A stretch of DNA of 64,000 nucleotides from Haplodiscus bocki (Eukaryota): positions 52,266,001 to 52,330,000 of the forward strand of contig OZ296649.1 of assembly GCA_965655095.1 (NCBI GenBank), written 5' to 3'. Shown here in pieces: positions 1-64,000 of the stretch. The position numbers and the translations under genes are program-made. Position 1 is the first letter of the stretch; each line of letters starts with the position of its first letter. Below the pieces are notes generated by a model. It worked only from the letters and a program-made list of their open reading frames with translations. It did not search any database and had not been told where the DNA came from.

Positions 1-3000
1 CCGACGTTGAGACAACATTTTTTTTGCAAACTTATTTCTCACGTTTGCTATAACATTCTGGCTAACTTGAGTGTGGTTGAAGACTGGAGGGAAGTCAGCA
101 AAGTTGGCTCTCTTTTTTTCATGTACTTCAAAGTCACAGTCAACGTAGCCATTTATTTTTCTGTTCCTTGTTCCTTCTATTAGTTGCTCACCTTCAAGTG
201 AGCGTATGTAAGAGAAGTCTTCGCCAAAAGGTTCTTTAACAACATTATTACAATTCTACAGTTGCAACAATTCACACTCCCACAGCTCGATGACAATCAA
301 GCCTTCCTCGTGTATATTCCTTTGCCTCATTTCCTTGCGTTTTCTCCGAGTCCGGCCACGTTTCATGTCCTCTTCAGTGAGCGATGGGCGTACCTCTTCA
401 GAGGAACAAAAGTGGTAGACGCATCTATATCTTCAAGCACACTGTTGCAACGTGAACGAAATCCAACAAAATCAAAGCAACAATTTCTTTCCTTTCTCCC
501 TGCATTTTAGAAGCTTTCCTTTTCACAACCTGGCCTTGTTTGTTGAATAGAGCTACATGATCATTTTTTCAAAGCTGCGGGTGTTGTTTTGTCGGATCTG
601 AGTCTCCTCGTCACCGCCTTTACTTTCCAACGTGTCCAAAGACCAATAAACATGGTTCCACACATCGAGTAGTAGCATAGTTGGCTAATATCAATCGCAG
701 CAAGTAATTTGCATTAGTTTGTTGGCTTTGAATTAGAAAACTCATCAACAGCTCTTGTCCGTGTGAAAAAGTTAGTTGGGCCACCAGACTAACTTCTCAA
801 ATTTTTTCAATTGGTTTTTGTCTCCCTACGTGAAGGGATAATTTTTTTAAACTGTAATTTGACTATACAATAGTTGGCTAGGTTCAATAATGCATAACGA
901 GTCTTCAACATAGTAAATGTTTTTGTTGTGGTAATCTTTTTCTGCATCTCCTCTAAAAATGGAAAAACATCGCCATTGTTATATCAACGCAGAAATTTTT
1001 GTCAACGAACACATTTCCTTTTGCTCCAACACGTCTTGCAGGTATTGATTGTTTTCGACCTTTGTAGCTTGTGGCTATGAAAAAATCAATTGGATGAAGG
1101 CTCATTCTGTGGTTATTCCACCTTTCCAGGGTTCATCACATTCATTGTATTATACTTCAAAGGGATTACAGGTACGAAGTTTACTGCGAAAGGCTTTATA
1201 TGGAGAATTTCTGTGTTATGCAGATTTTGAGGATTCTCAAACGATTGGTACGGGTATAACTTTTGATATCTGATGTTTTATACAATTTCGAAAAATAAAC
1301 AAGTTTTGTTGCTCCTTCGAAACGAACCATTAATTTCGATTGCTGAAAGACACTCAATTGAACTACATGGGTTGGTTCGTTTTTCCGATAGCAGTAGGTT
1401 TACTGTCTTGTTCGTTTACAAAGATGGGTGGAAAATAGGACTCAAATGAAAGATATTTTTTTGCACTGTTGAAATGAAACACTGGTAAAGCATTCAATAA
1501 CGCCCCAAAAAAGCTGGAGGTCATTTAGTTGGTACCGCTGTAACTGTGGGAGTTGTGTAGAGGCACAGTTTTTGTTTTCTCAACCACAAAATCATCCTGA
1601 TTGATAGCTTACTTGCTCCATTGGATTATGACGTTGAGTGAGTTTCTCCGAGGTGCTGAACAGCTTAATATTCATTTTTGTCTCGATTAACCTGAACATT
1701 TTGTCCAAACTTGCCCCGCTCTGGGAAGCTAAACTCTTACGAGCTACAATAAAAAAGGGGCTACGAGATGATGAAAATCGGAGTTGAAATGGAAAATTGG
1801 TTCCTTCACAAGATATGAGAAAATGGATACTGATATTCGGACATATAGCCCTAACCACTCTGTTGTCTTTGTATCCTTCAAAGTCTGGTCCTAGACACGA
1901 ATCGACTCAAAATTGAATATTACTCACTTTTTGAAGAGTTTGTGTTCACTTGCGTACATAACACCAAAAAAGTTCATCTAGTCAAATAGATTTCTTCGGA
2001 TCTAAAATACGTTCCTGGAAAAGATTTTTTCAAAACTAGTTGTCTGTATCCGGGTATAATTCACTCCAAAACGAATGCTTGAATGAAAACAGTGTCACTA
2101 TTGGGACAACGAAAAAACTGGATGACTGCAATTATGTTGCTCACATAATATACATGGTTGCTGTATTTCAGTAGTCGCAGGGTTTTTTCGTCATTCTGCA
2201 CAATTTGTCGAGTAAGTTCTCAGATAATGCTCCCATCTACAAAACTTGTATCAAACAGTAGCATTTTGAGTCTTATGAGATCCCTAACAACTGGAATGTG
2301 ATTGGGGGTCGAGTCCAATGTTTCTAGTGAATGAAAAAATGAATTTTTCTGAATTAATAAAGTGAAACGATATATCGACAACTTGTGTTTTTTTGGTGCC
2401 CTTCCTCTCCATTTGCATGTAACTGAACGATTAGAGAAAGCCTTTACCTAATCGTTGTTTTACATGCAAATGGAGAACAAGGGCACAAAAAAGACAAAAT
2501 TTGTCTATGCAAGCCATAGCTACGTCTTTGAGCAAAGCAGCAAAAATTTTTTACTTTTGTCAGCTTCTCGAATACCCAAATTTTGGTCGTCTATCCTCTA
2601 CTGAAAAACTTGACGACGTCAGTTTTGTTGAAAAGATCGTTTAGTTTTGCGACGTTGTCCTTGACGCACACATTTTTGACCCTTTCAGCAGTGTTTTGTT
2701 TTCGTGTGTGTTAAAGTAACTGAATCTTACATTTTCTACAAATTCAAGAGGAACCCAATTTCTGGATTCATTTTTGCTGCACTTTTAGTTTGTTGATGAA
2801 CTGCTGCAGTTTTTCGTCCACTCTTGTTGAGAGGTTTTCTACTGCATAATGGAATAATGGAATCCTTTGCCTCGGCCTTTCAAGTTCCGAAACTACGGGA
2901 CGGTGTTAATTCGAACGCAATAAGTCCTAAAGATTCGTATCATCAACAGCTTTGATGATATTCTCAGAATCGACAATTGATTTTTTAATACGAAAGCCAA

Positions 3001-3290
3001 GTTGAGTTTTCAGGTTGTCGAAAAGCGTAAAATCCTGCAAACTCTTCGTAACAAATGTCACAATTCAAAGTAACATCAGGTTTTGGAGCGCTCTGTTTCT
3101 TGGCAACCTGGTGGTTCCAATCATTTGTGAATTTTTTGGGACGAAATTGAGACATTGGGTGCAATACAAGGTCCTTAAGGAACAACTGTTTTTATACCGC
3201 ACAATATCAAGTCTTGTAGTTTGCGTCCTAAATACTTCACATTTATCTTCTTCAGAATGACTGAAGGAAGGCATTTCAGTTTTAATGGTT
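1..3290 (-). mobile_element. Decayed Polinton/Maverick-like protein-primed DNA polymerase B with upstream zinc-finger region (many stops and frameshifts)
   Basis: Minus-strand fragments in pPolB-like order: C2H2-like LNCDICYEEFAGFY (~3050), CLFCALVLHLH (~2480), FNFESI (~1905), LPVFHFNSAK (~1480), AFRSKLRTCNPFE (~1170), AAIDISQL (~690). Boundaries approximate; runs off the window start. Confidence 0.65.
2377..2505. repeat. Imperfect fold-back inverted repeat (~46-bp arms plus an inner stem)
   Basis: gacaacttgtgtttttttggtgcccttcctctccatttgcatgtaa pairs with ttacatgcaaatggagaacaagggcacaaaaaagacaaaatttgtc; inner aacgatta/taatcgtt also pair. Confidence 0.85.
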
Positions 3291-6200
3291 CATCAGACTG
3301 AGCTGAATTAGGCATAAGAACTGATAAAACCTTACTGTAGCAACGCAATAGAAATATTGGCGGAAAATTTGCTGCAAGTACTACTACTAAAACTGCACAG
3401 CATATGGAAACAAGAAAACAACAGAAAAGGTATAGCGATACACATGACCATTGAAGGATAATTGATTCACATAAAATTAAAATATGCTGTCAATCAATTT
3501 TTTATTCTCCACAGTCGTCATAATGTCATAAAATGGTGAAGTAAAGGAATATTTTATCTTGTCAAATGTGGACACATTGTTTAAGAAATGGAGTTCAATC
3601 AAAACTTTTCCCATATTATGTTGACAGTCTGCCTGAAATTTTTAATCATATGGAATCCTTGGTGAAAGACAGCCTGTCCGGAAAAACCATTCATAAAGAG
3701 GTAATTCCCATGTTACCTAGACATTTTGCCTTAGTAAATTGTTTAGGTTGAACAACTATACGCTAAATTTGCCTGAGTTTTTTTCGTATCTAATAATAAT
3801 CAAGTCCATCAAAAGAAAAAAGTTGAATTGTGCACATTGTCTTTAATGTAGACGTTGAAAGCTTCGGATCAGAGATTCAAAGAAATGTCAACGTAAGTTT
3901 TCGCCTTACACCAACAAAACGAGCCTATTGAACTTCAAAGGTTTTAACCACTAGACTGCAGTTCTACTACTTTTTGTCAAAATACTCTTTATACCTGTTT
4001 GGTTCGAAAGAAAGCGTTGCTATCGTTGCTATTGTTGCCCCTGCTGGATGTCGAAAACTCTGACGATCCCACAACCTTTCCACAACTACACCACTGACAA
4101 TGTCGTTTTTAAAAGTCAACTGTCTGAAAGCAAATGATGTCTGTTGAAGGGCGAGATCTGAGTTTGTGCGAACTGTATTTTTGAACAATGAAGTACCATA
4201 GAAGTTTGGAACGAAAGAGACGTAAAAAGTTAAATTTAATACAACAAATCCGACAATGTTTTTATCCCAGCATCTACTATAACGAGTTAGCAAACGATCG
4301 AACAAAAGGTCAATCATAAGCAAATTGTTTCATAATTGCAATTTCAAGACACAGTTATGTCTTATCCTCCGAGATGAGTTGAGTAATTCTGAAAAAATAT
4401 TGGTTTTTTGATCAACAGTTTCTGCAACGTTTGCAATGATGCTGATCGAGCGGAAGAGTGTTTACAATTTCCTATACCGAAACCCAAAGTTGAGATCGGA
4501 TCTGCAGAACCAAGAGACAATCCTTCTGTTCTTTACTATAAATATGTCATTGAACACTCAAACCGAAAATTATGTTTCTCGTTCACTTTTGAAAAAAACT
4601 GGAATTTTTCCATCAAAAAGTTTGAACAACACAACAGGAATTTCAAACCCACCAAAACTATTAACTTTAGCTATCGCAAAAAGTGCCACCTGGACGAAGA
4701 CTGATCTTAAGTTGATTACACGTGTGAAACATATGAGAGCAATTACGATGTGAAGCATGTTCGATTCTCGTTTGTGCTACGACAATGATAAAAAAAACTT
4801 TCATGGGAACGTCTCTTGTCCGAATGAAGTGTGTTCTGGGAAACTTTACGTGCACAAAATAATTTTCAAATCTCTCAATGTTTATCAATGTCCAGAATGC
4901 ACTTCCTTGTGACATACGGGCAAGGTTTTCTCTGAAAATTGAACAAAAGTGTTTCTTTGCTGTGGCATCAGGGCATCTATGGCTCTGAAGAAGTTCGATA
5001 GGCAACCAAAAGTAACATTGGAGAAGTCTTCTGTCACACAAAGTATTTTGCCACACAAGAGTGTGTCCTTGTGAAACATGGAAAGAGAGTGTGAACGTTC
5101 AGCACAGCAATGCAAAATGTTCAGCAGATTTTGAAACTTCGTTTCAGGTATCAACTTCGAATAATTGAAGTTCGGGATGGTGATTGAGCAGTTTGTTTTG
5201 TCAAAAAGACGCGTCGTGACTACGAAGCAGAAAAATCGACCCCTTTGCTACAAAAGTATCTCCGCAAAAACATTCAGCAACACTTCGACCCGTCAAACAG
5301 GCCAAGGTCGTTCACTCTATGGCATAATTGTGTCAAGTATCCGTTAGTTGATGAGATTGTGCAGACTTTCAAATTTGTTTTACTTCATACAACTTCAAAG
5401 TTCAATCACGCAGGATGATCTTTTCAGTTTCCAACGACGGTATCCAGTTGGCTCTTGACTTTCATATAGAGTCAGTTATTCTGGATGTAGAAAACCTCGT
5501 CCAGGAGGGGACATAACTTTCTAGAAAATTCGTCTGCCAGCATCGAACTAGCTACTTCAGCAATGACATTAGTTTTTGGACGATTATCTAGCACGGATTG
5601 CAAAAATTAAAAATCAGCAAAGAGTTTTGGACAAGCAGGACAAAGTAATCTCGATTGTAATCTAGAGGCGATGGATACCAGCGAATTTCTCATGTCTCAG
5701 CTGGAAGATTATCAATTTCACTGGGAGAACCCTGACTTGAACAAAGACACAGTCTTTTGACCGGGTGGAGACAGTCCCTTTTGCCCTTCAACTTTCAACT
5801 ATTGAAGATAAATTCTGCGGTTGAAAACCCGATTCCGGTTGACGTCGAGTCAGACGAAGAGAATTCACCAATATCAACCCCAGTATCTGAGCAACCGAAA
5901 GAGCGTCCCAGATTGCTAAGAAGTCGCTGTTTCCGAACCCGAAAAATTCTTCTTGAAAGTGTTTGCAGAAAGTGGTTCAATAGTTGCTATTCACTAGGTG
6001 ATTTGAAAAACCAGTTTTTCAAAATTTTTCAGTTAAACTTTATCTTATTGAAAAACTAGTCTAAAATTTGCGAGATAAAAACAACTTTTTTTGCAATCTT
6101 ACTGGTAGCAACCAATCTTTGCATATAACAAGTTAAAAAAAAAGAACGGGATAACACGTCGAAATCAAAATTAAAGTCACTGTCAAGAGGAGTACAGAAA

Positions 6201-6299
6201 AAAATGATGGAAAAACCATTGCTACTATCTAGTTGACGCAGTTCTTTTCAACTGTAATTGTTTGTTTGGTACAGGGGAAAATATTGCAAAAAAGACGGT

Positions 6300-6780
6300 G
6301 GAACTATGTTACAATATAACATAGAAAGTCATGAATTTTTTTACTTGAAGTCTCAACTTCTGTATCTCTTTTGAATTGAAAACTGACACGTTCTGATAAA
6401 ATCGATTCAAAGTTAGAGAAGTTGTAAAATTCTGAACTCAAAATCTCAAACGTTCCATCTATTTTGATTGAAGAATTTTTTTTCAAGAAGCTTCTGCTTC
6501 AGAATTTTTGCTTCTCGAAAGAGCACGAAAAGTTCAAAAATCGTTGTCTTTACGAAGTAACGTGAGTCAAAACCTGATTTCAGGATTCCATGTTTTCCCT
6601 CAATTTCTGAATATTTGATTTTTTTTAAGTTCAAAATTTGACGTCTTGTAAAACTTCTAGTTCGAAATCTAGCGTGACGTCGGAGAGTTGTTTCACAAAG
6701 TGACTCGTCATAAAATTTTGAATTCAAAATCTGACGGCGTAAATTTTTCGATTCAGAATCTGACTTCCTACTTGGTTTTT
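6300..6780. repeat. Degenerate short-period (~30 bp) minisatellite-like tract
   Basis: Recurrent ttcaaaat(c/t)tgacg-like motif near 6630, 6662, 6723 and 6752. Confidence 0.4.
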
Positions 6781-9700
6781 CAGGTTCTCGTTGACTTGTC
6801 ATTCCTCTTGTTAACGCGCATAGCAAATTGTTGAACAGAGCTAAAATATATGACTCTGGTTTGAAATCAGCCACCACTTGTATAAACTAAAACTAGAATA
6901 CACTACAATTCCCCTATAAATTCGAGATAATTTCTTTTCTGACGGCATAAAAATCTGTCTTAGAGACTTTAGAGTGAAATTTTTGCGGAGCATAGCCTTT
7001 GCCAATCAAAAGTGTTTCTCACGATACATCAATCTGGAAGAGGTAAACTGCCCGCAATAAAATAAGTTGCAGCCATAGTTTTTACCGGTTCCGTGGCGCA
7101 ACATGAAGAACAACTCAGAGAAATTGAGGATCACAGCGAATCAATGCGTTACTTAGACTGGTTCCGGGATGATATCTATCAAAATGTTGGTACCAAACAA
7201 GAATAACAAAGGAAATTGGAAAAATATTTTTGTCGATTGGGTGGCATGTGCTTGTTTAACGATTGATGGTCTTTCATAGGTATTTGCCTTTTGATGGTCA
7301 TTAGAATTGTGCTTTTTCCAATGGTAATTGTTGTTGGACTACCAATAGACGTAAACAATTTCTTTGTGTACATGTCAAACTTCTTCTTTCCAGCTTGATC
7401 AATTCTTTCTGCAGAGACTGATTCATTGTTTTACCTTGATTTGGTCTATGAAAAACGGCTCAACAAATGCTTTCTATACCTTTCCTACGGAAATATTTCT
7501 ACAATGCTGGACATTTTCTTCAATTACTGACTGTTTGAGTGAAATTGTTGATCTCTGCACACTATTGCACACTTGTGCACTCTTGGTAAGAGTTTTGTCA
7601 CTGAACCGATTTTTGTTGAGCGTAAAAAAGCAGTCAATGAGTTGGATGATTTTTCACAAACAAACCATTTTCTGTAGCATTTCGTCAATGTTTCCCTTCA
7701 ATGCACGGCAGTCTCTGCAAATGATTAGAAGGGCCAATTTGTCATAGTGCTGGGCAAGGCAGTACTTTCTACCCACATTGTTTTCTTCGTATAAGCTTTC
7801 AGAAACAAAAAACTCAAATGAAAAGGTTGCGCCTGAGCTAGTACTACTTTGCAACAAACTAAAAACCACCTGGTTGTTATAGAAGTTTAGTGAACCAATT
7901 AGTCTGAAAAACATAGTATAAGTATTTTGGCACAAAAGAAACAACAAAGGGAGGAGGTTCTAATTACGGTTCTTAGTTTTGGAATAAATATTTAAAAAGA
8001 CCAAAAGAAAGAAGAATCTCAATAAACGAAAATAGCACGTGACGATGATTATTTCAAGTTTTCAGAAGCGTACAGAAGCAACTATTTGCCGCTCCGAAAG
8101 ACATTTGGTTTCAATCTCAAGAAGCAAATCAATTCTTTCATCAGCCAATTTGATCTCTCAACAACCAAACTCTTGGCCTACAGCACTACTGTTTCCTCGG
8201 ACAAGCTACCTTGCACCATTTTTGTGAACTTTGGTAAATGCCAAAGTAGAGCTGGACAGTTTTCTTTGCCCAACGGTCACTCCAATTCATTAGTAAATAA
8301 ACTCGACTTCTTTAAGAAAGCTTATAACAGAGGTTTTTGCCTGATTCAAAGTCTCACATTGGGAGAGACAGACTTCAACCAATTTATGTGACTACTAATG
8401 GCGCTGTTTGTTGCGGCAGAAATTTTTAGCAGCAAGAAAAACTTGTTTCCTGTCCAGATAAAGACAATTTCCGAAGATATGAATAGAAAACTTAAGCTGG
8501 CTCACAAAAAAGTTGACGCTGTGGATCGTCCATTCAGAAACATTTGTGATTCTGCTGCGGTACAGTGGGGTTAAGCCGGAGGGTTCAAAAGCTCAATGAC
8601 CCCTATTTGCAAGTGAGAAGGAGGAAAAAAGCTTCCTTGTATAGTTCAATGGGAAAAAAAGTTTGTAGAATTCGTACATCTTCTCGATGTAATGAATTCT
8701 GATTATGATGAAGTTCCAGCAATTTACACCATTTGCAAAGTCTTCTGAAAATAATTGAAAATTTTTACTCGGGATCATTTTTTACTTTCTGGAGTGTTGA
8801 TGTAATGAAATATTGGAGAAAATAAAAACTTTTATCGCCAGCTAAGATCAAAATTGGGACTTTATCATCTTTCACTAACAACTCCAAAAACGTCACCCAA
8901 AAATACAAACACTAACTCTAGTCGACAAGCAACAGTTACCAGACGATGAAAACACAGATCCCAAAGAACAAGTTAGCCTAGAATGGCAACATACATTGGT
9001 AGAAGAAATGTATGTGCAAACTTCAATACTGATACAGACAAGCTGAAGGTTGCCCTATACCGCTACGGAAATTTTTTAAACATGAGATAATGAAATCGAT
9101 CTGAAACTGGCAAAATACCAGGCGCTCTTGGCTGACTAAGGGCTGGGCTTGAGTTTTTGTGACAATTTTTCTTATAGTGCAGGGTACTTCATGAAAGAAC
9201 TGCTCATAATCAGAACAAATTTCGACAAAAACGGTTAATCTTTTTCAAGTGAGCATATTCCAGTACTACTCTGTTTTAATATTGTCAACTGAACACGATT
9301 TTGTTTCTGAAAACCTCACCCTTAATGCATGGTACTGATGGAACGATATAATTTTTTTACGTGGGAAGGGCCAAAAGTTTCTGTTTGGTAGAATCTTTGG
9401 TTATGGGGACTAGTACTTGGACTCCGTTTCTTGCTACTCCAAATTTTTGAAACAACATGCTATGGTACTTGATGCTGCTGGAGCCGTATGGTGCTAAAAT
9501 GACAGGCAACCTGGCTACTTTCACCTGGTTGGACAAGGACTAAAGCCATGTTTGCTTAAAGACGTGACCATGTTACTAGTTTGTCTTCGGTTACAACTCA
9601 TCCTGCTTCCCAATTTCATTCGTGTTACCTTTTGATGCAGTATGATCTGCATTGTACTAGTAACTGACTTTGCATAAAGAAACGTTCTGAAAGAGCTGAG

Positions 9701-10672
9701 AGCTTTTTTTAAGGAAAATGTTCAGGGGTACTAATTTGGTCCTCCAAAGAGGTAAAATCCCACCAAGCAAAAATTTTACTGTAAAAGTGTTCTGCACAGA
9801 TCTGTGTGGAACGGTGGAATTTGGGATTACAGTGAGCTCTCAAACATTGTTCCTTAAAATGCTAAGTGATTTGCAGTTTTGAAAAAAATCAAGATTCTGA
9901 GCACTTCCTTGAATGAAGATGTGGAAACTTTGGACGACCATGATTGCCCAGAAAGGCAACAACCCTTCATCTCAAAGTATATAAAGAAATGCGTATTTGC
10001 TCGAGTTGCTCATCTCGACAATAAAACTACACTTCACCGTGCAGGGTGCAACAAAAAATGATCGTTTACTGGACAATGCAGCACTTGATTTTGTGACTTT
10101 CGGGAGCTGAATTTTGTTGTTCCTGTCTACGTAAAAAGTCATTTATATTGATTCAGTAATTTTTGCAAGATTTATTGAGTACTTGAGCGCACAAAGTAGC
10201 TGGCTGATCAAAAAGATATTTTTAAATTACCAAAATTGACTTCAACGACAACAATCAAAAAAAATATGGTATTCTCTGGGAAAAACTTGTTCCAGATCTC
10301 AGAATGTGTTTTGTTCTCAACATTTTGTCGTTTCGTCAATTATTCGCGATTGTTTTTGGACAGATCATCTTCGAAAAAATTGTGACACAGCAACTGTTTC
10401 AGTAAGACTTCTGGATAGTGCAGATGACACAAAAGGTTTGCCTTGTTCACGTATCAAGCTCACAAGTTTGCAAACATTGAATTCGGATGGTGTAGAAACA
10501 GGAACACTGTCAGACTTTGCTCAATAACGGCGTTGGCAAAGCGCAGACGTTCCTGACCTTTATCTAACTTTATTTGATGCCGCTGATAAATCTCCGACTC
10601 TGATTCTGAATCACAATGGCAAAGCTAAAGAGAAGGGAAGCTCGGTCCCGTTGAAAATTTCAACTTCAGAAT

Positions 10673-11550
10673 ATGCAGAAACTGTACACACAGGGTGGTG
10701 CTGTTAATGGCTCTATGCGAAACTTCAAGGAAGCTATCAATCTGCCAGTATCGAAGGTGAGAGAATTTTTGCATTCAAAAGCCTCCTGTACAAAATTTAC
10801 TCTTGCCAGACGTAAATTCAAGAGATTGAACGCAAATGCTGGATTCAAAAATGAAGTTTGGTGTACGGACTAGGCTTACGTTGATAATGAGGCCAAACAT
10901 AATAACGGTATAAAGTATCTTCTAGCTCGTCAACACCTGTTTGATAGAAACGTAGATGCAAAAGGATTGAAAACGAAAAAATCCCAAGATACGGTTCGTG
11001 CATTTTTGACTAAGATTACAGAAAAGAATCGGCCCAAGAAAAATTGGGTCGACGGGGAAACAAAATTTCCTGGAGACTTTGAAAAACTTTGTAAAGCTGA
11101 AGGAGTGCTACTTTTTTTGCAATGAGTGAGACCAAGACTGCATTTGCTGAACGTACAATACGATCCCTGAAAAATTCACTTTAACGTTACATGGAAGCTA
11201 ATGAATACAAATGCGTTCATAAATTGACTCAATCGTAACAACCCTGAATTCTTGAAGAAATTGCTTGATAGACTTGATTCCAAAGATTGTTAGGAGTTCC
11301 GACTATTTGTGCATTCTGTACAGCAAACCACTGCGAGAATCTAGAAAACCCAAAACAAATATTCGCTACAGAGTTCGCGGCTCCATGTATGATTTACCCT
11401 TCAGGAACGGATCTGAGCCAAAGTTTCTGAAAAAAGTTTTTTCAATTTTCGCAATTGCTTCCAAATAACAGCCAAAAAACACAATATAGGATGAACAGGA
11501 TGTGATTAACCGTAGTAAACTTTATCCAACAGAGGTCACCAAACTCATAT
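10673..11550 (+). mobile_element. Decayed Polinton/Maverick retroviral-like (rve) integrase
   Basis: KLYTQGGA..LPVSKVREFLHSK..RRKFKR..FKNEVWCTD*AYVD..NNGIKYLL; RPKKNWVDGETKF; AFAERTIRSLK; YRVR..PFRNG; KLYPTEV. These fit the DDE core and C-terminal region of Maverick integrases; internal stops and frameshifts. Confidence 0.8.
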
Positions 11551-11554
11551 AAGA

Positions 11555-12330
11555 ATGGAACCGTTTACAAAAGATTTGGTTTCTGATGCACTTGAGGAGA
11601 TTTTCTCCAGACAAAAGAATCAATTTTTCCACAAACTTGTTCCGGGGGCAACTAAATCTGCAGAAGCAAAGGGATGTTGCAACTTCGGAAATGTCCTACC
11701 CATCAAAGTACAAAACGTTACAAAGGAGAAATTCATATTTCCTGATTGAAAAAATTTGGGAGTCGTCAAAAGTTCACTGTTTGGAACCCGCTCTTTACCT
11801 TACCTTCACGGATATCGTTGAAGCTATGAACACGCTTAATCAAGAGAGACTCAATCACAGCGAAAGTTGATTGGCATTCGAAGTGTCTCAAATAACACAA
11901 AGTTGGGATTTAACTTTATAATGAAAAATCTGGGCTTGCAATCTTTAGTACGGACTAGGGTTACAATTTGGATGTAATGCTCACAATGAAAATAAAATGA
12001 TATTGAGACGAGATGGACCTTTCAAACCAAATTTTGCCTAGGACTTTGTTTGCATTCACTGTCTCATGATAAATACAGATTTGATTGAGCAGAATTTTGT
12101 TGACAACCCAAAAGTTCCTTTACTGTGTAGCTTTCCCTTTACTCTAAACAGTGTACATGAACTGTCGAACCTCTAGTAACCTACAAAGCAAACGGCTGCT
12201 CCTATATTCTTTCAACAGTTTTAAGATTGACTTAAGAGACACGAGCGGTGAAAAGTTACCCATTGTATCTGTTGATATCACTTGATTTGTTTTGATGTTT
12301 AGAAACGCCTCCAACGTTCATTTCTAAGGA
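11555..12330 (+). mobile_element. Decayed Polinton minor capsid (penton-like) gene
   Basis: MEPFTKDLVSDA; FSTNLFRGQLNL..DVATSEMSYP; DIVEAMN; HCLMINTDLIEQNFV..VPLL; IDLRDTSGEKLPI. Lies directly downstream of the integrase, as is common in Mavericks/adintoviruses. Confidence 0.6.
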
Positions 12331-12450
12331 AAAGGACGCTACAAGAGGGTTGTTTTCTGACAAGTAGCGACCTTTTTTCATTGGTTGACACCGTGGAAGG
12401 GGATTTGGTGCGCTTGCACATGGATCATTTGATTTCCTTAACAAGACGGT
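12331..12450 (+). mobile_element. 5' fragment of the next Polinton ORF (RGRGFGALA motif)
   Basis: cgtggaaggggatttggtgcgcttgca = RGRGFGALA, resembling the Q-x-G-x-G-F-G motif of the ORF that follows the penton in Mavericks; truncated. Confidence 0.4.
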
Positions 12451-12589
12451 CGGCTAGCACCGGCAAATTTTTTTCCCAAATACAAATCTTTTGATCAACA
12501 TTTGCAAACAGTCAAAAATGAGACTGCTGTTTCAAACCTAGTTTACGAAGGTTTTCTACAAACATCAATTCCACCACTGATTTCTATAT

Positions 12590-12990
12590 TTCATGCAAAG
12601 GAGGGGGTATCACGACTTTTCGGTCAAAATTCTTTATCTCACAGTACCGAAAAACTTCGTAAAGGAATCATTGTTTCCTTGAAAAATTCTGATAACGAAA
12701 AATTTTTATGGATAAGGAGGGGGATATCACGGTCTTCCGTGGAAATTTTTTTGTCTCACTGTAGCAAAAAATTTCATTGGGGAGAACTTCGGTGTTTCAG
12801 AAACTTTCGTGTATGAAAAATTTATGGATAGGGAAGGGGGGAGGGGGTATCACGGTTTTCAAACAAAAATTTTTCTTCTCACAGTGCCGAACCTTTCGTA
12901 GGGAACCTTTGCTGGTTTTAGAAAAATTGTGGTGTCGAAACTTTTCATGCATAAGAGAAGGGGGGCGGTATCACGATTTTCCGTCGTAAT
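12590..12990. repeat. ~118-bp tandem repeat, ~3.3 units
   Basis: Units begin gagggg(g)tatcacg at ~12601, 12717, 12841 and 12960; shared tctcacagt(a/g)ccgaa core. Confidence 0.9.
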
Positions 12991-13015
12991 AATTACGCTA
13001 GAAAATGTAGATAAA

Positions 13016-13207
13016 GGCTGGGATTTGAACCAATACTTGCCGCTTCAAAACCCTGTCGTTCTACGCATTGTGCCATGGAAACCATTGGAATGGAAGGAAT
13101 GGAATTTCTGAAAATTGTCAGTGAAATCATAAACATATTTGGCACGACAGAGACTGGAACCTGGACCTACTGCTTGAGAACCCTGTTGTCCTAACCCCAC
13201 TGCTGTC
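13016..13207 (-). repeat. Two tandem tRNA-derived (SINE-head-like) segments
   Basis: Reverse complement of 13075-13016: TGGCACAATGCG (A-box-like) ... GGTTCAAATCCCAGCC (B-box). Reverse complement of 13207-13140: ...caggttccagtc (weak B-box). No intact cloverleaf. Confidence 0.5.
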
Positions 13208-16200
13208 ATTTCTTTTTGGATAAAAGGAGTTGGCAATCTTAGACCGAACAGAAAGAAAAGCGACCCTACTGAATGAACAAATTTTCTTGCATAATACATA
13301 TGCGGCGAAAAATAAAATATCTTTATTTCAACTCTTTGAGGTAACATCCATATTCAAGAACGATATCAAAAAAAAAAACATGTGGACTTACGTAGACCAA
13401 AGACTTGTGGATTTTCTGAACACTTGAGCGCATTCAGACTTGCTCGTTAAAATCAAATGAAGACTTTTTTGATTTTGAAAAATCAAATTCAATTGGTGCT
13501 GGAAGTTTTGTCTATAAAGATCAAAAAGGAAAAAGAATTAATCATATGGATTTACAAAATGTTGTTGCAGCTATGAAACCTTCTGCATTGTAAGCCTTCT
13601 TTGATAAAATCAAAAAGAAGAGTTTATTCATCTTGTCTCTTCGAATTTTTTCTTCCAACTCCTAGAAGGTAACTTTTGTGACTAAACATGATAACCGAAA
13701 AAAACTCTCACGTGCACCTAACAAAATTTGTACTTTTTCTGAAACATTCTGTGTTGCAGTACTAGTTCCAAATACAAAGTAGTAACGTAAAAACTGCATA
13801 TTTCAAACGCGTGAAAAAATGTCATCTGAATTTTCCTATGGTTTTTTTACAATGTCTATACCAGTATTAGATCACAAGGCTAAAACACCATCAATTGTGA
13901 CGTTCCCGAATCTTTAGAGTTGTGATACTCTTTGGACTATTCCAGAACGAGAACAATGTATCCAGTTTCTGACATGGCAATGAGTTGGACCGTAAAAAAA
14001 CATTGGCTGGTAAAAACCAGGAATGCCCCGGTAAACTTCGCTACGAACGCGAAAAAACACTTGTTTCCGATTTCCTTTTGGCACAATATCCCAGTTGGGC
14101 AAAATGAAATTACCGGAATTTTCGCCCCGCTTTTCAGAAACGCTTCTTTTATCGAACCTTGAATGTTTTTTTTTGTAATTTAGGAACTTGGAAAATACAA
14201 CAACCTTCACGCAAATTGCAAAGACTGTAACCTAAATCTTGTCTGAAGCAAGCAAAGTCTCGCTCAAAACTATTCTTTTGAACAAAAATTTACACCTACT
14301 GTTTGCTCCAACAAGTCTACTGTTTTTTTGAACAATACAAAATGCCTGAAAAAGAAAAAACTAACAGTTGGATCATGCCTGACGTATGTTAGACATTCAA
14401 TTACCCGAGAAACCGAGAAATTGCAAAATGACAAAAAACCCGATACCAACAAGTTGAAATCACAACAATTAGGACGTTCCCAGAGAAGAAGCAAAATTTT
14501 TGTAAGCAATTTTTCAGAAAAAGTTTGATTGAAACTAGTTTTAAAGTGAACCAAAAGAACCCCACAAAAACACTAAACTCCAATATCAAAGAGCAGTTGT
14601 TTCCAATTCAGCTGTATACGATCTTGAAAACAATGACAGTACTCATTTGGATTTTTTTGATGCACGCCAGTTTTTTCAGTCAATCGTTTAATCTAATAGT
14701 CAAGCTTCAACAATACAATGAATCTTTGGAAATGTTATTAGAGATTGGATTTTATAACCTTGACGTTGAGTAATTTTCAAAGAAAAATAGTGTTGGATGA
14801 CGTTTATTCTGAACAAAGACTCATCATTGTCTTTCAGGATTCCAATTTTCTGCATGAAGCGAAGAAGGGAGCTAGATTGCAATCGGTGTTTTTACCAGTT
14901 CCACAACCAGTTACCAGGGAAACCAGAAAACCGGAATTTGTACTCATTATTCAGAACAGCATCAGTTTGCTTCGCAAAAGTTCCTCGTGTACATTTTAAA
15001 AAACTGGAAACAAAATAAAAATACATAGGCGCAAGCAAACAGTTAAGAAAAAGGAAGAAAAAAACGTTGGTAGAAGTGTGAAGTCGTGATTGCCAGTGAA
15101 TTTTTGTGCCGAAGATGCTAGGATGAGTAAGTTTTGTAGTATTTAACACTGGTTCCCAAATTAAGCAATCAGCAAAACACGGGAGTAATTCTCGGAGTTC
15201 GGTTTTTAAATTTGAACAGGTGACAAGTTTTTCAAATGATAGTAATGAATTGAACACTTATTGATTTTTGAACAAAACGATAGAACACTCGGCTACTTAT
15301 AAACTTCCGACACGTCCTAAAGAAGGAGTGACTACAATTTAAAATGTGGAGGGGATTCCCTGGAGCTTCTTAGATCAAGGAAAACCATTGATAACCTAGG
15401 AACAAGAAAAAACGGTAAGGTTTCCACATAACCATCTAAAGTTCAATCTCAAGCAAAAATTATTTGTAGATACTACCCAAATGAAGTGTAAAAATTGAAA
15501 CTGGACAAATAGTCTGGGTGTATTGTACGCTTTTATTGTAAGCTTATATATCCCAGAATTGCAAAGGCAAAAAGTCCAAAAGTTTTAACCATTGTGAGAG
15601 ATTTTTCAAGATTGGAGACTTTTCAGGATATAGCGACAAGAGCATCTTTGCTAATGACAAAAGCCATTCATGAGGAGAAAACTAGAGACATTTTTCTGAG
15701 AAACCGTTGGCTTTATGAGACTAGCTAAAGAACATAAGGAGAAATAACTGACGCATTTTAGAAGACTGACAAGGAATATTTCGAGAAAAACAAAATTGGT
15801 GCGCAAGGATTACCATTCGGAATAACTTTTGACGGTTTTCGACGCATGAAGTTTCTTTGGTTAATGAGAGGTGCCAATTTTTATCCCCTAGTAACTTCTG
15901 GTTCAAGTCAGACAGTTTTTCTTAGGTTTTTCGGTGATTGAAAGTTACGATTCACCTATTACTGATTCTTTTCTAGCTTTTTAATCAAATTTTGTTTTTT
16001 TGGGGGGGGGCAGCTATGTCCGGACACTACTAAAAAACTTGATTACTGTAATAAAAGCGGAAACTCCTGTTTTTACCTAATAGTTTGGGCCACAAAGTTT
16101 CCGAAAATTTTGTCTCCGAAACAAACTGAAGTTGAGCTTATTAGCCTTTTGAAATTTTTTGAACCTTCAATCCTGTCCTGAAAGCCAGGACTTAAAAAGA

Positions 16201-16873
16201 GACCGGTTTAACATTGCAATAACAAAGGTATTCTAACGTTTCATACACAACGTTTTATTTGCAATAAAAGACTTTTTTATAAGTTCTGTTCTAAAAAATC
16301 CAATTCCACTTTTTTTGAAAACATTTTGAAAAGCTGGATTTTTGTGAAATCGGTGAAGCAACGGCAATTCAGTCAAAGAATGATGGCACAAGTTTTTGTT
16401 AATTGGGAAACCCATGCCGCGAGCTTAGCACATAGCCCTTAGTCTGTCTGTTTTCTTTTTACTTCTAAATCCTGACTTCTCAAAAACTCTAAAAAAATTC
16501 TCAATAAATACATCAAGGTTTTCACAATCCTATTTTTCTATAACTAAGAGCTTGAAAGTTTCCAGCTAGTGCTAAAAGGATACCTTTTTTGGGGAAAGTT
16601 ATTCAGCATAAACATGTTTGGTTTTGATCTAAGCGTCGGAATCTTGATTGTCAAAAACTGCCACAAGACGAAAATAATTTTGACGAGAACTCTACATTCA
16701 GATTTCTATTTCTCCGCAACTTTTGACTAGACATCCTCCATCAAGGTATTGACTCACAGCATGTTGTATGTAAGAGAGTCATCCAAACTATTCATTTTCG
16801 AACATTCAACACAATTTCCACGATAGCCGAAAATGCAGAGAATTTTAACTGTTTTTGTTGTTCTTGTTTCTTC

Positions 16874-19740
16874 CGTCGAAAAATTTTTTTCCAAAGGAAA
16901 ATGTTCAACTCAGTGTTTGGCGTTTTTTTCCTTTTCCTGAAAATGCCGATGATGCGCAGAGTTCAAGTCTGCAGAGTTGGCGTCTTGTGTAACACAAGTG
17001 TCAGGTGTCACTGCACTTCGCAAGCCAAAGGTGGCGGGTTCAAATCCCGCAATCAACCATATTTTTTTACGTTTTTTAGATACTCGCTAGAAAGTTCCTA
17101 TTTTTTATCCACAAAATTTAGAGTTTTATTGACAAAAATTTAGCGTTTTTGGTATATATCCTTCTTATCTCAAAAATTACCCCTTTCTAGACGCAACTGA
17201 AACAAATGTTTTTTTTTCAAAACTTTATTGAAAAATCGAGGAAAATTTATCGATTTTCTTAAAAAACCGAAAAAAACTTATAAATCACAAGTCTGTCAAA
17301 AATCTGTTAAAGTTTAGTTATGAATTTACATATTCCTAGGATTTTTTCAAGTTTTCAGGTAGTAAAGTTTCTCTACCATATTCATCCAAATGCATAAATG
17401 AAATCTCTTTGAAACATTATCTATTCCAGTACTTCTTTCAGTAATATCAACTTTGAGATAACGCCAAAAAGACAGAATGGTATTGAATTTTTTTTATATC
17501 AAAACTCACTTTTCTGCAAAAAGACAACAATAAGTTTCTAATCAATGTCTCAATTGGATAGTTTCTATTCGTAGTGAACTGTGTCAGTAAAGAAGTAGCG
17601 TTTTTGTTCCTTGCATAAGAATCCTGAGCCAAAGAAATAAAAAAAGTGCAAATTGTAATGATTTTTATCGATTTTTAAACACTTACTTCTCTTCAACTAT
17701 ACGCTTGATTTGTTTCATCGAAATGCCAATCGAAAGCCTGACATTTGTAGAAGATGATTCGGTTGAGAATTTTTTTTGTAACCCTTCCATCATAATCCCG
17801 ACAGTAGGAATGTTTAGGAAATCTTCAATACCATGGTTTTGTTTCGATAAACAAACTCATGTTTCTCAGTAACTACAGCTATTATCCCTGCAACCAAAGT
17901 CTCCGTCGAACACCTTCCGTTTGTGAACGACGATTCAACTAACAAACTTTTTGTTTTGATCCGTACATCGGAATCGTGACAGTCCAAATGTTCCAAAAAG
18001 TGTAATTTATTTCGATTTCGCTCGATTTTCGAACTTTTAATTCTGAGCCACCACCAGTTAGTTTTGCTCCATCAAAAACCCAATCGAAAACACAGCACTT
18101 GCAGACGAGGATTCAACTAAAAATCATTGTTTTTCTCTCTTGCATCAGTATTTTGATAGTCCGGATCTTCCAAAGAAAACATTTTGTTTTTAATTTTTCA
18201 GGACATTCAAACTCATATTTCACCAGAACCATTGGCTTTATCGCTTCGGTCACGGCCGGCATCGGAAAAATTGTAGTTTTAGAGAGGTTTTCGATGGGAG
18301 AATTGGCGATTTGTGTTCCTTGCATCAGTGACTTGACGGTCCGAAATTTCCAGGAAGTGCTACTTTTTACGATTTCGCTTTATTTTGAAACTTGTATTCC
18401 TTAACCACAACCAATACAAAATCCCCCGTCATGAACTCAGTTTTAAAAAATACCACTTGTAAAGGAGTATTGAGTTGAAAAACCGTTGATTTTGTTCGTT
18501 GAATCAGAGTCCTGATAGTCCAAAATTTCCAAAAAAGCCTCTTATCATTAGTTTTTCTAGACATTCAAACTCCTCTTCTTTTGTCAGCCCTAACCACAGG
18601 CTTCATTTCTTCCATCAAAGTCTCAATGAAAAACTTTTTACTTGTGAAAATATTCGCGATGGTAATTCTGTTGATTTTGTTCCTTACGTTGGATTACTGA
18701 TCTTCCGATATTCCAAATAATTTTTTAAGGTTTCATTTCTATATTGAAACTCTTATTTCTCAGTAACGAGAGGTTTGGTATATTCCATCTTGGTGTCTTC
18801 CAAAAATTGAAACTCGTGGAAATTTTTTGACAAAGCAAACCATTGATTTTTTCCTCGCACCAGAAGGCTGATAGTCCGAAAATTCGAAAATGTGCTATTA
18901 CATTTGATTTATCTCGGGATGCAAAGTCAACTTTGACCGCAACTACAGGCTTCATGTTTTCCACCATAATCACAATCAAAGAGTTTCCGCTTTTGAGGAG
19001 TATTAGTGGTAAGTACTAATTATCCTTTTTCTTTACATGCAATTGACTTCTGATAGTCCAAAAAAGTCAAGAAGTTAATCTCAATATAGAGTCTTTTTGA
19101 TTTTCAAAGCCAGGTTTCCACATAATTACTAACTTGATGTCTTCATTCAAAGTATTAATCTAATGCTTCCTACTTGAGCTTGAAAAATTGATCAAAAAAA
19201 CGTTGAATTTGTACCCTTCTGTGAAATCCTGAAAGACTACAGCTACCAGAAAGTGCATTTAGTTTTGACGCAAATCGGTATTCAAATTTTTACTACTTCA
19301 ACTCTACCTGTTTCATTTTTTCATTAAGGTGTCAATCTCGATAGCTTTATACCTGAAGCAAACTGTTCTTTTCTAAGCTTCTCCAAATATCTCTACATCT
19401 GAATTGGAATCTTGATTGCCCAGAAGTTGCAAAAGTGATTTTAGTACAAACATGTCTCGAAAATCCAACTCGTCCTTCTCGAAACTTACAGCTGTGAATT
19501 ATTGTGTCAGATTATGAATCGACGCTTTCATACTACTACACGACTCTTACACTCAAAAATTTCTGGTTTCTTTTCTTACATTGGCTTGAAATCTTTCATC
19601 AAGGTCTCCATTGAAACTATTTTCTTTCAAAATTGCGTTTTTTTTTAAAAAAAAGTCAATTGTTGTATGTTCTATCAGTTATTTCCGTGCCACCTGGATG
19701 GAAAACATTGCAGAGCAACTGTGCTTCTCGTTGATTTTCG
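16874..19740 (+). repeat. Composite dispersed repeat, copy 1: tRNA-like head plus ~12 degenerate ~178-bp tandem units
   Basis: T-arm gcggg-ttcaaat-cccgc at 17034-17050; tccttgcatcggaatcctgatagtccgaaa-like core at ~17607, 17782, 17960, 18138, 18317, 18495, 18680, 18851, 19030, 19213, 19391 and 19574. Both ends are homologous to 41308-43650. Confidence 0.8.
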
Positions 19741-22700
19741 AACTCATAACTTTCCATAGTTCTTCTAGAAGATCACACAGCTAGCGCAGGTAAAACACAT
19801 TTTCAAAATGAGCTACTTGCAATAGAAAATTGCAAATTATGGAAACAAACAAGAAAGAATAGAGGCTTGATTTCTTCCAACATTGTCTCGAATCAAAAAC
19901 TACTTGTTATATGTTCGATCAATCATTTCTTCACCCATTTGACGGAAAACAGGCAGTGCAACTGCATCATTTGTTTTAGTTGTTGAATTATTTTATAGAG
20001 TATGTGGAGGAATTGTATCACAGATTTTCATCAAGTAAATGACACCAGGTGAAAATTTTTGTTCAATAAGTAAACTAAAAATCAGCAATGGAGCGCAATT
20101 TCAAAAAAAGATGGAGTGTTTTGAATTAAAACGGAACAATTTTAGAGCTCTTTAGGATGTCTCTTTATTCTGTATGTGATTGTCAAAAACAAACAAACTT
20201 CAGTCTATGTTAAAAAAAACGATTTGAGCGGTTAATTAAATGGGAAGACAGTTTCGAAACTACTTCGGCCATTATTTTATTTTTGTTTCTTTTTTTGGAC
20301 CGTTAGTTCTGAACATTGAACACTGAGCAGAAGCCAAATTTCGTACCACAAACTGACTCCTCATTTCAAGATATATACGACATTGAACAGGCAAAGGTCC
20401 TGAGAGACTTTTGAAAACATGATCGGAGATGTGATTGATACTTACTGAATCTTACACCAGCTGTCAGTCAAGAGATTTTTCGAAGAAAGCATAATGACAG
20501 AGGTACTTGCTACACTACATCGAGTTCAAAAACCTTGCATGTGCAGGTTATGCTTCTTTGTTGCTCGTTGTTTATGAAGTTTACACAGTAAATGTGAAAA
20601 TGAATAAATGCCCGATAAACAGAGGCTTTGTTGACTTTTTACATTAAAGTACTGGGCTTTCTGTAATGTCAGAAAATGCAAGCTATGGACGATATATCAA
20701 GATAGGGTAAACACGACGTGCGATTTCATTTCGTGCCTAGTGAGGACAATACTAAGTAATTCATCAAAATACTACTAAACTCCGTTAGCAAGATTTTTTA
20801 CGCATTTCCAAAACTAGATAGGCTAAATAATGTGTGAAACAATGTAGGGCTTGTTCTCAAAACCAGAAACACTCAATTTTCATAGAATTTTCTGCTAGCA
20901 TCAGCATTTTTTACCCTTGTTAAGCTTCAAGGCAGATAAGGAGCAGCAACTTAGCAAAATTTAGGTAGTTAGCCCTCGCTGAAGCAACAAAACTGTCGTG
21001 AGGAAATCATTTCGCAATCAATAAATTTCGACTGAAATGGTTACTTTCCGGAAGAGTTTTCCGACTTTTGGAATGCTCTTCCAGCAGCTACGGTTGTTAT
21101 TCTGTACAAGTGGTAATTGGCTATGCAAAGGGTTCACAACTTCAGTAGGCTGCGAAAGACAAATGTTTCACTTGATTTTGAAGTTTTGTTATTTTGGGGC
21201 AGAAACTCAAAATTTTTACCGAATGGAGACATCTTTGCGACGGATTAAGGATTGTCAGACATGGTACAAGAACATTTTACGTCATGTGTACTCCTCCTTA
21301 ATCGGTGTGAGGTACCGTGGCAAGGTCGCGGGCTCGAAGTTACCAATGAAAACCCTGTTTCTGACTCGGAAACACCCTTCGCCAAAAACACTTGACTCCG
21401 AAACTTTTTGGAGAACTCATTAGGCCCAAAAAAGTTGGGAACATTTCAGTACTGTCAGCGAAGAAAACTGTTCTGATACCAAACTTATGTACTGAATGTT
21501 CTTGTTGTCGACACATGTCACGGAATCTGCGAAAAAGCGAAAACAAAACATAGGTGAAAATAACGTTGCTCATAGGCCGAGTGGAAACTCGACCGAAAGC
21601 ACACCAGTCATTGAAACCGCAGTTGATAAGTACTTGAAGCATCTCAATTACAGACCATATTAAAAAATGAAAGCCTTGAAAATTCCCATAGTGTCGGTAT
21701 CAAAAACTTTGGCCTGAAGCGATCGTCAAAGTAATCTCAACTTTGCATTAATCTGGTCACAGGCGATTTAGCAGCAGTTGGAGGTAAAACATTTCGCTGA
21801 ATACTGTGAAAGAAATCGACAGAAAAATGCTCGACTAACATGTTTTTCGGGAGTGAAAATTTGGAGTGAAAAACTTGCACGATAGCTTCAAAACAATGGA
21901 TAATTTTCTAACCACTTCTAAAACTCCAGTTGCAGAATAGAAATTAAGGTCAACATTTTTACTGAAAATTTCTGCACCAAAAATCTGCATTAAAAAATCA
22001 TTTTCGCCGAGATGAATTTTGATATCGAAAATCCGGAACCTGCTGCTCTATCGAGAACAGCTTTTGTAACAAATACTCGAAAAGCATGGAGTTCCACACA
22101 TGTAAGAGCGAGGTACTTTTAACCCAAGCTACTATGAAAGTAAACTATTTGCTTTTCCAAAGTTAGTTCGCAAAAGAAACCGTGAAGACGAAAAAATTTC
22201 GAAACTTTTTCCGACGAAAATGTACGTTTCCTTCTCGAACTTTTGAAAGCAGTATTGTGGTAACTGCAATATGTTAGAATCTATGAGCTGAGGATAAACG
22301 GATGTCTCAAAATCTTGCGAAAAATAACGCAAACTGTAGGGTTGTCCCGTGTCACTCGAAGCTTCAAAAAAAACGACTTAAGGGCATTTTCGTTTCTTGA
22401 AAACCCAAAACAAAGCACAAGCCGGTCTCCAATACACTTTCTTCATTTCAGTCAGAATTCGTATATCCGATGTATGCATACTGTTATCGTCTTAGACAAC
22501 ACTTTTTATTGATGAGATACTGAATGTTTAAAGCGCCAACCAATAAACACTCTGAAATACTACAGGTCCAAAAAGATGGATAGCTTAGACTCAGGTGTTA
22601 CCGGCTTGTTCTTTGGCATTGCTTTCATCCCGAAGAGTTCGAACATGATATCTCACGGATATTCTCCACAATGAATCAATTTCGGTATTTCACTTTTAAT

Positions 22701-23297
22701 TGGCAGCCTCGAGCATCTTTCAACTACAGGGTCATCTGAGCTTCTCGGGTTGACTGGTAGAACAAACTCGTGAAAAATAAGTTTCTTATAACTCTGAGTT
22801 TATTAGAAAATTAATACATTAACAGATTCAATGAAAGCAATATTAAAGATCAAAATAAAGAAGGTTACCAGACTTCCTGCAATTGTCATCCCATAAATGG
22901 CCCCAACTTTTACTGAATGCAAAAATTGCACAAGAAATGAAAAATTGTTACATCTCTTATTTAATCTATCTTATACGAACATTGCTTGTGTAAAAAATAG
23001 TCAAAAGGCACGCCAAATAATTGTCCGTACGTTCTGTATTTTCGGGTGCTTCGATAGACTCCAAGGACATTGTTCATTCAAGTCATCTAACTAGATGACA
23101 TCCATCCGAGGAACGCGCGTGCTTCAAAAACACCATTTTTTGTCCCATTAGTCAAGCTGTCAAGTAGAGCAACTGAGGGCTGGGATCGTCCGGATTGCAA
23201 AGTAGTCCTTAATGTGGAAGTAGATTTTTCATCATCAGATTCATCTTCGTTCAAAATAATTTTCCAATAAAGTAATGTAGTGTTGTGTCTTTGTGTC

Positions 23298-23421
23298 TCA
23301 CACATAGCTTTGTACATTAGCCACTTTGTGCGTAGTCTCTTGTAATCTGGACACCAAGCAGTTAACAGCAACAACACCAGCTCCTGCTCTAGGAACATTT
23401 ATGTCACTGCTTGGCTCCCAC
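23298..23421 (-). CDS. KLHL8: Kelch-like protein 8, last coding exon (12)
   Basis: Acceptor ttttacag; (V)WEPSSDINVPRAGAGVVAVNCLVSRLQETTHKVANVQSYV*; completes Kelch 6; phase matches exon 11. Confidence 0.9.
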
Positions 23422-24579
23422 CTGTAAAAATGAGACTCACCAGTTGTTCAACATGGGCATTTTATGAAGAATTTGAACATATTAATCTACAAATTTACGC
23501 AAAGCACCGAAATATTGTTCAGACGCAAAAGCGCACGCTTTTTCCCCCCACAAATTTTGACAGATTAAGCTACCTTTGGAGTGCTGTGACCCTGTTGTGA
23601 ATATTTAGCAAATAATATCTGGAAAATCTACCAATGAAAAATATTCACCTCTGGCGGATCGGGCCTCGCACATTTTTTGTAGATTTCCCAGATGGAGCCT
23701 ACTATTCGCCCCTATTTCACCTGTTTCAAAAGAATCCACTAATGTCTTAGGAATCCAATGTGACGGACATTCCCGAATTATCATTTGAAACTTGAGCAAC
23801 TAAAAAAAGTTGAAAACACTTTATTTTTGCACTACTATACTACTATATGTTAACCCATGATTTGTCCTTTGCGCCCATACCACCCGTTCTCAAAGCAATC
23901 CGTTTTACCCAAGTACATAGCAGTGGTCACCAAACAGAAATATCACAAATACCAGAGGAGTCATCACTTGTACCTTCGAAGTGTTCCAAAGGTTTTCTCT
24001 TTCCCCCTTTCACTGAACACAAACCAGTCAAAAATCACTGAGTATATTAGTTATTTGGTCTTCGAACCGAAAGACTTCGCCAAGCCACCCACAGGGTGTA
24101 AACACAAATTTACTTGAACTTGACGGCAGTGTCTTTCACCCGTTCTATGGGGTCTATTCTTTATTTTCAAGGGTCTATGTTTTACCTCACTCCCACTCGT
24201 TGAATCAAACTTTCCCAAGTACCAATCAGTTTTGAAAACTGCTAACCAGAAAACCCGATGCGCCCTAGAGAACCATCCACAAAATTCTTTACAGTCAAAA
24301 CCTTCTTGTATATGGGTGATCCCAGTGCTTCACTCATGTTACTTAGGGTCTGTACTTTGAGACCATAGAGCGTCATACGAAAAAGTCCCACAGCACAAAC
24401 TATTCTAATTGATCCGAGTTTCTTTCTTTTCCGATCTCTCACTTTATCCGTTATTCACTGATGTTACTTTTGTGTCAGAATTTGAAACGAAAAAATGAAA
24501 TGCTGAAAATTTTTCCTCTTTAATCAGCCAATTTGAAGTTTCAGGAGCATTGGAATACTTATGCGCAATTTTAACTTAC

Positions 24580-24781
24580 ACATCTCTCAAAGGGTCATAT
24601 GTTTCGACAGTGTCTAGGTAATTGCTGCCGTCATGACCTCCAACAGCGTACAACTTTCCAGCCAGACATGCAAGTCCTACGCCTCCTCTACTCGACAGCA
24701 TAGGAGACAACGAAGTCCATGAATTTGTTTCCGGGTCATAGCACTCTACACACTTCAAAGGAGCATTGTCGTCGAATCCAC
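24580..24781 (-). CDS. KLHL8: Kelch-like protein 8, exon 11
   Basis: ttttcag / gtaagt; GGFDDNAPLKCVECYDP..RGGVGLACLAGKLYAVGGHDGSNYLDTVETYDP. Confidence 0.95.
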
Positions 24782-25354
24782 CTGAAAACAACGATTGAGC
24801 TAACACGGAATTTACTCAGTACTGAAAAGCAAAATTTACTGCGTGCCCAAAGGAAACCAAATTTTCTCTCTCTAATTTACAACATCTTCAGCGCCATCCC
24901 TGTTACAAGCTTTGATGATTGGCTAATAAAGTTTTGTTGAAAACGTTGCCATTCTTCTTGATACTCCGTAGTGCCGTAATTTCATGACCAATATTTTGAG
25001 TCATGTATGTAGCGCAGCACTTATGTGACCATATATCATGCTATCAGCAGTTCCTTTATGTTACCACAAGCATCTGTGATTAGCAAGACTTGCTCCAAAT
25101 AATGCATAGCTATCTCAACTACACAGTGCCTCAATATCAGGAACATTGAATTGCTGCAGAGAATTTGTAGCAAGACAAACTAGGCTACAAATAGTCAGAA
25201 AAAATATATGACCCCGACACACTCGCAGGATCATTACAATGTTCAGATATGTGTTTACTCATTGGCATGTTAATTAAACTGAAGGAATCCGAAGGAGCTG
25301 GATAAAACAGCCAGTTTCAAAATTTTTAAATTCTGGTTAATTGCAATAACATAC

Positions 25355-25514
25355 CAGCAGCAAAGATGCGACCACCGTATACAGCTATTCCAGCTCCAGC
25401 TCGGCGCACGGTCATTGAACTGATTTCAATCCATTTGTTCAGATATGGATCATACTTCTCACAGCAGCTCAACGAGGAAACACCGTCGTTGCCGCCAATA
25501 GCATAAAGATTTCC
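25355..25514 (-). CDS. KLHL8: Kelch-like protein 8, exon 10
   Basis: ttatag / gtatgt; GNLYAIGGNDGVSSLSCCEKYDPYLNKWIEISSMTVRRAGAGIAVYGGRIFAA. Not in the ORF track; read manually. Confidence 0.95.
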
Positions 25515-26999
25515 CTATAAGACCAAAATTTAGCCGAGATAGCACATTTATCCTCAATGTAATGAAGGTGCTCGCCATTTGAACATTCTATGCATATTTT
25601 TTCAAAAAGAGTTATAAGTACTATTATTACTTCACTTTCGCGAGATAATCTCCATTGCAGGGGTGAGTAAAAATTGCATCACAAATTTAATTTTCAAACC
25701 ACTGAAGTAATCCCCGCTATTCAAGTTATATACACAAAGGCGAAGCTTACTTCGCATACACTTCCGACGACAGTGAACAAGGGCCTGGACTTGATGGCAA
25801 AAGACATCAATGCTTTAATTTAATGTCGTTATTTTCAATATGAAAAAATTATACAGAAAAAACGATTCCATTGAAAAAATTCAATGGCAAAAACATCGGT
25901 GTGATATAAGCATTTTCAGTTCCTCCACCGATTTCCTATACTGCGGGATATGGCAGGAGCATAGACTGATCGGAATCCAACCAGTAGCTTTGGAGAAAAA
26001 CAACTTCAAAAGCGGAGCAAAAAAAATCGAAATCGAAACAAGACAAAAAAATACGCGTCACACAAACCGGCTTCTCCAATATTTCCCCATACAGCACGCT
26101 GTTGAATAATCCAACCGGTAATTTTTCACAAAACTTTGAAGAAGGACAAAAAGTAAGTTTTCCGAATTTCAAAACGCAAGTCAAGAAATATGAGACGGGA
26201 CATCCCTACCTCTGTCTAGATTCGCAATTCTGGGTTTTTTTGAGAAAAAGATTGGATATTTGATATCCGAAGAATAAATTACAAGCAATCAAAGTCAAGA
26301 GAAACAAAAACGAACGACACTATCTTCGATTTCTCAAACACAAGTTGAGATAATTCGCAAAACAAAAAAACACCATTCCACCCGCTTGTCGCAAGCTCTC
26401 GGTTGTCAGTAGTTGAATCAGCACTGGATGGACCCAATCCTTCCAGTAGATATCCGGAAAACGACTTTTAACGAGGGACGTATTTTTGAAACATAATGGA
26501 TTTTGCAAAACGTGTTATTTTATTTCGCAATAAAAGTTGAAAATGAACCATCCAGTTTCTCTCAGAAAACTTACAAGAGCTGATGGCTGAACCAGCACCG
26601 GATAAACACAATCCAAGCAAAATTTCTCAAGTAAAAACATCGTTGAATTTCTAAAAATAAGTTGAAATTTTCCGGAAGGAAACTACGAAGCAATAAATTA
26701 ATCACTGCCACTCCATAGTACCACTAGGTAGAAAGAATTCTCATCAGAGCTGAAAAGACTTGATACTAGGCCATGTGCTAAAAATTTCGACATGCAGCGA
26801 CGCAGCATGAAGAAATTTCAACACAAGCAGGAATGTATACTTTGCCAGCGAGACCCACACATGTTGCCGGTTTCGAACGGATCGGAGAAAATTTGTGGTA
26901 GACGATCGTATTCCAAAATACTTGATAGTTGCAGCTGCAACACTGACGCGAAACTGCGCGTCGCAACTCTTGCGAGACAGCTGTTTTCATCTGATAGTG

Positions 27000-29000
27000 C
27001 AAATTTCCGGGCCAAAAGGTTACATCATTTTTTTCCACAAAAAGAATTCTTCAACTTCCAAAAAAATGATAAGGAAACAAACCAAGAAATTGTTCTTTTT
27101 GTCATCTGAACTTCTTATTCATTGAGAGGGAGGGTGCAACGATCCTAATCAGATTGATATTTTCCGAGAAAGAGCACTTTTGATGAAGGTCGCAAGTTAA
27201 AACTGCATTGAACAAGGTACCATACAGAAAAAAATTATCAAGGAGCAGTCTCTATAATTTCACAGATCTTTTAGGCAACGAGGAGTCAGTTTAGTTCCTG
27301 ATAGGAAATTGAAAAAAAGTTTAATTGGAAGACGAAAGAGAAAATTCCGTCAAGTTTCCAACCAGTAGTCAAACGTTTTTCGTTTCAAAACAAAGAAAGG
27401 AAACATTCCCGATACTCTGCCGACTCAGTAGACATGTTAAATTATTTTGTTGCCTCTTGGCGGATACATTCTGATCGATAGTATTCAAAAAAAACTTTTG
27501 ACGAATGACGCTACTGAAAGTGTCTTGGATTTTACATTTTCAAGTAGAGATTCTTTGGACAAAAAGAACAAAATTGATGTTCTACGATAGCTCACAAAAG
27601 CTTCAGGCTTTATTTGAAGCATTAACGGATGGACGCAGTCGGACCACTAGTGAAGAAATACAGTTTCAACCACCAACCCAATTGAAAACAGCCCGGACTT
27701 TTCAATTACAATTTGAAAATTTCCATCACAAAATATGAAACCTAACTTTCGTGCCACAACGGAACCTCTGGGTCACAAGTAGTCAAGATAGTGCGAGATG
27801 GACACAAAGTCGCCAACAGATTGGAAGGAAAAGGCGTTTGACCAACAGCTCTGATTTTTCAACTGAAAATCAAGATTTCACGATCCAGAAAAACAAAACA
27901 CAACACCTCTTATCCTTGGCACAAATTCCAAGTATTAGGTAGTTGGATAGACAATAAGAGGACGCGATCCAACCACTGGTCAAAAAGAAAAACAATTTTA
28001 ACTAACAGCGCATGAAAAATCCATCGACTTTCCGTTTTCATCTCCGGGAAAACACTTCGGGAGGAAATTAAAAGACAGACCATCAACACTGCTAAGCAGA
28101 ACCTCAACGCTGCAAGTACTGAATAAGCCAAGGAGGAGTGCAGTCCAATCATTCAATTTTAGGCAAAACTATTGAAGAAACGAAAATTTCCGGAAATCTC
28201 AAAAAAACGGGTAATGTTACCAATTCTCAAGTTATTCAGTACCGCACAAAGCTCAAATAATGTTGCTCGCAAGGGAGCTTGCTGGACAAAAAGCCACTTG
28301 AACAAACAGATACAAAAAAGTGAGAGGGAAGGAACAGATAAAGCAATGAGTGATGTTGAGAACATTTTACATCAATGGCGAGCTTGGACAGGACGGGGAA
28401 AAACAGAAGTCGACCGTAAGACACTTGATATGCTCAATCTGCAAGTGTAACACAGCGGCGAAGTTGAGCTTCCCAAGCACTCACGACAGAAGACAGACTT
28501 CCTGCTGAAAATTGTCAAAGTATCTTCGACGTATTGGTTACACCAGAACTAACGAGTGAGCAAATTTTTGGGGTTCAAATTGCTGTACATTCCAGAACTG
28601 TCAGAAGATACCTTGTTATCAATTAGAACTTCGAATTTTCGGTTGATAGATGCGCAACAACTGACAATTATTCATCATCCACTGAAAACACTTCTGACGA
28701 AAAGCGCGGCAATTGAAAGAAAAAAAATCGTCCGGCGAAAGACGCAAGAAAAAAAACTGGTTCGATTTTATTACAGCTCTTGTCAAGATAACTGATGGAA
28801 AAATCAATGACCAGATCAAATCTGGAACTCTGAATAACTTCGACTGAAGGTTATAGAGACGAATGCGATCAGTACTTTCAAAAATGGTTCCGATGAAAGA
28901 CCGAAGTGAAAACTACTTAGATTTGTCTATGACAAGCTAATATACTTTTCTAAGACAAGTGTGCGTCAGACATCCTTCATGCTTCATGGATCATCTAGCC
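27000..29000 (+). mobile_element. Highly decayed non-LTR retrotransposon RT-like relic in KLHL8 intron 9
   Basis: Faint ordered RT-like remnants (QGGVQSN near 28130, SKFLGFKL near 28560, LVRFYYS near 28760); no intact catalytic motif. Confidence 0.3.
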
Positions 29001-29453
29001 AGCGATTGGTCGACCGACACATGAATTGACTAAATCCGACCGATAGTCTTGAAGAAAAACGCTCTCGACGAACGACACATATAAAAAAGACCTAATCGGT
29101 TATTCAAACACCAGTCATAGATTTTTCGCAAAAATTTGAAAATACCAAACCTCGGCTGCTCATCAGAAGCTACAGGCAGCGAGTAATTGTAAAAATACTG
29201 GGTGGACCCAATGTGACCACTTCTTATCCAGAAAAACACTTTTAGAGAACGACAAAAGTAAAAACAACGCTGATTTTTTGCCGATCAAGTCGAAAAGTTT
29301 CGCCACAGAAATATGAACAATTACTCCCTGGCACTCCACAGGAACTTTAGGTAGCGAGAAATCTAATTAAAGCGGGCTGAATGCAATTCGACTATTGACT
29401 CGCTCACCCGTGTAATATAGAGTAACCAAAATAAAAAAGTTTTTTTTTCTCAC

Positions 29454-29622
29454 TTCTAGAGCAACAAGGCCAGCCCCTCCTCTCCGGTGGTTCATGCTAG
29501 CCACACTAGTCCACTGGTCTTCCATTGTATCGTATCGTTCTACAGTGTCGAAACAAGAAGAGTCGTCAAGTCCTCCCACAGCAAAAATGGCACTGCCCAA
29601 TGAAACAACAGCCAAGCCTCTT
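29454..29622 (-). CDS. KLHL8: Kelch-like protein 8, exon 9
   Basis: tttcag / gtgaga; RGLAVVSLGSAIFAVGGLDDSSCFDTVERYD..RRGGAGLVALE. Confidence 0.95.
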
Positions 29623-30033
29623 CTGAAACAGCGATTAAGGCTGAAGAAAAAGAGGATTTTTCTGTTCCCCCCCCCACCAGTAGTAACGACAAATATAACT
29701 CACCCTCACGCAGAAGTGAAATCTTCTCTTATCGGCTACAATTTACTCGCGCATGTTGGACCATTCCGAAACTTATTATTTTGCATATCCATTATGGTGT
29801 GTGGAGGGAGGGGGCTTAGTTAACAGAGAATATCCGACAATAAAAGTTACAAGGCCCGTAAACTACAGGTCAACTCAACATTATGTTCAGCAAGTTTAGC
29901 CGGTGAGCCTGATGTTCCATTACAATTTGGATTACAATCAAAACACATGCACGGTAGTCTGACTCATGCGTGCATTTTCCCATTTAGAAATTGAAGTATC
30001 CAAAAAAGATTATACAAGTTCAAGGTAACTCAC

Positions 30034-30145
30034 CGGTGGGTCTGCATAGGACTTAGCATGGACCATTGCCCCAATTGGGTGTCATACATCTCAACACTCT
30101 TCAAATGTCTTTTTCCATCGTGACCGCCAGCTGCATATACTTTAC
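30034..30145 (-). CDS. KLHL8: Kelch-like protein 8, exon 8
   Basis: ttgaag / gtgagt; GKVYAAGGHDGKRHLKSVEMYDTQLGQWSMLSPMQTHR; phases match both neighbours. Confidence 0.92.
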
Positions 30146-32966
30146 CTTCAACCAAAATATTTCCAAGTTACATATTGTCAGTTAGCATTTTGAACCTATC
30201 AATGCAACAAATCTATTTTCTTGTCTTCGATCATTCGACAACCAATTTTTAGGACTAATTGTCGCATAACCGACGAGCATAACGCGTCCTCTTGATGATG
30301 TGAAAATGATCGCACTAAGCACGTTGAGATTTGAGATATAATTCATCTATCCAGTTCTATAAATACGTTCTCCAAAACCAATGAAAATGAAAAAAGTAAA
30401 ATATTTCAAGTTGATTTTATTAATGACCGCGCAAAAAAACTATCCATAGGCCCTAGTTGTTTAGCAGCTCCCGTAAATTTATAAAATTTCCCAGCTGAGA
30501 GTTCTAGCGGGCAACATTCGACCTTTTTTGGTATCAAGGTGATACTTTGCTAGTGGGCTTTCACAATTTCCACCAACTACGGGCGACCAAGGCGCGGACT
30601 TCAGAGTTAGTTCAATACAAAATCATTTTTTAATTCTATCCTTTGCACTTCTACAGGGCGTTTTATTTAATGTCCAAAAGTAAACGAGTGTTCGGGATTG
30701 GACAAAAAACGAGTTTGCGGAATGAAATAGGAATTGGGAGGTATTTTGATTATTGGAATAAAAATGAGTAGATTGAAACAAAAAACGCCCTCTCTTCCCA
30801 AAAATGCCATTTTTCGAACCATGGCTCAAAAGTCGCCCAGCGATTGCTATAAACAAACCTCATTTGCAGTATCCATTCTAAACTCAAAATCTGGTAACAA
30901 AAGGTTTAAAAATTCTATTTCGAGAACTTTTCTATTTTGGTCGTTCTGAATCGCCCCTAAGACGAATGAAAAAATCACTTTTATCCAAAACTTCAAAATT
31001 TCAAAAGACGATATATTTTTTCTTGAAAATTTAGAAAAACGTCATGACTTCCAAGCATTTCCTTAATTGAGAAAGCCTTTTACCAAAAAAAACGATTCGT
31101 GTCAGTTTTGTTGCTTTTGAGGAACCTTTCTCCAGTTTTTTCGTAAAATGTTCGGATTTCGAAAATAACTTTCTGTGAATGAACAAAAGGAGCCATCAAA
31201 AAAGGATTCTCAGATCCCTCTGACGTTTTTTTTTTCGAATTTTCGACGGAATTTCAGGAAAGAAAATCCATTGTTTGGTTTTATAAATTTCCCATGATTT
31301 TGCTATGTTTGCCCCACCTTCATCCTATGAAAAATAGAGATAGTGAACCGTGTCCCGGCTTTTCAAAACTATCACAATTTTTCTGACGTCACTGCCGAAA
31401 GACCGAAGTCAGGAAGTGAAAATAGTGGGCCAATAGAAAGCGAGTAAATAAAACTCGGCGATTGTGTCTCGGTTATAGCGTCATGATGATCATATAACGA
31501 ATGAAGAAATCGAGTGAGTCCATCAAGTCGTCCACTACATTCACTCACCTGCTTTATTTCAGCGTGATAATAGTGATTCCGAAACCGAAAAAAAACGTGA
31601 ACGGATCTTCAAAATGTCTTTGACAGATTAAAAATTCAATCTGCCGTTGCGGCAGAAGGGTTCGCTAGCATTTAAAATGGCTGCGGCAAATGGAGTCTTC
31701 ATAGTTCTGGACATTGATCTTATTTATTGATATTTCAGATGCAGTTTCATTGCATTTACACAAAAATAACGGTTAAAAGTGGCCAACGATCAATATTTTT
31801 TGAAGCGTACTGAAAAAATTTCACTGCTTCTTTCTGAGAAAAATTTCTGGATCAGATTTTTTTCCAAGTTTCTTCACAATAATTAAAATCACTTCCATTC
31901 TGCAATGAACTGCCGACAAAAATAAAGACAGAGGCGAAATTTATTTCTGAGTTTACTTCTTCTGATTTGTCAGTTGAGATGAAAGATCCTGAATCACATT
32001 CGAAACCATGATCAAAGATCAGGTTGACACTTTTATAAATATTACAACAGTTGTCAAGCAAAAATTTGTTCGAAAAAGTCGAAAAGAAACAAGTAACTGT
32101 CACAGTGGCTCATACTCGAAAAGTGTAGATGTCAATCATAATTTTTCACCTACACCAATTTGCAGCCCAGTGCTCAAGAGATTTGCACAGTAAATAACGG
32201 GAAAATGAACAATTCACCACCTATACTGTCTCATATTCAGAACATTTACATGTGAACCATGACATTTTAGGACGCCGTTGTTCATTTTGTAGGCAAATAT
32301 ATCAGAATTAGCACCTTCTAGAAAGCGAAAATAAACAAGCACCTGCCAAATGTCCCAAAAGAAACCGTTTTTGGCCGTTGACACAGCAGACCTACTCTCA
32401 AATGACGTCAAAAAAAATGCAAGTTTTGAACAGGGTGAAAAACTCGACATAAGCCGGTTTCAATACACATTCTTCCTTTAAGTTAGAATGTGTAAAAAGA
32501 CCATCCTTTCCTCGAACATTGACATTTCTTTCCTTGACAATATACTTTCTTTGTCGAGTAATTAAGGTTTAGCTTTGGACATTTACAAAAAAACCACCCT
32601 GTCCAAATCGTTCCAAAAACTAATTGCAATATCAAATGGAACACTCCTGAACAATCCCTTTACAGGACAGAATATGGAAACACTTAGATTTATTTTTTGC
32701 GTGATTTCAGTGCTTGTCAAATGCACCACAAGTCCCCTTTTTGTCTTTTTGCCCTTACCCCTTTGGTTCAATAGAAAAGTTTCTGGTGTTCAACGAAGTC
32801 GATAAAAAAGCAGAGTGTTCTGATCAGTAGTACTTCGAAAATGGACAAAAATTCAAAATAAATTATTTTATATCAAAACATCCAGATTTCACTGCAGTTT
32901 TATGCTATCTAATTTGCCACTTTGGCCATAACTACAATTGCCAATCCCACATGGATCGAATCTAAC

Positions 32967-33110
32967 CATTAATTGAACAGACTCCAACGTGCCGTCTTTT
33001 TGTGCTCATTTCAGCGATATGGAACCATTTGCGACTGACGGGGTTGTACACTTCCGTGGTTCGGAAAGGGTCCCCAGTTGCCCCTCTTCCACCAATACAA
33101 AACAAAACCC
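32967..33110 (-). CDS. KLHL8: Kelch-like protein 8, exon 7
   Basis: tttcag / gttaga; GVLFCIGGRGATGDPFRTTEVY..EMSTKRRHVGV, close to the KLHL8 first Kelch repeat (GVLFCVGGRGGSGDPFR..RRRHVGV). Confidence 0.95.
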
Positions 33111-33375
33111 CTGAAACATTTTCCACATTAATTACTTCATTTACCCATTTATCACCTTTTTGGATAATCTCTTCAAAAGAGAAATATAATGCACAATTGG
33201 GCAAAAATGGATGCTTTTTGGAAATTTGGGCAAAACTTTCAGGTTCAGATTTTTCAGGTTCTGGAAAAGTTTGAAAAGAACATGAAGGTATTTTAACTCA
33301 ATTTTCATGCGCGTTTCTGCAATCTTTTCCATCAGGTAAGAGTCAATTATTTTTGTGCATGCTATTTTTTTTAAC

Positions 33376-33689
33376 CTGCAGTGGCGTGTCTGGGGACAAT
33401 TTTGTCTGGACTCATTCCCAAAGCAACAGCCACGTTCATTCCACTGCTACTTCCAGGGTCCATCAAATGATAGCTTTTGGCCTGGTTCAACAGTTCGCGA
33501 CACCCGGCGTCTGCTTTGAACACTGGGTCCGTTTCCAATGTTGATATCAAATAATGTTTGGGAATCATTGCCAGTCTGACGTCACGCATTATTGGATACA
33601 GTTGTTCAGACCTTACTTCAAGGTCCGACTTGACCCACATGAGTACAGCTTCAAAGACTTCTGTTTCACAAGTTATGTTCAACGAAGGG
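33376..33689 (-). CDS. KLHL8: Kelch-like protein 8, exon 6 (BACK domain C-terminal half and linker)
   Basis: ctttcag / gttaaa; PSLNITCETEVFEAVLMWVK..VRLAMIP..CRELLNQAKSYHL..PRHATA. Confidence 0.9.
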
Positions 33690-33800
33690 CTGAAAGAGAC
33701 AGATACAGATGAGCACGACCATGTTACATCAGCTAATTTATCAAAAGAATATATGTCTGCTTTCACCAATACACTGAATTTGCATTCAAAAGTTACTAAC

Positions 33801-33938
33801 TTGGCGACAATGGCTTTGATAGCATTGTAAGGAAGCATGTTGAATTCCTCGCTCCCAGAAATTTGCAAAAAGTTGTTGGAAATAAACGTATCCGAAGCTT
33901 CGATCAAAGCACCAATGTTTAAGTGTTCAGCCCAATTC
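33801..33938 (-). CDS. KLHL8: Kelch-like protein 8, exon 5 (BACK domain N-terminal half)
   Basis: tttttcag / gttagt; NWAEHLNIGALIEASDTFISNNFLQISGSEEFNMLPYNAIKAIVA. Confidence 0.9.
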
Positions 33939-34309
33939 CTGAAAAAAATTACAAAATAAAGCCAATTAGTTATTTTACGTCTCATTTATCAACAAAAATA
34001 ATGCGATTTCGCCATTTCCTTTCTCACAACTGAAGTATTTCAACATTTTCGCATTTTCAACAAATTAAATTGATTTTCTTCACTTTTGTGCATCCATTTC
34101 AAAATATTTCAGAGATGTATCAATGACTCCTCTCTGAAAGCATTGAGCATGTTTTGTAAACGCTCATTCCGCTGCATTTCTCGCTGCTATTCAAAAAATA
34201 AGAGAGGCACTCTCAGAGTAGTAATCATGATTATATAGACAATTCTATTGTCTACATGTTTCAAATTTATTTATGGGCAAAAACACTTTAAAACGTAACA
34301 ACCCAAAGC

Positions 34310-34670
34310 GGATAAAACTTCGGAAAATTTTTTGGATAATCATAGGATCCCCTTTGAGTCTTATTCCATTTTCCTGCGAAATGGGATAGATGAATTCAAA
34401 ATGTCCCAGGTTATTTATACACTTTGATAAGTATATTAACTGGGGACAAAAAAAATCGATTTTTTAAATTCTCCCGCTCTTCAACATCCATGATGTTCTG
34501 TATCGTTCGTCCTGTACTCTCGGGCAGTTTTGGTGCGTTTTGAAAAAAAAATTGATTTTTTCGCAAAATATCGCACGAAAATTCTCATGTCCGACGAAGT
34601 CGCAAAATGTCGTACGAAAAAGCGTTAAGAAAAACAAAAACCAAATAATGCTAAGTACTTCGTTAAATTT
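34310..34670 (+). repeat. Dispersed repeat, copy A
   Basis: Shares ttattccatttt..atgaattcaaaatgtccc..actgggga and gaagtcgcaaaatgtcg..aaaacca blocks with 39580-39920. Confidence 0.8.
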
Positions 34671-35116
34671 AAATTTCCCGGAGTCATAGCAACGCAGTTT
34701 CGAAGCACAGTTTATTCTCCACTGACTCTCACTGACAAATTTTTGAGTTCCCAAAACTTCCGGTATCAAGAGTTAAAGTTATCGCGTACCTCAACTAAAA
34801 TTTTACTTTCCTCAACCCAGTGTAGTTCAGCATTGCGAATGTTCTCGGCAATTCACAAAAGTTTTCTATATCGCAATGCCGTGAAGGGCACACACCAAAT
34901 TTTTACCTTAGTTCACTTTCCCCCTTCTTTAGAATCTGAAGGATTCAACGTGAACAAGATCCAAATGTCTCAAAAGGTTTAAACTTGTTTGCTCTCAAAC
35001 TAGTTTAATATGAGGAAGCAGTTGAAAAACAAGGCGGTAGGTGATCAACAAAATCCCAAACTTTCAGTGCTCAATTCTTTAATTGAGGACAAAATGCAGA
35101 ATGAAGGTGATGTTAC

Positions 35117-35356
35117 CTGACAACTACGCAGTTGTTGAAGTTCATGCCGTGTTTGAGGAATTTAGTGCATGCTTCAATCACTTGCATGAACGAAAGTTGA
35201 TTTGCGGCGCATAGAACACCGAAGATATTCTGAGGCGACAAAGAAATCTCATGAGTGTACACAAAGTCGATCAACAACTGAGCAGCTTGTCCATCCATGT
35301 CATGCAACTCGATTTTAGTTTGGGAGCTTTCCCGCATATTGCCAGCAAACATTGCT
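35117..35356 (-). CDS. KLHL8: Kelch-like protein 8, exon 4 (BTB)
   Basis: tatttag / gtaaca; AMFAGNMRESSQTKIELHDMDGQAAQLLIDFVYT..AANQLSFMQVIEACTKFL..NNCV. Confidence 0.95.
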
Positions 35357-35584
35357 CTAAATAGAAACAAAACTACTCATATGGGCATAGTGACAGACTT
35401 AACATTAACACTTCAAAATCTGTTACAGGAGCTCATCCAGATAGACAAAAATGACAATCTTTAACTCCATTACGAGTAAATCACAGAGAACATACTCTCA
35501 TTCTGGAGCTGAGAAAACCTTGAACCAGTTCACTGAATTGATTGATAGTTTGGGCCAGTTCACAGAAAGTTCGATAAAGCTAAC

Positions 35585-35697
35585 CTGAAGTAAGGCGAAG
35601 AGGCAGCTAATATTACTTTGTGTGCCTTTATATGATGTGAGCCCACAATAAGTTCGACATCACACAAAACCTCCTGTTTGTACATCTCCAAGAGGGA
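35585..35697 (-). CDS. KLHL8: Kelch-like protein 8, exon 3 (BTB start)
   Basis: ttttcag / gttagc; SLLEMYKQEVLCDVELIVGSHHIKAHKVILAASSPYFR. Confidence 0.95.
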
Positions 35698-35823
35698 CTG
35701 AAAACAACAGAATATTGTCACATTTTAACATAGAAATGTTTTTCAAATTCCTTTAGACTATTTTTTATGGAACTATTTTTTATGAGTGATACGAGGTATT
35801 GAAGACATTCGACAATGGTCAAC

Positions 35824-36013
35824 CTTTAGGAATTCATCGGAAGCTGATTCGTGGATGTTTGTTGTAACTTCCTGAGCCGACGTTCCTTGAATGTTGAGAA
35901 TATTTTTGGACAGGTTGTAGCCGAAGTTAGGCGCAGAAGTGGAAGAACTGCCTCCTATTGAAGAATTGGAAGGATTTGCCGTTGTGTGTCGAGATGCAGT
36001 GCCTCCTCGATTC
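35824..36013 (-). CDS. KLHL8: Kelch-like protein 8, exon 2
   Basis: ttttcag / gttgac; NRGGTASRH..HESASDEFLK joins in phase 0 to the BTB exon. Confidence 0.8.
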
Positions 36014-36931
36014 CTGAAAAACAATAACATCACATTCCGTCCATTTTTCATTGCATTTGGCAGATATTCAGTTTTTCCAGATACAAACCAGTACAGTTTC
36101 CACAAACGCTATCTTTAAAGTTATAAACAGACCAATTATATTCAACTCAATTGGGGATCTTTCACAAAGTGATCACGATTTAGAGATAGTTGCGTACGTG
36201 TTATCGACACTTTGGAGTAGAAAGCACCAGTCATGTGGTTTCAGGGAAAAAAGGAAACATAATTTAAATACACATGCAGTAGCTAGATATATTTAGTAAC
36301 TTCTAGGCAGTGCTGTTTCTCTATTTTCAGGTTTTAAAACCCAAGAAATAAATTTTTAAAACTTCAAAGAAGTTTAAAAGTTCCAAGACCGCGATAAAAA
36401 TTAAAATTTCATCTTTTTCGACAAAAATTAGCCTTCAACCGTGGCAGCAGAAGTACATTGAGTGTTTGGACCATTTTCTTGACGGCCAAAAAGCTGCTCA
36501 TTGTATTAGACAACGTGGATGATGTCGGGGAATTGTTCGAAGTGGCAATAGAATTGTCATCGAGTTTCTTCCACCGATATGCGCCAATCTTCTAGAAATA
36601 CGGACAAATATCTCCAGCATGGTAAATTTCAATTAGGTCGTATAGTCCAATCAAGTTTAAAATTTCCGCTTTTTAAACGCATTGTTTTGTTTTGAAAATT
36701 CAAAACTCGTTTTAAAACAATTATTTCAAGAGACAGCACTGCTTCTTGGTTTACTTTCTTCGGAGAGCAATTTTTCATTTGATTATGATGATGATAGTTC
36801 AACCATCGAAACATGGTGCAGTCCATCTTTCCTCAGTGCAAACTCAACCATCAAGTACAGACAATTTTCAGTGAGAATTGACTTGAGAAGAAATCATGAC
36901 TATTCGCCACTGCGTGTCAAGACAGACTAAC

Positions 36932-37128
36932 CCACAGAAAGAAGGTGAAACGGGAAAGAGAACATTGACAGTACCAGAGGAGTTCAAATTGTTCGTGTTG
37001 GACGACCCGGATGAAACAGTGGAACTTGTTCCAGAATTTGCTGTACCCAAGAGAGCAGCCGAAGAAGGCGTGTAAGCGCCCACAGCAGAATTGTTCACCG
37101 AGGAGTTCAACATCACATCAAGATCCAT
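36932..37128 (-). CDS. KLHL8: Kelch-like protein 8, first coding exon (S/N/T-rich N-terminus)
   Basis: ATG at 37128, donor gttagt; 197 nt, phase 2 matches exon 2. The 12 exons total 2103 nt (700 aa plus stop). Confidence 0.7.
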
Positions 37129-39579
37129 CACTGTATCTCATTATCCAAACTGCTGCATTTGTCTAGGACTATCAACTGCAGGTGCGCAATTCAGTAGCAA
37201 TGGTCGCTCTTTGAAGAAAAGAAAGAATATTGCAAATTGAAAGATGAGTGGGTTGGACTAGTCGAATGTCACGTGGTTACATGGATTCTTCTGAAACATT
37301 TGCAACGCTGAAGAATTTAAAGATGATTATTTGATGAGATAATTTCCAAAATGACATTTGCATTTAAACATGTGAAATTAGCTTACAGCAATCTTAGTAC
37401 AAAGTTAAATAAGGAAATATGCAAAAACGCTGGTATGCAAAGCAAAAAAATAAACTTCCCTGAATGCAATAGTATTCGCCAGCAATAACGAAAAATACTG
37501 AAAGCACGTAAACATTTAAAAAATTCAAAGTTGAGCAACATATCTTCTACAGGATTCAAGTTTTGTTGAATTCGAGTCAAAACAAGGGTTGTTTGATGTC
37601 CTTCTTTCAAAACCAGATAACTTTTCGCATATTGCAACTGATTCTTTGCACCCAAAAACTTCACAGAATTGAAAATTTTCCGTCAACTTTTTGCCTGTTA
37701 AAAACAGCTGATCGGTTGATTTCTCTCAATTTTAGTTTTAAGGCTTTTATTAGCTTGTAGTAAAATTTCAACGGGATATTAAAAGGAGACAACATTTTTC
37801 GGTCATTACTACAGATTCTAGAGTTCACAAACAAAAACTTTGTGGACCATTTCGGCCAACAAGTTTTTCTGACTTCCATAAAAAATCAACTGCAGCTGAG
37901 ACAAATAATGCAATACAAACATTTTGGAGGAAAATTCCCAACTTGAAAGTGGAACAAACGAGAAAACCTATTTAGAAGACTCACTCGACGTTATATGCTT
38001 TTGCAGCAATTTTAAGACCATTATTTCTAGAAAGTGAAAAATTCTCGAAAAACGATTACACTTCCATCAATCAACTCATAGTCAGCTCTGTATTAAGGCC
38101 TAAAAAGAGGGAAATTGAGTCGTTATTCAAGAGTAAAAAAACTGTTAAAAGAAGAATTCGGCATTATAATCATTTTCTCTCCTTTTGGACTCTCATTTCT
38201 AAACATTAAGCAAAGGGGCGAAGCGGAACTTGGCAACATATTCATTCGCACCAACGTAAAGCTAAAGTGAACAAGAACTGTGGGTTTGTAGAGCAGGCGA
38301 CGGCGGCACGGTACCTAAAAAACTTTACTGGCGAGCCCGCACACTGGAAATGAGGCCACGTGAATAAATGTTTGCAACAAGGCAAGGACACAGGAACAAA
38401 ACTCGAAACAATGGAATCTAGGAAAAAATGCGAGCTGTAAACAGATCGAAAAGAAAACAAGTGACGAAAGCCTGTGATATGATACTTGCTAGCGCAAGTG
38501 TATCACAGAGGCGAAGCGGAATTTCGCAAAGCTGGCAAAACAAAATCAGCCAAATTTCCGAAAATTTGGAACATCAACCATAAATACTGAGCGACAAAAA
38601 CAGTCGACAACAATTTGAAAAATTCCGAGACAATGGAAATTAAATTTTACCTCAATGAAAAAACCACAATTTCCATGCTGTCCAAAAAATCATTTTTGTG
38701 ATTTTTTTTGCCGCGGACTGCAGGTTTGTCACAACGAAAAGGCATAAAACTTTTGAAGAAAGAAAATTTTACAAATGAGGTTTTGTAACCGAGAACCATA
38801 ACAAACATAAGCCTCCGAGGGCGCAAGGAGGCCATGTCATGACTCCGAGTAGATTAGATTATAGTAATTAGACTTGAAGAACTTTTACCAGTAAACTTTT
38901 CCAGCTGCAATTGACAAAAGGCTGATTTGGGCGGCAAAAGAACAAAAAACCGTAAGAAACATTGGAAACTATTGGTTTCAGGCTCACTCTGGAGCAAAAA
39001 AGTCCTTTTTGCATGAAATTTTCAGAACCAGAGAAAAGTAGCAAATTGAACAGTTTGTGTTTACTTTAGCCGGATTTCTAGTCACAAAAACGATTCGGAA
39101 GTCATACGAGCAAAATTATGCAAAAATAGTAAATTCAGCTATTTTGCGGATTGAAAACGCTAAACGACCATTTAATAGTGAACATTTAATATTTAAGGGA
39201 CAATTGCAAGACATATTCTCTTGTATTAGATTTTAATTTACTTGTAGTTGAAAAGCAAAATTAGAAGGCAACAGAGTGAAAGTTTTCGAAATACGTTTAA
39301 ACTTGCGATCATTCGTTTTCCAGAGATACGCTTCTGACAAAAGAAAGTTTTACTACATACAAGAAACAGAATCGAGATAATTTGCGCATTTTAAACAATT
39401 TATTCTCCACCTGACTAGCTAAAAATGCCTTGGTGCCAATGAAGCACGCTGGAAAATGGGCCACCTGAAAAAAAATTTGCAACAAAGCGAGAACGCGTGA
39501 TAAAACTGTACGATTCTGAATTCCAAAGAAAATCGGAGTTTGGACAGGATGAAAAAGAAAACATAGCCGCCCCAAGCTG

Positions 39580-39920
39580 ATAGGATTTCGGAAATATTTT
39601 AGGATAACCATAAAGTCCGGGTCCCTCCCCCTTCACAGTTATTCCATTTTTCCACGAATTGGAATGAATGAATTCAAAATGTCCCTGGGTATCCACTTTT
39701 ATAGTATATTTACTGGGGAACAATTTTTTTTTTCGATTTTTTTCATTTTTGCGCTCTAACTACTATGATGGCTTGTCCTTTCCTGCGTTTTGACGTATTT
39801 TTTTTTCAAAATGTCGTACGAAGAAGCCTATGTACACACCGGGCGAAGTCGCAAAATGTCGCACGGAGAAGCGTAAAAGAAACCAAAACCAAGTAACATA
39901 ATTAGTGTTTCGTAAAATTA
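39580..39920 (+). repeat. Dispersed repeat, copy B
   Basis: Homologous to 34310-34670, same orientation. Confidence 0.8.
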
Positions 39921-41307
39921 ATCTTATCTGAAGTCCTAAAAACAAACTTTGACCGTTAATACTTACTTCGCCCGCTAGTCTAGACTCTCAAATGAAAAAA
40001 ATCAACGATGGTTTTACATAAAAGAAATAAGGTGGGAGAAATAACTACTCTGGGGCGGGATATCTCGTTTTTGGTTCAAATGTTAATCCGACGCCAAGGC
40101 GAATCTTGAAAAACTTGTGAGGTGTCATTCTAAAGTAGTATCTTTTACATTCTGCTTGTTCCACCGCCAAAAATCTCACGAAGTCATGGACACAAAAATT
40201 TACATAAAGTGAGTGGAGCTTTATATCGGGATATATTGGTATTCTAAGTGAATGCTTATAAATGTTTACTCTCAGTCGGGGCATTCAGTTTTACGTTCTG
40301 TCAATTAAAAATTCGTTTTCTGATTCTGAAAACTATTGCGAAAATACTTTATCGTAGTGGTTCATGAGATATTATTAGTAACAATAGAAATGATGGGAGT
40401 TGGAGGGAGAAGGAAGCTGACGTAATTTTACAATCTGCAAGTTCACAAATCTGATTATAAATGGCATCTACCTACAACTGTCTCAATAAAGGTCAAGACA
40501 TGTCCCTATAATATAGAATCTCTTCCGCATCAATAAAATTGACTCGAAATTGACAACTGAATTATTTTGCAGATGTAACTGAACTGACAGCCTGTTGACT
40601 GCTGTTACTATATGGTATGTGAAAGACTCGTCAGTAGCAACTCGTCGAAAATCAGAGGGTGGAGCTCGCGTCGCAAAGTAAACTGGTAGCAAAATAAACT
40701 CGTCACAAAATTAAAAACCGAAAGCTCGCAAATTAATTAGGCTCGAAATCTTCCGTTCCGAACAAATAGGCTAATTTCTTTCATTTTTCGTTCGTTGGAC
40801 CACGTTTCCCTCCCCCTAAACGCTTTAGGGGTGATAAAGGTAATGAAGCTAAAACAATGTTGCATTCATGTCGACAAATAGAATGCCATTTTATATTAAC
40901 ATATGTCGAGAATGGCATTTTTCTGCCAATATTATACATTATCAGCCAACTACCGTATTTGTGACAAATCGCAGACAAATATTTGTATTTACTTGTTTTC
41001 TTCCCCATCGAGATCTTTCTGAAACAATTTTACTGTAATAAAACTGCTTTCCGCAAAATGCGTTTTTTTCAGATACATATAGTAAAAATATTTCAAAATT
41101 TCACTAGCATTGCTCGGATATTTTCAATTGAGTAAAATATGCTAAATAAAGAACTTGGTACCACTAGGGTGTATAATTAACACGTTTCCTTTTTTGTGTT
41201 CCTATTGGCAGATTTATTGGTAATGTCAAACGAATGGTTTTCCTTCCATGTACAAAATTGGGGTGCAAAGTGGTCAGTTGTTGAATGAAATAAGCTTAAG
41301 TATTTTT

Positions 41308-43650
41308 CGTCGAAAAATTTTTTGAAAGGAAAATATTGAATTCAGTGGTTGGAGTTTTTCTTCTGAAACTGCTCATGACGCGCAGACTTCGTGTCTGCAG
41401 AATCGTTGGCGGCTTGCATGTTACATACGTGGGGCGGAACTGGGGTTAGATAAACAAGGTTGCAGATTCAAATCTCTCGGCCATATTTTTTTTTGAATGT
41501 TTTCAGATACTGGTTAAAACTTAGTTTTTAATAGCAAAAAACACGGTTTTTCCACAAAAATTACAATTTTTATGAGTGGGTTCTTTTTGCGTCAAAAAGA
41601 TCCGTTTTCTGACGTTAACAGAACAAATTTCTCAACACTTTTCGAAAAATTGGGAAACTGTTTTCGATTCTCCTAAGAAGCAGAAAAATAAGTTTATAAA
41701 TCTGATCAAAAATTTGATTATAAATATAAATGATAATTTTTTTCGGGTTTCTCGGTATCGCAATTTTTCTGCTATCCTAGTTTCTCTAGTCAAAAATTAT
41801 ACAAATTTTCTTCGGAATTGTTTCTGCAGCAACAAATCGTTCTGTGATCTCTACATTGCGGGAATGACAAAAACCGCAATTAGTATTCAAGTTCCTTGAT
41901 GTTGAAGCTCACTTTTCTGCAAAACTAGATCGATAAAATTCTTGATCAAGGTCTCAACCGAAAGCCTCTTACTTGTGGTGAACTGTTCGATTGAAAAACT
42001 ATCCATCTGTTCCCTGTATCGGAATCCTGATAGCCCGAAAAATCCACACAAAATGCCATTACTATCGATTTATCTCGATATTCAAACTTTCTCCCCAAAT
42101 AGCTACTTGATTTGTTCGATCAAGATCTCAATCCAAAGATTTATACTTTCAAAACAGCACTCGATTGAGAAGTCATTGATTTTTCCTCGCATCGGAACCC
42201 CAATAGACCGGAAATGCGAAATGTGCCATTAGTTATGACACAGCCCAATTATCAAAACTAATTCCTCGTGAACTTACAGGCTTGATTTCTTTTATCAAGG
42301 CATCGATCGAAAGATTTCAACTTGTAGATGAGTGATCAATAAAAAAACCGATTTCGTTCTTTGCGTCGGAACCACAATAGTTCAAGGAAGCCTATAAAGG
42401 TTTCAACACTTGAATTATATTGATTTTCAAACTTGCATTTCTCCAAAACTACAACCTAGGACTCTCGTAATGGTCTCAATCAACAACTTTTTACTTTTAG
42501 AGGAAATTTTCGTTAAAATTGTGACCTGGTTCTTTGCAATGGAAATTTGATAGCTCCACAATGCCGAAAAACGCAAATGTTTCCGAGAATTTTTAGCGTC
42601 TTCAGAACTTCTGACATAATTCTTTCCTTCAAAGTCTCAATTGGAGGCTTTCTACTTTTAACGGACTACTCGAGTAAAAAATAGTTAAATTTTTTCCTTG
42701 CATCTGAATTGTAAACGTCCGAAAGCTCCCAGACAGGATTTTATTACTGAATTATAACGATTCAAAAACGACGATTTCTCAAAAACTACAGCCTAGGTTT
42801 TTTTTCATTCAAATATCAATCGACAGGTTTTATATTGTATAGAAATTTTGAAATGAAACATCTATGTTTTTCCTTGCCTTCGAAAATTGACAACTCGAAG
42901 ACGCCAGAAAAATCAATTAGTTTGGATATTTTCTGAGAAATCAGACTCATATATCTGCATAACGACTGACATGATTTCTTGCTCGAACATCTCAACTTAC
43001 AGTTTTCTACTTGTGACGGATCATTATCTTAAATCATTCAATATGTTCCATGCAGTGGAACCCTGATGGACCGGAAATGGCAGAATGCTGTTAGTCTTGG
43101 CAGACCTCGTTATTCAAACTAACTGCTTCAGCTCCATTTGTTTATTCAATCAAGGTGTCAAGCGAAAGCCTTTTGACAATCCAAAAAATTGAGAACAAGT
43201 ATTCGTTTTTGAAAATCTTTAAATCTGTTTGGTACATTAGAAAAGAAAACTTGATAGGACAAAGGTGGCAAAAAGTGCTTTCAGAAAAGACATTTCTCGA
43301 TATTCCAACATCTTTTTTTGAAAAACTAGGCCCTTGACTTCTTTCATCAAGGTCTGAAGTGACGCTGTTATACTATTAGAAGACTCTTAGATTGAACAAT
43401 CTTTGATTTTGTTCTTTAGACTGGAGTGTGAATGGGAAGGAGTCCAATTAATGTTGTTATTTTGATCATTTTCAACCTCATAATTCAGTAGAGATACCAG
43501 CTTGATTTCTTCCGTCGAGATCTACATTGAGAAGTTTCGAAAATGGGGTTCCTCGTGAAAGTCATCGACTGTATGTTCAATCAGTAATTTCTGCGCCCCT
43601 TTGATAGAAACTAACGCTGTGCGACTTCACCTATCGTTGAATTTTATACA
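41308..43650 (+). repeat. Composite dispersed repeat, copy 2: degenerate tRNA-like head plus ~9 units of ~174 bp
   Basis: Start cgtcgaaaaattttt..aaaggaaaat..gcgcagac..tctgcaga as at 16874; cores at ~42010, 42184, 42358, 42530, 42695, 42870, 43047, 43230 and 43412; end tgtatgttcaatcagt..tcgttga as at ~19665-19735. Confidence 0.8.
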
Positions 43651-44214
43651 GAGAGGAAGTTGCGCAACAAAAATTTTCCCATATCAAACAACAAGTCAAG
43701 ATAATTTTGGGGAAGTTTGAATTCAAACAGGACATCCATAATGCCTCGCTGATTCCCCATACTGGATGTATTAAATGAACAGCTGATGGCCTCAATTGAA
43801 CAGGAAGTCTCCGAGGAAAACGAAGTTGAAAAAAAAGCGCAACTAAAATTTTTTCGAACACCAAAATACAAGTGAAATTTTGCCAGGCAGGAAAAAACGG
43901 GACGTCCCTGGTTTTACTTTACTCCCAACCCCATTTATTGAAGAAGCTACGGCATTAGGCTGGAAAATAGGAAACGTGAATAAATTTTAAAGAGAAAGCG
44001 AGACGGCTTCAACAACGCTCAGACGGAAAGAGCATGAAAAAATCTCTGAACATTGCAGAATCTCGGGAAAAGTACGAGCTTAAGGCCACTAGAAAACAAA
44101 ATAAAACTGCCCCATCGACCGTAATACTCTTGTTCCGCTTGCATTGCAAATATAAACAAGCTAGGAACAGCTCAAAGTCGGCGCTCCCCCTCTGTGTGGC
44201 GTGAAAAATTGATT

Positions 44215-44415
44215 AAATCATGCAGGGGATGTCACAAAAAAAATGAAACTTTTTGTCCCATAGTACCAAAAATAAATCGTAGGCGATCCTTTTGTGTTTC
44301 TGAAAGTTTCTTGTACCGAAGAACTTTATACATGAGGGGTTATCACGATTTTTGCACCAAATGCTTTGTCTCACAGTGCCGAAAATTTTCGTAGAAGGCA
44401 AATGTTGGTGTTCGT
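44215..44415. repeat. ~118-bp repeat family, ~1.7 units
   Basis: gaggggttatcacgattt..tgtctcacagtgccgaaaattttcgtag matches the units at 12.6-13.0 kb. Confidence 0.8.
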
Positions 44416-45717
44416 GAGTACTTTACCCGTGCTTGTTGTAAACTGTGCTTGCATGCTTTAGAATATTATGCCAGGGAAAAAATAGGGAAAAAAGTAGACA
44501 ATTCGAAAAGAAAAAAAAACGAAGTGACTACAAGAGTCAGCTTTTTTTTTACTTAAGTAAAAGCGCCGACTAAAGATGAAAGGCAATTAACGAAATCAGT
44601 GTGTAATTACATTAGACTAGTTCTTTGCTAACACATTTGCGACGAGTTTCTTTTCTGCCGTCTCACTCTGGCGAGTTGCATGCTAAAAGTTTTCGTAGGT
44701 TCTTTAATATAATATGTATTGAATTTCGAGCTTGAAGATTCAAGTAAAACTTGAAACTATTCCCATACTTAACTCAGCAGTGACAAATTTCAGCCAAGTA
44801 GCATACTACTTTTGACTTTCAATGGATGAGTGAAACAAAAGTCTGCAAAAAATCCCCGCACTTTTCCAATGTGCTGGAACGCAGCCTATCGGTTGAATTG
44901 AAACATTCTGTCCACATTTCCCAAAAAAGTACAATCAAACTAGCATAGCCACTACATCATTTCTACAGCTGTTTCATTTTCCCTACATGCTCGGTTCTAC
45001 CTAGGACACGTAATCCTGTAGACCACAAAAAATTAGAATGCGTGCGAAAACTAAGGCGCGTCAGGGCAGAAATTTTCAGAGTCAGCGGAGTCGCATTGAG
45101 CGGTGTCGGTTCACAAGTCCAAAAGAATAATAAAAATTTTGCGTTAAATTAAAATCAACCAATCAAATTAAAGCAGTTTACATGAGCGCGCATCTTCAAA
45201 CCATTTATAATGTAGTGTGACAAGTATTTCAAATATGGAATTGTTACAAAAACGCCAACTAACGATTCCCGAGCTTAGTGAGAGTATGTATACTGCCCTC
45301 GCAGAGAGCGGAATGGACGATTTAATAGTGCTCAAGTCACCAGTTTCAATACTTATTCTATTTCAATTTAGCTAAATTATTTTCGGACTAGTGAATATCC
45401 GCTCATTCAGCTTGACGGTCGTTCAAATTACTTTCACACGGCGAATTCCATCAAGTCTTCACTTTCAATTTCATCCAATCTCACATACAGCCATGCACAA
45501 CTTAACCAAATTTTAACACAGAGGCGAAGCTGTGCTTTGCAACACTTGGGTCAACGGAATACTAGTGAGAAAACCGACTAAATTCAACTGATTTTTGGAG
45601 GGGCTAAGATAGTACAAATACTACTGTTAACAAGTGTACTGAAACTCTTGTATATTTATGTAAAAGAAACGCTATATCATTTCATTTGCTTCATATTTTA
45701 AATAAAAACAGTCTCAA

Positions 45718-45850
45718 GCGTGAATGGCACAGTCAGGTAGAGCAAACCACAGCAGAGCGAACGGTCCCAGGTTAGAGCCTAGGCCACACTTCCTCCTCTT
45801 AGGTCAAGTCTAAGAACTTGTGTTGTGAACGGATCGGAAAAAGACTGTTA
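45718..45850 (+). repeat. tRNA-derived SINE-like fragment
   Basis: A-box-like TGGCACAGTCAGGTAG (45725) and B-box-like GGTTAGAGCC (45770) at tRNA-like spacing. Confidence 0.45.
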
Positions 45851-46491
45851 TAACACTTCCTTGCGCAAGTCTAACTACCAATTTTTCGCGGTCATTTTTT
45901 CGCTATGCGTTATGATTCTGCTAGGAGCTAAAATAATCGTAACGTGTCGGAAGGTACTGTTTGACTCAAGGATACCTTTCGCCTTTTCTATTCTAAGGTA
46001 ACACCTCAAAAGAGAATCAGGCCGACGTCTCATTAGGTAATTTAATTTGTGACGAACACTACTAAATAATTTTTAGCTCAGATATTCCCAAAAAAATCAT
46101 TTTTGAAGTTTTTTGGACTATCTTTTAACCTTGAACATGAATGTTCAAGTGCAAGAAGAAGTGATATGTCTTATGTAATTTAAAAAATCGATTACAGGCT
46201 TTTTGAAGTTTTTAAAAAGTCTACTACAAAAGAATATGAATTCTGACGAGCCAAAAATTTACAAGTTGAAATAATTTATTTATTGTCTACTGACTATGTG
46301 GCAATTATTACTCTCACAATTGGGTAAGTTTACTAACACATCGAAAATTTCGGTCGATTAGTTTTACCAAATTCTAGAATACCAGAAAAACCGCAGTAAA
46401 AAGGCACATATGGAGTACATTTTTCAACTAATTTAGTAAATACGATGAAATGTTTATCACAAAATTAGATAATAAGCAGAGGATAAATGTT

Positions 46492-47787
46492 TCAATTAGC
46501 AACAACGACTGCATCTTCTTTACTGGCTACCCAGGAGTACCCGAGGGCAGATTTATCATAAATATAATCAAAAGGAAACTTTGTCCTTGTCGATTGATAT
46601 TCTATTAATTCCTGATTGTTTTCAAATGCGTCAATTTGAGCAACGAATTCACCTTCTTTACCTTCTTGAAGATTGTACCCAGTTATTTTATTGAACAATT
46701 CATGACTTTCTGGAATTGTAACGTCGCTAAGATTCTTCTTGAAAAATGCGGTGAGGTTTCGGCAATCGCGAAAAAGAAAATGATGTGCTTTCGGGTGCGA
46801 TATATCAACAGCTTGACTCACATCAATCACATACACTTCTGACTGATGCCAAAGTAGGTTATACTCACTAAGATCTGCATGGATCAGTTTACATTTTCTG
46901 TACAAATCTTTAATGCACCGTGTTGATTTCTCAAAAGCTGAAATCATATCTTTCTGACTAAGTGAGGCTGATTTCAACGTCGGCGCTGGGATTCCTTCTT
47001 CGCCCAAAAATTCCATGATGACTAGGTTCCTTTTCACTTTTATAACTTTCGGACAGATGATGTTACCCTTTTTCATTTTTTCCAGATTCAAAAATTCCTT
47101 CAATGCCCACTGTTCCACTATTTTGCGAGAATTTTGTTTGCTGTAATGTTTCCGGAACCTATAGTCATCAGCGATATACTGGTCTCTTGTTTTGAACTCG
47201 TTCAATGTTGATTTGTGAACTTTCAGCGCAATTTCTGATGGCACTTCAGGTATACGTCCAGTTCCTTCGCCCCCAAAAGCATGATAAATATTCGCCTCCT
47301 TTCCAGCACTTACACAACCACCCACACTATCTAGGAGCCCACTATTAACCATCTTCAACAGCATCAGCTTGGTCTTAGCATCCATTGCGTTTTCTGCGGT
47401 TGAGTTGTCTTTTTTCTCGTGCAGTTTAGCAGCTCTATTTTCCTGACTATACGAGTGGTTTTTCAAGGTGTTGAAAACTTTATTGGGTAACTTTAGTTCC
47501 ATTCCGGTGCCATCTCCACTGCTAAAATTAGGCCCAAACTTTTCCATGCGACACACATTCAGTTTGCCACAAATCTCAAAATCATGTTTCGTTTTCTGCA
47601 CACCATCGATATCTTTGACAGAGGCACGCTTTGATTGAATTCGGAGAGGCTTCTCTGCTTTGGAATACAGTTCCCACTTTTCATCCACTTCCGAATCACT
47701 CTCACCCGAAGAGCTTGAGTCATAACGCCCAGGTTTCAGCTTGTAATTTCGATATGACATGGATATCTTGCTATTCTTATTCTTTGC
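46492..47787 (-). CDS. RIOK3: Serine/threonine-protein kinase RIO3, coding exon 2 (RIO kinase domain)
   Basis: Acceptor tttttag; AKNKNSKISMSY..TKHD..GDGTGMELKL..GCVSAGKEANIYHA..ALKVHK..DYRF..LIHADLSEYNLLW..VIDVSQAV..TGA. Confidence 0.95.
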   Translation of the reverse strand, partial: AKNKNSKISMSYRNYKLKPGRYDSSSSGESDSEVDEKWELYSKAEKPLRIQSKRASVKDIDGVQKTKHDFEICGKLNVCRMEKFGPNFSSGDGTGMELKLPNKVFNTLKNHSYSQENRAAKLHEKKDNSTAENAMDAKTKLMLLKMVNSGLLDSVGGCVSAGKEANIYHAFGGEGTGRIPEVPSEIALKVHKSTLNEFKTRDQYIADDYRFRKHYSKQNSRKIVEQWALKEFLNLEKMKKGNIICPKVIKVKRNLVIMEFLGEEGIPAPTLKSASLSQKDMISAFEKSTRCIKDLYRKCKLIHADLSEYNLLWHQSEVYVIDVSQAVDISHPKAHHFLFRDCRNLTAFFKKNLSDVTIPESHELFNKITGYNLQEGKEGEFVAQIDAFENNQELIEYQSTRTKFPFDYIYDKSALGYSWVASKEDAVVVAN

Positions 47788-48899
47788 CTAAAAAAATCCC
47801 AGATCAGATCAAAATATTGATAATCTTTAGTGGTGCAATCAAATAACTTAGGGAGTTTTTTCCTTTTCCCCCACACTCGGTTAATTATATTTCAAATGGA
47901 CAATAAAATGAATTTAGAAGGCTTCATTCAACTACCCGACGAAATGTTGAATGGCATTGCCAATTACAATCCATGTGGCAAAGGTATTGCTAAATACAAA
48001 TCGCAAAGGTAACGTTCGCCAAAAAAGAGCAAGAAAGTTAGCAACGACTAAAGTTAGCAATGTATTATAGTACGTTTCAAGTTGGTTGGTACATTATACA
48101 TACATCTGATTGGTCATTTTGGTTCAAAAAATGTTCAAAACAATGAAAAGCAAAATCCCACTAAAAAATTGTTAAAACTAGGTATTAGACTGATTCTTGG
48201 AAACGAATTTGATCTTCATGGCCTGTTCTGTTTATATTTTCCAAAGAATTCCGCTAGTTCAAGTCATGACAAACGAAAGACAACTGAGGAAGCTTCTTCA
48301 CATCATTTTGCAGGCCATATCAGTGCTACATAATTCAACATAAAGATTTCCCTAAAATGAATCTTTAAGTTTTTGGACCAAAATGGCAAGACTGTTCTGC
48401 TGCCAAAGATAACACAGGTGCAAAGACTAGCGGTTGTAGTTTTAGCTTCCTAACTTCTAGCTTATTCAACCGATTTTGCAACGACAAGCACCATTTTAAA
48501 GCTCTAAATATTCCAAAAAGCTTGCTTCATAACAATTTTTGTCTATAAGGTTTAGCTTGGCCATTAAACATTGCGAAAAACTAATTTTACACAGTGTAAA
48601 GCTTGCATGACCAATAAATTTGAAATGCACAATATTATTTGCAGTTTTAGTATCACGTGATATTTTCGTCCCTACGGAGTTTTCGCCCGTGAACGAACGC
48701 AACGCCCAAGGATAGTAAGAAAACCCCCGTATGCAGAGTGTTAACAAATATCACCATCGAGTGGTGACTGGAACAATTTTCCAAAACGTTTTGACTTAGG
48801 CCACGCTGCTTCAGGAATTGTTTCGTCGGAATCAATGTCACTCATTCCTTTTTTGAGCACTTCCAAAAAACCATCCATTCAAATAAACTGGCAAATTTT

Positions 48900-51000
48900 C
48901 CAGCGATGAGTAGTTTATATGTATAATACCGAATTTTCAAACCTTGTCTGTAGAAATTTGATGTTTCAATTTTCTCACGAAAAGGTATTTTTCGAAATGA
49001 AAGGGATGGCTTCAAAACTGTCTAGATCAATTGCTAGAAGCGGTAACTTTAGCACGACGTTTTCTCACAAATGAAGTTGTTGATTAAGCCCTGACTCATT
49101 GATGCCTTCAAAAAGTCACCACCCGATAGAAAATCACAATGTTGCTAGAACTCTTTCATTTCACAGAGCAAAACAAAAGCTGAAAGCAATAAAGGAAAAA
49201 TTGAAATAATGCAATCTATCGACTTTAGAAGACTTTCAAGTATCAGATCAGAGCGATGCTCGGCAAACTCATCATGATATTGAGCTAGAAATTCTTCTAG
49301 TTACCTTTTTTAGTCAGCATTCAGGACTAAGGTTTCCCCATGAAATTTTTTTCATAATTCCATTCAGTCAAAATCATTACTTTAAGGATCCATTGTTTCT
49401 AGGCGTTCACATTGCAAAATCTCCGCACGAAATTCTCTTTGCAGACGCGTCAAGTTGAAAAAATCATGGCACGTCTCTGGAGTTGGAAACCAGAGTTTCC
49501 AGTAGTCCAGAGGTGGGCGACTTCTGTCAAAATGAAATTCTTGAACCAACTGGTTCAGTTCACCTTCAAGAACTTCCGGGTTACGCATTTTCGCTAATGA
49601 ATGACCTGAGGGTCAATTTCAATTAGGTTATCAGCCTGTGCTTCTTTTAAAATACCGAAATCCGCTGTTTCTGTCTGATTATTCAGGGTCACTTGATTAT
49701 ACGAAAGGTTTATGGTTGAAAAACACTTTAGTGACGTCACCGATCTCGCTAAGAGACGAGGTAAGAGCAATGCTACATTTGTCTTCCAATCGATCAAAGA
49801 TTTATACTGATCAAAATGTTTCGTCAAACGGCACTCCAGGAATGCTTGAGACTGAGGTGGAATATTTACTTTTCGGTGTCTTCCGTGCATAACGGCATTT
49901 TTGCCTTGTTCAGGTAAAAACTGATTCAACTGAACAGCTAGATCTGGCAGTTGTAGAAGATTTCGTTTTGGATCATTCGTTATAAGTTTTTTTTTAAAAA
50001 AAAAGAATTTCCAAGTATGACACTAATCATACCTGGCAAAACTAGAAAAATGTCTTGTAAAGGATGAGGTCCAATTCGAAATAAAAATTCGCTTGTTAGT
50101 TAATCGGAACTCGCCGACCAGAGGCGATTCTAACAGAATTACATGAAAGCTTTTCTGAAGTTATTAACTTAGAGTTATTTAATTCAAGGTAGTTGAATAA
50201 TGATTCTGGTAAAGCATTAACACAGGAGCCTGTATCTATCAAGACGCGCCGTTTAATCTGACAAGAATATTTAAATCTAACATAGGAAGTTTTTTCCATC
50301 AGACAAAAAATAGCACGCATTTCTGGCAGGTCAATATGAAAAAATTCATTAGACGAATCTGGTTTTCGACCAGACTTTCGTTAGAGGATTAAAATTTTTG
50401 TTTCAATCTTGTGCTGCCTATTGAGTTAATTCAATTTTGAAAAGATGGATTATGCATTCCACATCTAGGAGCATTTCCTCGGACTGTGCAAAAAGTTGCT
50501 AAGTGATTAGGCCAACCACATGACACATCGTTGTTGACTGTTGTTTACGTGGCATAATTAGGATCAGGCGTGAAATTTTCAAACGTAGGTGTTGGTTGAA
50601 AAGTTGATGTGAGCTTGAAAATTCTGATTTTTTTCTGAATAATTCGATTTTGCGGCGGAAAATTTCAGGTATGTCGCTGGAAAAACGATTTCTAGTTTTC
50701 GGACCGGTGGACTGCAAAAGCGATCCTGAACAGGTTACGAAAAATTCCATATTTTGGCGTGTAGGCAAAGTTTGAAATTTTAGAGCTGCATCTCGAAGAT
50801 GCAACTGCAGAAAATTAGCTAGTTGATTAACAGGAATTGCAGTTGCGGCTGAAATACTTCATCGCAGTCTTTCAAATTCGCAAAAAATTTTCCTTTTCTG
50901 AGCCAGAATAAAGATTGAGTGTAAGTTGAGCTTGAGCCACAAATTATGAGTTCAATGGTGAAGCAAAATTGATTGAATTGATGATTAGGTTTTATTAAAC
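48900..51000 (-). mobile_element. Decayed Ty3/Gypsy-like gag-protease-RT relic in the RIOK3 intron
   Basis: Aspartic protease motif VLIDTGSCVNALP (~50235), WFPTPE (~49490), faint RT-like remnants near 49000-49300; many disruptions; no LTR pair identified. Confidence 0.65.
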
Positions 51001-51869
51001 GACAAGAAAACGAAAACTGAATAATAATCCGAAGAAAAATGCTGTTAAAAAACTGCTTGTTAAACAAATTTATTGCTTTCTCCAAAGAAAAAAAACTCGA
51101 AAGCTTTGGAAAAGTGCTTGCAGAGTTCTTTGAATTTTTTTTGCAAAAACTGTGGAAAGATCAACAATCGACGACGAAAATGGAGATCACAACGACTGTG
51201 CCACCCATTCAAGCAAAAAAAATTTAAACCAAAAATTCGAAGTTCTGGGCAACTCAACTTTTGCAGAAGTAAAATGAAATTCAAAAACTTACAGAAGAGT
51301 GAAATACTTGGAAAACTAAGCAGAAAATTGAACTAAACGAAAAGAAAACCAAATTTGAAAGCGAAAAAAATGAACCACGATGCTGTCCCAAGACAAAAGA
51401 AAGCAATTGAAACAAGTTAAAGCGTTGAAACATCATAAAATTGACAACATCGAAACTGGCTGTGAGCTCCCCATCACTTTGAAATACATCATGAAACGTC
51501 ACATCAAACGTCTGATTGAAAGTTGAGACCCAAGCATCCTGTTGTCGTCGTGTCCAAACTGAACATCAGTTGTGCTTCAATTGACAACGTGCAACAACCA
51601 ATGTTGAACTGCTACTTTTTCCGTGTCAAAACTGTTAATACACGAATTCCAAAATAGTTTTTTTTTAGTCAAAACGTTGAAATTTAGTTGAGTTTTCGAA
51701 ACATTTTTCCTCCAAAACACACAGCACTCGCGTCAGACAGCTTTGCAGTATTTTTCAATCCTGAATGATACTGCCGATCCTCCTCATGCTTTAGTTTTAC
51801 AGCTTCGTAGATGTGCAACAGGAACTTGGAGCTGAACCTCAGCGTGGAACTGGATGTAGAAGACGTGCA

Positions 51870-51933
51870 ACTGGATTTGGTATGGATGATGTGTGACTGG
51901 ATTTGGTATGGATGATGTGTGACTGGATTTGGT
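51870..51933. repeat. 26-bp tandem repeat x2.5
   Basis: actggatttggtatggatgatgtgtg twice exactly, plus a partial copy. Confidence 0.95.
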
Positions 51934-53682
51934 GGATGACTTGAAGGGATTGCAGCAGCTGGTTGGCAGAGAGTCTCAAGTGAGCTTTTTAGCCGAAAAA
52001 GGATAGTTCTCTGTATGGGATTGTCAGGATTGATACCGAACTGTCAACAACATAATCATCTATATTCCAGGTGTTGGTTGTTTGATAATTCCGAAGAGAA
52101 GACCATTTCGGCCGGGCGGACAAGTACTTCTCAAGCATCGGTCGCAATCGTTTTGGTTAATTATAAAATGAACCTTGGAATTATTGAATTATTTCTCTTC
52201 CGAGCTCCTTGTTTTATGCTCACTACTAATTTCCATTAGATAAACATGGTAAATAAATTATTCGAATTGTTTGAAGTTCATTCTAAAACAATTCAAATAT
52301 CAAGGAATTCGGAGTTCTAGATCCAGGTTCAACTGTCCTCAACTAGGGGATCGTGTTTCAGTACATGACAGTTAACATTGTTCCAGACATTCCTATAAGC
52401 TTTGTCCAGGGCTATTTGAAACTTTTGTATGTCGCTTATGCTCAAGTTTCTGCTTCTGCAGTCAAACAGAATCTTCGGTTCAATGACATTGTGGACAACG
52501 GTCATTTTTGTTCTTTTGGACAGGGTCGACCTCCAGAACCATATTCTGATGCTGAACCACGCGTGATAGCCTCTCTTTATCTCTTTACTCTTGTCTCATC
52601 CAGGCCATTTGTACTCCTTCGACGTGAAATTGATGCTTTCCTTGTTCTCATCGTGACAGATCTCTTCGAATTTCCAGGCTGCTTCACCCGATTGCAGTTC
52701 ATCATTCCAACATATTAGTGTTGAGTCATCAAAACAGGGAATCAAGTACCGTAAAGCTTTCTGCTGCTACTTCTTTTTCATCCATTTACGTTTTTGGTTG
52801 GCAGGCTGCTCCCGAGGATCCCAGACCATGTTAAACCGCATGCTTGATTCTTCGTTACTGCACTTTCCACTCTCCTTCTTTGTGCTAGTTTGACCGATCA
52901 CCGTAAAAGATATATGTTGAATGGTCCTGGAAGTAATCCAATATTCCATCCAATTCTTCGTCTTCAAGCAAGGATCAGACGCACTTGCAGCCTTCATCTA
53001 CGGCTTGAATTGAACAAATTCTAGGGCTAATGAGTTTGCAGTGCTGACGAAAATAGCATCGTCTATATTTTCTAATTTTACAGTCAATTTCAACGACATT
53101 CCTTCAAAACCTTTGACTGCGGTGAAAATAACAGTAAATGACTTCCACATTGCTGAATTGTAACTCTGCTGCATTAGTAATGGCTACTTCGAAGTTGTTT
53201 ATAATCGTCTCAGGTTGCCCTTGCTCGACCTTTAATATTGTTGAGTATTTTTTTTGTCTGGGTTTTGTCAGGCTCTGGCAATGATTGTGCTCTGCTAAAA
53301 TTTTGACAGTATTGTCTTTTACTACGAAAGCTTCTTTTCGGTCATCGATAGCGTTTTGCGCCGTCCTTCTTAGCGCTGTGCTCCCTGTAGAGTGATCCTT
53401 CGAAAACGAGAAGTGGCTTTTAAAAATTAATGCTGGAAGTGTATTCCATTTTCCGCGAATTGTTGAAATTAAGCAACTTACATTACTAGTTAAGCGTCAA
53501 TAATGAGAGGAACCAGCTTTGAAAGCTAGCAGCGCAAAATGAGGTAGGTGCCTAATTGGTGATATCAAATGTGCTGATTCACTAAAATTTTATAGTTGAC
53601 TGGTATCCGGTTCAGCTCGTGCATCTAATTTGAAGTACCAAGTTCCAAAATCAAACTTACTTGATGCTAACTTCATCTGGCG

Positions 53683-55089
53683 CAAGGACGGATCTGGGGG
53701 GATGGCCGGGGTGGCTGCAGCCACCCCGTTTGAAGGCAGAAAAAAAGAAAATTAACGTGTAATTACACATGAGAGGTGCGTTTTCCGACATAGCGTGTTT
53801 GGTATTGATGTGACCGTATTAATTCAAGCAATTCAATGAGCGCGGTTGCTAAGGGAACAAAGCGCGCGCGTGCAAAGCGTGTGTCACTTGATTGGCCAAT
53901 ACTGCTAGCCTGTTTTGCGTGTTGTTATCGCCACAACACGCTGCCAATTTGAGGCTTGTCTATTGCATATGTTATAGCTTGTTTTGCAGCCATTTTTACC
54001 GCGTTTTTCACACACTTTAAAATACGTTTTACTATCTAATATTTCAGATAGGTTTGAGCTAATGTCAAAGCGGTTTGGTTCCTCAATTATGAGCTTCTTT
54101 GGGAAGAGAGCGAAGCCTGATTCCGCACAAATTGTGAATCAACCTTCAAATGAAATAGAAAACAGTGGGCGTGTGGAATTGCCGATTGTGAATATCAACA
54201 CAACTGCCAACGAACTTGACGTTTCTTCGTCTTACATGGATATTGCAGATTGTATCGACAAAAATATTGATGATAGAAGAAAATATTGCTTCTTAAAAAG
54301 CGATTTATTGCCCGAACGTGATTATATCTTTCCATTTGCTGAACGTAGAAACAAAGACAAAGTTCATAGGCGTTATTTACAACGCGAGCACCTTGTGAGG
54401 TACCCTTTCCTGGCATTTTCGAAAGAAAAAAAGGGTTATATTGCAAAAACTGCTTTTTCTTCTGTAACATTCAATTATTGCAAGCATCTTGCGGATACGA
54501 GGAAATCGGTTTGATTACGAAGGCGATGACGCAGTACACTTATTTGACGGATATAGTGTCAAAGCATACAGAAAAAAAGTATCATAAGGAAGCAACGCTT
54601 AAATCTATGGACTTTTTGCACAGCTATGAAAACCCAGACCCTTAAGGACTTGAGTCATCTCGGTCAATTTTATGCGACTGTTCTGCCAAGCCCAGAAACA
54701 CTTCAGCAAGAATTGGATTTATGGAATGCGCATGTTGTGCGGAAAAAGTGTTTGGCAGAAACAGCAATTGAGGCCATGCAACTATGCCAACCAAATTTTT
54801 TCCCAAACATCAACAGATTGTTACAAATCCTGGGTACCCTTCCTGTTTCCGTTGCCGAGGGTGAACGCTCATTCTCTGCGTGCAAACTGCTGAAAAATTA
54901 TTTGAGAAATAGATGTGCTCAAGAACGACTTTCTGCATTGGCGCTTATGTACATTCATAAAGACATGGATATTGATGTAAATGATGTGATCGACATGTTT
55001 GCTAGAAAGCATAAACGAAATTTAAATTTCATGTCTTAATTTTTCCCCCAAACAGCCACCCCCCTAAAATATTTCCAGATCCGTCACTG
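53683..55089 (+). mobile_element. Internally deleted non-autonomous hAT DNA transposon (1407 bp)
   Basis: TIRs caaggacggatctgg / ccagatccgtcactg (13/15 match); perfect 8-bp TSD ATCTGGCG at 53675-53682 and 55090-55097; N-terminal zinc-finger remnant (GLYCKNC..KH..YH after a frameshift at ~54430); hAT C-terminal dimerisation domain (FPNINRLLQILGTLPVSVAEGERSFS..ERLSALALMYIH). Confidence 0.95.
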
Positions 55090-55141
55090 ATCTGGCGGAC
55101 TTTATCTTTCCGAAATTTAACGGTCTCCAAAATTAACTAAC

Positions 55142-55573
55142 CTTTTCAATTCTACGAATTTCTCGATCGAATTCATGGTCAAATTCTTTTTGCAACATCT
55201 GGGCCATTAGCCAATCGGACGACACGTCGTTTGCCTCCAATGAGAATGCGGCAATGTCAGAACAGAGCGCACCGACATCTTGGCCACCAAGGCAATTTTT
55301 TTCAAATTGAGCCTCGTCAGAAACAATAGAATTCATGAACAAATCAGAAGCAGTAGGAGTGAATCCAGCTTGAACATTTTCCTGTTCCTGAAGTTCTCTC
55401 GCAAGCTGTTCACTCATGAGTTCTTCCAAACTGACTACAACGCCTGGGGGCGAGCCCAGACCTTGGATATTTGTATAATTTGCAGCATCAACGCTGCTGT
55501 GTTCTGCAAGTGTCTCACATGGAGGAGAGTTTCCCGTAGAGTTTTTCCAAATCATCTGTGCTGAATTAGACAT
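55142..55573 (-). CDS. RIOK3: Serine/threonine-protein kinase RIO3, coding exon 1
   Basis: First in-frame ATG at 55573; SLEELMSEQLARELQEQE and SSDWLMAQMLQKEFDHEFD are RIOK3-type N-terminal motifs; donor AAG/gttagt in phase 0 joins 47787. Start codon less certain. Confidence 0.88.
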
Positions 55574-56481
55574 TACCACAGGCACAGAATTCTGAAGAGA
55601 TACACCACGTTGATAGAACGACGTTCTACCAACAACCGACACTTATCTTAAATTAAATGAACAATGTGCTTACTATATTATTGTGCCGCACGACATTAAA
55701 GTCAACTTCCAATGAAATCAGATCAAGTTCTTGACGTAATATGACATCAGGTAAAAAATAGTAGCAATACGTCTAGATTGCAACAATTTTCTAATTATGC
55801 TTAAGAAGCATTTATAAGTCAAATAATAGAAAGCGTACACAAAAACATTGCATCTCCGGATGAAACGGAGAACTACTTGACTCTAACCAACTACTGTGCA
55901 AAATTCTACTTCCGTTAATGGAATAATCGGTTAAGCACCAGTCAAAACTAAATCACTGAAAAAAACAGCAGTCCAAAGGAGTAGACGGACGCATGAGGGA
56001 TAGATGGCGTCAAAATAGACACTTTGTACAAAACAGTGAAAATGCTTTTCGGATATTTATCTCGATTTTCGATTATATTTTCACGCAGATTTTCCACTGC
56101 TCAATGAATCAACCAGGCACTAGCATATATTTTTTTGATTCATGAAATAATAGAAGGATCGTGCGTACTAAAGCCAGCATTCATGGGGGAAAACATTAAG
56201 GAGCCCGTGATTAAGTAAGGGCAAACAGAAAAACAAGCGTCACTGCCCTGCAAGCTACAGAGCCTCCTTACAGTGCCAATAACGGTCCCATATATTAAAC
56301 AAAAAACATTTAAAACATCAGCAAGGGGAGGTAAGATTTATAAATTAGGTCTTCGTATTACATATTCGACTACATCGACTATATAGGGAAATAAATAAAT
56401 GGCCCAAGACCCTCAAGGGGAGCTTTTGGTGTTTCGAAAAAGTTTGGCTTTTTCCCAAGAAAAATCAACAGAAAAAATGGG

Positions 56482-59400
56482 TATTATTATTATTAGGGAT
56501 TTACAGTCTTACACATGATAAAACTGAAGGGTTTATTCAACCCAAACTAAAAAATATTTGTTTAGCACCTAGTTTGGCGACATGTTGGACAAAGACATAG
56601 TTTGCGCCAGGTACAAGGGACCTGGGGATTGTATGCGTACTCGAAATGCTTCCAGTACTGGTCCAGGAGACGTGCTTTAAGGCCTTCTGGTTGAGACAGG
56701 TTTGTCATCGGGTGTAAAGGTTTGTCATCGGGTGTAAAAGATTTGCAAGCTTCGCGCTTCGATACCAAAAGTTTTGGCGTTGCACGTCATTTGAAATAGG
56801 CATTAGGTCAAAAAGCTGGTTTTGTCTCTGTGATGGTTTTAGGAATGGTTGCCAGTCAAAGTCAATTTTGTTCGATATGATATTGGAAAGAAGTAGAATA
56901 TCGTTCAATTCTAGGTACAGAAATAGGGCGAGGAGATTGAGCCTCTTCAAGGCTACAGTGTAGTTGGGTTCGCCGTATGCGAGTACCCATTTCACTGCTT
57001 TCCATTGGGTCTGCTCGAGCTTTCTGAGGTTAGTCTTCGAGGCGTACCAGACTGTACTACCATATAGGAGGATGGGCAGAACCATCGATTTCACCAATTT
57101 GAGTTTCGTGCTGGTTGATAGTCCCTCTACTGTGTTCCGTTTTAGGAAACAGAGGGCTGAGAAAGCTTTGCATGTTGTCTCTTGTATGTGCACGTTCCAC
57201 TTCAGATCGGCTGTCACATGGAGCCCAAGGTCTTTGGTGGACAAGAAGGGTACGGGCTCGTCAGCTAGTGTAAGGTTTTGACATGGGGAACCAGCAAAGC
57301 ACATGTGTGCACACTTTGATACTTTGAATTGCATTTTGTGCTTTGAGCACCACTGGTGGATGATGTCGAGGTTTTCTTGAAGATTGCTAGCTTCGCATAA
57401 TTTATGAATGCTCAGTAGTTTGGAATCGTCAGCGAAACTGCAGAAAGCACAGTTTAGGTTTTGCGGCATGTCGTAGATTATAGCAAAAAGAGAAGCGGGC
57501 CCAGTAGTGATCCATGGGGCACTCCGCTGAGTACCAGAGGAGATCAGATGCTGTGCCGTTTATTTCGACGTATTGTTTGCTATTTGAGAGGTAGTCTTCG
57601 ATAATACTCAGCAGTTTCCCTCCGACACCGATGTGTTTCAGTTTGTTAATGAGGATCGAGTGGTCAATTTTATCGAAGGCTTTGGCAAAATCCAAGTACA
57701 CAGCGCTTCGATGTTGGTGTCAGCAGTTTTGTTGGAGTAGATTGTGCCGAGGTACACAAGTAGCTGAGAGATTTTTGATTTTCTCTTTTGGAAACCGTGT
57801 TGGGACTGGTGGATCAGATTTGCCACGTAGGGGAACAAAGAATCGAATATGCATTTCTCCAGGATCTTCAAGTGTATACATAGGAGGGTGATTGGTCTGT
57901 AGTTATTACAGAGTGACTTGTCACCCTTTTTGTAGATCGGCTTAATTTTTCCTGTTTTCCAGGCGTCCGGGAACTTGCATTTGTCTTTGATAGCTTTGAA
58001 GAGGTGGGAGATGGACTTGGAGAGGGCCGGCGTTTTCTTGAAGAGAGAGGCTGGGAGTTCGTCGTGCCCAGAAGATTTGTTTTCATCCAAATATGAGATG
58101 ATTGATAGCACTTTGTTTTCCGAGACGTCGTAGTTTACCAGGGTTGGGCCAGTGCTTGCTTCGTTCTGACGTTCTTGGTTTCGTTCTTTTTGTGAGAACA
58201 CAGATTGGAAAACATGTTGAAAAGGTTTGCAAGTTCTCTGTCGGTCGTTGCTATCGTGCCGTTCCTAAACATAGATGGTGGCACGACTGGTGGCTTTTTG
58301 ATTGTCCTGTAGTATTTGAAGAGCTTGTTTCCGTCTCTAATGTCGGCTAGTAGCGTTTCGTATCGTTGTTGGTACGTTTTCAGTTGTCTGTTGCATGCTT
58401 CAATCGCTTTTTCTGTTTTGTCTCTGTTTCCAGTTCGCTGGAGGGACTGCACTCGTTTCAGGAGACGAGAACCTTCTTGAGACACCCATGGTGGAAGTGA
58501 CTTTCGGTGCTTGGTTCTGGCTGGCACGGTAGTTTTTAGTCTTTCGTCTAGCCAGTTTTGCCATTGGGAGAGGACGTTGGGGTTAGACCAACAGATCCCT
58601 TTAGAGGGGTCTGTGGCAATGCTTCTGTCTAGTTCGTCGTAGTCTGCATTGCAGATGCTGTACTCCATTATTGAGGGCCGGTGCGCAGCGTGGTGTTCGA
58701 AGTGTATTTCCAACTGGATTGCTTGGTGGTCGGAAGCCGCACGTCCATCAATCGAGTATTTCGCGTTGAGGATAGCGTCGTAGTTGCCCGTACAACAAAA
58801 TCGTCGTTGCATAGAAGGACGTCCAGGGTTGCTTGGGCGAACGTGGGGATTCTGATTTCTTGTGACACGTGTAGCTTTTCCAGTGCTTGAAGCACTTCCG
58901 TTTCGTATTGGTTTTCAGAGATGAATGATTCCCAGTTTGTTTTTGGCATGTTGACGTCACCTGTTAAGACGAGTTTGGGGATATTGGATTTCCTGCGGGC
59001 CTCTACCAAATTTTCCGATTTTGATATTGGCCAGCGGTAGGGACTGTTTTCGGGCGGGTTGTAGACGCATACAACTAGGGGAGTGTCGTCGATGGTGCAG
59101 CCAACGGCGTCTTCGTTATTGTTTACTTTTTCGTAGAGTTTATGTGGCATGTTTTCTTTTATCGCCAGTAGCACGCCTCCGTGTCTGCTTTTTGTAGTGT
59201 ATTTTCTATCTGATCGGTATATCTGGTACTCTGTCAGGCCGATCTCTCTGCTAGCAATGTCTTGTGGTAGCCAAGTTTCCGTGAGGGCTAAGATCTCGCT
59301 ATTTGAAAGAAGCGCTGCTTTTGATAGTGTATTTCTTCGTTTTTTCGATATAAGGCTTCTGACATTGAAGCAGCTGATGTGAAGACTTTGGTTGACTATT

Positions 59401-59508
59401 AGTCAACTATCGGCCAGTTTGGCCTCCTGGATTTTTTCAGAAGGTGCTTGGAGTTTGATTTCTGTATCGTTTACAAACAATTTGAGGTTACGAATGCGGT
59501 TACGAATT
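56482..59508 (-). mobile_element. 5'-truncated CR1/L2-like LINE (end of ORF1, APE endonuclease-RT ORF2 with frameshifts, (TAA)n tail)
   Basis: EN motifs CFNVRSL, LTETWL, HGGVLL, YNPP, GDVN, SDH; RT motifs NYRPITLL, QHGFQK, YLDFAKAFDKIDH, FADD, KDLG; C-terminal TWRKLCLCPTC; ORF2 stop at 56562; tail seen as tattattattatta at 56482-56495; at least 5 frame breaks. Confidence 0.93.
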
Positions 59509-59519
59509 CATTTTTATCT

Positions 59520-59700
59520 AGTCATTTTTTTGTCTCGCACTGCCAAAAACCTCACAGGGGATCCTTTGATGCTTTTAAAAAATGTGGTTTTTTGAAACTT
59601 TTGATATAGAAGAGGGGAGTTAAAGATTTCGTAGGAATACTTGGTCTTGCAGCGCCGAAAGACTCTGTTGGGAAGACCATTTTGTCTTTCTGCAATTTGT
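59520..59700. repeat. Degenerate copy of the ~118-bp repeat family
   Basis: ttttgtctcgcactgccaaaaacctcacaggggatcc..gagggg..gtcttgcagcgccgaaa. Confidence 0.6.
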
Positions 59701-62000
59701 ATGTTTTTTTTCAGACCCTCATTCAGTTGGAGTACAGTACTGAGTTTTCATTTTTGTCGAGAACGCGGTAAACAAATCACCCATCATAATAGTTCAGCAT
59801 TTAGTATTCTATAGAAAAGGCCCTTGGCAAAAGCAATTAAGACGTGTGATGCATTAGGAATTTGGAAAAAGCTAGATTAAAATTGGCGGGAAATCAGTCC
59901 GAACCTTTATCTAAAATACGAATTACTGCATCTTCTGAAAAAGTGAGCAATGAATTTTCGAATGGAGCCCAGCTTTATCTGCAGATTTATCTATATACAA
60001 TAAGCTCCCAATGGAACCGCAGGAAAACAAAAAAAAATCGCGTTTTATCCAAAAATGAATCAGTGAATTAAGAAAGAAGACATCAATTCGTACTTCAATG
60101 GCACAAAAATAACTGCATTTGGAACAAAAAACATGAAAATATTGCATTTGATTTTTGCATTACCGCTGGCACTGCGACTCCAACTGCTGTCTTTCACAAC
60201 CCTCTATAACATTCTACAAAACACTTGAGCATTTAGTTATTATGATGAACCATCACAAGATACTACATTTTTGCCGCGCCAAAACAAACAATTTTAACTT
60301 CCGCTGAATGACAGTGGTTCCCAGAGGCTTTTGAGATCACTCGTAGAACCCATACTACTTTGGTTCAAACATAGACAAAAATTTTCGCCTACTTTCAGAG
60401 ATTCACGCTACAGAACTTCAGAAAACTCCATGGACAAAGAATAAAAATAGAAGCGGAGCGGAAATGTGCAGCACATTAGGCTTATCAACTGAGATCAAAG
60501 ATTATGAGATACATTTGAAACCATCACCCAAAACATGATTGACATACTGCACCACCTGTCAACCAGACGTTTGTACGAAGAAGTCAAACTTTTGCCATTC
60601 GAGACGAGTACCTGCGTCTCCCAAACTCGAATATTTGCTGTCTATCATGCATTTTAAGGTTGGGCCATTTTACAGCCCAACTTTAGAGAGATTCGTGCTG
60701 TAAAAAACTCGAAAAAAAAACTTAGCAGCCCACCTAGTCTAATTCAAAACATTATACGTCACATATGACCTCTTGGGACACAGTTGAGCACTTCTTCCAG
60801 ACCAACGTTTGAGAAAGGAAATTTTTACAAAGCAAAAACAAGCATCTGCCAATGTATCAAGATAGGTTGCAATTGACCACTCAAGATATGCCTAGACTCT
60901 CTGATGACATCAAAATTGTGAAATTTGATCAGGATAAAAAAACTGGTCATAATAAGGTTCCAATTCAATTTGTTCCTCTCAGCCAGATAATGTGAAACCT
61001 ACTGTATCTCGATCAGTCAGTCAATCCTAATACTTAAATATCTCTTATTTCAGGACCTGATTGTTAAGTACGTCAGAGTTGCGTCAATCAAGGATTTTTG
61101 TTGTTTAAAAACAACCAAGCTATAGTAATAATTTTCTCCCGTCTGAGATTTTCATGACTGCTCGGGTACTCTTGAAAATTTACAAAAAAAAAACAAGTAC
61201 AAATAGTTTATTTGGTTCAGAACTCAAAAAGGGGATTTGATATTTTTTGGTTGTCAAAGAGTTCTGGAGCTGAAACCAAGTTCATCTGTCCTCGACTAAG
61301 GTTTTTTCTTTCAGTACATGTCGCCCACACCCTTAAAACAATCGGGGCCTGTTGAAAAAGACCATCATAAATCTGATGGAATCCAGTGTGTATGAAACAC
61401 CAAAGTCAAATTGGTCAGAAGACAGAACGGACCCATTGACTCTTTAGGAACGTAGAAAGGGAACTTTTATCCTTATATAGAAGAGTGGAAAGACAGCCTA
61501 AGTATCCATTTGCCTAAAATTGTCGTCCTTGTGGTGTACCGTAGTTCTTTTTGCAAGTCTCAAATTGTTGCTCTCATCTTTGCATTGTTGTTTTAAGCCG
61601 AGAAGCCACCATGTATATGGTGTACAATTTTAATCAATAGTGTTTGAGAACAATCACGCTTTTGTTGAATTACAATTAATCATGATTGGAAAATGAGATG
61701 TTATTACAATCATGCAAAGGAGACAGTAACTTGGGTGTTAGGCAGTTCGGAATTTGACGTCTCACTTGCAATCTGACCATCTCGAAAAAAAATCAAGTTT
61801 TGAATGAATCAAACTCATTTGTTGAGATTAGACTTGAAGAACTTTCAGATAAACCGCATCATTGGCAAATCTACACCTGTTCGTTTTTTTTTCAAACGAG
61901 TTACTGAAGACGTTCCCGCGAGCGGAAACAAAAAACATGATATCGGTAAGAGTGTTTTTTATAGCCACTAGCTGTTCCGAGTGTGTTTGCGGGATTGCTA

Positions 62001-62222
62001 TTCACGAGTCCGAAAATTAATTTTAATTCCCATGAGTCCGAAACATTGTTTGCTTGAAATTAACTAACTTATATCATTATTTTAAGAACTTCGGTGTAAA
62101 CTCAGGTAACTAGTACAAATTATTATTACTTGAAAACTGTATTTCGTCAACAATTTTCAATCAAAGGTTATTTATTAATTTTCGGACTCATGGGAATTAA
62201 AATTAATTTTCGGACTCGTGGG
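62001..62222. mobile_element. MITE-like element with 41-bp perfect inverted repeats
   Basis: 62003-62043 cacgagtccgaaaattaattttaattcccatgagtccgaaa is the exact reverse complement of 62180-62220; AT-rich non-coding interior; a related end (attttcggactagtgaata) occurs at ~45380. Confidence 0.85.
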
Positions 62223-62512
62223 AAGACACCGCTTGCGGGAACTAGAGCACAAGTTTGATAGAGTTTTCTCCGCCGTTATATAGTTTTTTGGAAAAGTACG
62301 GTCGGCAAGATTTTAACAGTGACAAAAGCACATGAAAACAAACTGTAGCATTGCTGAAACGATGAAAACAACCTACTACAGGGTGAAAGACACAAGGAAA
62401 AGAACACGTTCCTTGTTAATGTTGTGATAAACTTATTAAATAGATCTTTTCAGGGATTTGATGCGGGGGTGGCAGTTGACACTCCAGATCATTTGATTCC
62501 TAAATTTACTTC

Positions 62513-62566
62513 TCGGTATTGCCATAGTACTATCGGTATTAGCGTAGTACCATCGGTATTGGCGTA
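62513..62566 (+). repeat. 20-bp tandem repeat x2.7 upstream of LINE ORF1
   Basis: tcggtattgccatagtacta / tcggtattagcgtagtacca / tcggtattggcgta. Confidence 0.85.
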
Positions 62567-62704
62567 AAAACCTGGAGAAGTTTCCAATACCCTACTTCAA
62601 TCTTCTCAACCTTCAAGACACAAAGTACAACAAGAGGCCACCTTCTTAGGTTCCAAAAACGTTTTGTATTGATATAAATCAGTTGCAAACATTATTTCTG
62701 CAAT

Positions 62705-63460
62705 ATGGTCAAAAAAGGCAAAAAAAGTTCAACAAAAACTTGTCTATGCTCTACATGCTCTGCTGAATTATCAGACAATTCCAATTCCATATGTTGCGAT
62801 TCGTGTAATAACTGGCATCATGGGTCTTGTGTGAACTTATCTGCTGAAAATATTTTTTTCCTTGGGAGTGGTAATAACTTTTTCTGGAAATGCAACAGTT
62901 GTATTTCCTTTAAGGTTACGCCACTTAAAACACTGGAAGCGAAAATTGACTCCGTCCTATTCAAACTAGAAGAACCCAGAACTGAAACACAACCAGCTCA
63001 ACCCTCAAAACCTATAGAAGTATTACAAAACAATAAATATGATCATCACTATAGAGTTCGTATTTCCGGAATTAGTGAAAGCAAAGAAAAATCATTTATT
63101 GATAGACAATTTGCTGATAAAGAAAAAGTGGAAGAAGTCTTCAAAAAACTAAATGTCAATTATCCAATTATCGAAACAAACAGACGTGGTAAGTTCATTG
63201 AAGATTCCCAAGGAAAACTAATAGCTACTTTCTCATCACCATGGGATGCGCGTTTAGTAATATCTAGTGCAATTCAGAAAAAATTATTTGAAACCGATAA
63301 ATTTCTCATTACAACGGATTTATCACCATCAGATCTTGCAATAGAAAGAAAACTATTATCGATGCGCTATGAACTGATATCCAATGGTGTGCCAAAAGAA
63401 ACTCTGAAAATACGTTACTTGAAACTTTATCAAGGCAATAAAGAGGTAAACGTCGACTGA
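62705..63460 (+). CDS. LINE (CR1-like) ORF1 protein with PHD finger, intact
   Basis: C4HC3 PHD: CSTC..ICCDSCNNWHHGSC..WKCNSC; VRISGISE and ITTDLSP..ERKL motifs typical of the ORF1 RRM/C-terminal region; endonuclease follows immediately. Confidence 0.9.
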   Translation: MVKKGKKSSTKTCLCSTCSAELSDNSNSICCDSCNNWHHGSCVNLSAENIFFLGSGNNFFWKCNSCISFKVTPLKTLEAKIDSVLFKLEEPRTETQPAQPSKPIEVLQNNKYDHHYRVRISGISESKEKSFIDRQFADKEKVEEVFKKLNVNYPIIETNRRGKFIEDSQGKLIATFSSPWDARLVISSAIQKKLFETDKFLITTDLSPSDLAIERKLLSMRYELISNGVPKETLKIRYLKLYQGNKEVNVD

Positions 63461-64000
63461 CTAAATAAAGAAGCACAATGTCTTTTAATCAATTGTCAGA
63501 GCCTTCTCTCACTTAATTGTCGCTTTTCGTTAGTATCACAGGTAAATTTAATATCCGCCGACATTGTTTTGTGCACCGAAACTTGGCTCAATGAAAATTT
63601 TACACAAAATATTTTTCCTGACGACAATTATTCAATTATAAATCGTTCGGACAGATATATTGGTTCACACGGCGGTGTATTGGTTCTGTCTAGAAAATGT
63701 TTAAAAGTGCGCAAAGCACCTCTAAATGCCGATTTTATGTGCTCAGTTATCTCTAACTATGTACTTATTATTACCATATACAATCCACACTTTAACAGTG
63801 ATTTTCGCATCAAAGATTTTATTCTGACAGAGAATATCGATAAAACTATTTCCAAAGCCAAATGTGACAACGTTATTATTTGTGGTGATTTTAACATGCC
63901 AAAAATCGATTGGAACAGCATGACTGAAAGCACAACTTCAGAGTATCCCTTATTCCTCGAAATGTTAACTAAAAACGCCTATGAACAAATTATTACTTCA
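63461..64000 (+). CDS. LINE ORF2 apurinic-like endonuclease domain (open to the window end; no initiating ATG)
   Basis: LNKEAQCLLINCQSL..VLCTETWL..RSDR..HGGVL..YNPH..ICGDFNMPKIDW; no stop in 180 codons. Confidence 0.9.

What the first reader, a model, noticed from the sequence alone, without database searches (positions are those of the whole stretch)
63440..63740. LINE ORF1-ORF2 joined in frame by a single UGA-CUA stop: candidate programmed readthrough
Seen: ORF1 ends ...GTC GAC TGA (63458-63460) and the same frame continues CTA AAT AAA... into the endonuclease. The first in-frame ATG is 92 codons later (63737), past the conserved N-x-x-S and TETW motifs. Known: UGA-CUA is the classic readthrough context (alphaviruses; mammalian UGA-CUAG genes), whereas characterised LINEs express ORF2 by termination-reinitiation (L1, SART1). 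Inference: this element makes an ORF1-ORF2 fusion by readthrough, in the manner of gag-pol. I do not know this to be established for LINEs, but cannot check the literature here.
Basis: partly seen in the sequence, partly recalled or inferred. Interest (0 to 1): 0.85.

Follow-up and report, generated by a model that had tools for sequence, protein, structure and literature searches.

The report
LINE ORF1-UGA-ORF2 in-frame readthrough junction
A young, high-copy jumping gene (a CR1/L2-like LINE) joins its two genes in one reading frame through a single leaky-type stop (UGA-CUA), and because every relative sampled in its clade keeps this layout, its enzyme is probably made as a rare read-through fusion, as retroviruses make Gag-Pol; this has not been established for LINEs.

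Summary
ORF1 (62705-63457, 251 aa, PHD finger) ends in TGA (63458-63460). The same frame continues CTA AAT into the endonuclease. The first in-frame ATG is 92 codons later, past the catalytic N and E.

All 30 genomic copies examined carry GTCGAC-TGA-CTAAAT. The best-preserved copies have 923-924 open codons after the stop.

The layout holds well beyond this family. Eleven lineages of one deep clade, from at least 8 different samples, have in-frame TGA followed by CTA, CTG or CAACCA. The ORF2 tree supports 8 of them as a clade (SH-aLRT 97). Three more lineages elsewhere in the tree are also in frame through TGA. So all 14 in-frame junctions use TGA, whereas the same elements end ORF2 mostly in TAA or TAG. 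Other relatives with a homologous ORF1 mostly have ORF2 in another frame. A further group are single-ORF elements with a 2A-like motif, and the two nearest of these carry it at the same boundary.

No stimulatory RNA structure was found. The RNA runs gave no test.

Best reading (0.65): programmed UGA readthrough gives a minor ORF1-ORF2 fusion. Main rival (0.22): AUG-independent termination-reinitiation.

The papers searched hold only a passing suggestion for Paramecium LINEs. Other first-stage notes of this scan flagged the same junction elsewhere in this genome.

The parts
62417..62704 (+). 5' UTR of the full-length LINE copy. Homology among copies begins near TAATGTTGTGATAAAC.
   Evidence: Alignment of upstream flanks of 10-13 copies.
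62705..63457 (+). ORF1, 251 aa: N-terminal PHD finger (aa 15-66) and a C-terminal part ending ...LKLYQGNKEVNVD.
   Evidence: Pfam PF00628 E=5e-6. Homologous ORF1s in relatives.
63458..63460 (+). UGA stop of ORF1, the proposed readthrough codon.
   Evidence: 30 of 30 copies. No variant in DNA contigs.
63461..63466 (+). 3' context CUA AAU. CUA or CUG follows the stop in 10 of 11 clade lineages.
63461..64000 (+). Start of ORF2 (APE-type endonuclease) in the ORF1 frame. It runs off the window and continues to the RT and an (ACAT)n tail in L031. Catalytic N at 63491-63493; TETW at 63575-63586.
63478..63516 (+). Out-of-frame ATG opening a 12-codon ORF. It arises from the conserved A + TGY (Cys) codons and is not a start for ORF2.
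63737..63739 (+). First in-frame ATG of the ORF2 frame (codon 93). A start here would delete the catalytic N and E.
59400..59405 (-). TGA CTA junction of a second, divergent and decayed LINE. Its ORF1 remnant (up to about 59508) ends ...IRNLKLFVNDTEIK...LADS, then TGA CTA ATA GTC AAC ... ISCFNVRSL...LTETWL in frame, with no ATG.

Best explanation
The element is a roughly 3.9-kb CR1/L2-like LINE, a young family present in hundreds of copies or more. Its single mRNA encodes ORF1p (a PHD-finger protein) and ORF2p (endonuclease plus reverse transcriptase) in one frame, separated only by UGA in a weak-termination context (UGA-CUA). Most ribosomes terminate and make ORF1p. A small share, of the order of 1% by analogy with measured UGA-CUA contexts, decodes UGA with a near-cognate tRNA and goes on to make an ORF1-ORF2 fusion. 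This would set the high ORF1p:ORF2p ratio that LINEs need, in the manner of retroviral Gag / Gag-Pol. Shown here: the anatomy, its invariance in the family, and its conservation and recurrence across deep lineages. Inferred: the readthrough itself and the fusion product.
For: (1) There is no in-frame AUG before the catalytic N and E. The Pfam endonuclease match starts 16 residues after the stop. (2) 30 of 30 copies keep TGA CTA AAT. (3) Relatives with 27-38% ORF2 identity from other assemblies and metagenomes are in frame through TGA: L052 (two junctions), L053, L054, L055, L056, L058, L138, L139, L142, L143, the L089 group, and the second LINE in the window. That makes 14 of 14 in-frame junctions using TGA, whereas the ORF2 stops of the same elements are TAA 7, TAG 3, TGA 1. 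(4) The base after the stop is C in 12 of 14. In the clade, the next codon is CTA or CTG in 10 of 11, although these make up only 20-32% of Leu codons in the same ORF2s. The one exception, L053, reads CAA CCA, which fits the other classical readthrough motif CARYYA. (5) The ORF2 tree puts 8 in-frame lineages in one clade (SH-aLRT 97) with long terminal branches (0.08-0.94 changes per site, most 0.4-0.9). In-frame TGA arises at least 3 times on the tree. (6) The spacer from stop to N motif varies from 5 to 58 codons and is never out of frame. (7) Contrast group: 28 of 34 metagenomic loci with a weaker ORF1-profile match have ORF2 in another frame, with TAA, TAG or TGA stops. The in-frame state is therefore not the default. 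(8) The Met present after the stop in L054 is Ile in its 55% relative, so an AUG is not required. (9) The sister rows L067 and L081 are single-ORF elements with a 2A-like NPGP motif directly before the endonuclease, the same boundary. (10) PMC4132726: UGA-CUA alone gives 1.5% readthrough in HEK-293T cells, UGA is the best stop for this motif, 12 nt downstream suffice, and any stop followed by C is weak.
Against: There is no direct evidence of translation. The three RNA-seq runs laid on the element gave no coverage and so no test. There are no ribosome footprints and no peptides. No significant RNA structure lies in the 120 nt after the stop in any lineage (z from -1.3 to +2.0). Human L1 can start ORF2 without an AUG (Alisch 2006, as cited in PMC5972666 and PMC5009743), so lack of an AUG is not decisive. 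Three clade lineages (L053, L054, L138) do have an in-frame AUG just before the N motif. The lineages are not fully independent, and the in-frame state could partly be inherited from a single-ORF ancestor. L142 (UGA-GGC) and L143 (UGA-UAU) lack the favourable context.
Confidence: 0.65

Rival explanations
1. Termination-reinitiation without an AUG. Ribosomes terminate at UGA, release ORF1p, stay on the mRNA and resume at or near the next codon, making a separate ORF2p, as proposed for human L1. A variant is a stop-carry-on event at the real stop codon, resuming in frame.
For: This is the only mechanism with experimental support in LINEs: SART1 UAAUG, and L1 ORF2 independent of its AUG (PMC5972666, PMC3894237, PMC5009743). 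In 4 lineages the codon after the stop is CUG, the best near-cognate start. Three lineages have an AUG 2-10 codons after the stop. Sister elements use 2A 'pseudo-reinitiation' at the same boundary.
Against: Ordinary reinitiation does not need ORF2 to be in the ORF1 frame, does not need UGA, and does not need C/CUR after the stop. Yet 14 of 14 in-frame junctions use UGA and the frame is kept across spacers of 5-58 codons. CUA and CAA are not near-cognate start codons. There is no SART1-like downstream structure. Relatives with out-of-frame overlapping ORFs use other stops.
Confidence: 0.22
2. The junction has no recoding role. The in-frame TGA is a historical leftover from a single-ORF ancestor, and ORF2 is supplied in another way, for example from other elements in trans, from an internal promoter or from a spliced RNA.
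For: Single-ORF relatives exist. No RNA evidence could be obtained.
Against: The family is young and very abundant (96-97% identity, at least 209 candidates), so the masters that carried this junction were active. The stop identity and the following CUR are conserved on branches where synonymous sites should be saturated. In-frame TGA recurs independently.
Confidence: 0.08
3. UGA is a sense codon here, through a reassigned code or selenocysteine.
For: None beyond the UGA itself.
Against: There is exactly one in-frame TGA in about 1175 codons, and it always sits at the domain boundary. L056 ends ORF2 with TGA. The 3' UTR is only about 55 nt, and there is no SECIS or other Rfam match in L038:1-4000.
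Confidence: 0.02

Closest known systems
Retroviral and alphaviral programmed stop-codon readthrough (MuLV gag-UAG-pol; Sindbis/ONNV nsP3-UGA-CUA-nsP4) and vertebrate UGA-CUAG genes (OPRL1, OPRK1, AQP4, MAPK10, MDH1)
   Same: A structural or abundant protein is followed in frame by the polymerase. The stop is UGA followed by CUA (CUAG in L058). Stop and context are conserved at the nucleotide level across relatives. No long-range structure is needed for UGA-CUA(G) (PMC4132726, PMC13517186).
   Different: The host is a non-LTR retrotransposon. No downstream stem-loop or pseudoknot was detected. The window family has A, not G, at the fourth base after the stop. Nothing has been measured.
LINE ORF2 translation by termination-reinitiation (Bombyx SART1 UAAUG; human and mouse L1)
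   Same: A bicistronic LINE mRNA on which ORF2 must be made far more rarely than ORF1. ORF2 can lack a usable AUG.
   Different: SART1 has overlapping stop and start codons plus a downstream structure. L1 has a 63-nt spacer with stops. Here there is no AUG, no structure, and strict in-frame UGA-CUR.
2A (StopGo) single-ORF CR1/L2/Rex1/Crack LINEs (Odon et al. 2013, PMC3708506)
   Same: These are related APE-type elements. The recoding device sits at the N-terminal edge of the endonuclease, and the PHD domain can be part of the same polypeptide. Rows L067 and L081 are sister to the clade studied here.
   Different: 2A acts through the nascent peptide and yields separate products. The window element has no NPGP motif and has a real stop codon.
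Paramecium germline LINE 'Group 3' (PMC5405496)
   Same: [quoted passage not shown]
   Different: A ciliate host and a different LINE clade. It is a one-line suggestion with no context analysis or comparative test.

Membership tests
Programmed stop-codon readthrough, UGA-CUA(G) / 'type II' context | The stop codon is UGA | tested here: met
   (30 of 30 copies). 14 of 14 in-frame lineages.
Programmed stop-codon readthrough, UGA-CUA(G) / 'type II' context | CUA (ideally CUAG) immediately 3' of the stop | tested here: met
   The window has CUA-A. The clade has CUA x5, CUG x5 and CAACCA x1. CUAG occurs only in L058.
Programmed stop-codon readthrough, UGA-CUA(G) / 'type II' context | The downstream frame is open and protein-coding, and conserved beyond the stop | tested here: met
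   923-924 open codons follow the stop. EEP and RVT_1 domains are present. N11, S14, T39 and W42 are invariant.
Programmed stop-codon readthrough, UGA-CUA(G) / 'type II' context | Stop and context are conserved among relatives more than synonymous drift allows | tested here: met
   Tree. CUA+CUG make up only 20-32% of Leu codons, and ORF2 stops are mostly TAA or TAG.
Programmed stop-codon readthrough, UGA-CUA(G) / 'type II' context | Stimulatory 3' stem-loop or pseudoknot (present in many viral cases, not obligatory) | tested here: not met
   Strand folding on 11 junctions gave z from -1.3 to +2.0.
Programmed stop-codon readthrough, UGA-CUA(G) / 'type II' context | A readthrough product is detected | not testable with these tools
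   The RNA runs gave no coverage. No ribosome profiling or proteomics data were available.
CR1/L2-like (CR1 superfamily) APE-type LINE | ORF2 with an APE endonuclease and an RT, without RNase H | tested here: met
   Pfam PF03372/PF14529 and PF00078 only.
CR1/L2-like (CR1 superfamily) APE-type LINE | ORF1 with a PHD finger | tested here: met
   PF00628. PHD_Pygo in relatives.
CR1/L2-like (CR1 superfamily) APE-type LINE | A short 3' UTR ending in a microsatellite rather than poly(A) | tested here: met
   An (ACAT)n tail of variable length lies about 55 nt after the ORF2 TAA in 10 copies.
CR1/L2-like (CR1 superfamily) APE-type LINE | The RT groups with reference CR1, L2, Rex1, Crack or Daphne sequences | not testable with these tools
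   No Repbase or Dfam references were at hand. The exact clade name is left open.
Termination-reinitiation LINEs (SART1 type) | Overlapping or adjacent stop-start (UAAUG/AUGA) with an AUG for ORF2 | tested here: not met
   There is no in-frame AUG for 92 codons. The nearby ATG at 63478 is out of frame.
2A StopGo LINEs | D(V/I)ExNPGP motif upstream of the endonuclease | tested here: not met
   The ORF1 tail reads ...YQGNKEVNVD with no NPGP. The motif is present in relatives such as L062, L064, L067 and L081.

The most novel reading that the evidence does not exclude
A whole, ancient clade of metazoan CR1/L2-like LINEs expresses its endonuclease-RT as an ORF1-ORF2 fusion by programmed UGA-CUR readthrough, a Gag / Gag-Pol strategy in non-LTR elements. 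UGA readthrough, 2A StopGo and out-of-frame overlap would then be interchangeable devices that evolution has swapped at the same ORF1 | endonuclease boundary, with readthrough arising several times independently.
Probability: 0.5. Interest if true: 0.8.

Novelty: new variant of a known kind. Interest (0 to 1): 0.7.

Why it matters
How LINEs translate ORF2 from a bicistronic RNA is a long-standing open question. Reviews list only termination-reinitiation (SART1, L1) and 2A, and state that the mechanism is unclear (PMC3708506, PMC3894237, PMC5972666). A conserved UGA-CUR in-frame junction gives a simple hypothesis that a reporter assay can test for a large group of animal LINEs. If correct, ORF2p in these elements carries ORF1p (with its PHD finger) at its N-terminus, which bears on RNP assembly, cis-preference and chromatin targeting. 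The junction would also be a natural, compact readthrough signal that works without RNA structure. On the practical side, annotation pipelines that demand an ATG for ORF2 will mis-call these elements. The gene calls seen here started ORF2 at TTG, GTG or internal codons.

Tried and rejected
- **Downstream stimulatory structure.** I folded 123 nt from the stop for 11 junctions and none was significant.
- **Known RNA families and SECIS.** An Rfam scan of L038:1-4000 found nothing relevant. The only hit, mir-297, is the (ACAT)n tail and lies below threshold.
- **Expression, splicing and editing.** Three RNA-seq runs under the species label gave 0-16 partial reads, so there was no test. The DNA contigs only confirm high copy number and no variant at the stop.
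- **Out-of-frame ATG at 63478 as a start followed by a frameshift.** Rejected. It opens 12 codons and would bypass the N motif. Its recurrence in L052 and L056 follows from the conserved xxA-TGY (Cys) codons.
- **Wider survey of other LINE families in this genome.** A few copies with 322-444 open codons, against 276-300 in their families, hint that the frame runs on when the stop is lost. I did not count this as evidence.
- **Literature.** Nine full-text searches found no experimental case of LINE readthrough. My recollection that Arabidopsis ATLN LINEs have an in-frame amber stop could not be checked (Noma 2000 is not held) and is not used.
- **Exact clade name.** No reference LINE library was available. 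The protein atlas gave only 'animal' taxa.

Full report
**1. The observation**

The window is soft-masked eukaryotic DNA. It is G000:C2:52266001-52330000 of a 1.5-Gb chromosome-scale assembly.

- From 62705 an ATG opens a 251-codon ORF ending GTC GAC TGA, with the TGA at 63458-63460.
- The same frame continues CTA AAT AAA GAA GCA CAA TGT CTT TTA ATC AAT TGT CAG AGC and stays open to the window's end.
- Pfam finds a PHD finger in ORF1 (aa 15-66). Downstream it finds an Exo_endo_phos/Exo_endo_phos_2 endonuclease whose profile starts 16 residues after the stop, followed by RVT_1.
- The endonuclease N-x-x-S motif (N at 63491-63493) and T-E-T-W (63575-63586) precede the first in-frame ATG at 63737, which is codon 93.
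- Three nearer ATGs are out of frame. The one at 63478 opens only 12 codons.

**2. The element and its family**

- The copy starts near 62417, giving a 5' UTR of about 290 nt, and runs off the window.
- In the fetched continuation (L031) its ORF2 frame is broken twice, so this copy is dead.
- The family is young and abundant. There are at least 209 candidate matches at 96-97% identity, and word depth is very high in an independent DNA run.
- All 30 copies examined read GTCGAC TGA CTAAAT, and the DNA-run contigs show no variant of 5% or more at the stop.
- Copies L040, L043 and L049 have ORF1 of 251 aa, TGA, then 923-924 open codons in the same frame, and again the first Met is at codon 93.
- L038 has the same 924-codon frame, but its ORF1 ATG reads AAG.
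- ORF2 ends in TAA. About 55 nt later the element ends in an (ACAT)n microsatellite of variable length.
- Together with the PHD-type ORF1 and the absence of RNase H, this marks a CR1/L2-like 'stringent' LINE. The exact clade could not be named without a reference library.

**3. Beyond the family**

A protein search with the intact ORF2 found relatives at 27-38% identity in other assemblies and ocean metagenomes. I fetched DNA for eleven of them and 80 further endonuclease relatives from metagenomes.

| Source | Junction (all in the ORF1 frame) | In-frame ATG before the N motif |
|---|---|---|
| L052 | TGA CTG GCA | none |
| L052, second truncated element at 1415 | TGA CTG CAA | none |
| L053 | TGA CAA CCA | 10 codons on |
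| L054 | TGA CTG CAG | 2 codons on |
| L055 | TGA CTA TCC | none |
| L056 | TGA CTG ACA | none |
| L058 | TGA CTA GCT | none |
| L138 | TGA CTA AAT | 9 codons on |
| L139 | TGA CTA TCA | none |
| Second, decayed LINE in the window (minus strand, TGA at 59405-59403) | TGA CTA ATA | none |

- Their ORF1 tails share the motif ...NLKL[YF]..., so the ORFs are homologous.
- More distant elements are also in frame through TGA: L142 (TGA GGC), L143 (TGA TAT, 58-codon spacer) and the L089-L092 group (TGA CTC, 32-codon spacer, 386-aa upstream ORF). None has an ATG before the endonuclease.
- In total, 14 lineages from at least 8 different samples have in-frame junctions, and all 14 use TGA.

**4. Controls**

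- The same elements end ORF2 with TAA (7), TAG (3) or TGA (1).
- CTA plus CTG make up only 20-32% of the Leu codons in these ORF2s, yet they follow the stop in all 10 clade lineages that have Leu there.
- The single exception, CAA CCA in L053, fits the other classical readthrough motif, CARYYA.
- Among metagenomic relatives with a weaker match to the ORF1 profile, 28 of 34 loci have ORF2 in another frame. These typically overlap the ORF1 stop by 5-17 nt, and the ORF1 stops are TAA, TAG or TGA. None shares the ORF1 stop with the ORF2 frame.
- Another group are single-ORF elements with a 2A-like ...NPGP motif, often followed by a PHD finger, before the endonuclease, as described by Odon et al. 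(PMC3708506).
- The in-frame UGA arrangement is therefore not the default for these LINEs.

**5. Phylogeny**

I built an ORF2 tree of 56 rows (IQ-TREE quick, LG+G4).

- The window family groups with L138, L139, L052, L056, L053, L054 and L055 in one clade of eight rows (SH-aLRT 97). All eight are in-frame UGA.
- Terminal branches in the clade are 0.08-0.94 changes per site, most between 0.4 and 0.9. The clade is old, and synonymous sites should be saturated.
- Its sister is a pair of single-ORF elements (L067, L081) whose NPGP motif lies directly before the endonuclease, the same boundary where the clade has its UGA.
- L142, L143 and L089 sit elsewhere, among out-of-frame elements. The trait needs at least 3-4 changes on the tree, which means recurrence, each time with UGA.
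- Rows left out of the tree: near-duplicates (L073, L090-092, L104, L141, L120, L066, L119) and loci with fewer than 430 open codons.

**6. Mechanism**

The features that are conserved are those that define leaky termination, and ordinary reinitiation requires none of them:

- UGA, and never UAA or UAG;
- C, usually CUR, after the stop;
- strict maintenance of the frame while the spacer changes length from 5 to 58 codons.

Other points bear on the same question.

- CUA and CAA are not near-cognate start codons.
- The Met that follows the stop in L054 is Ile in its 55% relative, so an AUG is dispensable.
- Between L054 and that relative the second codon after the stop differs synonymously (CAG/CAA). 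Between L052 and L056 the changes in the first nine codons are two synonymous and two conservative. This is weak evidence that translation already runs in this frame directly after the stop.
- Loughran et al. (PMC4132726) measured 1.5% readthrough for UGA-CUA alone. They found UGA the best stop for the motif, 12 downstream nucleotides sufficient, and any stop followed by C weak. Alphaviruses use UGA-CUA as well (PMC13517186).
- About 1% readthrough would yield roughly one ORF1-ORF2 fusion per hundred ORF1p. That fits the known need of LINEs for much ORF1p and very little ORF2p (PMC3894237).
- PHD-endonuclease-RT polypeptides exist naturally in related single-ORF elements (PMC3708506), so a fusion is plausible as a working enzyme.

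**7. What speaks against, and what is missing**

- I found no significant RNA structure in the 120 nt after the stop and no Rfam family or SECIS.
- The only RNA-seq runs offered gave no coverage of the element, so transcription, splicing and editing remain untested.
- Human L1 shows that a LINE can begin ORF2 without an AUG after terminating ORF1 (PMC5972666, PMC5009743). Three clade members have an AUG near the N motif.
- A reinitiation or 'stop-carry-on' event at the real stop, giving separate proteins, remains the main rival. I put it at about 0.22 against 0.65 for readthrough.
- A reassigned or selenocysteine UGA is effectively excluded. There is one TGA per roughly 1175 codons, always at the boundary, L056 ends ORF2 in TGA, and the 3' UTR is only about 55 nt.

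**8. Comparison with what is known**

- The reviews of LINE protein synthesis that I could read list termination-reinitiation and 2A, and call ORF2 initiation an open question. None mentions readthrough (PMC3894237, PMC3708506, PMC5972666, PMC5009743).
- The only precedent found is a one-line suggestion for Paramecium LINE 'Group 3' (PMC5405496).
- I therefore class this as a new variant of a known kind: classical UGA-CUA readthrough used by a LINE clade. It is supported by comparative sequence evidence only.
- Other first-stage notes of this scan (unchecked except the one in this window) report the same TGA-CTA or TGA-CTAG junction in several other LINE families of this genome. The scan has seen this before on other DNA. 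That neither raises nor lowers the score.

**9. Limits**

- The lineages are related, so the simple probabilities above overstate independence.

Noticed in passing
window 58135-59508 (minus strand): A second, decayed and 5'-truncated LINE of a divergent family (endonuclease about 26-32% identical to the queries). It has the same in-frame TGA CTA junction at 59405-59400 and no ATG before the N motif.
   Followed up: yes
window 62000-62045 and 62181-62226: A pair of inverted repeats of about 45 nt (attcacgagtccgaaaattaattttaattcccatgagtccgaaa and its reverse complement) flank about 135 nt, just upstream of the LINE's 5' end. This may be a MITE-like element or a hairpin.
   Followed up: no
L062, L064, L093, L096, L098, L102, L123, L128, L131, L137 (metagenome loci): Single-ORF relatives in which a 2A-like ...NPGP motif is followed by a PHD-type Cys/His finger and then the endonuclease. 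In L067 and L081 the NPGP motif lies directly before the endonuclease.
   Followed up: partly
L063, L065, L066, L071, L077, L078 (metagenome loci): A recurrent overlap junction. ORF1 ends TAA AAAT (L078: TAA AAGT) 16 nt inside the start of the endonuclease profile, with ORF2 in another frame and a long Arg/Gly/Glu-rich N-terminal extension. This may be a frameshift- or reinitiation-type arrangement, in contrast with the in-frame UGA clade.
   Followed up: partly
L089-L092 (metagenome loci), junction at L089:2405: A family with a 386-aa upstream ORF that does not match the PHD-ORF1 profile and contains a (GQ)n run. It is followed in frame by TGA CTC TTG, a 32-codon ATG-less spacer and a 972-codon ORF2.
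   Followed up: partly
L038:4676-4862: The 3' flank of this copy holds an unrelated repeat with very high word depth in the DNA run. It contains repeated GATCTTATTCC units and is not part of the LINE.
   Followed up: no
L005 (G000:C5:79159063-79162462): One copy of the family aligns to ORF1 over 311 residues instead of 251 (64% identity). This suggests an insertion or duplication inside ORF1.
   Followed up: no
tables (G000, several contigs): The genome holds many further families of homologous ORF1 (open frames 256-300 aa). A few copies have 322-444 open codons, as expected if loss of the stop lets the frame run on into an in-frame ORF2. The DNA could not be fetched.
   Followed up: no
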